Shown here: positions 1 to 56,213 of the stretch, piece by piece
How the letters are laid out: each line of letters opens with the position of its first letter
Position numbering within the stretch: position 1 is the stretch's first letter
Virus record (IMG/VR): IMGVR_UViG_3300006108_000017
Location: 1 to 56,213 of that record
DNA from: a virus
Lineage: Duplodnaviria > Caudoviricetes
Direction: 5' to 3' (one strand)
Length of the DNA: 56,213 nt
Made by a program: the position numbers and the translations under genes
The notes under the pieces: model-generated
What the model was told of the DNA's origin: nothing
Databases searched by the model: none
Seen by the model: only the letters and a program-made list of their open reading frames with translations

Positions 1-339
1 ACCCATGAACATCACGTGAGGATCGGTGACGACGGCCTTTTCGTGAATCGCGGTCATCAGCTTCGGCAGCTCGTCGACGGCGATCTGATGGGCGACTTGC
101 CCCATCGAACCCGTGACGTCAAGACCAAGGATGATCGGAGTCGGATCCGGATTTTCCTCGCTGATGATGCTTTCCCGAAGCTGTAGCCCCTTGCGCTCGC
201 CCTTGCCAACCTTTACGTTGCGAGGGTCAAGCTTTTCATCGACGCGGTGAGAGAACACCTCAGCGCGGCTGGCAGTCCGGTAGTTGGTGGACTGAGCGTA
301 CGAGTCATACGCTCTTGAGTCCCATCTTGAATTTCCCAT
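1..339 (-). CDS. vWA (MIDAS) domain protein, 5' part; truncated by window edge
   Basis: Manual translation MGNSRWDSRAY...PIILGLDVTGSMGQ...DPHVMFMG with a DxTGS MIDAS motif; AGGA RBS upstream; absent from ORF track. Confidence 0.8.
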   Translation of the reverse strand, partial: MGNSRWDSRAYDSYAQSTNYRTASRAEVFSHRVDEKLDPRNVKVGKGERKGLQLRESIISEENPDPTPIILGLDVTGSMGQVAHQIAVDELPKLMTAIHEKAVVTDPHVMFMG

Positions 340-356
340 TGTCTATTCCTTTTTGA

Positions 357-1031
357 TTACGGACGGGTGAAGGGGCTGCCGGACTTACCTCCGAGGAGCC
401 CACCTTCTCCACCCATCATCTTGGACATGAGCATCATCTGCATCATTCCACCCATGGGATTTGCGGCGCCGCCTGCACCACCACCCATTTGGGTCATGAG
501 CATCAGAGGCAGCATCTTCTCGAGGTCGAGATTGTCGCCGCCCATCATCATCATGGGAAGCAGCATTCCTTGGAAGCCGGCGAGACCAGCTTCACCACCC
601 GGCAGCATCGTCATCAGGCTGCGAACAACCAGAACGCCGCTGTCGAGACCGAACATCTGGACCTTCGGAGGGTTCCACGTAGAGATAGAACCACCCGGAC
701 GGATCAGACGGAAGGTCGTCTTCGTGCCATCGGCGTTCTTCTTGATCTCCGTGATCCAGCCTGGCGCATCGCCGCTGGTGTAGATCAGATCACCGACCTT
801 GACCGATTCCAGCGGGGTGCTCTGAGCGAAAGCCGGAAGAGCGATGCCGAAATCTTCGAAGGGGTTGATCACGATGGTTGCATCGTCGCCTTCGCCTTCG
901 ATCGTTGCGATTTCACCGTCACGGGTGCGAACACCCAGGCGGCCAGACATCAGGTCCCATACGACGCTGTCGACCCGACGGAACATTCTGCCCATCATCT
1001 TTTCGACGGACATACCCATATTGTTTTTCAT
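357..1031 (-). CDS. Hypothetical protein with Met/Gly-rich C-terminal tail
   Basis: ORF 357..1091; start moved to MKNN behind AAGGAG. Confidence 0.75.
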   Translation of the reverse strand: MKNNMGMSVEKMMGRMFRRVDSVVWDLMSGRLGVRTRDGEIATIEGEGDDATIVINPFEDFGIALPAFAQSTPLESVKVGDLIYTSGDAPGWITEIKKNADGTKTTFRLIRPGGSISTWNPPKVQMFGLDSGVLVVRSLMTMLPGGEAGLAGFQGMLLPMMMMGGDNLDLEKMLPLMLMTQMGGGAGGAANPMGGMMQMMLMSKMMGGEGGLLGGKSGSPFTRP

Positions 1032-1068
1032 GTTAGTCACTCCTTGATTTGGTTGGTTTGGTGCTCTA

Positions 1069-2466
1069 TTACGCTGCTTGCGCGTTTGCACGAACTTGGG
1101 CGAAGGTCATGTCGCGGACGAGCTTGCCGTCACGGAACACTTCCTCCAAGGCCTGCTTAGGCCAATCTTCTACGCCACTGAAGTAATTTCCAGTGTCGTC
1201 CTTCATCAGGGTTACCCGACCCTTTTTAGAGGTCTTACCGTGGTCGGTGATCGGGTCCTTGTAGACGTCTCTCCAGAAGAGAGTCGCCTTGTCTCCCCGA
1301 ATACCGATCGAGCTGCACTTCATCGCGAACTTCATGGTGTCGCGATTGACCTGCTGCAGTAGAGCACCACCTTGACCGAAGGTGATGTTGTCGGCGCTGT
1401 AGCCGGCCATGTCGGTCACGAAGAGGATTGCACGGATCGTAGTGTGATCAATGCCGTCTCCCTGGATGACGCGAACATTGTTGAGGACCTTGTAGCCCTT
1501 GTCGTTGATGGTGTGGCCGAAATGCTCATCGAGAATGCGGAGGCAATCAAGAACCACTTCAGCAGGGTCACCGCTGTCAGGGCGAACCACCACGGTGGCG
1601 CCGCTCTTGATGACGTCTTCCTTCAGCTTGGTTCCCCAGAGGTGGCAAGCTGCGAAGATGTCGTAGCTGTCAGAGACGCAGGCAACCAAACCACCAGGCT
1701 TGGCGTTCTGCTTCAGCATGTTGCGGAAGGAAGTTTCTTCACCGTCACGGCCCCAGCTGGTTACCGTGCTGTGCTCCATCGCAGGGATGGAGAAGCCGGC
1801 CATCGGCTCATTGTAGAAGCGACGTCCAGCCAGAATAGCAGAGATCGTGTCAGTGCCCTTGAAGTTGATTAGGTGGGCGAGACCGCCGAGAGCAGCGCTT
1901 TCCTTGCTGCTAACGCCTCGGGCGCCGAAGTCCTGCAGCTTGAAGTCGATGAGCGAAGGATCACCTGTCTTCTCGAGAGCCTTGAGGATGATCTTGCGGC
2001 TTTCGTAGCTGTTAGTTGCGACCGTGGTCGGATACCAGATGGCCCGGAGGATTGCGGTCTCGAGGAAGCTGGTCAGCCAGGCGCACTTGGGATCAGTGTT
2101 CTCAATGGTTGCGAGAACGTTCTTCGTGGGGATGATGGCGCCCTCAGGAGCCGCCTTGATCACGACTGGCATGTAGCCCTTGTGCTTCTTGAGAATGTAT
2201 TCCCAGCCGGCACGGTTGAAGGGTTCGCCATGAGCGAGGATGAGTTCCTCAGCATAGTCGATGTCGGATTGGGTGATCGGCTTCATGAGGTAGCGCTTGA
2301 TGAACGCCTGCAGACCAAAGAAGACCGTCTTGTCCCAATGACCACCGCGGCTCTCAATGTACGAGTAGACGTACTCGGTCCCCGGAGGATACTGGTTGAA
2401 CTGGCTGTACTTGTAGCTGTCGCTATCAAGGATAATGCTATCCCAGTTGATTTCGTCGATATTCAT
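1069..2466 (-). CDS. nadV: Nicotinamide phosphoribosyltransferase (NAMPT)
   Basis: DSYKYSQ, DFGARG, PAMEHS, VSDSYD, RPDSGDP, IQGDG and KSKKGR-like motifs; 465 aa. Confidence 0.97.
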   Translation of the reverse strand: MNIDEINWDSIILDSDSYKYSQFNQYPPGTEYVYSYIESRGGHWDKTVFFGLQAFIKRYLMKPITQSDIDYAEELILAHGEPFNRAGWEYILKKHKGYMPVVIKAAPEGAIIPTKNVLATIENTDPKCAWLTSFLETAILRAIWYPTTVATNSYESRKIILKALEKTGDPSLIDFKLQDFGARGVSSKESAALGGLAHLINFKGTDTISAILAGRRFYNEPMAGFSIPAMEHSTVTSWGRDGEETSFRNMLKQNAKPGGLVACVSDSYDIFAACHLWGTKLKEDVIKSGATVVVRPDSGDPAEVVLDCLRILDEHFGHTINDKGYKVLNNVRVIQGDGIDHTTIRAILFVTDMAGYSADNITFGQGGALLQQVNRDTMKFAMKCSSIGIRGDKATLFWRDVYKDPITDHGKTSKKGRVTLMKDDTGNYFSGVEDWPKQALEEVFRDGKLVRDMTFAQVRANAQAA

Positions 2467-2470
2467 AGAA

Positions 2471-2512
2471 TAAGCTCCTTACTCTCAGGTTATCCAGAAG
2501 TCGTTCTTCTGG
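2471..2512 (-). promoter_or_regulatory. Putative structured leader of nadV (AACGA-loop hairpin plus SD hairpin)
   Basis: Minus strand CCAGAAG-AACGA-CTTCTGG, 12 nt, TAAG-GAG-CTTA, then ATG; same layout as 4141..4183. Confidence 0.6.
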
Positions 2513-2531
2513 GGTTAGCATGATGATCTCG

Positions 2532-2539
2532 TATAAATA
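2532..2539 (+). promoter_or_regulatory. T4-type late promoter TATAAATA for the GIY-YIG gene
   Basis: Exact TATAAATA 22 nt before the ATG at 2562. Confidence 0.75.
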
Positions 2540-2561
2540 CACAGGTCATCATGGAGGGGTT

Positions 2562-3104
2562 ATGAAGCGCTACGGGTTTATCTACATTACCACAAACACT
2601 ACCAATGGCATGAAATACATTGGACAATGTTCTGGTGATCCGGAGAGCTCCATGGTTAAAAGATACTTTGGTTCTGGCAAGGCCATTCTTCGAGCAATAA
2701 GAAAGAATGGTATTGAGAACTTTACAAAAGAGATTGTAGAGTTTGCAGACAGTCGTGAAGAACTTAATGCCGCCGAACGAAGGATTATAGCAGAGCACGG
2801 CGCCGTCAGAAGCAGAAACTACTACAACATTTCTCCAGGTGGAAGAGCGTCTTTGGGATTTACAGGAAAGAAACACTCTCTTGAAAGAAATGCTAGATTG
2901 AGCGAAAAGATGAAAGGCCATAGTGTCTCTCAAAATGTTAGAAAAGCCACTGCTGAAACCGGCAAGAGATTTGCTGCCAAAAATCTCAACACGGTCAGGG
3001 TAACTTGCCCGCACTGTGGTTTTGTAGGCTACAAAGGAAACTTGCATCGTTGGCACTTTTCTAACTGTAAGCTTAAACCCGACCAACCATCGTCTGAAGA
3101 ATAG
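2562..3104 (+). mobile_element. Free-standing GIY-YIG (Seg-like) homing endonuclease
   Basis: GFIYITTN...KYIGQ, YFGSG, YYNISPGG, NUMOD3-like GKKHS, C-terminal CPHC..RWHFSNC; GGAGG RBS; AT-richer and antisense to neighbours. Confidence 0.9.
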
Positions 3105-4140
3105 ACCAATGGTCCTCAAACCATCTATCTGTTTGTGAGAGTGCTTCGTTGATTGGGATCCACTCGCACTTCTTAACTTCTCCCTTTTGAGGACGGACTT
3201 TCGGGAGAGGCTTGCTGTCATCGAGCTTCAGAAGGTAGCACGTGGTGATCGTACGACCACGAAGGCTACGATCTGGATGATCGAAGATTTCCTTGCTGCG
3301 AACGGCGCCGTAGAGCTGAGCCTTGGAAAGCTCAATGCGGGTTTCTTCCTGCAGCTCACGAATGGCACCATCGAGAGTCTTTTCGTCTTGCTCGAGGAAC
3401 CCGCCAGGGAGAGCCCAGAGACCGACGCCAGGGAAGTTGTCGCGGACATTGACAAGGACGTGTCCAGATTGGATGACGCACGTATCAACCGTGACGAACG
3501 TGGGCGCATATGGTGCAGCTTCCCAGGCCTTCTTGTATCGCTCGATGAACTCGTACTCACGGACCAGACCTTCGTAGGCTGGGTTCTTGAGGAAGTCCTC
3601 GAGGAAGTAGTAGGTCGTTTGCGGGATGGATTTGGTTGATGCGATTTCCTTCTTGCCGAAGAGAGCATCGCGCACCTGAGTCGCGCTCAGTTCGAACCCG
3701 TAGTCGTGCTCCTTGACGAGGTCATGCTCGAACATGTCGCCGAAGGTGTGAAGGTACCACGTGGTCTTGTCACGATCGGCGCCCGTGAGGTGGACATCGG
3801 GATTAAGACCGATGACGTCCACGAGTTCATTGCACGCGCTGTCAACAGCTTCCTGAACACCGCGGATCCACGCTTGATCATTGTAAGGATGATCGTAGAT
3901 CGGCTTGATGAGGAGAGGCTTCGGGGAGGCGATCACGCGGTCAGCATAGTTGCGGACCATTTGGGCACGTTCTTCGAATGTGAAGGGGTTCTTGGTGTTG
4001 CGGGCTTGACCCGAACTGCCGACCAACACGAGGACAGCTTTGGACGTTTGAAGAGCTCGCTTGAGAACGGCGGCATGGCCGTTGTGGAATGGCGAGAATC
4101 GTCCGATGAAGACCGTTAGGCCTTTAAGTTTGTGTTCCAT
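3073..4140 (-). CDS. natV: Bifunctional NMN adenylyltransferase / ADP-ribose Nudix hydrolase (NadM-Nudix, NatV-like)
   Basis: GRFSPFHNGH, KNPFTFEER, SATQVR; Nudix box GGFLEQDEKTLDGAIRELQEET; FEDH at C-terminus. Confidence 0.95.
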   Translation of the reverse strand: MEHKLKGLTVFIGRFSPFHNGHAAVLKRALQTSKAVLVLVGSSGQARNTKNPFTFEERAQMVRNYADRVIASPKPLLIKPIYDHPYNDQAWIRGVQEAVDSACNELVDVIGLNPDVHLTGADRDKTTWYLHTFGDMFEHDLVKEHDYGFELSATQVRDALFGKKEIASTKSIPQTTYYFLEDFLKNPAYEGLVREYEFIERYKKAWEAAPYAPTFVTVDTCVIQSGHVLVNVRDNFPGVGLWALPGGFLEQDEKTLDGAIRELQEETRIELSKAQLYGAVRSKEIFDHPDRSLRGRTITTCYLLKLDDSKPLPKVRPQKGEVKKCEWIPINEALSQTDRWFEDHWSILQTMVGRV

Positions 4141-4183
4141 ACTGGCTCCCAGTTGGCTGATGTCCACAAGGATCGTTTCCTTG
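4141..4183 (-). promoter_or_regulatory. Putative structured leader of natV (AACGA-loop hairpin plus SD hairpin)
   Basis: Minus strand CAAGGA-AACGA-TCCTTG, 13 nt, ACTGG-GAG-CCAGT, then ATG. Confidence 0.6.
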
Positions 4184-4191
4184 ATCAAAAT

Positions 4192-4199
4192 TATTTATG
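4192..4199 (-). promoter_or_regulatory. Late-type promoter CATAAATA upstream of natV
   Basis: Matches the nATAAATA motif recurring before genes. Confidence 0.55.
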
Positions 4200-4235
4200 G
4201 AGCGGTGTTGATCAGGCAACAAAATGTTAAATTAG

Positions 4236-4264
4236 ATTATACCCTATTTGCCCGTATAGTACAC
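4236..4264 (-). promoter_or_regulatory. Early promoter
   Basis: GTGTAC...TATAAT. Confidence 0.7.
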
Positions 4265-4266
4265 AC

Positions 4267-4302
4267 AAAAATGGCCCGCACTCTAAAAAGTTGCGGGCCA
4301 TT
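4267..4302 (-). terminator. Intrinsic terminator
   Basis: ATGGCCCGCA/TGCGGGCCAT stem with T-run on minus strand. Confidence 0.75.
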
Positions 4303-4307
4303 CTGGA

Positions 4308-4574
4308 TTAGCGGGTGGCTTGGTAGAAAGCGCCGTCCTTCATGAGGTAGACTTGGTTCTTGACACCGTAGGCCATGTTGGTGAGACCGTGACCGGTAAC
4401 TTCAACCGGCTTGGCATACACGGGATCACGGCTGCCATTGTAGACATAGGTTGTCTTGATGGCGCCCGGAGCGCTAGGATCACAAATCTTGCCGAAGCAG
4501 ATATTGCTGAAGCTGTCGGTCGGGATGGCAACCAGATTGCGATTGCGGCGGAACTGAAGACCTTTGAAAAGCAT
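4308..4574 (-). CDS. Hypothetical early protein
   Basis: 88 aa ORF between an early promoter and a terminator; GAGG RBS. Confidence 0.7.
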   Translation of the reverse strand: MLFKGLQFRRNRNLVAIPTDSFSNICFGKICDPSAPGAIKTTYVYNGSRDPVYAKPVEVTGHGLTNMAYGVKNQVYLMKDGAFYQATR

Positions 4575-4607
4575 TTTCGTCGCCTCTGTGTTTCAATCGA
4601 TAATAAG

Positions 4608-4636
4608 ATTATACACAGAACCGTCAGGTTGTAAAC
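4608..4636 (-). promoter_or_regulatory. Early promoter
   Basis: GTTTACA...TATAAT. Confidence 0.8.
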
Positions 4637-4642
4637 AGGAAA
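4615..4642. repeat. 28-bp dispersed repeat, copy 1 (promoter core)
   Basis: ACAGAACCGTCAGGTTGTAAACAGGAAA identical to 52978..53005. Confidence 0.85.
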
Positions 4643-4645
4643 ATG

Positions 4646-4807
4646 CTATCCCTTTGCCAAAGCTAGGCCAAAGCACATTGCCATCCAGATTATGCCCACG
4701 ATACCAGCACCAATGGCGTGGTCTTGGGTGAAGCGATTGTGGTGCGGGACCCAAAAAGAAGCCGCGCACCCAAGACCGCCCATAAGCATGAAGGCGAGTG
4801 CCATCAT
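4646..4807 (-). CDS. Small two-TM membrane protein (53 aa)
   Basis: Manual translation MMALAFMLMGGLGCAASFW...IVGIIWMAMCFGLALAKG; TAATG coupling to upstream gene. Confidence 0.6.
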   Translation of the reverse strand: MMALAFMLMGGLGCAASFWVPHHNRFTQDHAIGAGIVGIIWMAMCFGLALAKG

Positions 4808-5157
4808 TAGATTTTCAGGCCCGATGGCTTAGTGAGATCGAGACCAGTCGTCTGTGAGAGGTACTGGTTTCGGACTTGCTCAGACGGCTTGAACGTCAGA
4901 ACAACCGCCGAGGCAGGGATTTCCAGCTCGGAGATTTCTGGATTCGAGAGCGTCCACGGCACGAAGGCCAGACCGATCTGACCAGGAGCAACTGGCTGGA
5001 AGCGGAGAATGTGGGGCTTGCGAACGACGTATGCCGTAATAGCGGCAGATGTAGAACCATTTACCTCGGCAAGAACCGTAGTTTCGGTAACGGTCTTTAT
5101 GACGCTGGCAACAACCTCGTCGCCACCGATCATCTTGAATGCAAGAACTTCAGCCAT
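4807..5157 (-). CDS. Hypothetical protein, possible Sm-like fold
   Basis: N-terminal FKMIGGDEVVA resembles small Sm-like proteins of T4-like phages; AGGAG RBS. Confidence 0.55.
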   Translation of the reverse strand: MAEVLAFKMIGGDEVVASVIKTVTETTVLAEVNGSTSAAITAYVVRKPHILRFQPVAPGQIGLAFVPWTLSNPEISELEIPASAVVLTFKPSEQVRNQYLSQTTGLDLTKPSGLKI

Positions 5158-5167
5158 GCTGGCTCCT

Positions 5168-5202
5168 AAAAATTAAGGGGTAGTCTACGGGCTACCCCTT
5201 AA
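5168..5202 (-). terminator. Intrinsic terminator after the beta-barrel gene
   Basis: TTAAGGGGTAG...CTACCCCTTAA inverted repeat plus T-run. Confidence 0.8.
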
Positions 5203-5219
5203 GTCTTCACATGAAAGGA

Positions 5220-5792
5220 TTAGAACTTGTAGAACAGGGTGGCGACGGCGCCGTTACCCGTGAGGTTCGTGCCCTCAGTGTGGGTGTAGACAACGTTGGT
5301 TGCCCAATGCTTGGTCAGACCAAGCTCAAGACCGGCGGAGACGCGGTTGGTGCGGAAGTCGTTCGAACCACCGAAGCTGTTGCGGTAGCGGTAGCCACCG
5401 ATCAGTGCGATGTCGGACGTCAGAGGCTTGCGAAGGTCGACTTCACCAACGTAGTAGTTGAAGTCACGACCACCGTCTTCGTAGCGACGGCCATAGGCTG
5501 CGCGAACTGAAGTTTCGATGCCGAGGACGGTAGGAGCAGCGTGAGAAACGCCGGCTTCGAAACCGCCAGAGTTCTTCAGACCGACATTCGTGGTTGCAGC
5601 AACGCCAGCAGCGTCAACGCCGAAACCGAGAACGGTAGTTGCGAGACCGGCAGATGCTTCAGAGATAACGGTCTTGGAACCGGCCAGCTTTTCACCGTCG
5701 TAGGTGGCGAAAGCGGTCACAGGAGCTGCAGAGGCAGCAACAGCGGTCAGAGTCAGGGCTGCGAAAGCCACACCCGCGAGGATCTTCTTCAT
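5220..5792 (-). CDS. Outer-membrane beta-barrel protein
   Basis: Sec signal peptide MKKILAGVAFAALTLTAVAASA; alternating amphipathic strands; C-terminal LFYKF beta-signal. Confidence 0.8.
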   Translation of the reverse strand: MKKILAGVAFAALTLTAVAASAAPVTAFATYDGEKLAGSKTVISEASAGLATTVLGFGVDAAGVAATTNVGLKNSGGFEAGVSHAAPTVLGIETSVRAAYGRRYEDGGRDFNYYVGEVDLRKPLTSDIALIGGYRYRNSFGGSNDFRTNRVSAGLELGLTKHWATNVVYTHTEGTNLTGNGAVATLFYKF

Positions 5793-5864
5793 GTAGTTCT
5801 CCTAGATTTGATGATATACTTTTCAGATAAAACACTCTGCAGAGCAGCAGTGTTGATGCGAAGT

Positions 5865-5872
5865 TATTTATG
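5865..5872 (-). promoter_or_regulatory. Late promoter CATAAATA
   Basis: Motif upstream of the beta-barrel gene, followed by a 5' hairpin. Confidence 0.6.
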
Positions 5873-5939
5873 CCGCTCGCAATCAGACGGTTTCAATCAG
5901 ATGGTGCGTTTAGAGGTGATCTGGGTGCAGATTCTGCGT

Positions 5940-6446
5940 TCAGACAATAGTCAGTTGAGGATTGGGTGCCTGAACAGGAGGATCCACCATCATCTGTTGG
6001 GCTTTCTGAATGTCAGCGGCGCACATGTCCGTCACTGCCAGCATAGAAGTTGGGGTAGATGGCTCACTCATCTGGTCATTCCCCTTAGAGGAACCCAGAT
6101 AAATCATGCCTGGACCAAAGCGACGCTGTTCAAGAATGGCAACTTTTCCAGTCGAGCAGTTTACCGCGACCTTAGAGAAGGTGGTTTTGAAAAGACGAGT
6201 GCGATCTTCTCTAATCCACGTGATGACGCTGTCATCGCTCGCGAGGTCGACGTTGGACATGTTGACCTGATAGGAAGCACCATCTGCCACAAGTGCCGTC
6301 GTGTAGGTTCCAGACGGTATTTGGGACTGGGCGTTTGCATATCGCCCAAGAACATTTATGAAGGACATGCCCAGGGTAAAGGACATGACAAGGCTGAGTG
6401 TGAATCTCATCCTGGAAAGCTCTATGGTCTTCATTTTGTGGATCAC
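5940..6446 (-). CDS. Exported or membrane-anchored hypothetical protein
   Basis: N-terminal hydrophobic segment, two Cys; GATAAATA at 6472..6479 upstream. Confidence 0.65.
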   Translation of the reverse strand: MIHKMKTIELSRMRFTLSLVMSFTLGMSFINVLGRYANAQSQIPSGTYTTALVADGASYQVNMSNVDLASDDSVITWIREDRTRLFKTTFSKVAVNCSTGKVAILEQRRFGPGMIYLGSSKGNDQMSEPSTPTSMLAVTDMCAADIQKAQQMMVDPPVQAPNPQLTIV

Positions 6447-6502
6447 CCCGACAGATTAGCGGCGTGCATGATATTTATCAAGCGTACTGAATCAGGCCAG
6501 AA

Positions 6503-6751
6503 TTATTGGCTCTTCCACGGCTCAAACACTCGCTCCATCAGTTCGCGAATGTCGGGAACGCGCTTGGCGTCCATGAGAAGATCCAAGTGCTCCTGCTCCA
6601 GCTTGAATGGTTCTTCTTTGATTGACACGCCGAGCTTCTGCTTGGCCCAATGAGCTGCACGATGTGTGTCTACATTTCCGTACTGGTCACAGAAGTTGTA
6701 GAAGATCAACAGAATGTCGATCTCCAACTTGGTGACATCAGGCTCATTCAT
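6503..6751 (-). CDS. Hypothetical protein
   Basis: Start MNEPD behind AAGGAG, downstream of the tmRNA terminator. Confidence 0.65.
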   Translation of the reverse strand: MNEPDVTKLEIDILLIFYNFCDQYGNVDTHRAAHWAKQKLGVSIKEEPFKLEQEHLDLLMDAKRVPDIRELMERVFEPWKSQ

Positions 6752-6770
6752 TTGTACGCGTCTCCTTGTT

Positions 6771-6800
6771 AAAAATGGGAGACCCCCGAAGGAGCCTCCC
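6771..6800 (-). terminator. Intrinsic terminator of tmRNA
   Basis: GGGAGGCTCC-TTCG-GGGGTCTCCC-ATTTTT. Confidence 0.85.
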
Positions 6801-7127
6801 ACCTAACCGTTCGGTGACAAGGTGGTCAGCCTCGTGAGGACTTAAGCCGCGAGGGCTACCTCAAATGCGTTATCGTTAGCATTTACTTTTTTCGCTTCCC
6901 TTAGGGGGAACGCCTATCCTGTCGCGCCCGTCATCTCAGCAACACTGTCGAAACTGGTCGGGCCCATGATTAAGCATTTGGCATCTCAACTGATACTTTT
7001 GGACACAGGTGCCGGTTTTACGGCTGAGCCAAATGCTTAATGGTGGACCCGCCGGGAATCGCACCCGGGTCCAATGTTCTTCAAGTCAAGTCGAATTACG
7101 ACAATCATCTCGGCCTTACGGCTTCGA
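6776..7127 (-). ncRNA. ssrA: Circularly permuted (two-piece) tmRNA
   Basis: Acceptor piece ~7127-7041 with T-arm CCGGG-TGCGATT-CCCGG then CGGGTCC-A-CCA; intervening segment 7040-6966; coding piece from 6965 GGGCCCG; 7-bp acceptor stem with G3:U70; tag ANDNAFEVALAA* at 6880-6842; outer ends approximate. Confidence 0.93.
6842..6880 (-). other. tmRNA tag reading frame (A)ANDNAFEVALAA*
   Basis: GCT AAC GAT AAC GCA TTT GAG GTA GCC CTC GCG GCT TAA preceded by AAAAAAGTAAAT. Confidence 0.9.
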
Positions 7128-7133
7128 TATTCT

Positions 7134-7162
7134 ATTTTATACCGCCACCACCAAAAGTAAAC
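7134..7162 (-). promoter_or_regulatory. Early promoter for tmRNA
   Basis: GTTTAC...TAAAAT. Confidence 0.75.
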
Positions 7163-7164
7163 GG

Positions 7165-7458
7165 TTATTCGTCTACCGAGATGTAGCTGTGGGCAATGAT
7201 TGCATCCACAACCTTGGCCTTGCTAGGCTTCTTAGCAGCCCAAACTTCGATTTCTTCTAGATCATGAAGATGATCTTTTTCATCTTCATCAATGGCTTTT
7301 CCAGCCATGGCTTCTACAGTGCCATAGCTCTTGAAGCCAAACTTCTTCATGATTGCTGCTGTCAGTGCACGAGCAGCATTGTCTTCATGGTGGACGAGAA
7401 TAAACTCTGGACCACCAACAGCTTCATTGAGTACAGAAAGTTCTTGAATAAGTTTCAT
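7165..7458 (-). CDS. Hypothetical protein
   Basis: 97 aa; GGAGG RBS; ATGA overlap. Confidence 0.65.
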   Translation of the reverse strand: MKLIQELSVLNEAVGGPEFILVHHEDNAARALTAAIMKKFGFKSYGTVEAMAGKAIDEDEKDHLHDLEEIEVWAAKKPSKAKVVDAIIAHSYISVDE

Positions 7459-7643
7459 TTTGTGTAGACGACCTCCACTAGGTTAGCGCTGTCTTGGCGT
7501 TGGTATTGAACCCAGCCAGCCGCCACAGCATCTGCTTCTGGAGTACCAACAACCGTGTTAGGATCGTAGGCGACCTCCGCAACTTGAGCTCCAGCTTCAA
7601 CTAGAGCCTGAAGCGCTTCCTTTTGAGCAAGGGTCATATCCAT
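7455..7643 (-). CDS. Hypothetical protein
   Basis: Start moved to MDMTLAQ just after the upstream stop. Confidence 0.55.
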   Translation of the reverse strand: MDMTLAQKEALQALVEAGAQVAEVAYDPNTVVGTPEADAVAAGWVQYQRQDSANLVEVVYTK

Positions 7644-7645
7644 GA

Positions 7646-8371
7646 TTAGTCGCTCGAGGACCAGCCATAACGGCCGATGCGCTTGCCATGCCAATCGATC
7701 ATGGCATTGGTACCTTCTTGGTGACCAAAGCCGTCGGGACGAGAAGCGATGGTCCAATCGGAGATGACATGACCATTCTTCTTGAGGGACTTAACGAGGT
7801 CTTCAAAGTCCTCGTCCTTCAGATGGTCGATGTCGAACTTGTTCTTGCGGAACCATTCGTGGACACCAGCAGCGCCGTCCTTCTCCGCGATCGCAGGAAG
7901 TTCTTCGATGGCCTTCTTAGCCACAGGAGCATGGGACTTAGCCAGCTCCTTCTTCAGCATTTCGTGCTGTTCGTCCTTGTACTTGTCCCACGCGTCCGTG
8001 ATTTCCTTCTTGAGAGCGATGAAGCCTGGGCTGTCCTGCATCATCTTCTCGGTAAACCAAATCGCGGTCTTACCCTTGGGATTGCCGCCCTTGATCATGT
8101 AGACGTACTCGTGAGAGCGTCCACCGACGTTCGCCCAGACCTTCTTGTAGGCGGCGGTAGGCTTGATCGCGTAATAGTGGATGTCCACCTCGATCTCGTG
8201 CTCATCGCCCGTGTTGGTCTGGACCTTGATCTTACGACCCTTGGTCTTGATGCCGACGGCCGCAGCTGCTTCCTCACTGGACTTGTAGTTGTCCCGATGA
8301 GTGAAAGCCCATGCACGCTTGTCGTGTGGAGCAAGCTTGTATTCTTGGGTGTCGGTAATATGCGGACGCAT
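7646..8371 (-). CDS. Hypothetical early protein, Lys-rich
   Basis: Start MRPH behind GGAGA; promoter at 8410..8439. Confidence 0.75.
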   Translation of the reverse strand: MRPHITDTQEYKLAPHDKRAWAFTHRDNYKSSEEAAAAVGIKTKGRKIKVQTNTGDEHEIEVDIHYYAIKPTAAYKKVWANVGGRSHEYVYMIKGGNPKGKTAIWFTEKMMQDSPGFIALKKEITDAWDKYKDEQHEMLKKELAKSHAPVAKKAIEELPAIAEKDGAAGVHEWFRKNKFDIDHLKDEDFEDLVKSLKKNGHVISDWTIASRPDGFGHQEGTNAMIDWHGKRIGRYGWSSSD

Positions 8372-8409
8372 GAGGTTCTCCAAGAATCCTGACAGGATTG
8401 ATTAAGAGT

Positions 8410-8439
8410 ATCTTAACACATTCCCATCAGGATGTAAAC
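8410..8439 (-). promoter_or_regulatory. Early promoter
   Basis: GTTTACA...TAAGAT. Confidence 0.7.
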
Positions 8440-8455
8440 TGTTTCTTGAAGGTAT

Positions 8456-9319
8456 TTATTCGTTCACTTCAATGGTAAGGCACTTAGCCGAACCACCGCT
8501 CTTCTTGTACTGGCTTAGGTCAATCTGGATTGGATTGATTCCACGCTCGACAAGGCGATCACGAAGGTGATCAGAGATAAGTGGGAGAACGAGATTGTCA
8601 CCGACCGAAACTGCATTGCACGCGAATGCGAGAGCATCTTCTTCGGTGACAGAGATTGCATTGTGACCATAGACGTCAACAATGGCGCCTTCGGCATACA
8701 TGTCAAATGCTGGCGGATACCAAAGGACCATGCCATTGTCGAGAGGACAGAAGGCGGTGTCGATGTGGTACCAGCGTGGGTCGGTTAGACGAACTGGCTT
8801 TACCTGAATGCCTGTACCGGAATAGAACTCATCGAGGACTGGCTTGAAGCTCAGCGTTGAGCGGAAGCCATGACCATACCAGAGGATGCCCGTGTGTCTG
8901 TCGAGAAGTGCGTCTCCTGCACCTTCGAAAGAAGCAACATCTCTTCCAGCCTCAAGTTCCTTGATCACGACATCAAAGCCATGTTCACGGAACCAATCAA
9001 TGAAATAAGGCTCTTCCGCTTGGCGCTCAGGGAATCTGAAGTGGCTTGGGAAGAACTTTCCTTGGTAGATGATGCCCGCATTTGCCGTGAAAACTGCGTC
9101 AGGGCAGTTTTCTGGTGGCTTTGGCATCACAACCACATCTGCGTTAACGTGTAGCAGGGCGTTGCGAAGATTGCTCCATTGTTGGACCGCTAGGGTCACA
9201 TCAATCTGGCCTTCATTGCCAGTCATCCATGGGTTGATCTCATATTGAACGCCGAAACTTGCAGGGGACGTCATAACGATCTGCTTGACGGGATTTTTAG
9301 TTTGCTCTGTAGCCTGCAT
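8456..9319 (-). CDS. Amidinotransferase / dimethylargininase (pentein superfamily)
   Basis: YEINPWM, PDAVFTAN, FEGAGD, YHIDTAFCPL and KSGGSAKCLT with catalytic Cys. Confidence 0.9.
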   Translation of the reverse strand: MQATEQTKNPVKQIVMTSPASFGVQYEINPWMTGNEGQIDVTLAVQQWSNLRNALLHVNADVVVMPKPPENCPDAVFTANAGIIYQGKFFPSHFRFPERQAEEPYFIDWFREHGFDVVIKELEAGRDVASFEGAGDALLDRHTGILWYGHGFRSTLSFKPVLDEFYSGTGIQVKPVRLTDPRWYHIDTAFCPLDNGMVLWYPPAFDMYAEGAIVDVYGHNAISVTEEDALAFACNAVSVGDNLVLPLISDHLRDRLVERGINPIQIDLSQYKKSGGSAKCLTIEVNE

Positions 9320-9400
9320 GCTCAGGGTCTCCATAAAATAACTAGCACATGTTATTTACCTGCCAGCGTCTATGAAAAGCACCTGTTGACAACACTTTCC

Positions 9401-9408
9401 GATAAATA
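9401..9408 (+). promoter_or_regulatory. Late promoter GATAAATA
   Basis: Lies upstream of the plus-strand gene at 9438. Confidence 0.6.
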
Positions 9409-9437
9409 TGCTTACATGATATTTGGTTATGAGTCCT

Positions 9438-9995
9438 ATGAAGCCAACATTTAGAATGTTCAATGACTACGTCAGTCTTCGATCCGAAGAAATGACGGAA
9501 GCGAAGTTGGACGAGGTTTTCGGAAAGTTTTTTGGTAATGCACCGGCTGCAGCTCCTCAAAGAGCGGCAGTGGAGCCAAAGCTGGCTACAGCAAAAGAAA
9601 AGCTTGACGCAAAAAAGAAGCAAGCGCCTCAGCGCCCTGGACAAAAGCCTGCTCCTGGTAAGCCAGCGACTGGGCCACAGAGACCTTTCAATCAGAAGCC
9701 AGCGGCTCCTGGAGCGAAAGAGGCTGAGGCGGAGTTTACGACTGAATGTTTTTCTGAAAACGAACCAGAAGAAGTTATGGACGTTTTGAAGAAGATTGCC
9801 GATGGCGGTTTGGACATCTATGACGTTTTGAACCATCCAGCAGGAAAAGCCCAGCGCGACATCGCTAAGAAGCTTGAGCGCCAGGCTGAGATTATTGCAG
9901 GTGAAGAAGGTCTCCACCTAGACGACGATTTTGAAAAGATCAACGACAGACTTATTGACGAGATTCAGGGCTACCTAAAGCATCACGCCGATTAA
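9438..9995 (+). CDS. Late hypothetical protein with Pro/Ala/Lys-rich linker
   Basis: Flanked by a late promoter and a bidirectional terminator. Confidence 0.75.
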   Translation: MKPTFRMFNDYVSLRSEEMTEAKLDEVFGKFFGNAPAAAPQRAAVEPKLATAKEKLDAKKKQAPQRPGQKPAPGKPATGPQRPFNQKPAAPGAKEAEAEFTTECFSENEPEEVMDVLKKIADGGLDIYDVLNHPAGKAQRDIAKKLERQAEIIAGEEGLHLDDDFEKINDRLIDEIQGYLKHHAD

Positions 9996-10014
9996 GTTTT
10001 TGGTTTGAAGACAG

Positions 10015-10054
10015 AAAGAAGGGGCTAGAGAATTTTCTCTAGCCCCTTCGTTTT
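10015..10054. terminator. Bidirectional terminator
   Basis: GAAGGGGCTAGAGA...TCTCTAGCCCCTTC between convergent genes. Confidence 0.8.
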
Positions 10055-10072
10055 GCGCGGGAGAAGGATCGC

Positions 10073-10570
10073 TTAGGCGGCGACCACAGTCTCGGTCGAC
10101 TTGGCTTCGACGACGTCTTCAGCGAAGGTAACCGGCACTCGGCGAACCGAGGTCTTGGAAACCTTCGTGGTCTTCACGGTCGAAGGATCAGCCGGCGTCT
10201 TGCGTCCGCGGGGAAGCTTGGCAACCGGACCACCGATTTCCTTCAGTCGGGCGCCGAGGATTTGGTTCAGGGAGATGAGCTGCTTCTTCAGCTGCTTCAC
10301 CGTGATGTCAGGGTTGACCGTCTTGGCGGCGTTCATCAGCTTGTCTTCTGCCTTGCGGAAGAAGTCAGGGTTCACGAAGTTGTAGTTCCGCGGAACATCG
10401 AACCCGACGGCGCCCAGTTCAGAACCGACATTGATCTCGACGTTCTTCCAGGAATCGGCATGGTCAGCGGGGCGGGCATTCTTCCAGAAGCCGGTGGCGA
10501 TTTCGCCAAGCAGGACTTGAGTGAAGACGGCCTTTTGGACTTCAGAAGCAACAGTTAGCGTTCTCGACAT
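10073..10570 (-). CDS. Basic early protein with AT-hook-like PRGRK
   Basis: AAGGAG RBS; promoter at 10617..10646. Confidence 0.75.
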   Translation of the reverse strand: MSRTLTVASEVQKAVFTQVLLGEIATGFWKNARPADHADSWKNVEINVGSELGAVGFDVPRNYNFVNPDFFRKAEDKLMNAAKTVNPDITVKQLKKQLISLNQILGARLKEIGGPVAKLPRGRKTPADPSTVKTTKVSKTSVRRVPVTFAEDVVEAKSTETVVAA

Positions 10571-10616
10571 TTTCAAACTCCTTCAAAGTGGTTTTACGTT
10601 ACACAAACGTTGATTT

Positions 10617-10646
10617 ATTCTACACTGGTTTTCGTTGATTGTAAAC
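10617..10646 (-). promoter_or_regulatory. Early promoter
   Basis: GTTTACA...TAGAAT. Confidence 0.75.
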
Positions 10647-10673
10647 TGATTGTTTGCTGATTGGCAAACTTTT

Positions 10674-10874
10674 TCAGTCTACGGCAGTTTCAGGATAGTG
10701 GGCGGGTCTCCTCTCCTTCTCAGGAAAGATAACTCCACCATAGACAGAAGCGATATTTTCGGCAGGGGCTCCATGACCGTGAGCGTAGTTTCCTATCGCA
10801 GTAAACATGGAGGAGAAGAGGTTGGATATTGCGCTAAAGCCCTGTTGAGTGGCTGTAGCTTCGTGGGTAAACAT
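10674..10874 (-). CDS. Small hypothetical protein
   Basis: 66 aa ORF with AAGGA upstream. Confidence 0.45.
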   Translation of the reverse strand: MFTHEATATQQGFSAISNLFSSMFTAIGNYAHGHGAPAENIASVYGGVIFPEKERRPAHYPETAVD

Positions 10875-10886
10875 TCGTGGACGTCC

Positions 10887-11087
10887 TTATGTAAATGTGA
10901 AGGTGTACTCTCCTGCATCATTAACGGCGTTCACACGACAGAAAAGGGCAGACTGAAGATGATCCTGAATGAGACAGGCTTCCTCTTCCGTGACGTAGGA
11001 CACGTAGAGCGTTCCACAGCTGAAGACGGCTTCAGCATCTGGAACTGCTTCGGTGATGATCTCAAGAACTACGCGTTCGAGTCCCAT
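10887..11087 (-). CDS. Small hypothetical early protein
   Basis: AAGGA RBS; promoter at 11118..11146. Confidence 0.65.
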   Translation of the reverse strand: MGLERVVLEIITEAVPDAEAVFSCGTLYVSYVTEEEACLIQDHLQSALFCRVNAVNDAGEYTFTFT

Positions 11088-11117
11088 GGTCAGGGTCCTT
11101 AATCAGTTGATATTCTG

Positions 11118-11146
11118 ATTATACCCTGATTGAGGATAAAGTACAC
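11118..11146 (-). promoter_or_regulatory. Early promoter
   Basis: GTGTAC...TATAAT. Confidence 0.75.
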
Positions 11147-11180
11147 AGGTAAGTTTGCGTTTTGGCAAGTTTTTTCAGGC

Positions 11181-11561
11181 TCAGGCCTGAGACATCGGAC
11201 CTTTTGGTGCGGCTTTTCGCTTTCCGGTGTCTGATGGCTTCGTGTTTTCCTCAGGAAGCTTTATATCGAGGGACGTGCCATTCTCAAGAACGAGGTGCAT
11301 GTTGTCGTCCTTGATGGCCGCGCACCCGTTGTACATGGATTTCAGAGAGACAATGATGAGGCTTGTTCGATGCTCGCCAGCAGCGCAGTTAAAAGAACCA
11401 CGCTCGAGGTACATCACGCTACCTTGGGTCTGAAGGACCATAAAGATCGAGTGATCATGAGCTGCATCGCGTGGCTCTTTAGGGGCAGGGGTCGTCTGAG
11501 CAGAAGCTGAGAACGCGATCGCTGCAGCGGCAAGAGCCGGTAGAAGTCTCTTCATATCCAT
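11181..11561 (-). CDS. Secreted or periplasmic hypothetical protein
   Basis: Signal peptide KRLLPALAAAAIAFSASA; two Cys. Confidence 0.7.
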   Translation of the reverse strand: MDMKRLLPALAAAAIAFSASAQTTPAPKEPRDAAHDHSIFMVLQTQGSVMYLERGSFNCAAGEHRTSLIIVSLKSMYNGCAAIKDDNMHLVLENGTSLDIKLPEENTKPSDTGKRKAAPKGPMSQA

Positions 11562-11600
11562 ATCTCCGTTCTGATAGGCGCGCAGGCGCCTCGGAGATAT

Positions 11601-11822
11601 TTACTGGGCGGTTGAAGCTGCCGGAGTTTTCTGCGGGAACAGCTCGCTCACCTTTTCGAAAAGGATTTTGGCGAGCGCATGGTCCTTGGAGTGACCCTCG
11701 AGCGAGGACGTATGCAGCCGTTGAAACGCGGCGGAATACTCCTGATAGTTGCCGAGGAAGGAACCGTCCCGAACTTCAGAAGCGATAGAGCGGGCGATCC
11801 GGATATCCATCTTGCGAGACAT
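11601..11822 (-). CDS. Small hypothetical early protein
   Basis: GGAG RBS; promoter GTGTAC...TATAGT at 11853..11881. Confidence 0.65.
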   Translation of the reverse strand: MSRKMDIRIARSIASEVRDGSFLGNYQEYSAAFQRLHTSSLEGHSKDHALAKILFEKVSELFPQKTPAASTAQ

Positions 11823-11936
11823 TCTGAAACTCCATCAGAAGTTGATAGAGATACTATATCAAGAACGGGCAGGTTGTACACAAGAAAATGCGGCCGCAGA
11901 TTTCTCCACGGCCGCATCTGATAGAGTCAGATCAAC

Positions 11937-12524
11937 TTACTTGCTGAAGACGTTGATCGGAGCAGCTTCCTTGTGGTTCTTGAAAGCGGTGTCCGCACGA
12001 TCCGTCGACACGATGTCGAAGTCGGCGAGGTTCACCTTTGGATATCCGGCCATTCGAAGCCACATTCCGCCCCAGAAGCTTCCCAGCTGGGTCTGGTATT
12101 GTCGACGAACGTCGATCTGCTTGCGCTGACCAGCTTCGAAGTTGTCTCGACCGGCCTCGATGATCTGCTGAATCTGCTGATACAGCTTAGGATCGAGTTG
12201 CGGGTTCTGCTCCTTCAGGAACTGGAAGGTAGCCTTGGAACCGTCTTGACCGTAACGACCTTGGATTGCCGCGGTGGTTACCTTGGTCAGATCGGCTTGG
12301 TACTGCTGGGGAACTTGAGCGGCTTCGAGAACCTTCTGGCCGTACTGGGCGAGAATGTTCTTGTTGTCCTCACGAACCGCAATCAGCTGCTGCTCGGTCT
12401 TGTTGCCGTAGTTGAAAGCGGAAACGTACGAGCTGAAGCCGATGCCACCAATGGCGAGCAGAAGGCCTACAACTACCAGCACCGCTACGAGAGCGGTAGA
12501 AACACCGCCACGTTGATCACTCAT
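11937..12524 (-). CDS. Membrane-anchored helical protein, LemA-like
   Basis: Single N-terminal TM followed by a helical bundle; AAGGAG RBS; LemA resemblance is an inference. Confidence 0.6.
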   Translation of the reverse strand: MSDQRGGVSTALVAVLVVVGLLLAIGGIGFSSYVSAFNYGNKTEQQLIAVREDNKNILAQYGQKVLEAAQVPQQYQADLTKVTTAAIQGRYGQDGSKATFQFLKEQNPQLDPKLYQQIQQIIEAGRDNFEAGQRKQIDVRRQYQTQLGSFWGGMWLRMAGYPKVNLADFDIVSTDRADTAFKNHKEAAPINVFSK

Positions 12525-12546
12525 CTGTATTCTCCTTGGGTTGTGT

Positions 12547-13674
12547 TTAGATTAAGATTTCGCCACGAGATTTGAAGGCGAAGAACCAGAAGCCGCCATA
12601 CGCCATCACGATGAAGGCAAGGGCGAGTTCCATCACCCACGCGGGCGGATCGATTTCGGCATCAAGGTAGGCGAAGTCACGCATGTGCTTCCGCTTGAAT
12701 GTTGCCATCGCTTCCGATTTGAGCGTGGAGATTACCGCATCCGGGGTCAGCTGGGGAAGAGCGAGGATATCGTCTCTCAGCTTTACCTGGAAGATGTCGT
12801 CTTGCGAAAGTGCCATGACGTTGACCCATGCCGCCTTGTTGGGGAAGTCTGGGGCGCCGATGACTAGAACGATGTCGTTCTTTTTGCCATTCAGCCAGGC
12901 GTCTTGCAGAGCGTAGAAGTATGAAGGATCGTTGGTCTTGACGATGACGATAACGGCGTTTGCCTGCTTCGCTGGGCCAAGGGTCTTCAAAGCGTCAGAC
13001 AGCTTGTCATTCCACTCTTGAAGATTGGGGATGTTGATCCCTACTGGAATGACCCGATCGACATGATAGATGTCGTAGATTTGCATCGGGTATTCGGGAA
13101 CCATTCCCTTGAAGCGTGCCTTCAGATCGCCTTGGGCCGGCTTGAAGAGCGTTTCAGGAACGGCCTTGATGTAGTTGGTGTAGCCATGCGTCTTAGAGAC
13201 AGGATCGCCGGTCTGGATGCGCGTGTAGCGCTGAGGATCGGGGAGGGCATAGACCGCCGGACTTGTCCAGTCCTTGTCATCGATCGTGAATGCACCGATG
13301 TTTGAGTTGCAGCCCCAGTGAACCGTCCAGTGATCCTCGTAGCAGGTGTCACAGGTGGTTGTGGTCGATGAGTTCTTGCCAGAACCACTTGTCGTTGTTC
13401 GACAGTTGCATGAATAGGATCGGGTGTAGGTACCATGGACGCGGGCTTTGGAGGTCACTTGACCATTCCAAACTTCCGTATCGTGCGTCTTGGCTCCCTT
13501 GCCGGCGTAGAACGCTGCAGACAGGATTAGAGCCGAAATGACAACCCCGCCAGCAGCGAAGGCCAGGGAAGTTCCCCACGTCACGCGATCAGACACGCGG
13601 TGGAGAATGAAGATCGTGATCGCTGACAGCAAAAGCGGTGCCAGCAAATACCACATTAGGTCAGCATTTATCAT
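12547..13674 (-). CDS. Membrane protein with CxC/CxxC loop and TPM-like domain
   Basis: Two N-terminal and one C-terminal TM; YSCNC...TCDTC; KKNDIVLVIG. Confidence 0.7.
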   Translation of the reverse strand: MINADLMWYLLAPLLLSAITIFILHRVSDRVTWGTSLAFAAGGVVISALILSAAFYAGKGAKTHDTEVWNGQVTSKARVHGTYTRSYSCNCRTTTSGSGKNSSTTTTCDTCYEDHWTVHWGCNSNIGAFTIDDKDWTSPAVYALPDPQRYTRIQTGDPVSKTHGYTNYIKAVPETLFKPAQGDLKARFKGMVPEYPMQIYDIYHVDRVIPVGINIPNLQEWNDKLSDALKTLGPAKQANAVIVIVKTNDPSYFYALQDAWLNGKKNDIVLVIGAPDFPNKAAWVNVMALSQDDIFQVKLRDDILALPQLTPDAVISTLKSEAMATFKRKHMRDFAYLDAEIDPPAWVMELALAFIVMAYGGFWFFAFKSRGEILI

Positions 13675-13853
13675 CCGATTATCACCACATCGCTTTCTTC
13701 ATCTGTGTCGTGATCGTACACCGAGGATTGTTCCACCGCGTGGGCCTCGATAGTGAAGACCCGAACTGGGTCGGTTTGATCCCGAAGCTTTACCTCGGCA
13801 TCATCGTCAAATCGAGCGAGGTGCTCAATAAGCTCCCTCACGGTCATGCTCAT
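13671..13853 (-). CDS. Small hypothetical protein
   Basis: MSMTVRELIEHL behind AAGGAG; promoter at 13890..13919. Confidence 0.65.
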   Translation of the reverse strand: MSMTVRELIEHLARFDDDAEVKLRDQTDPVRVFTIEAHAVEQSSVYDHDTDEESDVVIIG

Positions 13854-13889
13854 AGCGTGATACTCCTTCTGCACACGAGGCACATTCAG

Positions 13890-13919
13890 ATTGTATCACG
13901 CTATTTGAGCGATGTAAAC
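13890..13919 (-). promoter_or_regulatory. Early promoter
   Basis: GTTTACA...TACAAT. Confidence 0.75.
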
Positions 13920-14191
13920 TACTTTGTTGCGGCTGGCTTTTGCGCCCGACGATGCGGACGGAATGGTTCAGAAACCTGAACGCTCACCTTCGACAGATCG
14001 ATAGAGAGCTCCACGAGGGTCTCCTCTGGACGGAGCTTGATGTCGTATTTGTTGGTGAACTTCTTGGCGAGGATTGGATCAGTCACGAAGTTGGCTTGGC
14101 CTTTGGAAGCATCGAAGCCGGCAAAATAGGAACCATCAGTTCCCTTGACAACGTAGAGAGAAACGATTGCGGCGTTGGTATCGGTATTCAT
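13919..14191 (-). CDS. Hypothetical protein
   Basis: 90 aa; GGAG RBS. Confidence 0.7.
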   Translation of the reverse strand: MNTDTNAAIVSLYVVKGTDGSYFAGFDASKGQANFVTDPILAKKFTNKYDIKLRPEETLVELSIDLSKVSVQVSEPFRPHRRAQKPAATK

Positions 14192-14217
14192 CTTGTAGTA
14201 CTCCAGTCCTCTTGAAA

Positions 14218-14685
14218 TTACTGCCGACCCAGAGAATGTAGGGTCTCAATGAAACTCACGTACAGAACGATGTTCAGTGCGCGAGCGATAGCCTCAGTCG
14301 CCATATCCGGCGGCGTGCTGAAGATTTCTTTACCGCGATGGAAGGCACAGAGCCAGCCATACGTGTTGTTGGTTGTGCAGCCGGGATAGAAGATCGCAAC
14401 CTTCATCCCCAGCATCTGCTCTGTCTCTGCAAGAAGGTTGAGATTGCCCACGTAGTCAGAATATGCGGGACCACGGGCACGAGCAGGAAGCTTTCCGGAT
14501 ACGTATTCCGACAGACGATTCTGAACGGCGAATCTCTGCCATTCTCCTAGCACGTCCTCGGTCACTTCTGAGAAAATATCGTGGTTGGTTTTCAGGTGGG
14601 TCATTGCCACCTGCTGCTCTTTGCCCGACTTGCGACGCCGCTTCTTACTGTCGGGACCAGGGAACTCGATGACGTTGCTGGTCAT
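14218..14685 (-). CDS. Hypothetical protein
   Basis: 155 aa; ATGA overlap. Confidence 0.7.
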   Translation of the reverse strand: MTSNVIEFPGPDSKKRRRKSGKEQQVAMTHLKTNHDIFSEVTEDVLGEWQRFAVQNRLSEYVSGKLPARARGPAYSDYVGNLNLLAETEQMLGMKVAIFYPGCTTNNTYGWLCAFHRGKEIFSTPPDMATEAIARALNIVLYVSFIETLHSLGRQ

Positions 14686-15548
14686 ACTTCGAATCTTGTC
14701 AAGGGATCGAACTCACCAGATACGAGGTTGCTTTCCATGGGATAGCCATGGGGATTGCAGATCAGCTGGGTGTTGCCGATCTTACCAAAGTAGCTTGTGT
14801 GGGTATGGCCGAAGGTCCATGCTGCTGGTTGGTGCTTGAGGATGAAGGCATCCAGATCAGAAGCGAAGGCGTGGTTGAGATGCGCGCCAACAGGGTCGTG
14901 CGGGTTCTTGTACTTCTCCGCGACCGCAGAGAAAGTTGGCATGTGGTGGGTGCAGATCACCGTGCGGCTGTTGTCCTTACCCTTCATCCAGTTTTCCATG
15001 GTCTTGAGGGTAGCACGGTGGATTTTGATCATTTCTGGCGGGTCCATGCCCTTGCCATCTTCACCCATGATCATGCGGTGGTCGTTGATGTAGCCACGAA
15101 TCATGGAGTGGGTGTTGATCGCGTCTTCACCACCGTAATCAGTCCAGAGAGTACCTGCGATAAAGGTCACACCGTCGATCTGGATGCGCGCTGGTTTATT
15201 GCCGGCGATCGTAAGATTGGGTACCTTACCCAGCTTCTTCTTGACGCTCTCCTTGATCATACGGATCGTGTCAACCATGTACATCCCATAGTGCTCGTGA
15301 TTTCCGAGAACGTAGATGACGTGCTTGAAGCGGGGAACGACCAGGCCAATGAAAGTGACAATGCGATCTACCTGACGGGCAGTCGCGAGGTCTCCACCTA
15401 CGATGAGTACGGTTTCTGGGTCTTCAGGAAGAGGAGGGAGTACGGTTGACAGAAGCGCCTGCGCGCGAGGGTCATTGCCATCACGCGTATTATAGTGGTG
15501 CTCGAGGTGAAGGTCTGATACTTCTCGAATAAACATCTTTAGGTCCAA
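14682..15548 (-). CDS. Calcineurin-like metallophosphoesterase
   Basis: SDLH, GGD, GNHE, THH and GHTH motifs. Confidence 0.92.
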   Translation of the reverse strand: MDLKMFIREVSDLHLEHHYNTRDGNDPRAQALLSTVLPPLPEDPETVLIVGGDLATARQVDRIVTFIGLVVPRFKHVIYVLGNHEHYGMYMVDTIRMIKESVKKKLGKVPNLTIAGNKPARIQIDGVTFIAGTLWTDYGGEDAINTHSMIRGYINDHRMIMGEDGKGMDPPEMIKIHRATLKTMENWMKGKDNSRTVICTHHMPTFSAVAEKYKNPHDPVGAHLNHAFASDLDAFILKHQPAAWTFGHTHTSYFGKIGNTQLICNPHGYPMESNLVSGEFDPLTRFEV

Positions 15549-15584
15549 TCATCTGTTACGCTGATAACGACATACTGCATTATC

Positions 15585-15740
15585 TTATTCGGCATTGACC
15601 CTCATCAACCATTCTTTGAAACACAACTTCATCTCTCTAACGCTTCCTACTTTCGCGGTGAGCGCTAGCTGTCCAACCCTTTTCTCCAACTCTTCAATCT
15701 GACGTGCAGACCGATAGATTTGAAGGTCGATAACTTTCAT
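15585..15740 (-). CDS. Small hypothetical protein (51 aa)
   Basis: Manual translation MKVIDLQIYRSARQIEELEKRV...; GATAAATA at 15767..15774. Confidence 0.55.
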   Translation of the reverse strand: MKVIDLQIYRSARQIEELEKRVGQLALTAKVGSVREMKLCFKEWLMRVNAE

Positions 15741-15799
15741 AGCAAGTCCAAGTTGGATAGACGTGCTATTTATCGAAAAGGGTTTTAGGTTTTGAAGGA

Positions 15800-16072
15800 T
15801 CAGTGTTCGAAGCGAGCGAGGTCCGAAACTTCACGGAGAAGATTTCGGTTCACTTGGTACCAGACCTTGTAGCGCTGGTCAGTAGGATGACTGAAGGCCT
15901 CGAGCTCACGTTGATCGTACGCAACGGCTGCTGCAGTGAAGGGGCCGTTGTCGATGAGGCACACTGGAAGATGGCTGTCGGTGATCTCGGCTTCGGCGAC
16001 CGAGATGATTTTTCCATGGCTGCCCAACCAGGCTTCCTTGGAACCGAACTTGGGGTTGATGTAGCATCCCAT
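15800..16072 (-). CDS. Hypothetical protein
   Basis: 90 aa in operon with AGGA RBS. Confidence 0.7.
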   Translation of the reverse strand: MGCYINPKFGSKEAWLGSHGKIISVAEAEITDSHLPVCLIDNGPFTAAAVAYDQRELEAFSHPTDQRYKVWYQVNRNLLREVSDLARFEH

Positions 16073-16077
16073 GTCGG

Positions 16078-16356
16078 TTATCCTTCTGCCGTTTCTTCAG
16101 GACCGGCAAGCCAGGACTTGACCGATTCAGGAGAACCCCAGCAGCCGCCAGGCGCCTCGTTGTAGAGATAGGCGATGTAGGCCGGCAGGATGCGAAGGTT
16201 GTCGTCATCAGCTCGACCACAGGCTTCCGCCAGATCATTGGTGAGAACCGCGGTCAGAAAGCCGCCGGGCGGAATGCGCTTCTCGATGTAGCGGTGAAGA
16301 GAAGCCATCATGTGTTCCGGGATAGTCATCCCGCGGAAGGTGTAGTTGCTCATCAT
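16078..16356 (-). CDS. Hypothetical phage protein
   Basis: PPGGFLTAVLTNDL...CWGS; coupled to the ligase stop. Confidence 0.7.
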   Translation of the reverse strand: MMSNYTFRGMTIPEHMMASLHRYIEKRIPPGGFLTAVLTNDLAEACGRADDDNLRILPAYIAYLYNEAPGGCWGSPESVKSWLAGPEETAEG

Positions 16357-17648
16357 CAAATCTCCACGATCTTGTCATCACGATCACGTTCGAAAGTCGG
16401 GAACCGAAGAGAGGCAACTTCCTTGCTCTTCGACTTCGAAACTTCCTGGTACTTGATCACCACCGTCCGGCCCAACCAAGCTTCTTGGTTGTTCCAGATT
16501 TCGTTGCGAAGTTCATCGCTGAAGCCGCTGCCGACATTGCACTCGACACGGGTACCGTCCTCGGTAAAGCCGACCACGATCAGACCACCAAGGGTGTTCT
16601 CCAGGCGGGTCTTCTTTCGACCATTGTAGAAGCCGACCACGCGGCAGTCCGCATCATAGAAGCGCTTCACCTTGCACCAGGCGAGAGTGCGATCCCACTG
16701 ATACGTGGCGTCCCAATCCTTCAGGATCAGGCCTTCGACCTTGTGGATATCGATCGCTTCGTTGCAGAAGTTCATCATGTCCTGATAGTCGGTAACTTCA
16801 CGACCTTCAGAGATGATGATCTTCTCGCACTGGTACCGATGCAGGAGCACCATCAGTGCAGACCGGTTGGTCTTCATGGTGATCTGAGTTTCCTGCGCCA
16901 GCCAATCGGACAGCGGCATCAGGAAGAAGGCGCGGAAGCGGAGGTTCTTCTTCGCTTCGTCGTTACCGGACTTCTTGGCGTTCATCGTCTCGGTAAAGTT
17001 GGAAGCGTAGCGCTCACCATCGAGAACAAAATCGTATTCGAGAGCCTTGCGAATGCGGAAGAGTTCCTCATCGAACAGGCCGTTGACGTGAACCGCTTCC
17101 TTGCCGCTCCGGCTGTAGTAGGTGACGCTGTCTTCCTTGACGATCGCGATGGTGCGCTCACCGTCGTACTTGAAGTCCGCCATGCAGGGGAAGGTGATGT
17201 TCTTCTCGAAGTCTTCCACTTCCTCGCATTTGTCTGCGAGCATAACCTCGAAGGTGGGGACCAGACCAGGGAAGATTTTGTTGACCGTCGAAGCGGAGAA
17301 GCCGCCGCGAAGGTCCTTGTCGATGATGCGCTCGAGGTAGGAAGCGGTTTCCTCGGTGAAGCAGGAAAGCATCCACGTGACTGCCTCTTGGGCCGCAGTT
17401 CCGGTCAACTCGCGAGAAGCAAGCCGATCGAGGGTCTCAAAGACGATGCTGATTTGGCCATCGCTCTCAGAGTACTTCGTCGGACGATCGAACTTGCGAA
17501 CTCCGAAAACGCGGTACGAGTTGAGCGCTTCAGAGATCAGATTTTGGGCCGGCTTATCGGCCATGGACAGAGCGTCCTTGATGGCGTTTTTCGTACCGGC
17601 ACCACCTGCATTTTCACAGGCTTTGACAACATCGACGAAGTTGGTCAC
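16356..17648 (-). CDS. lig: ATP-dependent DNA ligase (T4 gp30-like)
   Basis: KYDGER, LDGE, EGLILK, WCKVK, VGSGFS and SLRFPTF. Confidence 0.95.
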   Translation of the reverse strand: MTNFVDVVKACENAGGAGTKNAIKDALSMADKPAQNLISEALNSYRVFGVRKFDRPTKYSESDGQISIVFETLDRLASRELTGTAAQEAVTWMLSCFTEETASYLERIIDKDLRGGFSASTVNKIFPGLVPTFEVMLADKCEEVEDFEKNITFPCMADFKYDGERTIAIVKEDSVTYYSRSGKEAVHVNGLFDEELFRIRKALEYDFVLDGERYASNFTETMNAKKSGNDEAKKNLRFRAFFLMPLSDWLAQETQITMKTNRSALMVLLHRYQCEKIIISEGREVTDYQDMMNFCNEAIDIHKVEGLILKDWDATYQWDRTLAWCKVKRFYDADCRVVGFYNGRKKTRLENTLGGLIVVGFTEDGTRVECNVGSGFSDELRNEIWNNQEAWLGRTVVIKYQEVSKSKSKEVASLRFPTFERDRDDKIVEI

Positions 17649-17676
17649 GAGAACTCCTTATCAGCGACTATGATTG

Positions 17677-17705
17677 ATTATACCCTGATGGTGGGAAAAG
17701 TACAC
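17677..17705 (-). promoter_or_regulatory. Early promoter
   Basis: GTGTAC...TATAAT. Confidence 0.75.
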
Positions 17706-17712
17706 AGGGAAG

Positions 17713-17946
17713 TTAGCCTGCGCCGCCAAGAATGAACTGACCCGAATAGGTCAGTTGATCCAGCTCGCACTCCTTGATTTCCAAAATCGAGGGAGGAGAG
17801 GCTTGACCAGAGATGTACTTCTTATCAGGATACGCTTCCACCAGATTCTCCGCAATCTGCAGAGACGAGCAGATCATCATGATCTTTTCACTGCCCGCAC
17901 TCCACAGATGCGGATTGATCTTGTGTATGACGAGCCATACCTTCAT
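17713..17946 (-). CDS. Hypothetical protein
   Basis: TGATG coupling. Confidence 0.55.
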   Translation of the reverse strand: MKVWLVIHKINPHLWSAGSEKIMMICSSLQIAENLVEAYPDKKYISGQASPPSILEIKECELDQLTYSGQFILGGAG

Positions 17947-18728
17947 CAGATCAGCCCGTGCTTCTTGGCAACAGCCTCGCTAACAGGACGAACCATGTCG
18001 GCGAACTCCTGCATCCACGCGTCAGGGAGACCGCGCTCTCGACGATAGTTGCCGCTGATGATGGAGGTCAGACTGGCGGTCAGCTCATTATCGCCGCGGC
18101 TCGCCGGGCGGTCCTTGAAGGGCTCGAGAGTTCCCTCATAGCAGCGAACTCGACCAGAGCGGATGCGGAAGGTAACCGCCGGGCGGATGTGATCTTCGCT
18201 GCCTTCACCCGTCATGAGAGTAACGTAGATGTTCAGCATCGGCCACCGCTTCGCGATAGCGGACCACTCCTTGTAGACCTCCTCGACACTTGGCCACTTG
18301 CCGATGTTGTCGACGTACGAGATCACACCGTTGGGATGGCACCAGCCATGAGGACCAAAGATGTACGCGCTCGAACCCCACGTATTGTTGACGTACTCAG
18401 TGGTGAGGAAGTTCATTTCCTCAGCGAGATCATGCTGGGCTTCAAAGCCGATCAGCATCCGCTTCCACTCGGCTTTCTTCTGCTCCTCGGTCTTGTTGGG
18501 ATCGTAGGCGCGATCGTCCTCGGTGATGAGGTCATAGCCGCACATCTTCCGGAACTTGTCGCGGTAGTTGCGATCGTTGCCCATCCACGAACTTGGCCGA
18601 AGGCTGTCATCGGTCGCGAAGATGATTTCCTTCGCAAGCTCGACGGGGATCGTGTCGCCCTTCACCAGCATCTGCGGCCATTTGGGGAGACCGATGCTGA
18701 AAGCGTTTTTCGTAGTGATGGGCTTCAT
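17946..18728 (-). CDS. Hypothetical protein
   Basis: 260 aa; AAGGA RBS. Confidence 0.75.
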   Translation of the reverse strand: MKPITTKNAFSIGLPKWPQMLVKGDTIPVELAKEIIFATDDSLRPSSWMGNDRNYRDKFRKMCGYDLITEDDRAYDPNKTEEQKKAEWKRMLIGFEAQHDLAEEMNFLTTEYVNNTWGSSAYIFGPHGWCHPNGVISYVDNIGKWPSVEEVYKEWSAIAKRWPMLNIYVTLMTGEGSEDHIRPAVTFRIRSGRVRCYEGTLEPFKDRPASRGDNELTASLTSIISGNYRRERGLPDAWMQEFADMVRPVSEAVAKKHGLI

Positions 18729-18763
18729 GATTTTTCCTTGTGAGATTAGGGCTGAGCGTTCGC

Positions 18764-19297
18764 TCAGCCCATGTACTCGAGTTGATTTTCCAGCGTGGCG
18801 CGCTCTTCGTCGGTCAGCCTGGAGATTTGCTTGAGGATGCGAGTGACGCGGTCGTCGGCCTTGGCGCCGCGCTTACGCTTGGGGAACTTCTCGATCGAAG
18901 AGCAGTCGTAGGTGTGGCACACCGCCGGCTTGGTCATCAGAAGGTCCATGACGGCCTTCCATTCCTTGCCGTGGGGCATCAGCCGCTTCTTTCCAGGGGG
19001 AACCTTATTGACCTTGCGGTTGATCAGGTGAGCGACTTCGTGGGGAACCACATTCGCAATGTAGTGCTCTTCGTTCTCGACGAGGAGTATCAGATTGTAG
19101 CGGATGAGGTTGCGGCCGTGATAGGCCAGTCCGCCAGTCCAGGACTTGATGTCATACCGGACTTCAGGGAACTCGAAGGTCACGCCGTACTTTTTCTCGG
19201 CGATCGCATAGCACTCCCGCATCTTGGCTTCGACCTTGGCCTTGAGCTCAGGGGTCAGAAGAATCTGCGGCTTTTCGGGCTTGTCCATCTTGGTCAT
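18764..19297 (-). CDS. sprT: SprT-like zinc metalloprotease
   Basis: VPHEVAH and PHGKEWKAVM. Confidence 0.88.
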   Translation of the reverse strand: MTKMDKPEKPQILLTPELKAKVEAKMRECYAIAEKKYGVTFEFPEVRYDIKSWTGGLAYHGRNLIRYNLILLVENEEHYIANVVPHEVAHLINRKVNKVPPGKKRLMPHGKEWKAVMDLLMTKPAVCHTYDCSSIEKFPKRKRGAKADDRVTRILKQISRLTDEERATLENQLEYMG

Positions 19298-19339
19298 CGT
19301 AGGGTCCTCTTAAGGAAGGATCAATCAGCTTACTTTGTT

Positions 19340-19368
19340 ATTCTATCACGGAACCCCAGGATGTAAAC
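19340..19368 (-). promoter_or_regulatory. Early promoter
   Basis: GTTTACA...TAGAAT. Confidence 0.75.
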
Positions 19369-19401
19369 AGCGAAAGTGCGTTGTCCGCACTTTTTTCAGG
19401 C

Positions 19402-19722
19402 TCACTGATCCTCGAACTCTTCCTCGACGTACTTTTTGGGGAAGAGGCCCATGGGAACGGGGAAGGTCGCCCCGTCCTTTTTGCGAATAATGTAGATGGT
19501 TCCACCGGCCAGGCCGAACGTGCAGTAGATCACGTTCATGAAGGTCCAGTGATCCTCGGCATTCATGCCGGCTCCACGAGACATCTTCCATGCCCGACAG
19601 GCAGTGAAGAAGTTTTGGACGAACGTCAGCAGGAATACCGCTGCGACCGCAACAATGAAGGCGCCCACGATTCCTACGGTGCAGGCGCCAACAAGTTCCA
19701 AAAAGATTTGCAAAGGGTTCAT
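19402..19722 (-). CDS. Small membrane protein
   Basis: Two hydrophobic segments. Confidence 0.65.
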   Translation of the reverse strand: MNPLQIFLELVGACTVGIVGAFIVAVAAVFLLTFVQNFFTACRAWKMSRGAGMNAEDHWTFMNVIYCTFGLAGGTIYIIRKKDGATFPVPMGLFPKKYVEEEFEDQ

Positions 19723-19902
19723 TTAATCGTCCCACGCTGCGGCATAATAGCCGTCTTTGAAAGCCTGCCACAGAAGAATCTCTGAGTCAGAAGTGCTGTA
19801 GGGGTTCGCATCGAGACCAGGGCCACCGCCACCAATCCCGCCGTAGCTGTCATAGCCGGCGTAAAAGGCGTCCTTGAGTTGCTCTTCAGTGACGTTATCC
19901 AC
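19723..19902 (-). CDS. Small protein, possible Rmf/CrpP-like fold
   Basis: AFYAGY...NPY...WQAFKDGY pattern. Confidence 0.5.
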   Translation of the reverse strand: MDNVTEEQLKDAFYAGYDSYGGIGGGGPGLDANPYSTSDSEILLWQAFKDGYYAAAWDD

Positions 19903-20233
19903 CGACAACCAACTGTGGCTTCTTGACGAGGCGGTAACCCATCTTTTCGGCGGCGTCCTTGAGAAGCTTGACGCTCAGTTCCTCGTAGGTTTGGGTTTTA
20001 ACCCAACGAGAGTGGGCGAGGGGGATCATGCTGTAGCTGTCGAAGATCGCCAGGGTCTCTTCATCGGCGTGGCAGTTCTGGACCACTCGGCCGAAGTTCA
20101 TTTCGGTTCGAGTGTTCTGTCCATTGCCCATCGCGTAGGATGCGGCTCGAGCGATCTTCTGCCCCAGCTCCGGGTCCTTGGACCATTCGTGCTGGAAATC
20201 GTTGTAGAGAACAACTACCGTACGATAGCCCAT
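19895..20233 (-). CDS. Hypothetical protein
   Basis: AGGAG RBS. Confidence 0.7.
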   Translation of the reverse strand: MGYRTVVVLYNDFQHEWSKDPELGQKIARAASYAMGNGQNTRTEMNFGRVVQNCHADEETLAIFDSYSMIPLAHSRWVKTQTYEELSVKLLKDAAEKMGYRLVKKPQLVVGG

Positions 20234-20255
20234 GGGACTCTCCTACTGAAGGGTT

Positions 20256-20579
20256 TTAGGAAACCACCGTGGCGCACGTGGTAGCCACGGTCCACTTAAC
20301 CGCGGGGGAGAGCTTCTCACCCTTGCGGTTGCAGGCGTAGCCGGTCAGAGCCGTACCAGCGCGGTTGTAACCGTCCACGATGATCCAGTTGTAGCCGGCA
20401 TTGCGACCGCGGCCCGGCTTGAAGAACTCGACCACTTGTCCCGGCATAAACTTGCGACCTTCGACGACCCGCTCGGCGCGATGTTCGGCGCGGATGTTCT
20501 CGACGAGGGCGCGGTTGAGAGCAACCTTTTCGTCCATGGACAGCTTGGAAACTTCAGCAAGGATTTGCGAGAGGGTCAT
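20256..20579 (-). CDS. Hypothetical early protein
   Basis: GGAGA RBS; promoter GTGTAC...TATATT at 20620..20648. Confidence 0.7.
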   Translation of the reverse strand: MTLSQILAEVSKLSMDEKVALNRALVENIRAEHRAERVVEGRKFMPGQVVEFFKPGRGRNAGYNWIIVDGYNRAGTALTGYACNRKGEKLSPAVKWTVATTCATVVS

Positions 20580-20741
20580 CAGGTTTCTCCGAAGAGGTTG
20601 TTTCAACAGCGTATGATGTAATATACCCTATCTGCCCAGGTTGTACACTAAAAAGAGGCGGAGATCGAAAAAAGTTTGTCCTGTGGTCAGGACTGGCGCA
20701 GGTCTAAATACTGCCATAGCAATGCGGGAGACCCACTTATC

Positions 20742-21182
20742 GTGGCGAAGAAAAGAATACCAGAGCTCAAGATTGAGGTAGTGAATGACAGGGCGAACCT
20801 GCTGTTCATGTCTCTTCTGGAGTACAAAAGAGAAACCTATCTTTGCATCATTGACAACATTACACCTACTGAGATTGGCGCCTACGTACTAGACTATGCC
20901 GAACAGGAAAATATCCCTGTCACTAAGTTTCTCAGCATTGTAACTGCATGGTTCTATGGTAGATCGGAAAAGCATCCACTAAGCGTCGAGCTTGCGCGAC
21001 ATGGACTCACCGAGAAAATCGCGCCCATCTACAGAACCTTTGACGCGACGTACGTCGCTCGAATCGTAGGTCAGGCATTCACCTATAACGGCATGGCAAA
21101 GTCCAAGGTCCGCAGACGTCGAGTGGTTCCTATTCAAGAGGGAATCGCGATCAAGTTCAAGAAGCCGCCCACCGCTTCCTAA
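20742..21182 (+). CDS. Hypothetical late protein
   Basis: GTG start after GGGAG; TCTAAATA at 20703..20710; terminator follows. Confidence 0.7.
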   Translation: MAKKRIPELKIEVVNDRANLLFMSLLEYKRETYLCIIDNITPTEIGAYVLDYAEQENIPVTKFLSIVTAWFYGRSEKHPLSVELARHGLTEKIAPIYRTFDATYVARIVGQAFTYNGMAKSKVRRRRVVPIQEGIAIKFKKPPTAS

Positions 21183-21204
21183 GTTCGTAAAACTCCCGCA
21201 CCCC

Positions 21205-21242
21205 AAAAAGCCCGCGATCTTTCAACCGCGGGCTTTTCTTTA
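21205..21242. terminator. Bidirectional terminator
   Basis: AAAAGCCCGCG...CGCGGGCTTTT. Confidence 0.8.
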
Positions 21243-21249
21243 ACCCGGA

Positions 21250-22311
21250 TTAGACAGCGTAGAGCTTGTGAAGAACCTTCAGCTTCCACTGCTCGAACTG
21301 CTTCTCCAGTTCAGGCGTCCGTTCTTGCAAGATAGATGCGTTTACCGCTTCATCCACCTTCTCGAATGCGACGTTTAGGTGTTCTGTCGCCTCATCGAGC
21401 GACATTTTCCCGCTCTTTATGGTAGCAAGCATTTTCGCATTCGGACGAGGGAACACGAGATTCCCAGTCGCCGTCAGCTCGAGGACCTGCTCTGTGATCC
21501 TGATAGCGTGGCTCAACGCTTTCCAGTCCACTCCTTGGCCCTCGAAGTCCTTCACGCGCTCACCATACCCGCGCATCACCTTCTCAAGGCTGTCACGAAC
21601 GGTAGGCAGCTTCGAAGAGTACGTGAACTGCTTGCCCGCCATTTCAAGGGAAGGAGCCATTTCGGTTCCACCCTTGGCGTTCAGAACTTCAGACTCTCGC
21701 ACGTGGGGAAGAGCGAGCAGCTTGGCGAGGAGCTCAGTGCTTTCGCCCAGCGTGATCTTCGCGTATTCCCTTTCATCGGGATAACCGAGCTGGTGCGCTT
21801 CAAGGAGCTTGATTGCCGCTCCTATCGTCGCGAACCGCTCTGTCTTCAGACCGTAAACCTTGGCCTGGGACACAGCATACCCAACCATCTTCTTCACGTT
21901 GCGAGTGAGGAAGTTGTCGATCAGCGCATTGACCATCTCGACGCAATAGTCGAAGGACGACTGCTCGTTAGGATCGAACGGGTTCTCGTCAAGGAAGCTC
22001 GTCGACGTGTGAAGACGCTGCTTCACGGCAAACGCGGTCTCGAGAGCGTACGTTTGTCCATTGAAGAAGTCGTCGAGGAAAACCTGAAGGGGAAGATATT
22101 CGGTCTCTTCCTCACCGGCGACCATCCTATCTCCAGCCTTCAGGCCCTCGGGCTTCACCTTCCGGTTGGTGACCTTCTTGTTGAGAAGAAGGTCATCCAG
22201 AGCCGGGAGACAAACGACCTTGTAGTCGTAGTCAGAGTTCTCGTTGGCGGTGCCGTAAAGGCGCGAGCCAGAAAGAACTCTGAACAGAGCCGTTTCCTTA
22301 TCAACCTTCAT
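21250..22311 (-). CDS. Pol-beta superfamily nucleotidyltransferase (T4 NrdC.11 / RlaP-like)
   Basis: LSGSRLYGT...SDYDYK and WKALSHAIR. Confidence 0.85.
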   Translation of the reverse strand: MKVDKETALFRVLSGSRLYGTANENSDYDYKVVCLPALDDLLLNKKVTNRKVKPEGLKAGDRMVAGEEETEYLPLQVFLDDFFNGQTYALETAFAVKQRLHTSTSFLDENPFDPNEQSSFDYCVEMVNALIDNFLTRNVKKMVGYAVSQAKVYGLKTERFATIGAAIKLLEAHQLGYPDEREYAKITLGESTELLAKLLALPHVRESEVLNAKGGTEMAPSLEMAGKQFTYSSKLPTVRDSLEKVMRGYGERVKDFEGQGVDWKALSHAIRITEQVLELTATGNLVFPRPNAKMLATIKSGKMSLDEATEHLNVAFEKVDEAVNASILQERTPELEKQFEQWKLKVLHKLYAV

Positions 22312-23419
22312 CTTCACTCTCCATAACCATTTCGACTTGGCGCATCCGCTCGGCGTTCATAGCCTCACCTATCGCCTTGCCTTTCAGATGTTGGAACTCA
22401 GAAGAACCAACAGCTCGGGTCCGACCGACCGCGGCCAGCAGCGTCCTTCCCTTTATGGGGAAGAAGGCTCCAGCATCTTCAGCAACCATCAGGGCCATGA
22501 CCAGGTCCATTATCTGGTTGTTGTTCTGGTCGAACGCTCGATTGTGCGCCATCAGCACGAACAGCTTTTCGGCTGAACGATCGTGCATGTGGCGAACGTG
22601 CTCAACGTTTTCCGACAGCTTTTTCACTCGCGTGGGTATGGCGGTCGATTGTTGAGGAGCGTTCCTCGCGGCCAGTGCCGTGAACACCGTAGAACGATCA
22701 GCTTCAGTCAGCAGCCGCGAAACCGAAGCGGTGTAAGCGGCAAAGTCCGTTTGGAACTTTCCCTTGCTAACGTCACCGAACAGATCGCGGAAGAACCGAA
22801 CCCGTTGCAGAGCTCCAAAGCGGAACAGTGCTTCGAAGAAGCGGAAAGGATTTCCACCTTGAGTGAAGACCTTTTCCATTTCCGCCCAGAAGCGCTCATC
22901 GCTCAGGGAGTCCATCTCGCCAGATTGGACTATGTTCTTCGCCATGACCTCCGTGTTAGGAGCTATGGTGAAGTCCGTCCAACGAGCAAAGAAGCGAGCC
23001 AGGCGAACCACCCGCAGAGGGTCTTCAGCAAACGCTTCAGACACATGCCGCAGAACCTTCGCCTCCATGTCGGCCTTGCCATTGTAGGGATCGGCTATCT
23101 CGCCGGTCTCTATGTCCATGGCTATGGCGTTCACGGTCAGATCGCGACGGAACAGATCGTCCGCCAGAGAAACACTGGGGTCGAACTCTACCTCGAAGCC
23201 GTGGTAGCCAGCACCAACCTTCTTTTCCTTGCGGGCCAGAGCGTATTGGTCGCCGTTCTTGTCCAGGAAAACCGGGAAGCTGTGACCAACCGTTTCAGCG
23301 GTGAAGCCCAGAGCGGTCATATCCGCAGGGGTGGCACCAACCACAACGTAGTCATGGTCGTGGCTTTCCAGACCCATCAGTTGGTCTCGAACCGCTCCTC
23401 CAACCAGATACATTTTCAT
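22301..23419 (-). CDS. cca: tRNA nucleotidyltransferase (CCA-adding, class II)
   Basis: YLVGGAVRD, DHDYVV, RRDLTVNAIA and EDPLRVVR. Confidence 0.93.
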   Translation of the reverse strand: MKMYLVGGAVRDQLMGLESHDHDYVVVGATPADMTALGFTAETVGHSFPVFLDKNGDQYALARKEKKVGAGYHGFEVEFDPSVSLADDLFRRDLTVNAIAMDIETGEIADPYNGKADMEAKVLRHVSEAFAEDPLRVVRLARFFARWTDFTIAPNTEVMAKNIVQSGEMDSLSDERFWAEMEKVFTQGGNPFRFFEALFRFGALQRVRFFRDLFGDVSKGKFQTDFAAYTASVSRLLTEADRSTVFTALAARNAPQQSTAIPTRVKKLSENVEHVRHMHDRSAEKLFVLMAHNRAFDQNNNQIMDLVMALMVAEDAGAFFPIKGRTLLAAVGRTRAVGSSEFQHLKGKAIGEAMNAERMRQVEMVMESEDEG

Positions 23420-23450
23420 GGTGTGCCTCGCGTGTTTACGTACTCAACCT

Positions 23451-23480
23451 AATGTAACACACGTCAGGTTGATTGTACAC
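23451..23480 (-). promoter_or_regulatory. Early promoter
   Basis: GTGTACA...TACATT. Confidence 0.65.
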
Positions 23481-23488
23481 AGGAAAAG

Positions 23489-23620
23489 TTAGAAGTCGTA
23501 TTGAGGCAGCACAATAAAGTGGTAGCCGATGTTGGCCTCTTCGAGCCGCTGCATCTCCTGATGAGACACGATCATGACGAACCAATCGCCAAGCCAGCAT
23601 TCGTAGTACGCGTTTTTCAT
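23489..23620 (-). CDS. Small hypothetical protein (43 aa)
   Basis: Manual translation MKNAYYECWLGDW...; ATGA overlap. Confidence 0.5.
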   Translation of the reverse strand: MKNAYYECWLGDWFVMIVSHQEMQRLEEANIGYHFIVLPQYDF

Positions 23621-23871
23621 TTCATTGCCTTTGCGAGGGCTACTATTTCCCTGGATGAAACTTCCACCGCTCCAGCGTCAATCACTTGAGGGCGAAGTTC
23701 TTCGGCAACATCGTAGTGCTGCCATCGAGCAGACTTATGGAAGAAGTGGGGCTTGATCCCCACGCGAGCCGCAAAATCATGCAGCTCTTCAAACGAATCC
23801 GCAACCAGGTGGCAGTATTTCTTTCTGCCACCTGGTTTGGAAAATCGTGGATGGTCTACGTAGACGCTCAC
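23617..23871 (-). CDS. DUF4031-like protein
   Basis: VYVD, CHLVADS..ELHDFA, HYDV and GAVEV. Confidence 0.8.
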   Translation of the reverse strand: MSVYVDHPRFSKPGGRKKYCHLVADSFEELHDFAARVGIKPHFFHKSARWQHYDVAEELRPQVIDAGAVEVSSREIVALAKAMK

Positions 23872-24104
23872 GCGTCTGCAAGAACCGAAAAGCGGAAGAT
23901 GCTATTTCGGATGATGGTGTCTGCCATCGTGATCTCGTCATTGTTGTGATCGTAGATCACGAGGTACGAGGTCTGATGCAGCTGGCGCTGCACCTGATCA
24001 CGGCCAGCGATTGCATCGGCTTCAGAGACCGGGACCTTGTTGATCCGGCCAGAGAAGGCGCCGACAGGGGAAAGAACATCAGCCCAGAGGTTGAACTTGG
24101 CCAT
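23868..24104 (-). CDS. Hypothetical protein
   Basis: 78 aa in operon. Confidence 0.6.
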   Translation of the reverse strand: MAKFNLWADVLSPVGAFSGRINKVPVSEADAIAGRDQVQRQLHQTSYLVIYDHNNDEITMADTIIRNSIFRFSVLADA

Positions 24105-24107
24105 GTG

Positions 24108-24638
24108 TTAGGCGTCCCAGTGAATGCCGCTGGCGATGACCGCCGCGGTGATTTGCAGCGATACGAACTGGACGCTCGGATTTTGAATCGCGAGACGTTC
24201 CATTTCGGCCTTGACGGACTTTACCGTCAGGTGGATTTTCGGCTTGGAGCCGAAGGCGAGGTTGCCGTTGTTGACGCGGGCGATGACCCAACCGCGAGCC
24301 TTGATGCCCTCGGCGGTTGTTGCTGCGTGAGAGCGATCAGCCACGGTCGAAGCTGCTGCCAGAGCGGTTCGAACAGCCGGCGCCATAGGGCTGGTTTCGG
24401 TCTTGAACGCAGGGTCACGAGCCGCTCGTGCCATCAGGTCTCGACGATTCCACGAAACGCCACCGAGAGTGTAGTAGCGATTGCCATTGGCCGAAGAGCC
24501 GTAGAGGCGCGTCAGGGTCTTGCCACCGCGGGTCGAATAGACCTCGTACTGAGCGTCCATGAAATACCCCGGGATTGAGCCGGTAATGCGCTCAAGCGGG
24601 AAAAGGTTCTTGCCTTCAATCAGCATTGGGTTCTCCAT
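24108..24638 (-). CDS. Hypothetical early protein
   Basis: 176 aa; promoter GTTTACA...TACGAT at 24669..24698. Confidence 0.7.
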   Translation of the reverse strand: MENPMLIEGKNLFPLERITGSIPGYFMDAQYEVYSTRGGKTLTRLYGSSANGNRYYTLGGVSWNRRDLMARAARDPAFKTETSPMAPAVRTALAAASTVADRSHAATTAEGIKARGWVIARVNNGNLAFGSKPKIHLTVKSVKAEMERLAIQNPSVQFVSLQITAAVIASGIHWDA

Positions 24639-24701
24639 CAGTTCATGTTTTAGTTCGTCTGAAGGTTTATCGTATCACGCTTTTAACCGGATGTAAACAG
24701 C

Positions 24702-25118
24702 TCAGTTCAAAAGCGGCTCGATCTGTTTCAGCTTCTTGTCGAAGAGGCGATGAACCTTCTCGTTAAAGTCGGCCCTGATTTCCGGAGGGACGTTCAGGTA
24801 GAGGTTGATGACGTCGAAGTTTTCCTGATGGTAGGAAATGTACCCGTGCTCTTCAATAGCCGGGTGCTTTCTCACGATCCACTTCATGGCGGAATACGCA
24901 GCTCGACAGGCCGCATCCCGTATCAGAAAGATTTGATAGTCGGTGAACTTTGCCCGCTTGAGCCGCTTGATACAGTACGGACCGGCTTTGAACTCGTTTT
25001 CACGGCGCCCAAAGACAAGTCTATCGAACCAAAGTGCCGGCCAATCCAGCGGAGAGACACAGACTTGGTCGCGAACTAGAGCTGCGGCATACTCACCGCG
25101 GGTTGCGAAGCGTGGCAT
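24702..25118 (-). CDS. Hypothetical early protein
   Basis: AGGAG RBS; promoter GTTTAC...TATTAT at 25138..25167. Confidence 0.7.
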   Translation of the reverse strand: MPRFATRGEYAAALVRDQVCVSPLDWPALWFDRLVFGRRENEFKAGPYCIKRLKRAKFTDYQIFLIRDAACRAAYSAMKWIVRKHPAIEEHGYISYHQENFDVINLYLNVPPEIRADFNEKVHRLFDKKLKQIEPLLN

Positions 25119-25143
25119 TTTAATCTCCTATTGGAGAATAATA

Positions 25144-25452
25144 TCACGCTTCGTTAGGATCGTAAACAGTTCCGTTGAGAATGCGCAGAACGTTTTTCTT
25201 CTTCTTAGGAACGCGCTCTGCGATTTCTTCAGGGTTCACAACACCTGTTTCCTGCAGCATTTCCACCATCGCCTGGACATCTCCTAGCTCGTGCATGAGG
25301 AGTGTCTGGTTATCAGGGTCGGAAGGCACGTATGGGTTGCGTGAGTTGATGCCGAAGCGGCGGATTTTAGAGATGATCTGGATGACCTCCGCGCACTCCT
25401 CCTGCAGAATGCCGAGATATTCCAGCTCTCGTTCAGTGAGTGCGCGGGTCAT
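25144..25452 (-). CDS. mazG: MazG-like NTP pyrophosphohydrolase
   Basis: LQEECAEVIQ...HELGDV acidic motif; AAGGA RBS. Confidence 0.8.
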   Translation of the reverse strand: MTRALTERELEYLGILQEECAEVIQIISKIRRFGINSRNPYVPSDPDNQTLLMHELGDVQAMVEMLQETGVVNPEEIAERVPKKKKNVLRILNGTVYDPNEA

Positions 25453-25456
25453 TTCC

Positions 25457-26002
25457 TTAGGCCGTAACGATGGTGGCTTCAGTGCCAACCGACGGGCTGA
25501 ACGTTCCAGCGGCACGAATGGCCAGCTTGACGGTGTCGATCGCGTCGTCAAGCGACTTTGGCTCGTGGTGCTTCAGCGTCGTAAACACGCTGGCACGAGC
25601 GTACTCTTCACCAGAACCAACCGCGTTGTAGCCGAGGACGGAGCGAAGAACGCTGTAGTCCGGCTGAAGTTCCCAAAGCTGACCGCGAACACCGATAAGT
25701 GCGTTGCCGCCCTCGCTGTCCTTGCCGTAACCGCTTTCCTTCAGTGCGCTCTTGATGTCGGGGACGACGACCGTAATCAGCCAGCGATAGATGTCGTCAG
25801 TGTCCTCTGGAACAACCGGGTCAGCAAGCATGTGCTCAAGAACCTGGCCGAATCGATAGCTCGAGGTGTAGCCGAAGACCACGCCCTTCTTGTTGAACAC
25901 CTTTGGCTGAGTGTGAACGATCTTGTTGTTCCAGCCGGTGCCCTGAACATCACCACCGATGATGACCTTGTTCTTGTATTCCAATCCGACGATACACGTC
26001 AT
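25457..26002 (-). CDS. hslV: HslV / proteasome beta-like Ntn peptidase
   Basis: N-terminal nucleophile M-T-CIVG, GGD, PKVF and AVGSG. Confidence 0.82.
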   Translation of the reverse strand: MTCIVGLEYKNKVIIGGDVQGTGWNNKIVHTQPKVFNKKGVVFGYTSSYRFGQVLEHMLADPVVPEDTDDIYRWLITVVVPDIKSALKESGYGKDSEGGNALIGVRGQLWELQPDYSVLRSVLGYNAVGSGEEYARASVFTTLKHHEPKSLDDAIDTVKLAIRAAGTFSPSVGTEATIVTA

Positions 26003-26577
26003 ATGATCTCCGTTGCGATAAGATGAAGTTGGAGTATGATGACCATCGCGTACGCAATGGCATGGGATTTTTTGAACGAGTAGCCATTCTCGTCCTTGGC
26101 ATACAAAGCTCTGCGGGTAGCTTCCCGCTGAGAGTTGTAAAGCTTGACGAGCTGCTTCTTTCCTGGACGGATGAGGGCAAGAACGTCGGCTAGTTCCTCA
26201 ATGTTCTTCGGCTTTACCGCCGAAAGAATGTCACCGTGGTTGGAAAGCTGGAAGAGCTTCTTCTGCTCAGAAGGAATGGTGAGAAGGCCCCAATCTGGTT
26301 CGATCTCCAGAAGCTGTTCGATCTCCTCGCGCGATTTGAAATGGTCGTAGACGCTGAGGTGCAGGAAGTCGATCTTGATGTAGCCCTCTTCCTCGGCCTG
26401 CTCGTAGGGGATTGCAGAAAGACCGGTGACCGGATCAACCGGAACAGTCTGGGGATAGATGCCGCAGGGATGGGGCGCGAGGTCACCGTTCTTCACGAGT
26501 GACGCCTTGGTCCAGGGGAACAGCTTTCGTGGGTTGAAGTCAGTTCGAAGATCGATGTCTACGTCAGGTAGCTTCAC
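25999..26577 (-). CDS. dnaE: Miniature DNA polymerase III alpha-like, catalytic (C-terminal) piece
   Basis: PDVDID, HPCGIY, KIDFLHL, LFQLS, LALIRPG and GYSFKKSHAIAYA, all DnaE motifs in order. Confidence 0.88.
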   Translation of the reverse strand: MKLPDVDIDLRTDFNPRKLFPWTKASLVKNGDLAPHPCGIYPQTVPVDPVTGLSAIPYEQAEEEGYIKIDFLHLSVYDHFKSREEIEQLLEIEPDWGLLTIPSEQKKLFQLSNHGDILSAVKPKNIEELADVLALIRPGKKQLVKLYNSQREATRRALYAKDENGYSFKKSHAIAYAMVIILQLHLIATEII

Positions 26578-27275
26578 AGACCAAGTTCCTTAACCAGCGA
26601 CTTGATCTGTTCGACGGTCGCTCTCTCCTTAGAGAACTTGCCGCCCCAGTAGGATGAGTTGACCACGGCATCGAAGGACTTGAGATGCTCCTTGTCGAGC
26701 TGCTTCAGGACCTTGCCGAAGGAAGCTGAACAGAACAGGAACCAAGGAGAAAGTCGGCGCTGACGGATCAAAGAGAGGATGCGCTGGACACCGAGGTGCT
26801 CGAAGATTTTGTCAAGCGGGACTTCTTCCTTCTCACAGATATCGAGAAGGTGGTTGATGCTGTCCTGGACCTGCTCAAGCGGGTCGTGAAGGCTGTCGAA
26901 CCACTGAGTGTAGAGCGTGTAAGCTCCGGGCGAACACCAAAGAGCCGGCTGAACTTCACCCTCGGTCATCAGCTCAAGGTACTTGTCTGGTCTAGAGATG
27001 TTGGCGTCCACGATCAACTTCGCAAAGTTGATGAACGCGCGGTAGAACTTGCTCTCGAGGAATGCAGCCGAGGATGGCTGGCTGAACTTCCTCATCCGCA
27101 TCCAGTCGCGGTAGAGAGCGAACGCGCTTTGCCCGAGCGGGCTCATCAGCTCTTCAGAGCGGCGCTTTGGTTCGCAGCTGTGGCGCATGTACAGCGTTTC
27201 GTTTGTGAACCGCTTGTTGCAGTGGGCACACAGCCAATGGCCTTTCTTCGAAGCGGAAATTACCGCTTCTTCCAT
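26574..27275 (-). CDS. Zinc-finger protein
   Basis: CAHC...H.C near the N-terminus; start uncertain; overlaps the start of the DnaE piece. Confidence 0.7.
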   Translation of the reverse strand: MEEAVISASKKGHWLCAHCNKRFTNETLYMRHSCEPKRRSEELMSPLGQSAFALYRDWMRMRKFSQPSSAAFLESKFYRAFINFAKLIVDANISRPDKYLELMTEGEVQPALWCSPGAYTLYTQWFDSLHDPLEQVQDSINHLLDICEKEEVPLDKIFEHLGVQRILSLIRQRRLSPWFLFCSASFGKVLKQLDKEHLKSFDAVVNSSYWGGKFSKERATVEQIKSLVKELGL

Positions 27276-27306
27276 AGGGATGCGTCGTGAAGCTATTTCC
27301 TCGGTG

Positions 27307-28044
27307 TTAAGAAGCTTCAGTTCGGTAGGCTCTGAGTTCTTCCGGGCCAACGACAATCTCCTCATCTTTCCAAATAAATCCGGGCTTCGTAGGTTCACCA
27401 TGCTCGCGGAACTGAGCGATGAACTCCCGGATTACGTGCTCGTCAATGTACTCTTTATTTACCGTTGCGAAGACGCCTATCGCTACAGGACCGTAATCCA
27501 CGAGCTGATAGCCTGGAGCTGTCTTCCATTCCTGAGACAGGAGTTCCTGCAAGCGGGCCTTTTCAAAGGCCCCGCGGGCTTTTTCTGTCTCGGTGCGCTC
27601 ACGGCGCAGCCACGATTCAAAGTCCTCGGGCTTGCGGTCAGGGTCGACCGGATATTCAACAAGCGCATCTTCCCAGCTCTGCTGCTCCGCAAGCCCGTAA
27701 ATCTTGTAGCGTGCCGTGGTCATGGCGACAGCGTAGTAGCGCTTCAGGCGGGTATGAAAGAAGCGGAAGTCGACCCAGTGCCAGGGGTGCTCTGGCTCGT
27801 AGAGGTGATCGCAGTAGAAGTCCCCACCGTACGCGCAGTCAGGGTACTTTCGCATGAGGTTCTTCGCCTTGATGTAGCGGAGCTTCCGCTGCTTGGCGTT
27901 CTTCTCGAAGCCCTTGTGGGCTCGCAGTCTATTCCCAGTCATCTCGAACTGTTCTCCATGATCATCCGGCCCGTTGTACGCAAGCGCCATCGCGAGCTGC
28001 TCAAAGGTCAGCGTCGCAATGAAGCCGGTCATCGGCTTTACCAC
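27307..28044 (-). CDS. Hypothetical protein
   Basis: 245 aa in operon. Confidence 0.7.
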   Translation of the reverse strand: MVKPMTGFIATLTFEQLAMALAYNGPDDHGEQFEMTGNRLRAHKGFEKNAKQRKLRYIKAKNLMRKYPDCAYGGDFYCDHLYEPEHPWHWVDFRFFHTRLKRYYAVAMTTARYKIYGLAEQQSWEDALVEYPVDPDRKPEDFESWLRRERTETEKARGAFEKARLQELLSQEWKTAPGYQLVDYGPVAIGVFATVNKEYIDEHVIREFIAQFREHGEPTKPGFIWKDEEIVVGPEELRAYRTEAS

Positions 28045-28391
28045 GTAACTTCGCCGAGGTCGTTGTTCTTGATGCGCTTTTCGGCTTCTTCACGCGATAG
28101 AACCCGTAGGTTTTCTTCACCCACCTGTTCTATCCAGCCTTGAAGAACGCTAGCAGTAAAGCCGGACATGCCCATCATTTCCCGATGGCAGCGATAGATG
28201 CTGCCGCTGTAGTTGGTGAAGTTAAGAAAGTCGCCGTCTTCCTCAACCTTCTCGATGCCAGAGCTCAACCGATAGCTGTCGCTACCAAGGTAGCCGCCGT
28301 ACCAACTTCCAAGAACCTTGGTCAGCGTGGTGTTTGCTTTTGGGAACCGCTGTTCGACGATGACCCACTTCTCCGGATTGTACTCGCTCAT
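28038..28391 (-). CDS. Hypothetical phage protein
   Basis: WYGGYLGSDSYRLSSGI; ATGA overlap. Confidence 0.75.
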   Translation of the reverse strand: MSEYNPEKWVIVEQRFPKANTTLTKVLGSWYGGYLGSDSYRLSSGIEKVEEDGDFLNFTNYSGSIYRCHREMMGMSGFTASVLQGWIEQVGEENLRVLSREEAEKRIKNNDLGEVTW

Positions 28392-28849
28392 GGCTTCAAC
28401 TCCTTACTCAGTTTCGTAATGTCGTCCTTTTGATACCCCAGCTCTTCAGCCATCTGAAGGATTTCATCAGCGGACGGGAATGGATTGAGGAGGCGTACCT
28501 CGCGCTGGGACATTTCGTAGAACTCACCGACGACCTTCATGGCCTCGGCATTCTTCTTAGAGCTCTTGATCCCGATCCACTGGTACCGCCGAGGCGACTT
28601 CGAGTTGGCCACCTGCAGAAGTTGCATGAGAAGATGGGGATGCTTACCTAGCGGGAAGACAACCGGATTGACAAACTCGTTGATCAACTGGATTTGCCGC
28701 TCATCACTCGTGCCAGACATCCACCGCATCACCACGAGAGGAGCGAAGCCCTTCTTTTCGTCATCGCTCAGCTTCGCATAGATGTCACCGCTCTTCGAGC
28801 TGTTCAGCTTTCCGAGGAGATCAAAAATGTCCAGCTTGTAGGTTGCCAT
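28388..28849 (-). CDS. Probable clamp-loader small subunit (gp62-like)
   Basis: Size and position after the gp44-like gene; FAPLVVMRWMS; functional call is an inference. Confidence 0.55.
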   Translation of the reverse strand: MATYKLDIFDLLGKLNSSKSGDIYAKLSDDEKKGFAPLVVMRWMSGTSDERQIQLINEFVNPVVFPLGKHPHLLMQLLQVANSKSPRRYQWIGIKSSKKNAEAMKVVGEFYEMSQREVRLLNPFPSADEILQMAEELGYQKDDITKLSKELKP

Positions 28850-28881
28850 TAGAGCTTGCCTATAAATATTGCTGCTAAATT
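28849..28881 (-). pseudogene. Relic duplicate of the clamp-loader 3' end
   Basis: Encodes NLAAIFIGKL* versus live NLAALMISLSKL*; its TAA overlaps the next ATG. Confidence 0.6.
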
Positions 28882-28897
28882 AGATGAGGTATTTATA
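28861..28897. promoter_or_regulatory. Face-to-face late promoters
   Basis: TATAAATA on + at 28861..28868 and on - at 28890..28897. Confidence 0.7.
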
Positions 28898-29523
28898 TGG
28901 ACTATCGTAGGGTGTATTTCAGCATAATTGACAATGCGCGGTCTAGAGGGGATGTTAGAGCTTCTAAAAGATCCAAACTTGAAGGATATGAAAAACACCA
29001 CATTCTTCCAAGATGTGCAGGAGGAACCAATGATCCTAGCAATCTTGTTTTCCTGACTACGCGGGAGCATTTTATCTGTCATGCCCTTCTTGTAAAGTTC
29101 TGCGAACCTCAACATCTCAAGTCACTCCAATACGCGTTAGGGATGATGCGCTCGCGAGGGAAAGTAGTTTCTTCAAGGCTTTATGAATTTGCTTGCAATC
29201 AACATAGACAGGCAATAACAAGTGCAAGAATTGGATCGAGACATTCAGAAGAAACAAAGCTAAAGATTTCTCTTGCGCACAGGGGAAGGAAGCGAAGCAA
29301 AGAGCACTGTGAAAATACTCGCCTTTCGCAGCTAGGAAAAACCCTTTCACCTGATCATAGAAAAAAACTCGGCGATGCCACTCGCGGACGCTCAATTTCC
29401 TACACCCTTACAGAAAAGCAGTTGGCACCAAAGCCCTCTATTACATGTCCGCACTGTGGAAAAATAGGTGGGAAAGGCGCCATGAACAGATGGCACTTTA
29501 ACAATTGTCCTTCTAGAGCTTAG
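28897..29523 (+). mobile_element. Free-standing HNH (Mob-like) homing endonuclease
   Basis: YEKHHILPRC.GG.N...NLVFLT.REHFICH; NUMOD3-like HSEETKLKIS; C-terminal CPHC..RWHFNNC. Confidence 0.9.
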
Positions 29524-30424
29524 AAAGCGAAATCATTAGGGCCGCCAAATTTATCTCAGTGTCAGCCACGATCGTGTGCTTGTAGAGAAAGTCAGCGATC
29601 GTAAGGATTGCGGACTCCTTGTCACTGATCTTCATCTTGTCAATGTTCTCATAGAGGAAGCGGAAGACGTCTTCGTGCTCCTCGCGAGTTGCAGTTTCGC
29701 AGACGAGCTTGCGCGCGGTCTTAAAGTCACCCGTGGAGATGGCATCCAGAAGACCAAACTTCCAGTCAGATGCGTCGCTCGACGCTTCCTTTGGACTCAG
29801 CAGCTTTCCACCGGAAACGTTCTGCTGTAGAAGCTGGATGGTCTTGCGGATATCAGGATATCCAACATCGATGTAGGTGAGGAGGTCCATCGCATCGTAC
29901 TCGACCTTTTCGGTCTCGAGGATGTCGACCATGCGAAGGGCGATCTTCTCCTTGTCGGGAGAGCGGAAGTAGAACTCTTGGAAGCGCGACTTCAGCGGAG
30001 GAATGATCTTGTTGACGTAGTTGCACGTCGCGATGAAGCGGCAGTTGGAGGAACTTTCCTCGATCAAGCTGCGAAGAAGGGCCTGGCCATCGAGCGAAAG
30101 ATAGTCGAACTCCTCGAGCTGGACGACCTTGAACTTGCCCATCGGCATGGTCATCGCAAAGGCGGACACCTTGTTTCGAAGTGCTTCGATCTTCTCATCT
30201 GAGCAGTTCACTCGAAGACGATCGGATCGGTCGATGCCAAGATCGCTGATGAGAGCCTTCGAGATGGTGGTCTTGCCAGTACCTTGAATGCCCGACAGAA
30301 GCAGATGCGGGATGTTGCCTTCTTCAACGAAGGACTCAAATGTCTTCTGCTGTCGCGCGTCTTGGAAGATGACGTCCTTGATGGTCTTCGGACGATAGCG
30401 CTCAACCCAAATAGATGACTTCAT
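29513..30424 (-). CDS. Clamp loader AAA+ subunit (RFC / T4 gp44-like)
   Basis: WVERYRP, GIQGTGKT, LEEFD, FIATCN and LKSRF. Confidence 0.93.
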   Translation of the reverse strand: MKSSIWVERYRPKTIKDVIFQDARQQKTFESFVEEGNIPHLLLSGIQGTGKTTISKALISDLGIDRSDRLRVNCSDEKIEALRNKVSAFAMTMPMGKFKVVQLEEFDYLSLDGQALLRSLIEESSSNCRFIATCNYVNKIIPPLKSRFQEFYFRSPDKEKIALRMVDILETEKVEYDAMDLLTYIDVGYPDIRKTIQLLQQNVSGGKLLSPKEASSDASDWKFGLLDAISTGDFKTARKLVCETATREEHEDVFRFLYENIDKMKISDKESAILTIADFLYKHTIVADTEINLAALMISLSKL

Positions 30425-30462
30425 TATGTACCCTTAAAATGGACATCCCTCGTACGTGACTT

Positions 30463-30492
30463 ATTTTAACACGCTTTCAAGGGGAAGTAAAC
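30463..30492 (-). promoter_or_regulatory. Early promoter
   Basis: GTTTAC...TAAAAT. Confidence 0.7.
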
Positions 30493-30497
30493 TGTCT

Positions 30498-31835
30498 TTA
30501 ACGACGTTGGATAGGAGGAGCCGTCTCGTCGTCGATGCCGTTGTAGACATCTCTCAGAGAGGAAAGGCTGGCTCTGCGCTCCTCATCCGTCTCTACGTCC
30601 GCGTTACCGCGAATGTCTTCTAGCTGAGAGCGGACCTTAGGAAGAAGCTGGTCCTTGGTGATGACCTCACGCTCCTCGAACTCATTTGGAAGAGCTGGAC
30701 GAACGGCGTTGATAACCGTTGGTGCAGGGTCTTCTACGCGTTCACGACCGAGATGCGCATGGAGCTGGTCCTCGGTGAGATGATCGAGCGCTTCAGAAGG
30801 ATGATCATGTGCTGTGGCGTTTGCAACAGTCCCGCGAGCAACCAGATCATCGTCAGTAAGGTGATCGACTTGGTCTACAAGACCCTCTGGCGCCTTCTGC
30901 CGACCAAGAACCACATGAAGGCTGTCATCATCAACATCCTGCATGACATCTGGTTCAGCCGGAGCAACTTCTACTGGCTGCTCCCATACGTCAGGGTAGT
31001 GCTGGTCGGGATCAACACCCTCTAGAAGTTCAGCCAGCGTTGGCTTTACCGAGACATTCGATACATCAACTCGGACCTCGTCGGCAGGTGCGGGAGCTGC
31101 CAACTCTGACGTGGGCTCGCTGGGAAACGTGGCGCCTCCCTGCTTGGCGAGCTTCTCGTCTTCGATCTGCTTTAGCAAGAAGTTCCCCGCGAGAAGCAGC
31201 GCGATTGCCAGCGGGTCAAACACGAAGATGATGGTGAAGATGACCCACTTTACCGCGTGTTCTGGATCGGTGTTGAAGGCCTGTGCGACGTAGATGATAG
31301 GACCAACGTCGGTGTTCTTCTGGATGCTGGCGACCTTCAGCTTTGGCAGCTGCTGATCAATCTCAGCGAGTCGAGCGTTGATGCGACCAACTTCAGGCGC
31401 GTAGGAGTTCATCAGCTTCGTGCGCCCACGGACAGAGTTGGTCGGCAGCTTTGCAATCTGGCTGTCGATTTCCTGCTTACGCGCTTGAAGGCGGGTTTGT
31501 TCCTGCGTCATGGACGTTAGAACGACGTTGTCAGAGTTTGTTCCAGCGATGGCGTGTTGGAACTGTCCAGAGAGATAGCCAAAACACCCAGCAGACGTGA
31601 TGATCATCAGCACAACCGCGGCGATCGTCATGTAGACGCGCATTGCCAGATTGATTTTCTGCCAGTACTTGTAGAGGAAGGAAACTGTAACGACCTTTCC
31701 GAGGTCGAGAGCCATTGCAAGAATGATGATCACCGGGTTCGCAGCGAACAGCGCGGACAGACCAACTACCGAAACAAACGTGCCAATGCCCTCAATAAGG
31801 AAGGCCGACAGTAGGACGAGAAGTGCAAAAGGCAT
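30498..31835 (-). CDS. Multi-TM coiled-coil protein with acidic tail
   Basis: Three TM, a coiled coil, TM IIFVFDPLAIALL, then an acidic C-terminus. Confidence 0.8.
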   Translation of the reverse strand: MPFALLVLLSAFLIEGIGTFVSVVGLSALFAANPVIIILAMALDLGKVVTVSFLYKYWQKINLAMRVYMTIAAVVLMIITSAGCFGYLSGQFQHAIAGTNSDNVVLTSMTQEQTRLQARKQEIDSQIAKLPTNSVRGRTKLMNSYAPEVGRINARLAEIDQQLPKLKVASIQKNTDVGPIIYVAQAFNTDPEHAVKWVIFTIIFVFDPLAIALLLAGNFLLKQIEDEKLAKQGGATFPSEPTSELAAPAPADEVRVDVSNVSVKPTLAELLEGVDPDQHYPDVWEQPVEVAPAEPDVMQDVDDDSLHVVLGRQKAPEGLVDQVDHLTDDDLVARGTVANATAHDHPSEALDHLTEDQLHAHLGRERVEDPAPTVINAVRPALPNEFEEREVITKDQLLPKVRSQLEDIRGNADVETDEERRASLSSLRDVYNGIDDETAPPIQRR

Positions 31836-31848
31836 CAATAGTTCCTGT

Positions 31849-32181
31849 TTAGAATGCTGGTTTTACGGCGTAGTCGTAAGCCATGCTCTCGTCACCAATG
31901 CCGAGAACCCACTGGTCATCTGATTTCCAGATGACAACTTCGTCGTGTTTGAAACCGGTGGTCCACTTGCCTGGGGCAATGAGGACGACGTCACCTGGAC
32001 CGAAGTCTTTCACTTCGTTTCCGACCGCTAGGACCTTTGCCCATCGGCCCAGATCACCCTGTCTGCCGAGCTCTGGGGTGACAATGATGATGTTTCCCTT
32101 GTTCTTACTGACGAAAGCTCCATCGCGGGTTTCGTTCAGGAAAGTGAACAAGAAGGTGTTGCGCAGCGGTCTTAGCGCCAT
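31849..32181 (-). CDS. groES: Co-chaperonin GroES-like
   Basis: LRPLRN, GNIII and KVLAVGNEV..GDVVL. Confidence 0.82.
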   Translation of the reverse strand: MALRPLRNTFLFTFLNETRDGAFVSKNKGNIIIVTPELGRQGDLGRWAKVLAVGNEVKDFGPGDVVLIAPGKWTTGFKHDEVVIWKSDDQWVLGIGDESMAYDYAVKPAF

Positions 32182-32205
32182 TAGATTTCTCCTGAAAGGT
32201 AGGAC

Positions 32206-32487
32206 TTATTCAGCGTTCTTGATGAGGGCTTCTGCAGATTCCTGCAGCGCGGCCTTCGCGATATCAAGTGGGGAAGAAGTGTCGGCAGGAGCGGCCGGTG
32301 CTGCTTGCACGGGTGCCGCTGGAGAGACGATGAAGTTCTCTCTCGTCTTGATGCCGTCCTTCTCGTCGATGAACTTACGGCGTGCATTGACGCCAACTGG
32401 AACTGGAGTAGTTGCGAGCTGCTGCTTGATGGCCAGCAGATCAAAATCTACGATTTCGCCACGTGCTGAACGTGCTTTCTTCGCCAT
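32206..32487 (-). CDS. Hypothetical protein
   Basis: RSARGEIVDFDLL; GGAGA RBS. Confidence 0.7.
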   Translation of the reverse strand: MAKKARSARGEIVDFDLLAIKQQLATTPVPVGVNARRKFIDEKDGIKTRENFIVSPAAPVQAAPAAPADTSSPLDIAKAALQESAEALIKNAE

Positions 32488-32515
32488 TAGGAGTCTCTCC
32501 GGAAAAGGTCTGTAC

Positions 32516-32549
32516 GATAAATATATGAATCGTTCTGCATATATTTATA
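32516..32549. promoter_or_regulatory. Face-to-face late promoters within an 11-bp inverted repeat
   Basis: GATAAATA (+) and TATAAATA (-); ATAAATATATG/CATATATTTAT. Confidence 0.7.
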
Positions 32550-32561
32550 TTGGGTCCGGCC

Positions 32562-32936
32562 ATGATAGACATCCCATATTATCCTGGGTACAAACTAACA
32601 GAAGATTTTCAGGTTATCGGAAAGAAAGGATTTCCTCTGTCTTTTTCGGGTAGTCCTTATCAGCTCTGCAACGTTTTCGTAAATGGCAAATCATCTATCC
32701 TGTACAAACACCGGGCCATCGCTCTTGTGCATGTTCCTGGATATTTTGAAGGCGCAGAGGTTGATCACAAAGATCGTGATCCTACTAACAACCATCCGTC
32801 AAATCTCAGGTGGGTTACTCCAGCTGAAAATGCGCAGAACATCAGCCTCGAGCACGTTGAAGAACAGATACGCCTAACTAAAATGCGTCTAGCTAAACTA
32901 GAACGTCAGCGAAAGATGATATTGACTCTGCGTTAA
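32562..32936 (+). mobile_element. Free-standing HNH endonuclease (I-HmuI / NUMOD4-like)
   Basis: HRAIA, VDHKDRDPTNNHPSNLRWVTPAEN. Confidence 0.88.
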
Positions 32937-33460
32937 TCGTGGAAGAACTCTGTCATATCGATGTTGAATTTCACTGGATCGACCTTGTGAAGCCCGATAA
33001 GATAGAGAACCAGTGAGGCGCATGACGATCCTCTTCCAACTCCCCAAACCGTTTTCGTGCTCTTCAGGGTTTCTACCACGTAGATCAGCGTCCTGAAGAA
33101 CTTGTCCATGTTCATCTTCTTGATCATGGCAAGCTCATTGTCGGTTCGGCGCGCGTAGATTTCCAACTTGTCTTCTGGAAGGTTGAGAGCCAGAAGTTTC
33201 TCACCGACATATTCTGCCAGATCGATCTTCAGGTATTTCTCAGGCACCTGCCAATCCTTCAGGAAGGGATCATTGCCGGTTTTCGTGTTGGCGATGGGCT
33301 CTTCTGAAAGGGCGTTGAACTGCAGAATGTCGTCATTATTGTCAGTAACGACGATCTTCTCGATCGGAACTTCCATGAGCAGCAGGTCTGGGACCAGCTC
33401 GGGGGATACCTGACTGGTCCCATCGAACCAAAGCGTTCTGTTTTTCAGTTCGGTTTTCAT
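32933..33460 (-). CDS. dnaE: Miniature DNA polymerase III alpha-like, N-terminal piece
   Basis: WGVGRGSSCASLVLYLIGLHKVDPVKFNI..EFF matches DnaE GxGRGSxxxSLVxYxLGITxxDP. Confidence 0.88.
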   Translation of the reverse strand: MKTELKNRTLWFDGTSQVSPELVPDLLLMEVPIEKIVVTDNNDDILQFNALSEEPIANTKTGNDPFLKDWQVPEKYLKIDLAEYVGEKLLALNLPEDKLEIYARRTDNELAMIKKMNMDKFFRTLIYVVETLKSTKTVWGVGRGSSCASLVLYLIGLHKVDPVKFNIDMTEFFHD

Positions 33461-33478
33461 GCTGCTATTAAGCTCGGT

Positions 33479-34117
33479 TTACTTCAGACCGTTGTGGACA
33501 ATCCGCTTCGTGATGCCGCTGAAAAGGAAGTCGAACACGTAGGCGACCCACTTCCCAAACTTCTTGATCACGTCGACCAAAAGGAAGTTTGCGATCACGA
33601 ACGGCCAGGTGAAGGTCCATGCGGAGATTCGACCGACGTTCTTGATGGCGCGAGGAGCGATCGCGTCTGCGATTTCCTGGATGCTGCTGACATCAGACTC
33701 AGGATAGAAGCTGTTTCCACCGCCCCTTCTGAGAATGGGATTGTCAAACGATTCATGACGAATCTTTTCAGCCAGCTTCTTGAGGTCTTCGGTGCTGCTG
33801 GGATTGAAGTTCTTTCCCATGCTGGCCTTGACCACAGACAGTGCGTTAGAGAAGCGCACATTGAACTGGAGCCACTTCAAGAACGCGACACCCACGCCAA
33901 GAGCGATGTAGATGGGGACGTCCTTTAGTAGGAGCGTTGACCAGCCAATAGCCTTGACCCATGCCTGAACATCATGGATAAAGAAGAAGCCGGCGGCGAG
34001 CGAGAAGAACATACCCGCGCAACTAGCACCGAGCTGGTCATACTCGACGAGGAAGACCTCGATCACTGTCACAACGGACAGTAGGATCATGAGGACAAAG
34101 AAAGGTAGGATGAACAT
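33479..34117 (-). CDS. Membrane protein
   Basis: Several hydrophobic helices; AAGGAG RBS. Confidence 0.75.
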   Translation of the reverse strand: MFILPFFVLMILLSVVTVIEVFLVEYDQLGASCAGMFFSLAAGFFFIHDVQAWVKAIGWSTLLLKDVPIYIALGVGVAFLKWLQFNVRFSNALSVVKASMGKNFNPSSTEDLKKLAEKIRHESFDNPILRRGGGNSFYPESDVSSIQEIADAIAPRAIKNVGRISAWTFTWPFVIANFLLVDVIKKFGKWVAYVFDFLFSGITKRIVHNGLK

Positions 34118-34126
34118 TGGGTCTCC

Positions 34127-34726
34127 TTACAGGAAAATGGTGCCCGTGCCCCACATGGTGGTGACAACAAACACGACGCCTACCATGAGAAGGCGAATGG
34201 CAGTGGCTTCACCCTCTTCATTGAAGCTGGTCCGAACTCGACGCTGCCAGGCTCCCCAAAGGAAGGGCTTGTACTCGTACGTCGTGTCCTTGTTGTAGAA
34301 GCGCGCGAAGGCCAGAAGGTACAGGGACATGGTCCATCCCATCAGAAGGATCAACGACCCAAAGATGAGGTGCATGGCCTGAGTGCCGATGACCTTAAAC
34401 ACGACCACGGCAACCGTGATCTTTCCCAGCGGGGTCTGGGCGAACTCGTTAGCGGCGACGCCAACTTCCTTAGCAGCAGAAACTACCGCCTTCCCCATGT
34501 TGGAACCCAGATCACCCCAGGCTTCTGCTTCCTTGCGGACATTTTCAGAAACCTTCGCAGGATCGCTGGCGCCAGACTTGAGCTTCGCGACTTGAAGCTG
34601 CAGTTCGGCCTTCTGTTCGGCGGTCAGGCCGGACGTCTCGACATAGTTGCTTTCTTCTGCCATAGCAGCGGTCGAAAACGAAACGACCATCAGGGCCGCA
34701 ACGAGACCCTTCATAAAGTTCTTCAT
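34127..34726 (-). CDS. Membrane protein with signal peptide
   Basis: MKNFMKGLVAALMVVSFSTAAMA plus TM segments. Confidence 0.75.
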   Translation of the reverse strand: MKNFMKGLVAALMVVSFSTAAMAEESNYVETSGLTAEQKAELQLQVAKLKSGASDPAKVSENVRKEAEAWGDLGSNMGKAVVSAAKEVGVAANEFAQTPLGKITVAVVVFKVIGTQAMHLIFGSLILLMGWTMSLYLLAFARFYNKDTTYEYKPFLWGAWQRRVRTSFNEEGEATAIRLLMVGVVFVVTTMWGTGTIFL

Positions 34727-34730
34727 CGTG

Positions 34731-35216
34731 CTATTCCTTATTCAGCTGTTCGACTTCGACACCGCGCTGCTGGAGGAAGCGAATCCCGCCAGGGTCACGG
34801 TAGGTTTCTCGAAACACGACTCGCTTGATGCCGGTCTGTTTGATCAGCTTCGCGCATTCCGTGCAGGGAGATAGGGTTAGGTAGAGCGTCGCGCCATCGG
34901 CGCCCTGTCCACCATTCTTGCTGAGCTTCGTGATTGCGTTAGACTCAGCGTGCAGAACTTCAGGCTTTGTCTTGAGCGTCGGCTGATGAGGGCCGTTGTC
35001 AGGATCATCAAAATCAATGAACTCACAAACATCGTCAGGGTCTCCTGCTGGCATCCCATTGTACCCGTCAGATATGATCTGGCGGTCCTTGACGAGGATA
35101 GCTCCTACCTGCTTTCTGACCGCCTTTGAGCGCTTAGCCCAGACCTCGGCCATCTGCATGTAGGCCTCATCAAGGCCAATGCGATCTGGGTTAGTGGAAG
35201 GTTTTTGGGACGTCAT
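34731..35216 (-). CDS. cd: dCMP deaminase
   Basis: VGAILV, GYNG, HAESNAI and SPCTECAK. Confidence 0.95.
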   Translation of the reverse strand: MTSQKPSTNPDRIGLDEAYMQMAEVWAKRSKAVRKQVGAILVKDRQIISDGYNGMPAGDPDDVCEFIDFDDPDNGPHQPTLKTKPEVLHAESNAITKLSKNGGQGADGATLYLTLSPCTECAKLIKQTGIKRVVFRETYRDPGGIRFLQQRGVEVEQLNKE

Positions 35217-35610
35217 GTGTCACTTCGATTTCGTCGACTTCATCGTCGACTGCCACGATGGACGGACCTTCGTCATCGTCCGAACTTGGGCCACGGGACT
35301 CGATCTCATAGCTTTCCTGCAGATCGTGGATCACGTTGGCGAGAATGGTGTAGAGGGAAAGATCGCCGCTTTCGATCTGGTAGGCGAGCTCGGCATAGAG
35401 GCCTTCAGCGAGAACGCCTTGCTTGCCGCCGAGATTGATGTACGTCAGAACTTCATCATCTTCAGTGGGTGCGTCCTTGCACCCCAGCACGAACATGGCA
35501 TAGTCCTCGCCTTTGTCAACGAGCTCAGAGAACGGTTCAACCGCTTCGGCGAGTTGTTTCAGCGCCTCGTCGGGATGGGTATCAAGCTCGGACTCGGGGA
35601 TTCTGGACAT
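35191..35610 (-). CDS. Acidic hypothetical protein
   Basis: AAGGA RBS; GGTAAATA at 35639..35646. Confidence 0.7.
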   Translation of the reverse strand: MSRIPESELDTHPDEALKQLAEAVEPFSELVDKGEDYAMFVLGCKDAPTEDDEVLTYINLGGKQGVLAEGLYAELAYQIESGDLSLYTILANVIHDLQESYEIESRGPSSDDDEGPSIVAVDDEVDEIEVTHDVPKTFH

Positions 35611-35656
35611 AGTGTCGCTTCCTTATTTGTGATGAAGATATTTACCAGTGGCTCAA

Positions 35657-37218
35657 TCACGCCTTCTGCTCGGAAGGAGCAGGGACGTCGATCATTTCCT
35701 TGAGAGCGCGGGTGATAGCCACGTACTCGAGGTTGGTTTCCTGCTCCAGCTGCCAATCCTTCTTAGCATACGGAGAAGGCATGTACTTGTCGCGGCCGAG
35801 AATGTAAACCGTTCCCATTCGCGGCCCTTAGACTTGTGAACCGTAGAGAGGGTCAGAACTTCCGGCTGTTGGCCTTCAGGAGTATTGCCGAACATGCTCT
35901 CGATGTCCGCAACCAGATCATCGATGCTGTGCTTGTTCTGGAGCAGGCAGCGGTTGATGATGATCCGCAGGCATTCGAGCTGGTCAACCATGCTCTCGAT
36001 GCGGGCTTCTTGTCCGCGGCTCATGAACTTGGCGGTCTGACGAGCTTCGTAATCTTCCAGCTTCGACAGCAGCTTGTCGAGAGTCTTGAGCTTCCAACGG
36101 CGAGCCATCTTCACCAGACCGGTTCCGATATCGCGACCTTCAACCCGGCAGGCAATGCCCTTGGAGAGGAGCGAGTAGGCAGTGGTGATCAGAGGAGCCG
36201 TGTTCCGGCAGAGGATGGCATCCATCTTCGAAAGATTTTCGGCAGTCAGAGCTTCATACGAGATGGAGCGAACCACACCGTCTTCGCTGTGTTCGTAGGA
36301 CTGGAAGTCCGGAACCAGCCGTTGGGCTTCGGCAACCACCAGCTTGGGGCACCGACGAGTGACGTTCAGCGGAAGAGTCTTGGCGTTGGTAGCCGCCTTC
36401 AGCTGGTTCATGGAGTCGGAGTCGGCTCCAGTGAAGCCGTAGATCGCTTGGCAGGGATCACCAACGAAGATCATCCGACCCGTCCGCGGCTTCAGCATCG
36501 CAAGAGCGAGGGCACGGCGAGCAGGGTTGGTGTCCTGAGACTCATCGAGGAGGATCCAATCCTTCGGCCAGAACCGCGCCTTGAAGACCAGCGGAGCGAG
36601 GATCATATCGTCGAAGTCGATGACCTCGCGGCATTGATTGAGAGAGATGCGGTAGACGGACTGAGCCGCCCGAACCACTTGGTAGACGTCCACATCTTCG
36701 GTGACGTCGTCATCCAGATTGAAGTGATCCCAGATGTCCATCCAGAGGTTCGTATCTTCGATGCGGCCTAGATGACCGAGGGCCCGCTGCTTAGCGAGGC
36801 TGCAGAGCTTCGCGATAGCGCCATCGCAGGAGAGGAAGATTTCTCCACCCGGACGGAAGCTTTCCGCCTTGATGATGTTGTAGAGCTTCTTGTCGTCGAC
36901 CTTGACGTGGGGAGCAATCTTTCTCCAAGCACCAAAGCCGAAGGAGTGAACCGTTCCGGCTTGAGCCGTCTTCCAGTCGAACTCTTCCTCTTCCAACCAA
37001 GCCTTGAGCTCACCGGCGATCGTCTTGTTGTAAGCCATGAGAGCGACATCGCCGAGACGACCTTCAACGATCGCTTCCACGACCCGCTTCAGAGTGAAGG
37101 TCTTGCCGCAACCGGCACGCGCGAGAAGTTCCAGAGAACCTTTGTCCTCATAGACCCACCGAATGACATTCAGCTGCTGCTCAGAAAGGCCGGTCCAGCG
37201 AGAAGGATTGAAAGTCAT
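35657..37218 (-). CDS. uvrD: UvrD/Rep-like SF1 helicase with a 1-nt frameshift near 35810
   Basis: ARAGCGKT, LDESQD, VGDPCQAIYGF, RRCP and STVHKSKGREW; motif VI YVAITRA lies in the -1 frame, ending at TGA 35657. Confidence 0.88.
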
Positions 37219-37251
37219 TGTCGTGATCCTTGTTTCTGCAGCGTATGATTG

Positions 37252-37281
37252 AATATACCATACGTGCGTCAGGATGTACAA
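37252..37281 (-). promoter_or_regulatory. Early promoter
   Basis: TTGTACA...TATATT. Confidence 0.6.
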
Positions 37282-37342
37282 CAGAAAGTGCGTCCTGACA
37301 AAATTCTTTTCGTCAGGTGACCATTATATAAGGGGCCCTACC

Positions 37343-37534
37343 TCAGTTTTTGAGGAGGGAGACCAGGACATTGCAGCGGGCAACGATTGAGCCAGCGGCG
37401 TTAAACGTGACGTTGGTCTTCTTGTTGAACCAGCCCTGGAGCTTTCCTCCACGGTTGAAGAGGCGCGACATGTCGCCCTGGTCCCGAATGTACCCTATCG
37501 TTTTTCCGTCAGTGTCACGAAGAATCTGTTGCAT
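37343..37534 (-). CDS. Small hypothetical protein
   Basis: 63 aa; GATAAATA at 37539..37546 directly upstream. Confidence 0.65.
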   Translation of the reverse strand: MQQILRDTDGKTIGYIRDQGDMSRLFNRGGKLQGWFNKKTNVTFNAAGSIVARCNVLVSLLKN

Positions 37535-37537
37535 GCC

Positions 37538-38338
37538 CTATTTATCGAACAGAATCGCTTGGACGTTTTCTACCTTAGGCAGATGGTCGTAGCACTCGAG
37601 ATTGACGGTCGATCGCAGAACCTTGCCATGGGGGCGATGATGGGCTGGGATGTTGGCGAGCTGCTCAGGGCTCAGTTCCGTCTCAGCGGTCCGACGCTTT
37701 GCGAAGGTGCCGAAGCGGAACGACATGGGCTCGTCTTCCCAGGGATGTTCGATTTCCACAAGCATCTTTTTCTTCTGCTCGCTTCCAACACCCTGCAGCT
37801 GCTTGTGGGAGAAGTGGGCCTGGGCGGCCATCGAGATGGAGTTCTTGATGCAGTCCTCTTGGCGCCACAGATAGTTCAGATAGACGTGGTGCATGTCGGG
37901 AACGTTCCACACGCGACAGTCGAAGTGCGGGTAGAAGTTTTCCTTTTCGCGGAGAATCGAAGGAATGCGCCGTGAGAAGTATGAGGAGGCCATGCCGGCC
38001 AGCACTGAGGTCAGCTTTTGGAACTTCCCGCCGAAGGGATATTCGGAGCCGGTCAGAGCGTACTGCTCCGGGGTTCCGTTGTACCAGCACAGGGTGATCT
38101 CATCGGACTGACAGTAGCCGACGATCGCGTGGGTTTCCTCGACGAGGAACTTCATCGTGTCCTGCATCAGCATCGTGAGACGCATGTCGTACGGACGCTG
38201 AAGACCCTTCGTGAAGGTGTGGAACGCGCGGCCATCGAGGCGAGCCATCAGAGGCAGCCCGCGGTCTGCGGCCCGACCGGCTTCGGCCTGCTCTTGCGCC
38301 TTGAGCTTGTCGCCCAGAGAGTCCTTAGATTCAACCAT
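37538..38338 (-). CDS. thg1: tRNA-His guanylyltransferase Thg1-like (3'-5' polymerase)
   Basis: RLDGRAFHTFT, YCQSDEITL, HFDCRV and WRQEDCIKNS. Confidence 0.93.
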   Translation of the reverse strand: MVESKDSLGDKLKAQEQAEAGRAADRGLPLMARLDGRAFHTFTKGLQRPYDMRLTMLMQDTMKFLVEETHAIVGYCQSDEITLCWYNGTPEQYALTGSEYPFGGKFQKLTSVLAGMASSYFSRRIPSILREKENFYPHFDCRVWNVPDMHHVYLNYLWRQEDCIKNSISMAAQAHFSHKQLQGVGSEQKKKMLVEIEHPWEDEPMSFRFGTFAKRRTAETELSPEQLANIPAHHRPHGKVLRSTVNLECYDHLPKVENVQAILFDK

Positions 38339-38753
38339 GTTGAGACACCATGTAGAAGACTAGACCGATATAGGTCAGGGTGTGGAGGAGTTGGTCGGCG
38401 CCGAGAGTCTGCCAGAACCATTCGGAGGTCGTGGGCCCGAGGTTGAACTTCTTGTTGATGTTCATCTTGGCCCAGTCAATGTGGTAGTGGATCACGCCGT
38501 CGGCCGCAGCGAGAAGCAGGGAATAGTGAAGCGCTTGTCCAGAGACACGACCGAAAGCCGGACCAGCGACCCATGCGAAGAGCAGCATGAACACGATGAA
38601 CGTGCCGATCGCATGCAGACCAGAGTGAAGCAGCCCGCCTGGGTGTCCGTAGGTTCCCTTGTTCTTGTACTGATATGGGAATGCCTGCAGTGGAAAGTCG
38701 ACGATGAAGTGCTTGATCGACAGCGCGAGAAGGGCAACGAGTTCAAAGTGCAT
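38331..38753 (-). CDS. DUF3307-like membrane protein
   Basis: KHFIVDFPLQ, HSGLH, HYHIDWAK and GADQLLH. Confidence 0.82.
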   Translation of the reverse strand: MHFELVALLALSIKHFIVDFPLQAFPYQYKNKGTYGHPGGLLHSGLHAIGTFIVFMLLFAWVAGPAFGRVSGQALHYSLLLAAADGVIHYHIDWAKMNINKKFNLGPTTSEWFWQTLGADQLLHTLTYIGLVFYMVSQHG

Positions 38754-38764
38754 GGGAACTTTCC

Positions 38765-39208
38765 TTACAGCTCAAGGTCTTCGACGTACTCTTCGCCGAG
38801 GATCAGACCAAAGTTGATGTTGGGGAGACCTTCTATGCGGTCGTAGTACGCATAGGAGAGGGTGACGTGCGGAATAAATTCCGGATAGTCGTACGCGAGC
38901 TTGTACGTGCTCATGAAATAATGATGGCGCTCAACGATTGTCGGCGCGTTGAGCTTCACCACGAGAACGTTTCGTTCACCTTGAGCGTTGGTGAACATCT
39001 CGTAGCCGGCAAACGTAGCGACGTGCTGCGTAATCGGATCCACCTTGATGTCCGGTGCGTGGATGCGGCTGTAGATCACCGTGGTGTGCAGGCGCTTCTC
39101 AAACGTAGATGTTTGAACCGGGATGTTAGCGGTTTTGCAGTGATTGTACAGGTACGTGGAGAAAGGCCGCAGAACGCGGAGGGCTACATACGAGCCGGCT
39201 GGAGGCAT
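38765..39208 (-). CDS. acb1: 2H phosphoesterase, Acb1 / T4 gp57B-like anti-CBASS nuclease
   Basis: LHTTVIYSR and FIPHVTLSY HxT pair; 147 aa; early promoter upstream. Confidence 0.82.
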   Translation of the reverse strand: MPPAGSYVALRVLRPFSTYLYNHCKTANIPVQTSTFEKRLHTTVIYSRIHAPDIKVDPITQHVATFAGYEMFTNAQGERNVLVVKLNAPTIVERHHYFMSTYKLAYDYPEFIPHVTLSYAYYDRIEGLPNINFGLILGEEYVEDLEL

Positions 39209-39246
39209 GAGAGTGTGAACCTAATGAGAACTGTTTCAGTAGGTTC

Positions 39247-39276
39247 ATTGTACTCCGCTTTACGCGGAATGTAAAC
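39247..39276 (-). promoter_or_regulatory. Early promoter
   Basis: GTTTACA...TACAAT. Confidence 0.75.
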
Positions 39277-39278
39277 AG

Positions 39279-39812
39279 TTAGTTGTCGTCGTCAGGAGCT
39301 TTCTGACCCGCGCCGTCATCGGCGGTAGGAGCTGGCGGGGTGGCTGGCTGCTTCTTTGGAGGGTCTGGAGTCTCTGTCGGATCCTTGCCACCGTTCTGCG
39401 ACATGACACCATACTTCGCCAGCATGAACTTTGAGAATCCTTCAATCGAGGCAACGTACGCAAGGTAGGTCGCGAAGATGTCAAAGTTGATGTTGTTCTG
39501 CAGCGTGAGCTTGATGACAATGAACGTGCCCGTAGCACCACCCACCATCTGGAGAATCTTCGTAAGGGACGCCTTAACCTGACCAGTAGGCTGGTCAACA
39601 GACGTTACGAGATCGACCCAGTTGAATCTGATCGTCTTGCTGGCGTGTGCTCTCATGAGAGCGATAATGAGCAGGGTAATCATCAGCCCGGCGATCAAGC
39701 CGTACACGTTGATGCTGTGACCCATGATCTCAATCATAGATTGGTCATTCATGATTTTTACTTGATCCGGTGAGGGTGTTGACATTTCTCTGCTCTGATG
39801 ATATTGGGACAC
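39279..39812 (-). CDS. Late membrane protein (holin candidate)
   Basis: About three hydrophobic segments and a charged tail; AATAAATA at 39848..39855. Confidence 0.6.
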   Translation of the reverse strand: MSQYHQSREMSTPSPDQVKIMNDQSMIEIMGHSINVYGLIAGLMITLLIIALMRAHASKTIRFNWVDLVTSVDQPTGQVKASLTKILQMVGGATGTFIVIKLTLQNNINFDIFATYLAYVASIEGFSKFMLAKYGVMSQNGGKDPTETPDPPKKQPATPPAPTADDGAGQKAPDDDN

Positions 39813-39867
39813 AAAAATCCTCGCTGAACAGCTAAGTCCAGCGAGGATATTTATTTCAGGATAGAAT

Positions 39868-39893
39868 TATTAGCGCTTATTAGCGCTTATTAA
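39868..39893. repeat. Short tandem repeat (TTATTAGCGC)2.5
   Basis: ttattagcgcttattagcgcttatta at the glutaredoxin stop. Confidence 0.6.
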
Positions 39894-40135
39894 GCCAAGC
39901 GCTGCTTCAGTGCCTCAAAGCCACCGATGAGAGCAGAGCCCTCAAAGATTTGTGGAACCGTCTTTGCGCCTGGAACCTTTTGGTGCAGCTGCGGAACGGT
40001 GTAGTAGGAGACTCCTTCGACCTTTGGTTGACCCACGTCGAGGATGTGCTCACGATACTCAAATCCCTTTTTCGCGATGAGGGTCTTTGCCTGTTCGCAG
40101 TAGGTGCAGCCTGGCTTGGAATAAACTTCAAACAT
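39890..40135 (-). CDS. nrdC: Glutaredoxin
   Basis: CTYC, TVPQIF and IGGF. Confidence 0.93.
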   Translation of the reverse strand: MFEVYSKPGCTYCEQAKTLIAKKGFEYREHILDVGQPKVEGVSYYTVPQLHQKVPGAKTVPQIFEGSALIGGFEALKQRLA

Positions 40136-40145
40136 GATGAGGTCC

Positions 40146-41243
40146 TTATATAGTTGGGAGTGCGTCGTAATCGATGCTGTTCGTCATTGACCCGATGATG
40201 TACGCTACGCTCTCATTCTCTTGAAGTGCGGTCTGCTTCTTATTCGTGTTGAGGTGCTTGTTGAACCACGGAACTGGGGTCGATCGAACACCAGCGTCGT
40301 ACTTCATACCGATCAGTCTTAGACGTTCGTGAGCCGTCCAATCCACGAACGTGATCATCGTGCGTTCGTTGAGACCGATGACCGAGCCCTCTTTGAAGAG
40401 GTACTTTGCCCAGGTCTTTTCCTCAGCGATGACCATCATGATGATGTCGAAAGCTTCTTTCTTGCACTCTTGAGCGACTTGAGCGAAGCGTGGGTCTGTC
40501 TTAACGACGGTATTTATGATGTAGGCTGTCCAGTCCACGTGAAGCATTTCATCGCTGAGGATGAGAGCGATCTCGTTGCCGTTGCCGATAAAGATTTTGT
40601 TCTCGACCATGCCGAGGCTCGTCGCAAACGAAACGGTGAAGCGGATAGCTTCTAGACCGAAGGACGCGATGAGCGCAAGGTAGATCGCCTTGATGTGCTC
40701 GTGCTCATCAACCGGAAGTCCAGCTTCGACCTTGCAGTTCAGAAGATGCAGATCGTCGTAGTACTTCCCAATCGAGGAAGTCATCGAGATGATTTCCTGG
40801 TTGTCGTGGATCTTGTTGAACTCGTCCTTGGGAACGTTGTAGATGTTCCGGATGATGTGCGAGTATGCGCGAGAGTGGATGAGTTCGAACCACGTCCATG
40901 TCAGCACGAGGGACTCCAGCTCTGGGACAGAGATTACCGGCGTAAAGATTTGGGCTGGTGCTCTGCCCTGAATGCTGTCGAGGGTCGTCTGACGCAGGAG
41001 GTTCGACGTGAAGATGTGACGTACGGCTCTTGATGCTTCCTTGAAGTCGATCTTGTCCTTGACGAGGGTGATTTCCTCTGGAACCCAGAAGGCGCCTCGC
41101 TGCGTCTCATCGAACTTTGCAATCTTCGGATAGGCATAGTCGTCGAAGCGCTGCGTGGTAACTGGACCCGCAGTGTCAAGAAACATCTTGCGCTTGGAAT
41201 AGTCAGGGACCTTTGTAAAGTCGCGGGTGAACTTCGTGCTCAT
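40146..41243 (-). CDS. nrdB: Ribonucleotide reductase class Ia beta subunit
   Basis: FWVPEE, LDSIQ, ELIH, KYYD radical Tyr, LEAIRF and DEMLH. Confidence 0.97.
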   Translation of the reverse strand: MSTKFTRDFTKVPDYSKRKMFLDTAGPVTTQRFDDYAYPKIAKFDETQRGAFWVPEEITLVKDKIDFKEASRAVRHIFTSNLLRQTTLDSIQGRAPAQIFTPVISVPELESLVLTWTWFELIHSRAYSHIIRNIYNVPKDEFNKIHDNQEIISMTSSIGKYYDDLHLLNCKVEAGLPVDEHEHIKAIYLALIASFGLEAIRFTVSFATSLGMVENKIFIGNGNEIALILSDEMLHVDWTAYIINTVVKTDPRFAQVAQECKKEAFDIIMMVIAEEKTWAKYLFKEGSVIGLNERTMITFVDWTAHERLRLIGMKYDAGVRSTPVPWFNKHLNTNKKQTALQENESVAYIIGSMTNSIDYDALPTI

Positions 41244-43573
41244 AGGGTGCAGCTCTCGCAATACTCTTCGCCTTCTTCTTCAATGTCAGTTGGTAGATCA
41301 GCAAACTCGTCGTCCTTGAGAAGGTCCTTCGTGCCTTGCTTATCGCGTAGGTCGTAGTAGAAGCTCTTGACTCCCCATTTGGCTGCGAGCATTAGGTTGT
41401 TCGCGATGAGGGTGGCTGGAATTTTGCCCTCAGGGAAGAACTTGCCGGAGTAGAAGGTGTCAGCAGAGATGCCTTGGTCAACGAATGCCTGGAGGATGGC
41501 GACGGTCTTGATGTACCCGATGCAGTCTGGCTGGTCCCAGAGAAGCTGATAGTTCTTCTTGAACCGGCGATATTCAGGAACGACCTGTGCAAAAGCACCC
41601 GCCTTGCTTTCCTTGATGATGATCAGCTGCTTGGCAAGGTTGATGCCGTTCGTAGAGTTGATCACGACCGAGGAGGACTCAACTGGTGCGATAGCCATGA
41701 GCGTAGAGTTGCGAACTCCATACTGCTTCATCTTGGCGCGCAGGGCTTCCCAATCGAGGTTCTCATCTGGGGTAAAGTCTGTCAGTTCATTGACGCCGTC
41801 GGCTCTACGTTCCCATGGGAAGACACCGCGACCATACCACGTGTTGTGGCTTTCAAGGCAGGGGCCCTTCTCCTTGGCGAGCTGGACAGTCGCCTCGGTC
41901 AGATAGAACGCTTGGTGTTCCATCCAGCGCTTGATTTCTGCCAGAGCGTCAGCATCACCGTAGCGCATCTTGCGCTTGGCGTGCCAGTAGGCGAGGTTTG
42001 TAACGCCAATACCAAGAGGCTCAAACTCCTTGTTGTGAAGTTCAGAGTGGATCGACAGGAAGTCTTGGTACTGGAGAAGGTTGTGAAGGGCACGGTGAAG
42101 AACAACAGCTGGACGCTTCAGGTCTTCTGGATTGCGGAACGAACCCCAGTTCAGAGAGCCGAGAGTGCAGAGAGCGATACGACCGTTTGGATCATCAACG
42201 GTTTGGAACGCCTTGGTGGGAAGCATGATCTCGGTGCAGAGGTTCGTCTGATAGATCGGATGAACGTGAGTGTCAAATGGTCCCTGATTGGCGACGTTGT
42301 CAATATTCAGAAGGTAGTAGCGGCCAGTGTCACCACGTTCCTTGAGGAGCCAGTCCTTGATGACCGTTTCTGCAGGCTCAACCTTCGTGCGAAGATCGGT
42401 ACGAGCCTCGTACATTACGTAGAGCTCTTCAAACTTCTCGCTGTCTGAATAGAAGGCCTCATACAGATCAGGCACTTCGTTCGGATCGAAGAAGGTGATG
42501 TTGCCTTGCTCACGGAAACGACGCCAGAAGAACTTGTTCATAACGACGCAGTAGTCGAGGTGACGGACACGTGTTTCCTCTGTGCCCTGGTTGTTCTTCA
42601 GCACGATAAGGTCATCGAACTGGTAGTGCCAGATTGGGAAGTTTACGGTCGCAGAAGCGTTTCTGATACCGCCTTGGCTGCACGAACGAAGGTCTGCGAA
42701 CCACTTCTTAAGGAATGGAATGTAGCCAGTGTGCTTGACTTCACCACCTCGGATAGGAGCCCCGAGCGGACGAAGGCGACCCACATCGAGACCGATCCCA
42801 GCTCGCTTAGCGGCGTAATCAGCCATAACCTGTCCAGAAGCAAAAATAGATTTGAGGTTGTCATCTGCCTTGATAAGGACGCAGGATGAGAACTGCTTAG
42901 TGCGTGTTCCAAGACCTGCCAGGACCGGCGTAGCGAGAGTGAATAGGCCTTCTGAAGCAGCGTTATAGAAGTCCTTAACCCAACGGAGACGATCCCGTTG
43001 TTCTGCGTGAAAGGCTGTTGCAGCAGCGACGATGTACCTGATCTGAGGAGACTCGACAACGCTGCCAGAGATTGCTCTATTCTGGACGAGATACTTTTCG
43101 ATGAGCTGGTCGACTGCGGCATAGGGAAGGCTTTCATCTTTGTCGTGATCAACAAACTTCTCAATCTGATCCCATTCGTCTTCGGTGTACCACGTGAGAA
43201 GTTCTTCCGTGTAGAAGTTGTTCTCGACGTTCTTCTTGATAATGTCGTAGAGGCGAGGAACCTTGTACTGCCCGTAGATGTCCTTGCGCAGCATCGAGAT
43301 GCGCTGCTTTCCGGCGGCGTACTGGTAGTTGATGTTGCCAGTGTCGGGATGTTCTTCTTCGTCGATGAGGTCGATCATGGCGCGAAGGGCCATCTGATCA
43401 AGCTCTCGCGTGGTCATTCCGCTGTAGAAGTGGGTGTTGGCCGCCACTTCGATCATTGATGGGGAGACACCATCAATGCCCTCACAGACCTTAGCGATTT
43501 GGTTCTGCCACTTCTCAATCTGGAAGGGCGCTTTACTACCGTCTCTCTTAATTACAAACATTTCTTCTGGCAT
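41240..43573 (-). CDS. nrdA: Ribonucleotide reductase class Ia alpha subunit
   Basis: ATP cone VIKRDG, SSCVL, TNLCTEI, SFYY and CESC. Confidence 0.97.
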   Translation of the reverse strand: MPEEMFVIKRDGSKAPFQIEKWQNQIAKVCEGIDGVSPSMIEVAANTHFYSGMTTRELDQMALRAMIDLIDEEEHPDTGNINYQYAAGKQRISMLRKDIYGQYKVPRLYDIIKKNVENNFYTEELLTWYTEDEWDQIEKFVDHDKDESLPYAAVDQLIEKYLVQNRAISGSVVESPQIRYIVAAATAFHAEQRDRLRWVKDFYNAASEGLFTLATPVLAGLGTRTKQFSSCVLIKADDNLKSIFASGQVMADYAAKRAGIGLDVGRLRPLGAPIRGGEVKHTGYIPFLKKWFADLRSCSQGGIRNASATVNFPIWHYQFDDLIVLKNNQGTEETRVRHLDYCVVMNKFFWRRFREQGNITFFDPNEVPDLYEAFYSDSEKFEELYVMYEARTDLRTKVEPAETVIKDWLLKERGDTGRYYLLNIDNVANQGPFDTHVHPIYQTNLCTEIMLPTKAFQTVDDPNGRIALCTLGSLNWGSFRNPEDLKRPAVVLHRALHNLLQYQDFLSIHSELHNKEFEPLGIGVTNLAYWHAKRKMRYGDADALAEIKRWMEHQAFYLTEATVQLAKEKGPCLESHNTWYGRGVFPWERRADGVNELTDFTPDENLDWEALRAKMKQYGVRNSTLMAIAPVESSSVVINSTNGINLAKQLIIIKESKAGAFAQVVPEYRRFKKNYQLLWDQPDCIGYIKTVAILQAFVDQGISADTFYSGKFFPEGKIPATLIANNLMLAAKWGVKSFYYDLRDKQGTKDLLKDDEFADLPTDIEEEGEEYCESCTL

Positions 43574-43627
43574 TCTTTCATAAAGCCCCTACTATATTTT
43601 CAGGTCAACTTCTAGCTCTAGAGGCCA

Positions 43628-43651
43628 CAAAGGATCGGCTAAACCGATCCC
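43628..43651 (-). terminator. Probable terminator after the endolysin
   Basis: GGATCGG-TTTAG-CCGATCC-TTTGT. Confidence 0.55.
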
Positions 43652-43666
43652 AAGGGCGCACAGGTA

Positions 43667-44254
43667 TTACGAGTGCAGCAAAGATAGAGCGTACTGGGTA
43701 ACTTCTGCAACTCGACGCATCCAGCCGTTGATGAACTTCTGCTGCGTTGGGTCATTTTGAACGATCTGGTTGTAGCGAGCGACGCGAAGATCGTTAAGCT
43801 TACGGATAAGACCCGCGACATCCGCGCCGTTAACCGCCGCGAGAGTATTTGGTCCAATCTGACCATCGGCTGATACACCGACCGCCTGTTGAAGCATTTT
43901 TGCAGAGCGTCCAACACCATTGTTCACACAAATATCGAAAGCGATAACCGCGATTGGTTCAGCAGTCAGTTGATCGCACTTGCCTGCCAACCAGTAGTTC
44001 TTGTAGTAGATTTCCTGAGCGCCTGCCAGATCGAGGTTCTGGACGTCTACTCCTGGATTGGCAGTGATTGCGATGCCGTACTTGGTGAGTCCACCACGAT
44101 CGCCAGGAGTGTTGGTCAGACCGACCATTCTACGCTGGGCTTGGGTGTCGCAGGTTCCGGCAATGACACCGGCATCTGCAGGGTTCCACCAAGGACCAAC
44201 CTCGTAGAGCATTACGTGGTTGAAAGCGTCTATGAAAGCCTGGCTATACGTCAT
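43667..44254 (-). CDS. Endolysin, glycoside hydrolase family 108 with PG-binding domain
   Basis: LYEVG, DRGGLTKYGI, YYKNYW, FDICVNNG, DGQIGPNT and FINGWMRR; GATAAATA at 44288..44295. Confidence 0.92.
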   Translation of the reverse strand: MTYSQAFIDAFNHVMLYEVGPWWNPADAGVIAGTCDTQAQRRMVGLTNTPGDRGGLTKYGIAITANPGVDVQNLDLAGAQEIYYKNYWLAGKCDQLTAEPIAVIAFDICVNNGVGRSAKMLQQAVGVSADGQIGPNTLAAVNGADVAGLIRKLNDLRVARYNQIVQNDPTQQKFINGWMRRVAEVTQYALSLLHS

Positions 44255-44324
44255 GATAATATCCTCATCGAGTTTGCTTGATGCGGATATTTATCTTTGG
44301 CTCACCCAAGAAATAGTAAACAGG

Positions 44325-44843
44325 TTACCAGGAGAAGATGTCGCCGACCACCTTGTTCGTGAGGTGCTTGTATAGATCGTGAGGACCGATCACCACCGAG
44401 AGGTGGATTTCTTTAGCCGTTCCAGCACGCGGGCCAGGACCAACTGGATGAACCAAAGCTGTTCCCTTGGTGATCATTGGGTGAACGAGCGCCATGTTCT
44501 CGGCGTAATCGATCACGTTGACATCGAGGGTGCGAAGGTTCATTTCTTCTGGAGAGAACGCGAAGGCGATGTGCTTGCTAGTAGCGCAGGCGGTGATAGC
44601 CACGGTGTCAATCTGGAAGGTCTCACGGTCTGTGACGAGAATGAACCACGTCGCAGGAACCCAGAACTCGCTGTTGTTGATGCGGACCTTAATGGCCGCA
44701 CCAGTCGTTTCCTCAAGGTAGGTAATGGGAGAGAGCATAAAGTCCGTCTGGGGCGCGTTAAACACCCAGTTGTACTTGATGACCATAGGGGCAGTCAGGC
44801 TGTCGATAATGTATGGACGGCCGTAATCCGGAAGAACAAGCAT
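44325..44843 (-). CDS. Hypothetical protein
   Basis: 172 aa; AAGGA RBS. Confidence 0.75.
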   Translation of the reverse strand: MLVLPDYGRPYIIDSLTAPMVIKYNWVFNAPQTDFMLSPITYLEETTGAAIKVRINNSEFWVPATWFILVTDRETFQIDTVAITACATSKHIAFAFSPEEMNLRTLDVNVIDYAENMALVHPMITKGTALVHPVGPGPRAGTAKEIHLSVVIGPHDLYKHLTNKVVGDIFSW

Positions 44844-44875
44844 TCAATATCCTTGGGAAAAGTTTCCAGACGGAA

Positions 44876-45418
44876 CTAATTTTTGGAGGTTAGACGCCCG
44901 ATAGTTTCAAAAAACTTCAGCGCGGGCTCTACTATAACAGATTTTAACACACTCTCTTTGCGTTGTACACTGTTTTGTTTCGGCGGATTGTTCTTTGCCA
45001 TTGACGTTGCAAGCTGAGCCTTCGTTGGTGGCTCAGGCATTTGAAAGTTGTGACTGCGCTTCACGTTCCGAATCTCCTCCTCTACTCTCAGCTTTAGCAG
45101 AGAGCGGCCATACATGCCCAAGTTTGGATTGTCTGCGATAGTTTCCCAATCACCACCTGGATCGAAGCGCTTTCGCACAGCACCCCAGACATGGCCTCCA
45201 TGGAAGAACGCGAGCTCAACTAGGTTGAAGTCGTTGCCCTTCAGCATATCGTCTGGCCACTGACGGTAGAGCTTCCCGGCTGTTTCGTGACCCGGTTCCG
45301 TGTCGGCTACTTCATACTCGAGCGTGATAAAGGTTGGGACATGCACGCGACTGTCGGTGCTTCTCCGCATTGGATGAGGAGGATCAGGGCGCGGCAGTAC
45401 GATAGGAACGAAGACCAT
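44876..45418 (-). CDS. Hypothetical protein
   Basis: TAATG coupling to uvsW. Confidence 0.65.
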   Translation of the reverse strand: MVFVPIVLPRPDPPHPMRRSTDSRVHVPTFITLEYEVADTEPGHETAGKLYRQWPDDMLKGNDFNLVELAFFHGGHVWGAVRKRFDPGGDWETIADNPNLGMYGRSLLKLRVEEEIRNVKRSHNFQMPEPPTKAQLATSMAKNNPPKQNSVQRKESVLKSVIVEPALKFFETIGRLTSKN

Positions 45419-46881
45419 TACTCACCTTTAACTTTCAACACCACCTTTTTCAGAATGGGGTATTCGGCTTCCTTGTAGTACTTCGATCGCTCTTTGAAGT
45501 GCTTGCGAGCCCAGTTGAGCTTCGAGTGGACGTCGACCACGGCAACGAAGTCCTTGTCACGGCCTCTACGAAGGCCACGGCCGATTGACTGAATGGCCTT
45601 CACGAAGGACTTGCCTGGGTCGATGAGCATCATGCAGAAGATGCGGTCAATGGAGATACCGGTGGATGCGATACCCGCGGACGCGATGACGATGAGGTCA
45701 TCGTGCTCCTCGAACATGTCGTAGTGCTCCTTACGGAGGTCACCGGAGCTTTCACCGTAGAGGAACACTGCTCCCTTGATAAGAGCGGCAAGCTTCTTAC
45801 CGAATGGGATGCTGTTGACCAGCACCAACGTGTTGCCATGGGTAGCGCACTGCGAGATGATAAGGTCGGCGATCTTTTCCATTCGATGAGGAGAGCGGCT
45901 AAGGAATGCGCGCTCGGCATCGTAGTCAGGAAACTCTTCGTCGATGTACATCTCATTGATTTCGACGGGCTGGATTTCAACCTTGGCAAGGTAACCATTG
46001 TCGATGAGCCACTTGGCAGGAACCTGGTGAAGCACCGGTCCGACCGAAGAGAAGAGCGACATTTGGTCGACCTTCGGCTTGGGCAAGGTTCCTGTAACCC
46101 CGAAGCGGAAGGCAATGTGCTTCCCATCTTCATTGAGGATTTTCTGGGCTACGCTTGCCTTGATCCCATGCGCCTCATCCCAGATGACGCACGTGAAGAA
46201 CTTCATCAGCGCTGTGTTGTACTGGAGTGCCTGCCAAGTTGCGACAACGTGCTCATGCTCGATGTCCTTGTTGGCTCCTGAGTAGACACCCACATCCAAA
46301 CCAGCGTTCGCGTACCACTGCACTGTCTGCTTGACAAGGTCATCAGATGGAACGATCGTGATGACGCGATGGCCTGCTTGGGCGTAGACGTGAGAGATCG
46401 CTGCGGTGATGAGTGTCTTACCGGCACCAGTACCAGCGATCAGGAACCCTGAACCAGCTTCGACGGCCTTAGTGACGCACTGGATTTGGTATGGGCGCAG
46501 CTCGATCTTTCGACCTGCTAGATAGACATCACCGAAGATGTCGCATCCTTCAGCCTCGAGAGCGATCCCGATTTCATCAACCTTCGTAACCTTGCAGCTC
46601 AGCTCGGGCTGAGTGAAGAACTTTCGGTTGTCTGTGAACTCAATCTCATAGCCCCACTTCTCGATGTAGGGTAGAATGTCTGGAAGGAGGCGGACGTAGG
46701 TCTTGCCGGTCTTCTCAAAGAACCGGATCTTCCCGTCCCATCTGCCGAGCTTGTACGTTGGCATGAAGAAGTAGCCGTCAACGAAGACGCCAAACTCATT
46801 CCACAGCGTTTCAGCATGGGCAGGGGTAAGACCGGTGATGTAGCACCAGACCTCGTCCTTGACGTTAAGGTAGCACTTCAT
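45418..46881 (-). CDS. uvsW: SF2 DNA helicase UvsW-like
   Basis: LRPYQ, GTGAGKT, DEAH, GVTGT, STGISI and QSIGRGLR. Confidence 0.93.
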   Translation of the reverse strand: MKCYLNVKDEVWCYITGLTPAHAETLWNEFGVFVDGYFFMPTYKLGRWDGKIRFFEKTGKTYVRLLPDILPYIEKWGYEIEFTDNRKFFTQPELSCKVTKVDEIGIALEAEGCDIFGDVYLAGRKIELRPYQIQCVTKAVEAGSGFLIAGTGAGKTLITAAISHVYAQAGHRVITIVPSDDLVKQTVQWYANAGLDVGVYSGANKDIEHEHVVATWQALQYNTALMKFFTCVIWDEAHGIKASVAQKILNEDGKHIAFRFGVTGTLPKPKVDQMSLFSSVGPVLHQVPAKWLIDNGYLAKVEIQPVEINEMYIDEEFPDYDAERAFLSRSPHRMEKIADLIISQCATHGNTLVLVNSIPFGKKLAALIKGAVFLYGESSGDLRKEHYDMFEEHDDLIVIASAGIASTGISIDRIFCMMLIDPGKSFVKAIQSIGRGLRRGRDKDFVAVVDVHSKLNWARKHFKERSKYYKEAEYPILKKVVLKVKGE

Positions 46882-47495
46882 TACGGCTTCGGGTCAAAGA
46901 GGAATACGTAGATGATCTCGTTGTCCTTGGGGTACAGATTGTAGTCTGCCAGCCCAACGGTGAAGTGACGCTCGAGTGCTAGCATCTCAATGAACTCTGA
47001 CCAGCACATGTTAATCGAATGACCATTCGTAGCAAGACCAATCGCGGTCTGAGCGACGCTGATAAACTTGCAGATGCCGATCATCTCGCGAGGAGTAATC
47101 TGGAGCTGCTCGTCAAGCTCAAGGCACATGCCATCTTCAAGGACGATGATGTACTGGCAGTAGATTTTCTCTTTCTTACCGCCAGAGATGATTGCTGTTG
47201 GGTGACCGTTGACACCGGTTGCAACCATGCTGGTCGTTGCTGTTAGCTTCGCGGAGAAACCGCTGCTAGACAGAATACCGGTGACGCCAGTAGTGATATT
47301 GCCCAGTGGTGAACTCGCACTCACTCCGCTTCCGGCTGGGCTAGCAGCTGGAGCTGCGCCTGGTAAACCGCCCGAGGTGATGTTGACTCCACCTACGCCT
47401 GGGATAGGAGCACCAAAGTTTGGAGTCCAGCCGGCACCGGTGAAGGTCATGCCACCGAGATCGTCATCGTCTTCTGCTGAGTTTGGGTCTGACAT
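46881..47495 (-). CDS. Hypothetical protein with Gly/Ser-rich N-terminal half
   Basis: Start MSDPN; TAATG coupling to uvsW. Confidence 0.65.
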   Translation of the reverse strand: MSDPNSAEDDDDLGGMTFTGAGWTPNFGAPIPGVGGVNITSGGLPGAAPAASPAGSGVSASSPLGNITTGVTGILSSSGFSAKLTATTSMVATGVNGHPTAIISGGKKEKIYCQYIIVLEDGMCLELDEQLQITPREMIGICKFISVAQTAIGLATNGHSINMCWSEFIEMLALERHFTVGLADYNLYPKDNEIIYVFLFDPKP

Positions 47496-47505
47496 TTGAT
47501 GGCCT

Positions 47506-47967
47506 TTAAAGAATCGCGTCTTGCAGTTCAGCAATCCGCAGTTTTGTGACGTGACCGCACATCCAGCCCATTTGCTTCAGGGACTCAACGATGGCGTTCA
47601 GATTGTTTTTGAGTACGACGACCTCAATGAGGATTTGGTTAAGCTCGACGATTTCCTGGTCTGCTGCGATGTAGGCCTGAATGTCCTTCGCTGACAGAGC
47701 GCGAGAGTAACCCTCGTTGTATTTCTTCCACAGCTTGCCTACCTTTTTCTCCTTGATGTTGATGATCCAGTCCTCAAGGCCTCGGACCTCTTGGTAGGAT
47801 TGATCGTAGGAGGATTGGTAGTGCGGGAGCGTGCGCATTATTTCTTCGAGGCGGCGACCTTCGAGCTTAAAGATCGGCTCGGCGGCTGCGATCTTGTCCT
47901 CGTACTTGGCAAGCAGAGGTACAATCTCCTCAAGCCGTTCCTCGCTAAGAGTTAGCATAAAGGACAT
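47506..47967 (-). CDS. uvsY: Recombination mediator UvsY-like
   Basis: Helical 153 aa with RALSAKDIQAYI; located between uvsX and uvsW. Confidence 0.75.
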   Translation of the reverse strand: MSFMLTLSEERLEEIVPLLAKYEDKIAAAEPIFKLEGRRLEEIMRTLPHYQSSYDQSYQEVRGLEDWIINIKEKKVGKLWKKYNEGYSRALSAKDIQAYIAADQEIVELNQILIEVVVLKNNLNAIVESLKQMGWMCGHVTKLRIAELQDAIL

Positions 47968-48054
47968 ATCGATTTCCTCGTGGTGAAGTGGGAGGCATCG
48001 GCACCGCCCGATTTCTCAGACGGTGCCTTGCTTAGGTGCAGATATTTACTGCTC

Positions 48055-48258
48055 CTACTTGTCCTCAGAAACCAGACCGATGGACTCGATAACGTCCTTG
48101 ATCTTCTGGTTGAGCTTGCGAGGCGAAACAAATACCTCACGAGCCACGGTAGTAACTTCCTGACCTTCGTACTGGCTGACAGTTGGGTAGGTAAGGATGA
48201 AGCCACCTTTCACGATTTCAATGGTGATCTGGTCACCGTAGGTGTTTAGATTTCCCAT
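48055..48258 (-). CDS. Small hypothetical protein
   Basis: TAATG coupling to uvsX. Confidence 0.65.
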   Translation of the reverse strand: MGNLNTYGDQITIEIVKGGFILTYPTVSQYEGQEVTTVAREVFVSPRKLNQKIKDVIESIGLVSEDK

Positions 48259-49361
48259 TATGCTTCCTCTTCGGTTGCTTCAACCTCGGATGGGGCGATG
48301 AGACCCTCAGCTTCCGCGGTGAAGTTGGCTTCATCAGCCATTAGTTCAAGAACTGAACGCTCAGAAGCCACGATGACCGGATGAGAAAGGATTTTCTCAA
48401 CGAGATCAGCATCCAAGTGCTTCGTTTGGAAGCTGCGAGGTTCCTCGCCTGGGATTTCCAGCTTCTTCCATGCGCCGGCAGACTTGACCACGCCCATGTC
48501 TTCCATCATATCGAGGAAGCCAGAGTAGGGGTTCATGCCCTTGGAGTATGGAACTTCAACCTCGACGCGGGTTCCGACTTGAGCGAATCGAGACTTGTAG
48601 GTCTCGACCTTCATTCGGACACCAACAACCTCACCACCTTCCTTCAGCTTGGCTGGGACGATGAGGAGGATTTGAGAAGCTGAGTAGCGGATTGCGTTGT
48701 TGACAATCCACAGTCCCTGACCATTCATCAGATCGGCGTTCGGATAGACCTGGTGAGTGACGATAAAGGACATTGGATTGCGCTTGACACGCGAGACGAG
48801 GGTACGAAGCATGTGCTTCGACTGCTTGGCGCGCTGACCTTGGTCGCCCTTTTGAACACCCGTGTTGAAGTGCTCATTTTCGGAGTCCGTGATCAGCATG
48901 TCGATCGAGTCAAGAGCGATGACAACTGGAGGGCTGTCAGGATTGTCTCGGCCGTAGGCCTTCTCATAGTCCGTGATGAACTCTGAAACGACCTTCACAA
49001 CGTCCGCAAACGTAGTGACGCCGGCGTAGAGGAACTTATCCTCTCCGGTGTCAACACCAATCTTTCGGAGGTACCCGATGTCCATGGCGTTTTCGGAGTC
49101 AAGCATCAGAATGAAGGCGCCCTGCTTTTGGGCGTTCATGACGATGTTGGAGAGGATGAATGACTTACCAGCACCGGAAGGACCGGCGAGGCAGGTGATA
49201 CGACCTTGAGGGATACCCTTTTTGAAGGAGCCCGAGATCGTCTTGTTGAGCGCGAGGTTACCGGTCGAGTACCAGAACTTTGGCGGACCAAAGTCGGTTA
49301 CGATAGTGTCCATCTTGCTCAGTGTCTTTTTGAAGTCCTTAAGAAAGGAAAGTCCAGCCAT
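48258..49361 (-). CDS. uvsX: RecA-like recombinase UvsX
   Basis: GIPQGRI, GPSGAGKS, DSENA, LDSI and YKSRF. Confidence 0.93.
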   Translation of the reverse strand: MAGLSFLKDFKKTLSKMDTIVTDFGPPKFWYSTGNLALNKTISGSFKKGIPQGRITCLAGPSGAGKSFILSNIVMNAQKQGAFILMLDSENAMDIGYLRKIGVDTGEDKFLYAGVTTFADVVKVVSEFITDYEKAYGRDNPDSPPVVIALDSIDMLITDSENEHFNTGVQKGDQGQRAKQSKHMLRTLVSRVKRNPMSFIVTHQVYPNADLMNGQGLWIVNNAIRYSASQILLIVPAKLKEGGEVVGVRMKVETYKSRFAQVGTRVEVEVPYSKGMNPYSGFLDMMEDMGVVKSAGAWKKLEIPGEEPRSFQTKHLDADLVEKILSHPVIVASERSVLELMADEANFTAEAEGLIAPSEVEATEEEA

Positions 49362-49386
49362 GTGTAGCTCCTTGTGCTGTTAGGCT

Positions 49387-49408
49387 AGGAGAGACTTTCG
49401 TCTCTCCT
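49387..49408 (-). other. GAAA-capped stem-loop between SSB and uvsX
   Basis: GGAGAGAC-GAAA-GTCTCTCC with no U-tract. Confidence 0.55.
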
Positions 49409-49416
49409 TAGCGTGA

Positions 49417-50307
49417 TTAGTCAGCCTTTGCGGCTGCAGCACGGGCGCGGAGCTGCTCGAGGATCGAGCTAGACTTTGAACCACCTTCGCTTGCAGCAGG
49501 AGCTGCAGTTTCTTCTTCAGCCGGAGCTGCAGCCTTCGTTTCGACGCGAGCAGGAGCTGGCTTCGAAGTAGCGGCTGGGGTAGAAGCAGGAGCAGCTGCC
49601 TCTTCGCCATCTTCGAAGGCTTGACCGGTCTGGTCAGCAACGAGGAGAGCTTCGACGGTAGCCAGATCAGGCTTCTTGCCGCGGTAGTCAGCGAGGTTGT
49701 AGAGGTTCAGGCTCTCGATGATCTCGTCATCGAGGTCAGTTTGCTTCGGCGCGAAGCTCGAAGTGGTGTACGAGGCGTACTGACCAGACTTCGTCTTCTT
49801 GATGCGGAAGTTGTAGCCGCCCTTGAACTCGTAAGGGGCATCTTCGAGGTCACCAGACTGGAATGCAGCTTGGATTTGCTTGAAGACGGCCGGTCCGAAC
49901 TCGATGAGCTTGACCAGTTGCGATTGGTCGTGTTCGATTGGGCTCTCGATTACGATCACCTGACCGATGTAGGACTTCTTGCGGTAGTACTTCTTGCCCA
50001 TGTCCTCGTTCTTCTCGTCGTAGTACTTACGCGAGAGTTCGCAGATGGGGCACTTCTCACCGTGCATGGTGAGGCAAGGGACCTTCTTCTTCTGGCCATT
50101 GACCACCAGCTCGTGCTGGAGGTTTTCAACCAGGAAGCCCAGGTCAGTATCGCTGTCGAGATCGGGAAGGAAGCGGACCACCGCAGTGGCGTCATCTGGC
50201 ATTTTCCAGAAGGGATAGAAGAGCTTCCAGGACTGGTCGCCGCCGCCACCAGTGTTCTTCTTATCAAAAGCAGCCTTGAGGGCTTCGAGCTTGTTCTTTG
50301 CAGACAT
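49417..50307 (-). CDS. ssb: Single-stranded DNA-binding protein (T4 gp32-like)
   Basis: VVRFLPD, CLTMHGEKCPICE, GYNFRIKK and YTTSSF; AGGAG RBS; CATAAATA at 50374..50381. Confidence 0.92.
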   Translation of the reverse strand: MSAKNKLEALKAAFDKKNTGGGGDQSWKLFYPFWKMPDDATAVVRFLPDLDSDTDLGFLVENLQHELVVNGQKKKVPCLTMHGEKCPICELSRKYYDEKNEDMGKKYYRKKSYIGQVIVIESPIEHDQSQLVKLIEFGPAVFKQIQAAFQSGDLEDAPYEFKGGYNFRIKKTKSGQYASYTTSSFAPKQTDLDDEIIESLNLYNLADYRGKKPDLATVEALLVADQTGQAFEDGEEAAAPASTPAATSKPAPARVETKAAAPAEEETAAPAASEGGSKSSSILEQLRARAAAAKAD

Positions 50308-50460
50308 TTGTTTTCTCCTAAACGTGATAAAGTTTTCAAACCACAAAAGTGTGACATCATTAGACGCACAAACTATTTATGGGGTCCATAACCAGGGCTC
50401 AACCAGAGCCAAATTATTTTTCAGCGAGAGGGCCCATATCGGGCGTCAACACCCTCGGCA

Positions 50461-50488
50461 AACAGAAAAGGCTGCCTGAAAGCAGCCC
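50461..50488 (-). terminator. Intrinsic terminator
   Basis: GGCTGCT-TTC-AGGCAGCC-TTTTCTGTT-type hairpin plus T-run. Confidence 0.7.
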
Positions 50489-50493
50489 TCTCC

Positions 50494-51045
50494 TTAGCCC
50501 AGGTGGAGTGTCATGGTTGTGGGTTCAACACCCAGACCATCGACGTGCAGGATGAAGTCGGCTTCAGAGCCGAGCAGCATGGCCTGCTGCCGCATGTACA
50601 TGTCCCTGACGACGTGCTCAGGGACGGACTTATCTCCACGCGTGCTTTGACGATCGATGACCGTCTGCAGGGGAGCGTGCACCTCAACGGCGCAGATAGA
50701 GAAGCCCTTCTGGCGAGCTTCCTGGATCCAACGAGCGCGCGACTTGCGGGTCAGGTTGGTGTTATCAACGAACAGAACATCCGCCTTGAGGGCTTCGTTC
50801 CATTCCTTGTTCACGTGGTTGTTGAACTCAGCCGGCTTTTCATTCGCGTAGGCGAATGCACCAGCGTAGACGGCCGCTTCCGAAGGGCGGCCAGTTGCTG
50901 GACCGCTCTTGAAGAAGAACGACAGGCGGCAATCGTCCAAAGAGAACGTCTTCACCGTGCCTTCAGCTTTTTCAGCCAGAGCTCGCATGGCGGTGGACTT
51001 GCCAGCACCCGAAACCCCAACCATGATGTAGCAAGTCTTAGGCAT
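50494..51045 (-). CDS. Polynucleotide-kinase-like P-loop kinase (AAA_33)
   Basis: GVSGAGKST, SLDDCR, VDNTNL..R and RQSTR..VP; TAATG coupling to the HD gene. Confidence 0.85.
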   Translation of the reverse strand: MPKTCYIMVGVSGAGKSTAMRALAEKAEGTVKTFSLDDCRLSFFFKSGPATGRPSEAAVYAGAFAYANEKPAEFNNHVNKEWNEALKADVLFVDNTNLTRKSRARWIQEARQKGFSICAVEVHAPLQTVIDRQSTRGDKSVPEHVVRDMYMRQQAMLLGSEADFILHVDGLGVEPTTMTLHLG

Positions 51046-51659
51046 TAGACGCTTTCCCATTCGTTCATCCAGACATCCACCGCGGCCAGCTTTTCAGCTT
51101 GACCATCAGAGATGCGGCCGTGTTGATCGCTCAGCAGCAGGTCCAGCCAGGCGCGATGTCCAGCTTCACCCATGCGCAGCATGAAGGAGTCTTTCAGGTT
51201 CTTCCGCTTGGCCTTGTCCTTCAGACCGAACGGGACGTGGTACTCCAGCATCATCGAGATGTTGGACACGTCCTCGATAGAGAACTTCAAAAGGTCCTTG
51301 GTCAGATGGCGGTTAGCCAGAGCGTAATCAACCCAGATGCGGGCGGACAGCTGCTCATGCCCGTGGTACGCTCGGTATTCGCCACGCTCCTCAGAGAACT
51401 TGGTGATCTCCGCAGGGGGCTTGCCGACATCGTGGAAGAGACACGCGACCAGCGTGGTCATGCGTTGAGTGTCTGACCGCTTGTCGGCCAGATTTTCCAT
51501 GTACCACTCGATCAGCATGCGAGTGTGAACTCCAACGTTCTCCTCGCGGTGCCAGGGAGAGTCCTCACGCGTGTTGACCATCGCCAACCAGAGGTCCGTC
51601 TTTCGGAACTCCGCGAAGAAGGCGTTGAAGTTGGTAACTGCGTCGGACTTTACAGACAT
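51045..51659 (-). CDS. HD-domain phosphohydrolase (RNA-repair type)
   Basis: SPWHRE..VGVHT, FHDVGK, HGHEQLSA and SDQHGR; own GGAGA RBS and promoter. Confidence 0.85.
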   Translation of the reverse strand: MSVKSDAVTNFNAFFAEFRKTDLWLAMVNTREDSPWHREENVGVHTRMLIEWYMENLADKRSDTQRMTTLVACLFHDVGKPPAEITKFSEERGEYRAYHGHEQLSARIWVDYALANRHLTKDLLKFSIEDVSNISMMLEYHVPFGLKDKAKRKNLKDSFMLRMGEAGHRAWLDLLLSDQHGRISDGQAEKLAAVDVWMNEWESV

Positions 51660-51681
51660 TCGTGGCTCTCCAATCTTTAAG

Positions 51682-51711
51682 ATTGTATCACGCGTGTCTG
51701 CAAAAGTAAAC
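51682..51711 (-). promoter_or_regulatory. Early promoter inside the apparent fused ORF
   Basis: GTTTAC...TACAAT. Confidence 0.7.
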
Positions 51712-51721
51712 AGGGAAAGTG

Positions 51722-52019
51722 CTATTCCCTCCCAAAAAACTTCGTCGAGCATGTCTTCGAGAAGATGCATCGGCTCAGAGTCGGAGGCGCCCGTATCGGA
51801 ATAGACTGCCATGACGGCCATCATGTCGCGATAGACCTCATTTCGGTTTTTCCCCGCGTTCACAGACGCGGCGAAGGTCTTGTTCAGATCGACCGCGGCC
51901 TTAGCGCAGCGGCGCTGCATCTTCTTGTCCTCGTCGTGGGTGTAGAGGTCCCACTTGTCGGCAGAGAAAGTCGGGGTTTCGATTTTGGTGGTGCGCTTCA
52001 GAACGTTCACGAGGCCCAT
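51722..52019 (-). CDS. Hypothetical protein; as written reads through into the HD gene (probable +1 T in a T6 run)
   Basis: Removing one base at 51734..51739 gives EVFGRE* ending at TAG 51722. Confidence 0.55.
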
Positions 52020-52231
52020 GGACCGGTTCCTTCTTGCTTGGGGGTGTACTTGAACCAACGGACGAAGCCGATGGTCTTGCCTTTCTTGTCGACCTTAATC
52101 CGAACTCCGCAGAGCCAGATCACGATGATGAAGAGGAGCATGAGGACCCATGCAACCATCATCCAGATGGTGAAGAGGGTGGCTGCGATCACGCTGACCA
52201 GAAGTTGGAAAAACTCAGAGAGGGTCTTCAT
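52007..52231 (-). CDS. Small membrane protein
   Basis: Long hydrophobic stretch followed by a basic tail. Confidence 0.65.
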   Translation of the reverse strand: MKTLSEFFQLLVSVIAATLFTIWMMVAWVLMLLFIIVIWLCGVRIKVDKKGKTIGFVRWFKYTPKQEGTGPWAS

Positions 52232-52233
52232 GA

Positions 52234-52557
52234 TCAATCCATCCGCGTTGCGGAGTAGGCAGTGTAGCCTGCCTCCTTGAGAACATCCGAGAAGGCACGA
52301 GCACCGGCAGCCTTAGCGTCCATGCACTGCGTGGAATGCTGCGAAGGGTTCCAGACGGTCCATCCGCCGTAGTACTCGTCGCGGCGGCCGAGACCCATCT
52401 TCTTCATCTCGTTGACGAGAGGACCGCGAGCGGGCTTGATGTTGACCCACGCGAAACCGCAGGGGTACCATTGATCGGGATGCTGCTTGATATATTCAGC
52501 AGTGGCAGAGATAGCCGCGTTCTGGGCTTTCTCGATGAGGGCTTTGATATCCGACAT
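52234..52557 (-). CDS. Hypothetical phage protein
   Basis: Start MSDIK behind AAGGA; PCGFAWV and QCMDAKAAGA. Confidence 0.75.
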   Translation of the reverse strand: MSDIKALIEKAQNAAISATAEYIKQHPDQWYPCGFAWVNIKPARGPLVNEMKKMGLGRRDEYYGGWTVWNPSQHSTQCMDAKAAGARAFSDVLKEAGYTAYSATRMD

Positions 52558-52570
52558 CTGTCTTGTCCTT

Positions 52571-52939
52571 TCAGAGCTGAACGATTTCGAAGCGGTTCTT
52601 GCCAACCGCCTTGAGGGTGCCAATCTTCTTGGCGCTGCCGGGATAGTTAGAGAAGAAGTAGTCGTCGACGGTGACACCGTTGAAGTTGTCGGGAGCCTCA
52701 AAGACTCCAGCACCGTCCGTGAACTCGCAGGCATAAAGGCTGATACCCTTTGCCTTGTGCGCGTGGCGCGACTTGCGACCGGCAGCTTCCTTGGTGCTGA
52801 TGATGCGGGCGAGATAGCCGTCTTCATAAAGACGGCTGACCGGCTTGTAAGCGTAGCCGATGAGAGCCACGGCGATCTTCTCACCATCGCGGATAACCGT
52901 GCGAGTGGGAGATTTTGCGGTATAGACGTAGGAACCCAT
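52571..52939 (-). CDS. Hypothetical early protein
   Basis: AAGGAG RBS; promoter at 52971..52999. Confidence 0.7.
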   Translation of the reverse strand: MGSYVYTAKSPTRTVIRDGEKIAVALIGYAYKPVSRLYEDGYLARIISTKEAAGRKSRHAHKAKGISLYACEFTDGAGVFEAPDNFNGVTVDDYFFSNYPGSAKKIGTLKAVGKNRFEIVQL

Positions 52940-52970
52940 CAGAAAGTCTCCTTAGCCATTTGTTATTCTT

Positions 52971-53005
52971 ATCTTATACAGAACCGTCAGGTTGTAAACA
53001 GGAAA
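52971..53005 (-). promoter_or_regulatory. Early promoter containing copy 2 of the 28-bp repeat
   Basis: GTTTACA...TAAGAT; 52978..53005 equals 4615..4642. Confidence 0.8.
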
Positions 53006-53040
53006 GAGGCGGAGCCCGCCTCTTTCCCAGGTTCACATTT

Positions 53041-53469
53041 TCAGAAGTGGGGATTGCGTTCGTCGCGGTGACCTTGAACCAGCGACCAGGTTCCGCCAGC
53101 CTTGCGCCAGGAACCGGTTGTCTTCCGGCGGCGGTAGGTGCTTCCTGTAGAAGTGATGACGTTCAAAGTGTTCGTGATCCGAACGATTTCACCGTCGGGG
53201 TAAGAATCGCCGTTGAAGGAGTAGGAGACCTTGTCTCCAACCGCGGGAGCCTTGATGATGTCGTAGCGAGGGTAGCAGCCGCGACCAGCATCAGTACCAA
53301 CGTGAAGGCTGCCAGTCAGCTTCGTGACCTGAGCTGCAAGGGCCTCAACTTCTTCGTGGGACTTCCAATCCCACCGGCACTTCAGGTTGGGATTGCCGCG
53401 GTGGCTTTCGACTTCGTTTCCGCTGAGGACCGAAGCGACTTCGTTTTCGTTCATGAGGAGGTACAGCAT
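53041..53469 (-). CDS. Hypothetical early protein
   Basis: GGAGA RBS; promoter GTGTACA...TATAAT at 53496..53524. Confidence 0.75.
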   Translation of the reverse strand: MLYLLMNENEVASVLSGNEVESHRGNPNLKCRWDWKSHEEVEALAAQVTKLTGSLHVGTDAGRGCYPRYDIIKAPAVGDKVSYSFNGDSYPDGEIVRITNTLNVITSTGSTYRRRKTTGSWRKAGGTWSLVQGHRDERNPHF

Positions 53470-53553
53470 TTTGATTGTCTCCAGTTGATATAATGATTAT
53501 ACCTCGGGACATCAGGATGTACACAGGCAAAATGCAACCTGTGGAACTTTTTC

Positions 53554-53856
53554 TTACGTGTTGAACACGAACACCTTGACGTTGTCAAGGGCCGGGTTCG
53601 TATTGTTCTCGTGGACGTCGAAGCGCCAGTACGTGATGTCGCCATCAGCGTCACGATCGATTTTCGTCAGCGTGAAGTAGGCGGTGTTTCCGGTTTTTTG
53701 AGAGCGAATCCCAAAGCCCACCGCCATGTCGTCTCGGAACAGGGTGCGAAGGCATCCACGAACCTGTGAGATATCCGTGAAGAAGGCGTTCTTCTCCTTG
53801 TCCCACGTGAAGAGGTTCGACGGATAGATTTCCCCAACGACGTTAGAGATGCTCAT
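53554..53856 (-). CDS. Hypothetical protein
   Basis: GAGGA RBS; ATGA overlap. Confidence 0.7.
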   Translation of the reverse strand: MSISNVVGEIYPSNLFTWDKEKNAFFTDISQVRGCLRTLFRDDMAVGFGIRSQKTGNTAYFTLTKIDRDADGDITYWRFDVHENNTNPALDNVKVFVFNT

Positions 53857-53957
53857 GCAGCTTCCTCCTCGGGGAAAACTTCCTCATCGTTCGCATGATG
53901 CACATCGTACATTTCGCGAAGAGCTTGTTCTTCTTCAGCTGTAAGTTCGATGAACAT
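53853..53957 (-). CDS. Acidic 34-aa peptide
   Basis: MFIELTAEEEQALREMYDVHHANDEEVFPEEEAA; AAGGA RBS; promoter GTTTACA...TATGAT at 53983..54012. Confidence 0.55.
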   Translation of the reverse strand: MFIELTAEEEQALREMYDVHHANDEEVFPEEEAA

Positions 53958-54020
53958 GAGGTCGTCCTTCAGATTAGGATTGATCATACACCGCTTTTGT
54001 CAGGATGTAAACAGAAAAAG

Positions 54021-54248
54021 CTATTCGATGGGCAAAGAATCCAGCCAAGCCATTCCTTCTTCCATCGTATCGAAGAGGAGACCATCGGCCTTCCATTCGG
54101 CGGCGCACTTCTGACAGAAGGAAGCCGAGACGAGGACAGGGTGGAACCCTTCGACAGGATCGCAATCCTCGTCCTTATAGAAGACCATGACGTCTTCTTC
54201 ATTGGGGCCGAGAACGTGGCCGCAGCTTGCAGTGATTGATCCCATCAT
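54021..54248 (-). CDS. Small zinc-ribbon-like protein
   Basis: SCGH...CQKC; ATGA overlap. Confidence 0.6.
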   Translation of the reverse strand: MMGSITASCGHVLGPNEEDVMVFYKDEDCDPVEGFHPVLVSASFCQKCAAEWKADGLLFDTMEEGMAWLDSLPIE

Positions 54249-54601
54249 TTCCTCGGCTTCCAGGCCATCGCCCATTCATACACGTTCGTCTTCTTGATCG
54301 TGTCATCTTCTAGGGTGTTCACCCACGCTCCCAAATCATCCGCACACGCATAGCCAGCCTTGATGACTTCAAGCTCCAGTTCTGCGATCCTTGCGCGAAG
54401 AGCCTCGATCGTGGGAGTCACATCGTCTCGAAGTGCCTCACCGATTTTAGCTGCAGCAGCGCAGTGCGTTGGGGTCTTGCCGTAGGTGGTGACCCACTCT
54501 ATCCCATCAGGGCCGATGCGGCGCGCTAGGATAATGACTTGATCATAGTTGTGTTTTTTCGCCAGCGCCTTAGCTGCAGAAATAGGAATTTTATCTGGCA
54601 T
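54245..54601 (-). CDS. Hypothetical protein
   Basis: IPISAAK...YDQVII...TTYG. Confidence 0.7.
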   Translation of the reverse strand: MPDKIPISAAKALAKKHNYDQVIILARRIGPDGIEWVTTYGKTPTHCAAAAKIGEALRDDVTPTIEALRARIAELELEVIKAGYACADDLGAWVNTLEDDTIKKTNVYEWAMAWKPRK

Positions 54602-54890
54602 TCAGAACCTTCTTCGCAACTTCGTGGAGGTTGGTGCAGGCGCCATCGAAGCGATCGTACTTGATGTGCTTCTCGGCGGCATCTTGCTCAGCAGCTTCGG
54701 ACATTGCGTCACAGGATTTTGCCATGCCCTCTATAGACATGTAGTCCTTGTAGCGTTGGATGCCAGCTTCTTTGCCGGCTTGGAAGCCGACCTCGAAGGT
54801 GTGGTTCACCACGTACATGCCGCAGAATATAAAGACGATCGTGAGGATGACCCAGACAATCGTAGAGTGGGAAGTGTAGACCTTTGACAT
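54591..54890 (-). CDS. Small membrane-anchored protein
   Basis: GGAGG RBS; one TM; promoter GTTTACA at 54914..54943. Confidence 0.65.
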   Translation of the reverse strand: MSKVYTSHSTIVWVILTIVFIFCGMYVVNHTFEVGFQAGKEAGIQRYKDYMSIEGMAKSCDAMSEAAEQDAAEKHIKYDRFDGACTNLHEVAKKVLNAR

Positions 54891-54974
54891 GGCAAAATCC
54901 TCCATTGGATTACAGCGTATCCTGATTCTGTGCAAATGTAAACAGGAAAAAGTTTGTCAACCTGCCTCTTTCCT

Positions 54975-55003
54975 GTTTACAACCTGGCGTACCAGTATAA
55001 TAT
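54975..55003 (+). promoter_or_regulatory. Early promoter, divergent
   Basis: GTTTACA...TATAATAT. Confidence 0.7.
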
Positions 55004-55034
55004 CAGATCATCAACACAGCTACGGAGAATCACA

Positions 55035-55397
55035 ATGGCTACCCGTTTTGTTGAAGTGGATCGGAACTCCTTCATCGCCGCTCTTGAGGCGAAGGGATTT
55101 TCTCGGGATCAAGAAGCTTACGGTGAAGTCGTTTATGTCCGTCAGCACCACGTTGATCCTACCATGTTTGTGAAGGTCTACACTTCACTTCCTCAGAATG
55201 CCGGTGATTCTCGTGCATGCGGTCAAGACGCCATCCGCGTTCTTCTGATGTTCAAGAATCCTAAGAGCGGTAAAGCCGGTTGCCTGTTCAAATCCTCGCG
55301 GGTTTATCGGACCGGTTCTCAAGAGAAGGTCATCGAGCGCACCTTCGAACGTGCTCGCGAAGCTTACGCCGAAGCTAATCGCCGCGTTAAGCGCTAA
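55035..55397 (+). CDS. Hypothetical early protein
   Basis: GGAGA RBS; VKVYTS...DSRACGQDAIRV. Confidence 0.75.
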   Translation: MATRFVEVDRNSFIAALEAKGFSRDQEAYGEVVYVRQHHVDPTMFVKVYTSLPQNAGDSRACGQDAIRVLLMFKNPKSGKAGCLFKSSRVYRTGSQEKVIERTFERAREAYAEANRRVKR

Positions 55398-55657
55398 CGC
55401 TTCCACCTAAGATGAACGATCGAAGCGATCCAGAATAGGTTCGCGATCATCACGGTAATGCCCGCATAGAAGCTGAAAATTTGGCCGAGATGCGGGTAGA
55501 ACCATACGTTCCAGGCTCCCCACACCGTGAAGAAAACCGTGGACAGCAGCGAGACGCCATGGGGCTCTCGCGTCTTCCACAGAACGCGAGCGTGATTCAA
55601 AATGAAGAGCGAGGCGAGAGCTTCAAAGCTCCCGTTGATGAGGTCGGGAGTGGTCAC
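55394..55657 (-). CDS. Small three-TM protein, PQ-loop / SemiSWEET-like
   Basis: 87 aa with three TM and K...GVS motif; promoter GTTTACA...TATAAT at 55694..55722. Confidence 0.6.
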   Translation of the reverse strand: MTTPDLINGSFEALASLFILNHARVLWKTREPHGVSLLSTVFFTVWGAWNVWFYPHLGQIFSFYAGITVMIANLFWIASIVHLRWKR

Positions 55658-55784
55658 ACGGAGAATCTCCAGGGAGAAAAAGGTTTACGATCCATTATAT
55701 AACATTCCGGGGGAATGTAAACAGGCCACGGATAAATAGTCGTCGAAGCACATGCTTCCGCAGACGCATACAGAGGGGCCGACA

Positions 55785-56213
55785 ATGGATTTCCTGACAT
55801 ACGAAGAGGCACGCGACACGATCGAAGATGGCGACATCATCTTTTTCGCATCGCCCATGACACCGCTAAATCCCATCCAATGCCTTATCATCCTCATCAC
55901 TGGCTCCCCTCTTACTCACTGCAACATCGCCTTCTGGGCAACCATTGGCGGGCAGCGCCGCCTTCTTGGCGTGGAGGCGCAGGGCTTTTCCAACCGTAGA
56001 ATCATCAACGAGAGCTTTTACTCTGGCCGCAAGCTGCTTGTCGTCAAGGCACCAAAGCCTTGGAGCGGAATGGCCGATGACGCTCTTGCTAAGATCGCCA
56101 TAAAGGACTACGGGTATTTCACGGCCATGTACGCTGGTCTACGCGATGCATTCGCGCACTGGTTTGGCGTGAGACTGCCAGCGTTCAAGAATCCTGGTGA
56201 GATTTGTTCCGAG
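55785..56213 (+). CDS. Permuted papain-like NlpC/P60 (YiiX/YebB-type) protein; truncated by window edge
   Basis: Manual translation MDFLTY...GDIIFF...THCNIAF...VEA...DYGY...ICSE; GATAAATA at 55731..55738. Confidence 0.75.
   Translation, partial: MDFLTYEEARDTIEDGDIIFFASPMTPLNPIQCLIILITGSPLTHCNIAFWATIGGQRRLLGVEAQGFSNRRIINESFYSGRKLLVVKAPKPWSGMADDALAKIAIKDYGYFTAMYAGLRDAFAHWFGVRLPAFKNPGEICSE

Follow-up and report, generated by a model that had tools for sequence, protein, structure and literature searches.

In the 56,213-bp phage genome analysed here (the whole stretch of DNA, referred to as the window), the NAD-salvage genes natV and nadV are each preceded by a leader of two small hairpins, and these leaders belong to a widespread cis-regulatory RNA element that is uncatalogued. 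The two-hairpin architecture covaries, is strand-specific and occurs only at natV, nadV and a handful of short ORFs next to them, and many other phages and bacteria carry the element as well. The leaders may be copies of a conserved cis-acting mRNA element that is borne on the natV-nadV cassette and controls translation initiation, a reading that we hold tentatively, at somewhat short of an even chance.

The two leaders of the window

Both leaders are read directly on the minus strand, where the preliminary description had correctly placed a two-hairpin leader before each gene. The features of the two regions are as follows, with hp1 and hp2 denoting the upstream and downstream hairpins and SD the Shine-Dalgarno sequence.

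4273-4299, minus strand: terminator-like GC hairpin with a T run (read from the sequence; absent from the terminator scan list)
4190-4219, minus strand: sigma-70-like promoter match, TTGCCT, 18 nt, AATAAT (a consensus match only), just upstream of natV hp1
4167-4183, minus strand: natV leader hp1, 6-bp stem, pentaloop AACGA at 4173-4177
4154-4166, minus strand: natV leader linker, 13 nt
4141-4153, minus strand: natV leader hp2, 5-bp stem, GAG triloop at 4146-4148, SD GGGAG
4138-4140, minus strand: natV start codon ATG
3073-4140, minus strand: natV (NadM-Nudix), NMN adenylyltransferase fused to a Nudix hydrolase, 355 aa (Pfam CTP_transf_like, 6.5e-15, and NUDIX, 4.5e-20)
2494-2512, minus strand: nadV leader hp1, 7-bp stem, pentaloop AACGA at 2501-2505
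2486-2493, minus strand: nadV leader linker, single-stranded, 8 nt, one G
2467-2485, minus strand: nadV leader hp2, 8-bp stem including one G-U pair, GAG triloop at 2475-2477
2464-2466, minus strand: nadV start codon ATG
1069-2466, minus strand: nadV, nicotinamide phosphoribosyltransferase, 465 aa (Pfam NAPRTase, 2.9e-53, and NAMPT_N, 5.6e-28)

The Pfam domains uphold the identities originally given to the two genes. In the natV leader, hp2 (-4.8 kcal/mol alone) is followed by the ATG without a gap, and the linker, with 3 G in 13 nt, is less G-poor than that of the leader family. Its hp1 begins 6 nt past the -10-like hexamer, and the terminator-like hairpin farther upstream closes an 88-aa ORF; natV therefore appears to start its own transcript. 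The nadV leader had at first been read as a 12-nt spacer, a 4-bp GAG hairpin (2471-2481) and 4 nt before the ATG. A hairpin around the GAG of the SD is indeed present in both leaders, but RNAfold extends the nadV stem from 4 to 8 bp, so that hp2 (-6.0 kcal/mol alone) contains the SD AAGGAG and its 3' end abuts the start codon. The loop-to-loop distances are 23 and 24 nt, near the 24-25 nt previously claimed but not exactly so. As a whole, the nadV leader folds to -16.5 kcal/mol (z -3.60; 0 of 200 shuffles as good) and the natV leader to -14.2 kcal/mol (z only -1.50; equalled or bettered by 15 of 200 shuffles).

The pentamer AACGA occurs 126 times on the two strands of the window, and only these two copies lie in hairpins of at least six pairs. 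Simulation of the window with a first-order Markov model (300 replicates) gave a mean of 0.36 such hairpins, with at least two in 19 of the 300, and many other pentaloops likewise recur within the window. The repeated loop inside the window is by itself weak evidence; the case rests on position, the linked SD hairpin and conservation elsewhere. A both-strand model search at E ≤ 10 found no leader besides these two in the genome. The covariance-model match at the nadV leader (2466-2512) arises by construction, as do all window scores, because window rows are in the model seed; independent support comes from the relatives that were found with features defined from the window. Wherever DNA contigs of four sequencing runs reached the leaders, they matched the window exactly there, with no population-level compensatory changes, and no RNA run is among the public runs listed as holding window DNA.

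Neither hp1 is an intrinsic terminator, since no T run follows it and neither appears in the terminator scan list. A boxA/boxB-like antitermination signal was likewise rejected, the linker resembling the boxA consensus only loosely.

Conservation and distribution of the leader family

The leader family is defined here by covariance models R1-R3. Its hp1 has a stem of 5-9 bp and an N-N-N-G-A pentaloop on the gene strand, its linker is G-poor, single-stranded and about 8-18 nt long, and its hp2 carries the SD (GGAG) at the apex, uses the SD-AUG spacer as the 3' arm and ends 0-5 nt before the start codon. Both window leaders have such an hp1 (AACGA; stems of 7 and 6 bp) and such an hp2, which abuts the ATG in each, and both lie directly before natV or nadV, with no other copy in the genome.

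Covariation in phage and bacterial alignments supports the initial suggestion of a conserved structured RNA, with differing stems and a conserved loop. In alignment A3, 97.4% of the cells are paired (21-46% in slid controls), and in alignment A5 (74 distinct rows from phages and bacteria) 97.1%, percentages that are inflated by ascertainment since alignment A1 was picked by a hairpin script and A3 and A5 were fitted to the model. Both sides have changed in 11 of the 12 pairs of A3, and the covariation score of A5 is 0.921, versus 0.221 for shuffles and at most 0.148 for slid controls. Minimum-free-energy folds give both hairpins in the window and in loci L003, L060 and L124.

Every stem position varies, and the hp1 loop is A, W, M, G and A in 42, 40, 41, 43 and 41 of the 44 A3 rows, respectively, closed by a G-C pair in 34 of them. 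The loop is thus conserved, as had been proposed, but in the form N-N-N-G-A; AACGA is a lineage variant common to the window and loci L001, L003, L004 and L006, in which AACGA hairpins with differing stems precede natV and the next gene, and the commonest loop of the family is ATAGA. Loop type in the window tracks the natV lineage and not the nadV lineage. Some lineages, those of CBB-like jumbo phages, have 6-nt loops (GTTGTA or GTAGTA), and phage L034 has the loops ACGGA and AGGGA.

The CsrA/RsmA dimer binds GGA in a hairpin loop and GGA in the SD, and a site for this or another general host RNA-binding protein is an alternative that we judge improbable. The geometry of the leader resembles that of CsrA/RsmA targets, in which an ANGGA pentaloop hairpin and a second site at the SD are similarly spaced, 23-24 nt apart in the leaders, and the loops of phage L034 fit this pattern. 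However, hp1 is without the GGA core in 41 of the 44 rows, where loop position 3 is A or C, and the window loop is AACGA. The motif was seen in Burkholderia, Ralstonia, Variovorax, Methylocystis, Caulobacter and a Rhodobacter phage, groups mostly without CsrA, and the confinement of the leader to one gene pair is not expected of a global regulator, which would not be limited to two genes per genome.

In IMG/VR phage loci, the Rhodobacter phage RcXuper and bacterial natV-nadV operons, leaders built in the same way lie ahead of natV, nadV and a handful of short adjacent ORFs; among homologous leaders the motif is present and widespread, in very different phages and in the genomes of alpha-, beta- and gamma-proteobacteria. 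Model R1 gave 72 matches at E ≤ 10 when 695 kb were searched on both strands. Of these, 60 were examined (10 duplicate-contig and 2 window matches being left out); 49 lie before nadV (30) or natV (19), one before a natV-like fragment and 10 before small neighbouring ORFs. In 10 phage contigs (91-368 kb, E ≤ 1) the natV/nadV cluster takes 8 of 8 matches in one scan and 9 of 12 in another, the remaining three being weak (E 0.37-0.98). In five bacterial genomes (E ≤ 5), 9 of 11 matches of model R3 are natV or nadV leaders, and the two extra matches (E 0.6-0.95) look like noise; R3 was used here because R2 is too AT-biased for whole bacterial genomes (2 matches in the five). These whole-genome scans bear out the specificity for the two NAD-salvage genes that was first read from the window. 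Scanning with a pattern of sequence alone yielded 75 distinct matches; 15 of them form both hairpins, and every one of these stands before nadV (9) or natV (6).

Each hairpin is enriched at the starts of these genes. In phage loci, hp2 is found at 70 of 114 natV/nadV starts versus 49 of 734 control ORF starts, and hp1 with an NNNGA loop at 26 of 114 versus 2 of 734. The corresponding counts in bacterial loci are 49 of 130 versus 50 of 773 for hp2 and 26 of 130 versus 0 of 773 for hp1. Among bacterial nadV loci, covariance-model matches occur in 29 of the 52 that have natV upstream and in 0 of the 28 without natV.

Strand bears on a further reading, in which hp1 is a DNA operator, an inverted repeat recognised by NrtR or another transcription factor; we regard it as very improbable. 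NrtR sites are 21-bp DNA palindromes built around a GT-N7-AC core and recognised by a Nudix-wHTH protein (Rodionov et al., 2008, PMC2330246), and NrtR operators control nadM-nadV and prs-nadV operons in response to ADP-ribose; the sections of that paper covered here describe no two-hairpin leader (PMC2330246). NrtR and the leader share the same genes, and an inverted repeat does lie near or over the natV transcription start. However, the leader is conserved as RNA structure with free half-sites and the NrtR site as a DNA palindrome: the half-sites of hp1 are wholly unconserved, only its asymmetric centre being kept, and neither window hp1 contains the GT-N7-AC core. Moreover, 112 of 113 matches pooled from two model searches (72/72 for R1 and 40/41) are on the gene strand, and the same element occurs between natV and nadV, where there is no promoter match.

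The small ORFs that share the leader have no Pfam family and belong only to PHROGs of unknown function, and none has a homologue within the window. The AlphaFold model of the phrog_33851 family (pLDDT 82) has no PDB match at E ≤ 0.001, and that of phrog_12218 is poor (pLDDT 62).

Proposed control of translation initiation

The most likely form of control is a translational operator, with hp2 covering the ribosome-binding site and hp1 serving as a handle for recognition. The hp2 stem would pair the 5' part of the SD and the whole SD-to-AUG spacer, and the 30S subunit would therefore have to melt it (about -5 to -6 kcal/mol in the window), which may limit and equalise translation of both enzymes. 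Since its stem sequence is free and its N-N-N-G-A loop, usually with a G-C closing pair, stays constant in sources as distant as Burkholderia and jumbo phages, hp1 could be the handle for a trans-acting reader; by binding the R-G-A motif at the apex of each hairpin, such a reader would hold hp2 closed and so repress translation. Because the element moves among unrelated phages and three classes of proteobacteria (alpha, beta and gamma), the reader should be universal or cassette-borne; the leading candidate would be NatV (or NadV), repressing its own synthesis and released by a pathway metabolite. This last step is the weakest. Autogenous translational operators, with a loop-specific hairpin next to or over the SD, are the working model for the leader. 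The E. coli thrS operator, the T4 gene 32, gene 43 and regA targets and the ribosomal-protein operators are each read by the protein that the mRNA encodes. We know of no RNA-binding activity of NatV or NadV. Co-occurrence with natV is the sole hint for NatV as the reader, and cassette inheritance explains it equally well.

Several observations speak against this model: the position of hp1 after the -10-like hexamer also fits a plain 5'-end stabiliser, and the natV leader of the window folds no better than 15 of 200 shuffles. Many phages (X1, Marzo, phiM19, XacN1, RB43 and a KVP40-like phage) have hp2 without hp1; hp1 can therefore be done without, and hp2 may be sufficient by itself, acting constitutively. 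Among possible readers we rank a cassette-encoded protein such as NatV first, a ligand-free standby or stability module second and a small riboswitch third.

In the second of these, which is possible though doubtful, no regulator acts: hp1 would be a clamp, 5'-terminal or intercistronic, that keeps the mRNA stable and shields the leader from the sequence before it, the G-poor, single-stranded linker would be a ribosome standby site, and hp2 would set a fixed, low and equal translation of both enzymes. The linker is G-depleted even in GC-rich bacteria (3, 1, 1, 0, 0 and 4 G among 74 at positions 3-8; totals across the family of A 303, U 272, C 261 and G 90), hp1 starts about 6-13 nt past a -10-like hexamer in promoter-proximal leaders, several of the phages with hp2-only leaders are cultured, and inspection of leader sequences by eye found no alternative pairing of hp1 with hp2; all of these agree with such a module. 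It leaves unexplained why the N-N-N-G-A loop and its G-C closing pair (34/44) persist while the stems vary, and why the element is confined to natV, nadV and their neighbours in genomes as large as 368 kb and 8.8 Mb.

The third, a minimal riboswitch, is somewhat less likely again. Here a metabolite (NAD+, NMN, nicotinamide, ADP-ribose or PRPP) would bind to the loop of hp1, possibly also to the linker and the apex of hp2, and alter the stability of hp2. In favour, the leader is self-contained and, in the manner of riboswitches, portable across very different phages and the alpha, beta and gamma classes of proteobacteria; it is strictly tied to one pathway, its loop is nearly universal rather than lineage-specific, and guanidine-II offers a precedent of two small hairpins with conserved loops. 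On the other hand, only about seven nucleotides are conserved outside the SD, the loops of hp1 and hp2 are non-complementary, many leaders are without hp1, and the CBB-like jumbo phages have their 6-nt loops. Inspection by eye found no junction, internal loop or alternative pairing of the sensor with hp2, and no consistent pseudoknot of the hp1 loop with the linker, hp2 or start region. One pseudoknot coincidence in the nadV leader of the window fits an ATAGA loop and not its own AACGA loop.

Relation to known elements and significance

Rfam models gave no match in the whole window at the gathering threshold, and relaxing the cut-off to E ≤ 10 over 2400-4350 brought up nine matches, all to unrelated families and none corresponding to a leader on the gene strand; one, a weak snoRNA match (sR34, 4102-4162, plus strand, E 5.9), overlaps natV hp2 on the opposite strand. 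Nine bacterial loci compared with Rfam at E ≤ 1 likewise gave no match to the leader. The NAD+-I (nadA motif) and NAD+-II (pnuC motif) riboswitches are, like the leader, cis-regulatory RNAs before NAD-synthesis genes, and the NAD-II riboswitch occludes the SD; however, architecture, genes (nadV/natV here) and taxa all differ, and even at E ≤ 10 neither Rfam model matched, in agreement with the preliminary description. Guanidine-II (mini-ykkC) consists of two small hairpins with a variable linker, conserved in the loops and closing pairs, the second hairpin lying at the ribosome-binding site; both of its loops are ACGR and pair with each other, whereas the leader loops are N-N-N-G-A and GAG and are non-complementary. 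Identity with guanidine-II was rejected on the GAG loop of hp2, the commonest hp1 loop (ATAGA) and the absence of an Rfam match. A literature search on nadV, nadM, NrtR, NARP2 and phage NAD riboswitches, with supplements (e.g., Table S2 of the NARP2 preprint) outside its scope, found no description of the leader, nor did the sections covered of PMC9503650 contain one.

Together, natV and nadV form NARP2, a phage pathway that rebuilds NAD+ against NAD-depleting defence systems, consuming PRPP and over-producing NAD+ (bioRxiv 10.1101/2024.02.11.579819); control of its expression should therefore matter, and the parts of that preprint covered by the search describe no regulatory element. On a speculative reading that we think unlikely, the leader would be a very small sensor of NAD status (a riboswitch or an enzyme-read operator, for NAD+, NMN or ADP-ribose) that is mobile with natV-nadV between bacteria and phages and switches on NARP2 and its small neighbours only upon depletion of NAD+ by host immune NADases. 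A leader that both genes share in genomes as different as those of soil bacteria and jumbo phages, and that Rfam does not contain, provides a concrete, testable handle on the tuning of NAD salvage, and it points to several families of small phage proteins of unknown function as probable co-members of the regulon. Should it respond to a metabolite or to the enzyme that it precedes, it would represent a new class of regulatory RNA and a compact, portable part for synthetic control.

Two leaders of the NAD-salvage genes in the window

The window is a complete virus record of 56,213 bp, and its natV (NadM-Nudix) and nadV (nicotinamide phosphoribosyltransferase) genes are each preceded by two hairpins, hp1 and hp2. 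Reading of the minus strand confirmed exactly the two leader sequences given in the preliminary description. The features are as follows.

1069-2466, minus strand: nadV (Pfam NAPRTase and NAMPT_N)
2467-2485, minus strand: hp2 of the nadV leader, 8 bp after RNAfold extension, its 3' end meeting the ATG
2494-2512, minus strand: hp1 of the nadV leader, 7 bp, loop AACGA, followed by a linker and then hp2
2562-3104, plus strand: GIY-YIG/SegE-like homing-endonuclease ORF, on the strand opposite to natV and nadV, between which it is inserted
3073-4140, minus strand: natV (cytidylyltransferase-like and NUDIX domains)
4141-4153, minus strand: hp2 of the natV leader, 5 bp, GAG loop, the ATG immediately 3'; a 13-nt linker separates it from hp1
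4167-4183, minus strand: hp1 of the natV leader, 6 bp, loop AACGA

In both leaders the apex of hp2 is the Shine-Dalgarno (SD) sequence and its 3' arm is the SD-to-AUG spacer. Among the 126 AACGA pentamers in the window, only the two in the leaders form hairpins with at least six pairs. At least two such hairpins arose in 19/300 Markov simulations of the window, and many other pentaloops are likewise repeated among its 410 hairpins. The fold of the nadV leader was better than 200/200 shuffles, and that of the natV leader was matched or bettered by 15/200. From the window alone, the AACGA repeat thus exceeds chance only weakly; the case for the leader rests on its relatives.

Just upstream of the endonuclease ORF, an inverted repeat (2520-2526/2546-2552) surrounds TATAAATA (2532-2539), which resembles a T4 late promoter; beyond it lie an SD and the ORF's ATG. 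The phage genome also has a tmRNA gene (6751-7141, minus strand) that matches the Rfam models for permuted tmRNA (RF04321, 116.5 bits) and beta_tmRNA (RF01850, 94.8 bits), with the tag peptide ANDNAFEVALAA (ARAGORN).

Distribution in phages and bacteria

Loci of NatV or NadV relatives (59 and 17 loci) were taken from IMG/VR. In the four phage loci with the nearest NatV (61-69% identical), the hairpin before natV has the loop AACGA (L001, L003, L006) or AACGC (L004), and all four have a second AACGA hairpin just after natV and before nadV. The stem sequences of these hairpins are wholly different. Remoter phage loci keep the layout with the loop ATAGA or, more rarely, ACAGA, AAAGA, ACGGA, or AGGGA; the AACGA loop of the window lineage is a variant within a two-hairpin leader family. 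The window NadV shares 71-72% identity with the L060 type, in which the leaders have ATAGA loops, and only 39-45% with the NadV of the phages that have the nearest NatV. The natV-nadV cassette (1069-4140) is a mosaic, with its exchange point near the endonuclease gene.

A covariance model, R1, was built from 22 leaders picked by script (alignment A1). Run over both strands of 695 kb, it gave 72 matches at E<=10, all on the gene strand. Sixty were inspected, leaving aside 10 duplicate-contig matches and the two in the window; the next gene was nadV in 30 and natV in 19, and the others preceded a natV-like fragment (1) or small ORFs adjoining natV (10). The same leader stands before at least five unrelated families of such small phage ORFs (67-141 aa), which may also belong to a regulon for NAD or counter-defence. 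No family in Pfam matched them, the PHROGs that did are all of unknown function, and the phrog_33851 family, modelled with AF2 (pLDDT 82), gave no PDB match.

Small phage ORFs preceded by the leader (locus, coordinates)
L024, 3075-3449; L020, 3075-3446; L091, 1547-1915
L032, 3652-3975; L026, 2635-2958; L067, 2630-2953
L030/L035, 3627-3980

At L007 (3040-3089), a full leader lies ahead of a 46-aa ORF whose start resembles the NatV N-terminus; this ORF may be a natV copy that was broken or frameshifted.

Among 12 cultured phages compared, RcXuper has the full motif at both genes; X1, Marzo, phiM19, XacN1, RB43, and a KVP40-like phage have hp2 without hp1; Milchi has an hp2-like hairpin ahead of nadV; and Aes012, Ccr2, and PG07 have neither hairpin. 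In CBB/GAP32-type jumbo phages (L045, L048, L049, and L101, which is Pectobacterium phage CBB), natV and nadV are preceded by an identical hp2, and the hp1 loop has 6-7 nt (GTTGTA, GTAGTA, or TGAAGTA; GTTGTA or TGAAGTA in CBB itself, the twelfth cultured phage).

The two-hairpin leader is not phage-specific. In 80 chromosomal nadV loci of bacteria there were 41 model matches at E<=10, of which all but one fell on the gene strand, preceding nadV and, about 1.1 kb upstream, natV. The matched leaders, from Burkholderia, Ralstonia, some Paraburkholderia, Lysobacterales/Xanthomonas, Thiothrix, and others, have GC-rich stems and ATAGA, ACAGA, or AAAGA loops. Matches occurred in 29/52 loci with natV directly upstream versus 0/28 without it, a count that excludes one minus-strand match (E 9.1, L187). 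When the 23 model-negative loci containing natV were read by eye, about 20 had an N-N-N-G-A hairpin and hp2 (the Variovorax-type loop being GUUGA), two had loops GGAGU or GGAGC, and one more was ambiguous. In L165, a cobalamin riboswitch unrelated to the leader (3930-4161, 93.2 bits) lies just downstream of nadV.

Specificity and covariation

Ten phage contigs of 91-368 kb, of which six are at least 90% complete, were scanned whole. At E<=1, the natV/nadV cluster held 8/8 matches in a first scan and 9/12 in a second, the other three being weak (E 0.37-0.98). R3, a model retrained on phage and bacterial rows, gave 11 matches at E<=5 in five whole bacterial genomes (4.3-8.8 Mb), nine of them natV or nadV leaders; four of the five had supplied training rows and the Xanthomonas translucens genome none. 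Model-independent tallies are given below; they are lower bounds, as bulged stems are uncounted, and one of the two phage control hp1 matches is a genuine small-ORF instance.

Hairpins at natV/nadV starts versus control ORF starts
Phage hp2: 70/114 versus 49/734
Phage NNNGA hp1: 26/114 versus 2/734
Bacterial hp2: 49/130 versus 50/773
Bacterial NNNGA hp1: 26/130 versus 0/773

A sequence-only pattern scan of IMG/VR gave at least 75 distinct matches. Among the matches listed, both hairpins formed in 15, all ahead of nadV (9) or natV (6), and in two further natV/nadV leaders the hp1 stem measured 3-4 bp. The 58 listed matches without a downstream natV/nadV homologue all fell short in the two-hairpin test and were nearly all hairpin-free; one of them, L254, with a 4-bp hp1 and a 10-bp hp2, looks like a real instance.

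In alignment A3 (43 distinct rows), 97.4% of cells were paired, versus 21-46% when the 3' partner was slid by 1-3 columns, and both sides had changed in 11 of 12 pairs. Alignment A5 (74 distinct rows, phage and bacteria) was 97.1% paired, with a covariation score of 0.921 versus 0.221 in shuffles and at most 0.148 in slid controls. These pairing figures are biased towards the structure, A1 having been picked by a hairpin-finding script and A3 and A5 fitted to that structure, and rows that are related cannot be counted as independent events. The preliminary description had proposed a conserved RNA structure with differing stems and conserved loops, and the covariation in A3 and A5 and the relatives bear it out. 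The leader is an RNA structure specific to strand and gene, with covarying stems, and its hp2 encloses the SD and its spacer. Free half-sites and strand bias exclude a DNA operator such as that of NrtR.

In 44 rows the hp1 loop reads A (42), A/U (40), A/C (41), G (43), A (41), with a G-C closing pair in 34. The linker (9-18 nt in the model-aligned set) is strongly depleted in G, and this holds even where genomic GC is 65-70%. By eye, hp1 and hp2 were not seen to pair consistently with each other, nor either loop with the flanks. Promoter-proximal leaders have a -10-like hexamer about 6-13 nt ahead of hp1, and intercistronic copies start just past the natV stop codon.

Putative recognition and function

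For initiation to occur, hp2, with about -5 to -6 kcal/mol in the window, would have to open; it would therefore set a limit on translation and equalise that of NatV and NadV. An hp1 loop that stays invariant while its stem varies freely would mark a recognition site. A portable element, the leader occurs in unrelated phages as well as in three classes of proteobacteria, so its reader would be universal or carried along with the cassette. The first-ranked candidate is a cassette-encoded protein, putatively NatV, as suggested by co-occurrence and by the loop type of the window, which tracks the natV lineage and not the nadV lineage. A standby or stability module working without a ligand ranks second, and a minimal riboswitch third. 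As hp1 lacks a GGA core, recognition by CsrA is unlikely.

On the gene strand, no family in Rfam 15, with NAD-I, NAD-II, and guanidine-II included, matches the leaders, in agreement with the preliminary description, which recognised neither the NAD-I nor the NAD-II riboswitch in them; the single overlapping match is a weak snoRNA on the opposite strand (E 5.9). No published description was found in the literature searched, as far as its texts were accessible. With its mechanism only partly inferred, the leader is a real, conserved, and publicly uncatalogued cis-regulatory element of the gene pair that rebuilds NAD in the NARP2 salvage pathway.

Follow-up and report, generated by a model that had tools for sequence, protein, structure and literature searches.

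We analysed a window of 56,213 nucleotides, a virus fragment from IMG/VR rated 15% complete. ARAGORN found one tmRNA in the whole window (6751-7133, minus strand), of the permuted kind and with the tag ANDNAFEVALAA. Infernal with the Rfam models recovered the same gene. RF04321 (tmRNA_permuted) scored 116.5 bits against a gathering threshold of 47 (E 4e-22, model positions 1-213 of 213), and RF01850 (beta_tmRNA) scored 94.8 bits, a narrow margin over its gathering threshold of 84 (E 2e-27, model positions 1-331 of 331). RF01850 was kept as clan best on the window in the Rfam clan competition, having outscored all other tmRNA-clan models, the alpha model included. Rfam found no riboswitch in the window. 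Taken together, the ARAGORN and Rfam signal is far beyond chance. The first-pass annotation, made from the sequence alone, had read the locus as a phage-borne, circularly permuted, two-piece tmRNA and had proposed these two programs as checks; both return a permuted tmRNA, with the beta model the best of its clan, and all the sequence features that it listed lie on the minus strand at the positions it gave (Table 1).

Table 1. Coordinates of the tmRNA gene, its parts and the adjoining ORF in the window.
Feature	Position	Strand	Description and basis
Sigma-70-like promoter	7134..7161	-	-35 TTTACT (7161-7156), 16-nt spacer, -10 TAAAAT (7139-7134); putative function
Acceptor piece (3' tRNA-like half)	7041..7103	-	Infernal alignment, coordinates, pair counts
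P2c, 5' strand	7103-7099	-	UGUCG; Infernal
P2a, 5' strand	7078-7072	-	AAC.UUG; Infernal
T-arm	7068-7052	-	CCGGG-UGCGAUU-CCCGG; loop UGCGAUU
3' acceptor strand	7051-7045	-	CGGGUCC
Discriminator and encoded CCA	7044; 7043-7041	-	A; CCA
Intervening segment	6966..7040	-	75 nt, presumed excised
Closing stem of the spacer	7040-7028 and 6982-6970	-	13 bp, starts directly after CCA
Linker between closing stem and G1	6969-6966	-	UCAU, 4 nt
Coding piece	6776..6965	-	Infernal alignment and coordinates
5' acceptor strand	6965-6959	-	GGGCCCG, G1 = 6965
UUCGAC box	6952-6947	-	
P2a, 3' strand	6947-6941	-	CAG.GUU; Infernal
P2c, 3' strand	6924-6920	-	CGACA; Infernal
PK1-region hairpin	6910-6896	-	UUCCC-CCUAA-GGGAA
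Tag frame	6842..6880	-	Resume codon GCU (6880-6878), 12 codons ANDNAFEVALAA, stop UAA (6844-6842); ARAGORN
3' hairpin loop motif	6809..6822	-	CCUUGUCACCGAAC; signature common to Rhodocyclales two-piece tmRNAs
Terminal hairpin	6777..6800	-	GGGAGGCUCC-UUCG-GGGGUCUCCC, then A-UUUUU; RNAfold
82-residue ORF	6503..6751	-	No known family; directly downstream of the tmRNA

The 3' half, the spacer and the 5' half follow each other with the boundaries first described. The acceptor stem that had been proposed to join the halves was counted at 7/7 pairs, with G3:U70 and the discriminator A (alanine identity). The helix-2 pairings of the first reading were recovered by Infernal as AAC.UUG/CAG.GUU and UGUCG/CGACA; P2a and P2c are fully paired in this alignment and there is one non-pair in P2b. 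Minimum free energy co-folding (RNAfold) recovered the acceptor stem, the T-arm, P2a as a part of P2 and the terminal hairpin, while P2c was not recovered. The PK1 hairpin modelled by Rfam has non-standard pairs at two of its four positions in the window; in the PK1 region, 5/5 genes of the clade described below have a hairpin that covaries and is capped by a C(C/G)UAA loop (read by eye from the alignment). The tag frame, described as ending in LAA, was read by ARAGORN from an alanine resume codon through to UAA. The tag starts with ANDN and ends in a hydrophobic residue, Ala-Ala and the stop, and the resume codon is preceded by U at -5 and A at -4. The mature 5' end of the acceptor piece is perhaps near 7127.

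The two ends of the transcription unit stood up in part. The terminal hairpin aligns to the last hairpin of RF01850 (Infernal) and, from its sequence, is likely an intrinsic terminator. Hairpin and U-run of the proposed UUCG terminator are in place, but the hairpin was not called in the terminator scan. The early promoter ahead of the acceptor piece is also present as a site, matching the consensus at 9 of 12 positions, and comparable sites lie 42-70 nt upstream of the T-stem in four of the five clade genes. However, one such site was found against 1.1 expected in shuffles, and the match is therefore not significant on its own.

Comparison of 58 long ORFs, mostly on the minus strand, with PHROGs revealed a T4-like replication and nucleotide module (UvsX, UvsY, gp32-like SSB, clamp loader, helicases, split DNA polymerase pieces, RNR, ligase and dCMP deaminase). 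The genes for UvsX, UvsY, SSB, clamp loader, RNR and ligase are on the same strand as the tmRNA and flank it on both sides. The window also carries NAD salvage genes (PHROGs) and tRNA-repair genes (CCA-adding enzyme, Thg1-like enzyme, RNA ligase and polynucleotide kinase); the latter fit, circumstantially, a theme of translation maintained under nuclease stress. The suggestion of the first reading that the tmRNA may serve against anti-phage RNases of the host has its sole, circumstantial support in these repair genes. SmpB was not found in the window record, in agreement with the first reading, nor in any of five related records, three of them complete. As no SmpB was found in these records, host factors would have to be used. 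The nearest cultured relative by UvsX is the Ralstonia phage RsoM2USA (344 kb, 59.7% identity), followed by Stenotrophomonas, Xanthomonas and Agrobacterium jumbo phages (35-43% identity). A neighbouring protein served to find relatives, among them complete, terminally repeated genomes (368 kb and 343 kb); the 368-kb relative together with the 15% completeness estimate puts the source phage at about 370 kb.

The sequencing runs containing the sequence are freshwater DNA metagenomes, and the gene also occurs, with 0 differences, in one independent freshwater run. No RNA runs were among the runs listed as containing the sequence. Short run matches at 7040-7073 are T-arms of other organisms. In blastn against 50,697 phage records, a search that may omit the own record or near copies, the gene had no match. 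A 32-mer from the 3' half, searched for as an exact string, matched 0 viral contigs and 0 of 185,579 species genomes.

This context bears on whether the locus could be host DNA, left over from an attachment site, flanking a prophage or stemming from a bacterial fragment binned by mistake. Genes for tmRNA are common integration sites, viral bins can include flanks, and several loci of our viral scan lie at contig ends. Against this, both halves are complete and lie inside the same-strand phage replication module (6.7 kb from one end of the window and 49 kb from the other), none of the 58 scanned ORFs matched an integrase family, the 3' half has no exact match in the species genomes, and the gene is syntenic in four phage contigs, one of them a complete genome with terminal repeats. 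A host origin of the fragment is hardly credible, and the reading of the gene as phage-encoded is upheld by a bona fide phage genome and by the syntenic copies. A role as integration target was also considered and rejected; the paper on jumbo phages and genomic islands (PMC12595487), in the portions available, treats islands beside host tmRNA genes and not phage tmRNAs.

The four related contigs with a permuted tmRNA at the syntenic position are L121 (the complete 368-kb genome), L123, L124 and L127; another contig, L122, ends short of the site. In the complete genomes of the two remotest relatives (343 kb and 205 kb, marker protein at 52% and 35% identity) no tmRNA of either form was found over the cut-off, and the gene is thus dispensable in the wider group. 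Acceptor stems are fully paired (7/7) in 5/5 clade genes, with compensatory changes at positions 4-6 (GGGCCCG/CGGGUCC, GGGGAUG/CAUCUCC and GGGCCUG/CAGGUCC). G3:U70, the discriminator A, the 5-bp T-stem and the encoded CCA are likewise kept in all five, and P2a and P2c are retained by double changes across the clade despite fully different sequences. The tags of the relatives are ANDAFFGEELRLAA, ANDSQFRIAA, ANDSVYEDLRLAA and ANEANFLMAA, all with an Ala start and an xAA end followed by a stop. U-5 and A-4 precede the resume codon in 6/6 genes, RsoM2USA included; these bases are important in E. coli tmRNA. The identity of the gene, its architecture and its conservation with covariation are established by these results.

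The conserved tag frame weighs against a tmRNA that would inhibit host trans-translation or act on it as a decoy, soaking up SmpB, AlaRS or ribosomes without rescuing. There is a precedent in a CDS-less tmRNA-like form reported for mycobacteriophage DS6A. The T-loop of the window gene differs from UUCGAUU, the loop common to all 94 bacterial beta-type genes that could be parsed among the matches listed, and no phage SmpB was found in the window or the related records. However, the tag frame is intact, and its Ala start, xAA end, stop and U-5/A-4 are kept in five diverged relatives. A pure decoy would need none of these features, and we regard this explanation as improbable.

The spacers of the clade measure 41, 75, 77, 88 and 165 nt and show no sequence relationship to each other. 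A closing stem of 10-13 bp is nevertheless present in 5/5 clade genes; its first base is the one that follows CCA or a neighbour of that base, and 4-5 nt (U-N-A-U) separate its end from G1. From this sequence pattern, the spacer stem looks like a conserved processing architecture.

In each of the four close relatives the tmRNA is likewise followed directly by the 82-residue ORF (44-58% identity), whereas the genes upstream of the tmRNA differ; the ORF and the tmRNA may form a cassette. For the ORF, 38 homologues were found; searches of Pfam, PHROGs and PDB sequences gave no match with E <0.05. The fold was predicted with confidence (pLDDT 89.1). The best Foldseek match to this fold had E 0.44, and the best VIA-align matches were winged-helix regulators with Z 4.6, below the level that the tool treats as meaningful. 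The ORF was found beside the tmRNA in none of the 119 other viral and 120 bacterial loci among the matches listed, and in none of 30 alphaproteobacterial loci; these flanks are mostly short. It was not found in the 3.2-kb tmRNA locus of RsoM2USA.

We compared the gene with viral and bacterial tmRNAs. The viral set holds at least 119 loci that match a T-arm/acceptor pattern, and ARAGORN called 77 permuted and 11 standard tmRNAs and none in 31 of those listed. The bacterial set holds at least 120 loci, obtained with a pattern that fits the permuted gene order alone; ARAGORN called 107 permuted among those listed, mostly from Rhodocyclaceae, Azonexaceae and Zoogloeaceae, with some from Cupriavidus and Herbaspirillum. 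Thirty alphaproteobacterial permuted genes and 30 one-piece Burkholderiales genes were added; in the search for the latter, 73 of 81 genomes were over the cut-off, a tally that includes one unpublished genome whose sequence was left out. Beta-type permuted tmRNAs are widespread on viral contigs: among the best 20 of the at least 119 viral loci by similarity to the window, 14 scored best on the beta model, three on the alpha model and three on the merged model only.

The 3' domain of the window gene is wholly beta-like, with a motif hairpin followed by the terminal hairpin. The loop motif CC[UC]U[GA]U.A...AA sits 143 nt from G1, as in Azonexus. Among the matches listed, it was present in 93 of 105 Rhodocyclales (beta-type) permuted genes, at about 140-157 nt from G1, and in 20 of 77 other viral genes. 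All five genes of the window clade carry it (5/5), and it was found in 0/30 alpha-type and 0/30 one-piece Burkholderiales genes. This beta-like 3' domain is combined with features that are alpha- or virus-like, namely the encoded CCA, the T-loop UGCGAUU and the 12-residue ANDN tag. CCA is encoded in 12 of 94 bacterial beta genes among the matches listed. Only two of the 30 alpha genes passed the first parser, both with CCA encoded, and a CCA-targeted search parsed 26 of the 30. The T-loop had been pointed out in the first reading and is no oddity: UGCGAUU occurs in 37 of 119 viral loci among the matches listed and in 2/30 alpha genes, and in 0/94 bacterial beta genes among the matches listed. 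In tRNAs and one-piece tmRNAs a pseudouridylated U stands where this loop has G.

An unrooted IQ-TREE tree of 156 rows was built from viral, bacterial permuted, alpha and one-piece genes. Near-duplicates within a group (>93% identical in the first tree, >90% later) and standard-form viral genes were left out of the trees, as were genes that could not be split (two viral and 13 bacterial in the first tree, two bacterial in the second). The one-piece genes (100/100) and the alpha genes (99/87) each fell on one side of a branch, and the window gene grouped with L124, L127 and two further viral loci, L119 and L112 (99/93). L121 and L123 were placed elsewhere on long branches. The closest relatives of the window gene among the matches listed are all viral. 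A set supported at 98/86 unites the window group, the Rhodocyclales permuted genes and the one-piece Burkholderiales genes; within it, the nominal sister of the window group is the one-piece set (89/80), on a weak backbone (support of 13 to 86 at several nodes). The phylogeny against known permuted lineages, proposed in the first-pass annotation, sets the gene apart from the alpha clan, but the choice between beta-permuted and one-piece sisters is weak (89/80; AU p 0.485).

The sister placement bears on the proposal that the permutation took place within the phage lineage itself, starting from a one-piece betaproteobacterial tmRNA; an independent permutation had been suggested in the first-pass annotation. 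In its favour, the five-member viral group adjoins the one-piece Burkholderiales genes and not the Rhodocyclales permuted genes. However, the AU test allows the clade to be united with the Rhodocyclales permuted genes (dlnL 1.31, p 0.485, not rejected), the derived 3' loop motif lies at the same distance from G1 as in Rhodocyclales and in none of the 30 one-piece genes, and the RF01850 match is full length, both 3' hairpins included. We consider a separate event quite unlikely. Because of the full-length RF01850 match and the 3' loop motif common to Rhodocyclales, we conclude from the sequence comparison that the window gene has a beta-type architecture and would not represent a separate permutation.

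In the first tree, the Rhodocyclales permuted genes make up a single compact clade with short branches (support 100), and in the trees this clade adjoins, or is nested in, viral diversity with long branches. A single permutation might be common to Rhodocyclales chromosomes and a diverse phage radiation, with phages as the vehicle and possibly the source that replaced one-piece ssrA; this radiation may include the jumbo-phage clade, RsoM2USA and the extra copies in Cupriavidus and Herbaspirillum genomes. The tight Rhodocyclales clade within or beside viral diversity and the shared 3' motif speak for such a history. The unrooted tree, high viral rates and weak backbone speak against it, as does the gene sample, which was free of cyanobacterial and wider one-piece genes. 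We hold it to be rather unlikely. Phage capture from Rhodocyclales also accounts for the tree pattern. The first trees, rooted at the midpoint or on the alpha genes, placed the bacterial beta clade inside a viral grade, and this arrangement was discarded when the rooting proved unsafe once one-piece genes were added. As the trees are unrooted and weakly supported, the direction of transfer cannot be read from them.

From the gene anatomy and established tmRNA biology, we infer how the gene would be transcribed, processed, charged and used for tagging, and how the phage would benefit. Transcription from the sigma-70-like promoter would give a single precursor of acceptor piece, 75-nt spacer and coding piece. 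The 13-bp closing stem of the spacer would stack on the acceptor stem and create a pre-tRNA-like substrate, in which RNase P would cleave ahead of G1 (6965) and host nucleases would trim the spacer back to the encoded CCA (7041). The two RNAs would then be held together by the acceptor stem and helix 2. Host AlaRS would charge the tmRNA via G3:U70, and host SmpB and EF-Tu would bring it to ribosomes stalled on broken mRNAs. Translation would resume at GCU and append ANDNAFEVALAA, the ribosome would be freed, and the tagged protein would go to host proteases. The phage would probably gain additional capacity to rescue ribosomes while mRNA of the host is degraded or cut during infection.

The same mechanism could instead serve mainly to remodel the proteome, through degradation of host or early phage proteins, amino-acid recycling or timing, with rescue as a secondary effect. 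Buchholz et al. (PMC9004378) proposed this for the OM43 phage Melnitz. Phage tags are also far more varied than the near-uniform bacterial tags (ANDERFALAA in 41 and ANDEQFAIAA in 23 of 108 ARAGORN tmRNA calls in 120 loci, among the matches listed), which suggests altered downstream handling. However, only ribosomes that have stalled at the end of an mRNA are substrates of tmRNA, a selective action would call for an additional factor, none of which was identified, and the varied phage tags still end in the xAA recognised by proteases. Remodelling as the main purpose is unlikely. We hold it highly probable that the locus is an intact two-piece tmRNA of the betaproteobacterial type, an own gene of a T4-like, RsoM2USA-related jumbo phage of about 370 kb, and that it works by the rescue mechanism outlined above.

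The window gene is a real, intact and conserved phage tmRNA of a published kind, with a function predicted from its sequence, and it leaves the understanding of tmRNA action unchanged. It extends the known carriers of two-piece tmRNA by a clade of roughly 340-370-kb jumbo phages. The new details are the spacer stem offset from G1, the encoded CCA, the unannotated RsoM2USA homologue and the conserved 82-residue downstream ORF. As phage design features, we note the encoded CCA, the spacer of free length and sequence with a fixed stem offset of 4-5 nt, and the reliance on host SmpB. For annotation, pipelines that use tRNAscan-SE only miss such genes.

The novelty implied by the first reading falls away, as phage two-piece tmRNAs were already published. 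Buchholz et al. 2022 (PMC9004378) report 53 unique two-piece tmRNA forms in 18,146 phage genomes, 50 of them aquatic, and state that three permuted tmRNA lineages also occur in associated phages. According to the available portions of that paper, Melnitz and pelagimyophages resemble our phage in being T4-like and aquatic and in having a complete permuted ssrA, an early-type promoter and no smpB. The Melnitz ssrA is reported to be of the alpha type, with a glutamine riboswitch in the 3' domain, whereas the window gene is of the beta type and has no riboswitch by Rfam; the Melnitz genome has 141.5 kb, compared to about 370 kb for the window phage. The tmRNA database paper of 2025 (PMC11915505) gives 79 unique bacteriophage tmRNAs and 11,946 permuted sequences.

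The clade includes a cultured phage of a Burkholderiales host, RsoM2USA (MG752970.1), which carries an unannotated permuted tmRNA in the gap 331592-331926 (RF01850 92 bits, RF04321 96.7 bits). In the RsoM2USA paper (PMC8504454), RNAs were annotated with tRNAscan-SE only, and the word tmRNA does not occur in that one paper. RsoM2USA is similar to our phage in its UvsX and in the beta type of its tmRNA. Its tmRNA differs in genomic position, a CCA that is not encoded (ACC-C), a short spacer and the T-loop UUCGACU. The tag is ANDSRYAVAA in a manual reading of the Rfam alignment vs. DRRVEQSTLFHAPG by ARAGORN.

The alphaproteobacterial two-piece tmRNA (RF01849, Caulobacter type) shares the permuted order and the encoded CCA with the window gene. 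In 25 of the 30 alpha genes the second base of the T-loop is G, although the exact loop of the window gene is rare among them, the T-stem is CCGGG/CCCGG in 24 of 30, and tags have 12-13 residues and start with ANDN, as in the window. By contrast, the alpha genes form a separate clan in the tree and lack the 3' loop motif (0/30).

For the betaproteobacterial two-piece tmRNA, the work to be named is reportedly that of Sharkady and Williams from 2004. The chromosomal ssrA of Rhodocyclales (Azonexus/Dechloromonas, Thauera, Azoarcus and Accumulibacter) is like the window gene in gene order, in the core of acceptor stem, T-arm and P2, in the two-hairpin 3' domain with the loop motif 143 nt from G1, and in the AND...AA tag type. 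The window gene differs in being phage-borne, in its T-loop and in its encoded CCA (5/5 in the clade vs. 12/94 bacterial genes among the matches listed). Its spacer is longer (75 nt, 41-165 in the clade, vs. a bacterial median of 28 nt under a search pattern that admitted only up to about 38), the closing stem of 10-13 bp sets the clade apart, and its tag has 12 residues compared to 10 in the Rhodocyclales ssrA.

The final A of the CCA end was encoded in all five genes of the phage clade comprising the window and its four relatives with a tmRNA at the syntenic position. By comparison, the final A was not encoded in most of the 94 bacterial beta-type genes taken, among the matches listed, from the 120 mostly Rhodocyclales loci of the permuted-gene pattern search (last CCA position: C in 49, T in 32, A in 12 and G in 1). 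The window also encodes a CCA-adding enzyme, in addition to the CCA encoded in its tmRNA. Together with a Thg1-like guanylyltransferase, an RNA ligase and a polynucleotide kinase, this enzyme makes up a tRNA repair/maturation set, and ARAGORN found no tRNA genes across the 56 kb of the window.

The upstream neighbours of the tmRNA gene differ among the five members of the phage clade, whereas the 82-residue ORF located downstream is kept in all of them (44-58% identity). The AF2 model of its product was confident (pLDDT 89.1), and the modelled fold bears only a weak resemblance to winged-helix proteins (Z 4.6). In one of the related contigs (L124), a candidate 63-codon ORF with an ATG start begins in the 165-nt tmRNA spacer and extends into the coding piece. 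Elsewhere in the window, two short DNA polymerase ORFs align to different portions of phrog_405; the polymerase gene could be split, or interrupted by an intein or intron.

Coordinates of the features discussed
Feature	Location	Strand	Remarks
82-residue ORF	window 6503-6751	minus	no known family; directly 3' of tmRNA
CCA-adding enzyme	window 22301-23419	minus	
DNA polymerase, separate short ORFs	window 25999-26577, 32933-33460	minus	matches to long polymerase family phrog_405
Thg1-like guanylyltransferase	window 37538-38338	minus	
RNA ligase	window 38765-39208	minus	
Polynucleotide kinase	window 50494-51060	minus	
Candidate ORF in L124	L124 17218-17409	plus	
Beta-type permuted tmRNA, Ralstonia phage RsoM2USA	L312 1422-1733 = MG752970.1 ~331.6-331.9 kb	minus	RF01850 92 bits

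The nearest cultured relative, Ralstonia phage RsoM2USA, harbours a beta-type permuted tmRNA in a gap without any GenBank feature; this tmRNA is unmentioned in the phage's own paper (PMC8504454), the single paper covered here. The two calls of its tag conflict: DRRVEQSTLFHAPG by ARAGORN versus ANDSRYAVAA in the frame of the Rfam alignment.

Permuted tmRNAs were also present in Cupriavidus, Herbaspirillum, Noviherbaspirillum and Pseudomonas indica genomes (L162, L197, L138, L186, L195, L159 and L191; G008-G010). RF04321 (Rfam tmRNA_permuted) matched the Cupriavidus genome (G008) twice above the cut-off and a third time weakly. In Herbaspirillum (G009) a single match above the cut-off was accompanied by a weak one, as was also the case for P. 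indica (G010). Some of the permuted tmRNAs from these four taxa carry long, atypical tags and are placed with viral genes in the trees. These bacterial genes are candidate extra copies that may be prophage- or island-borne.
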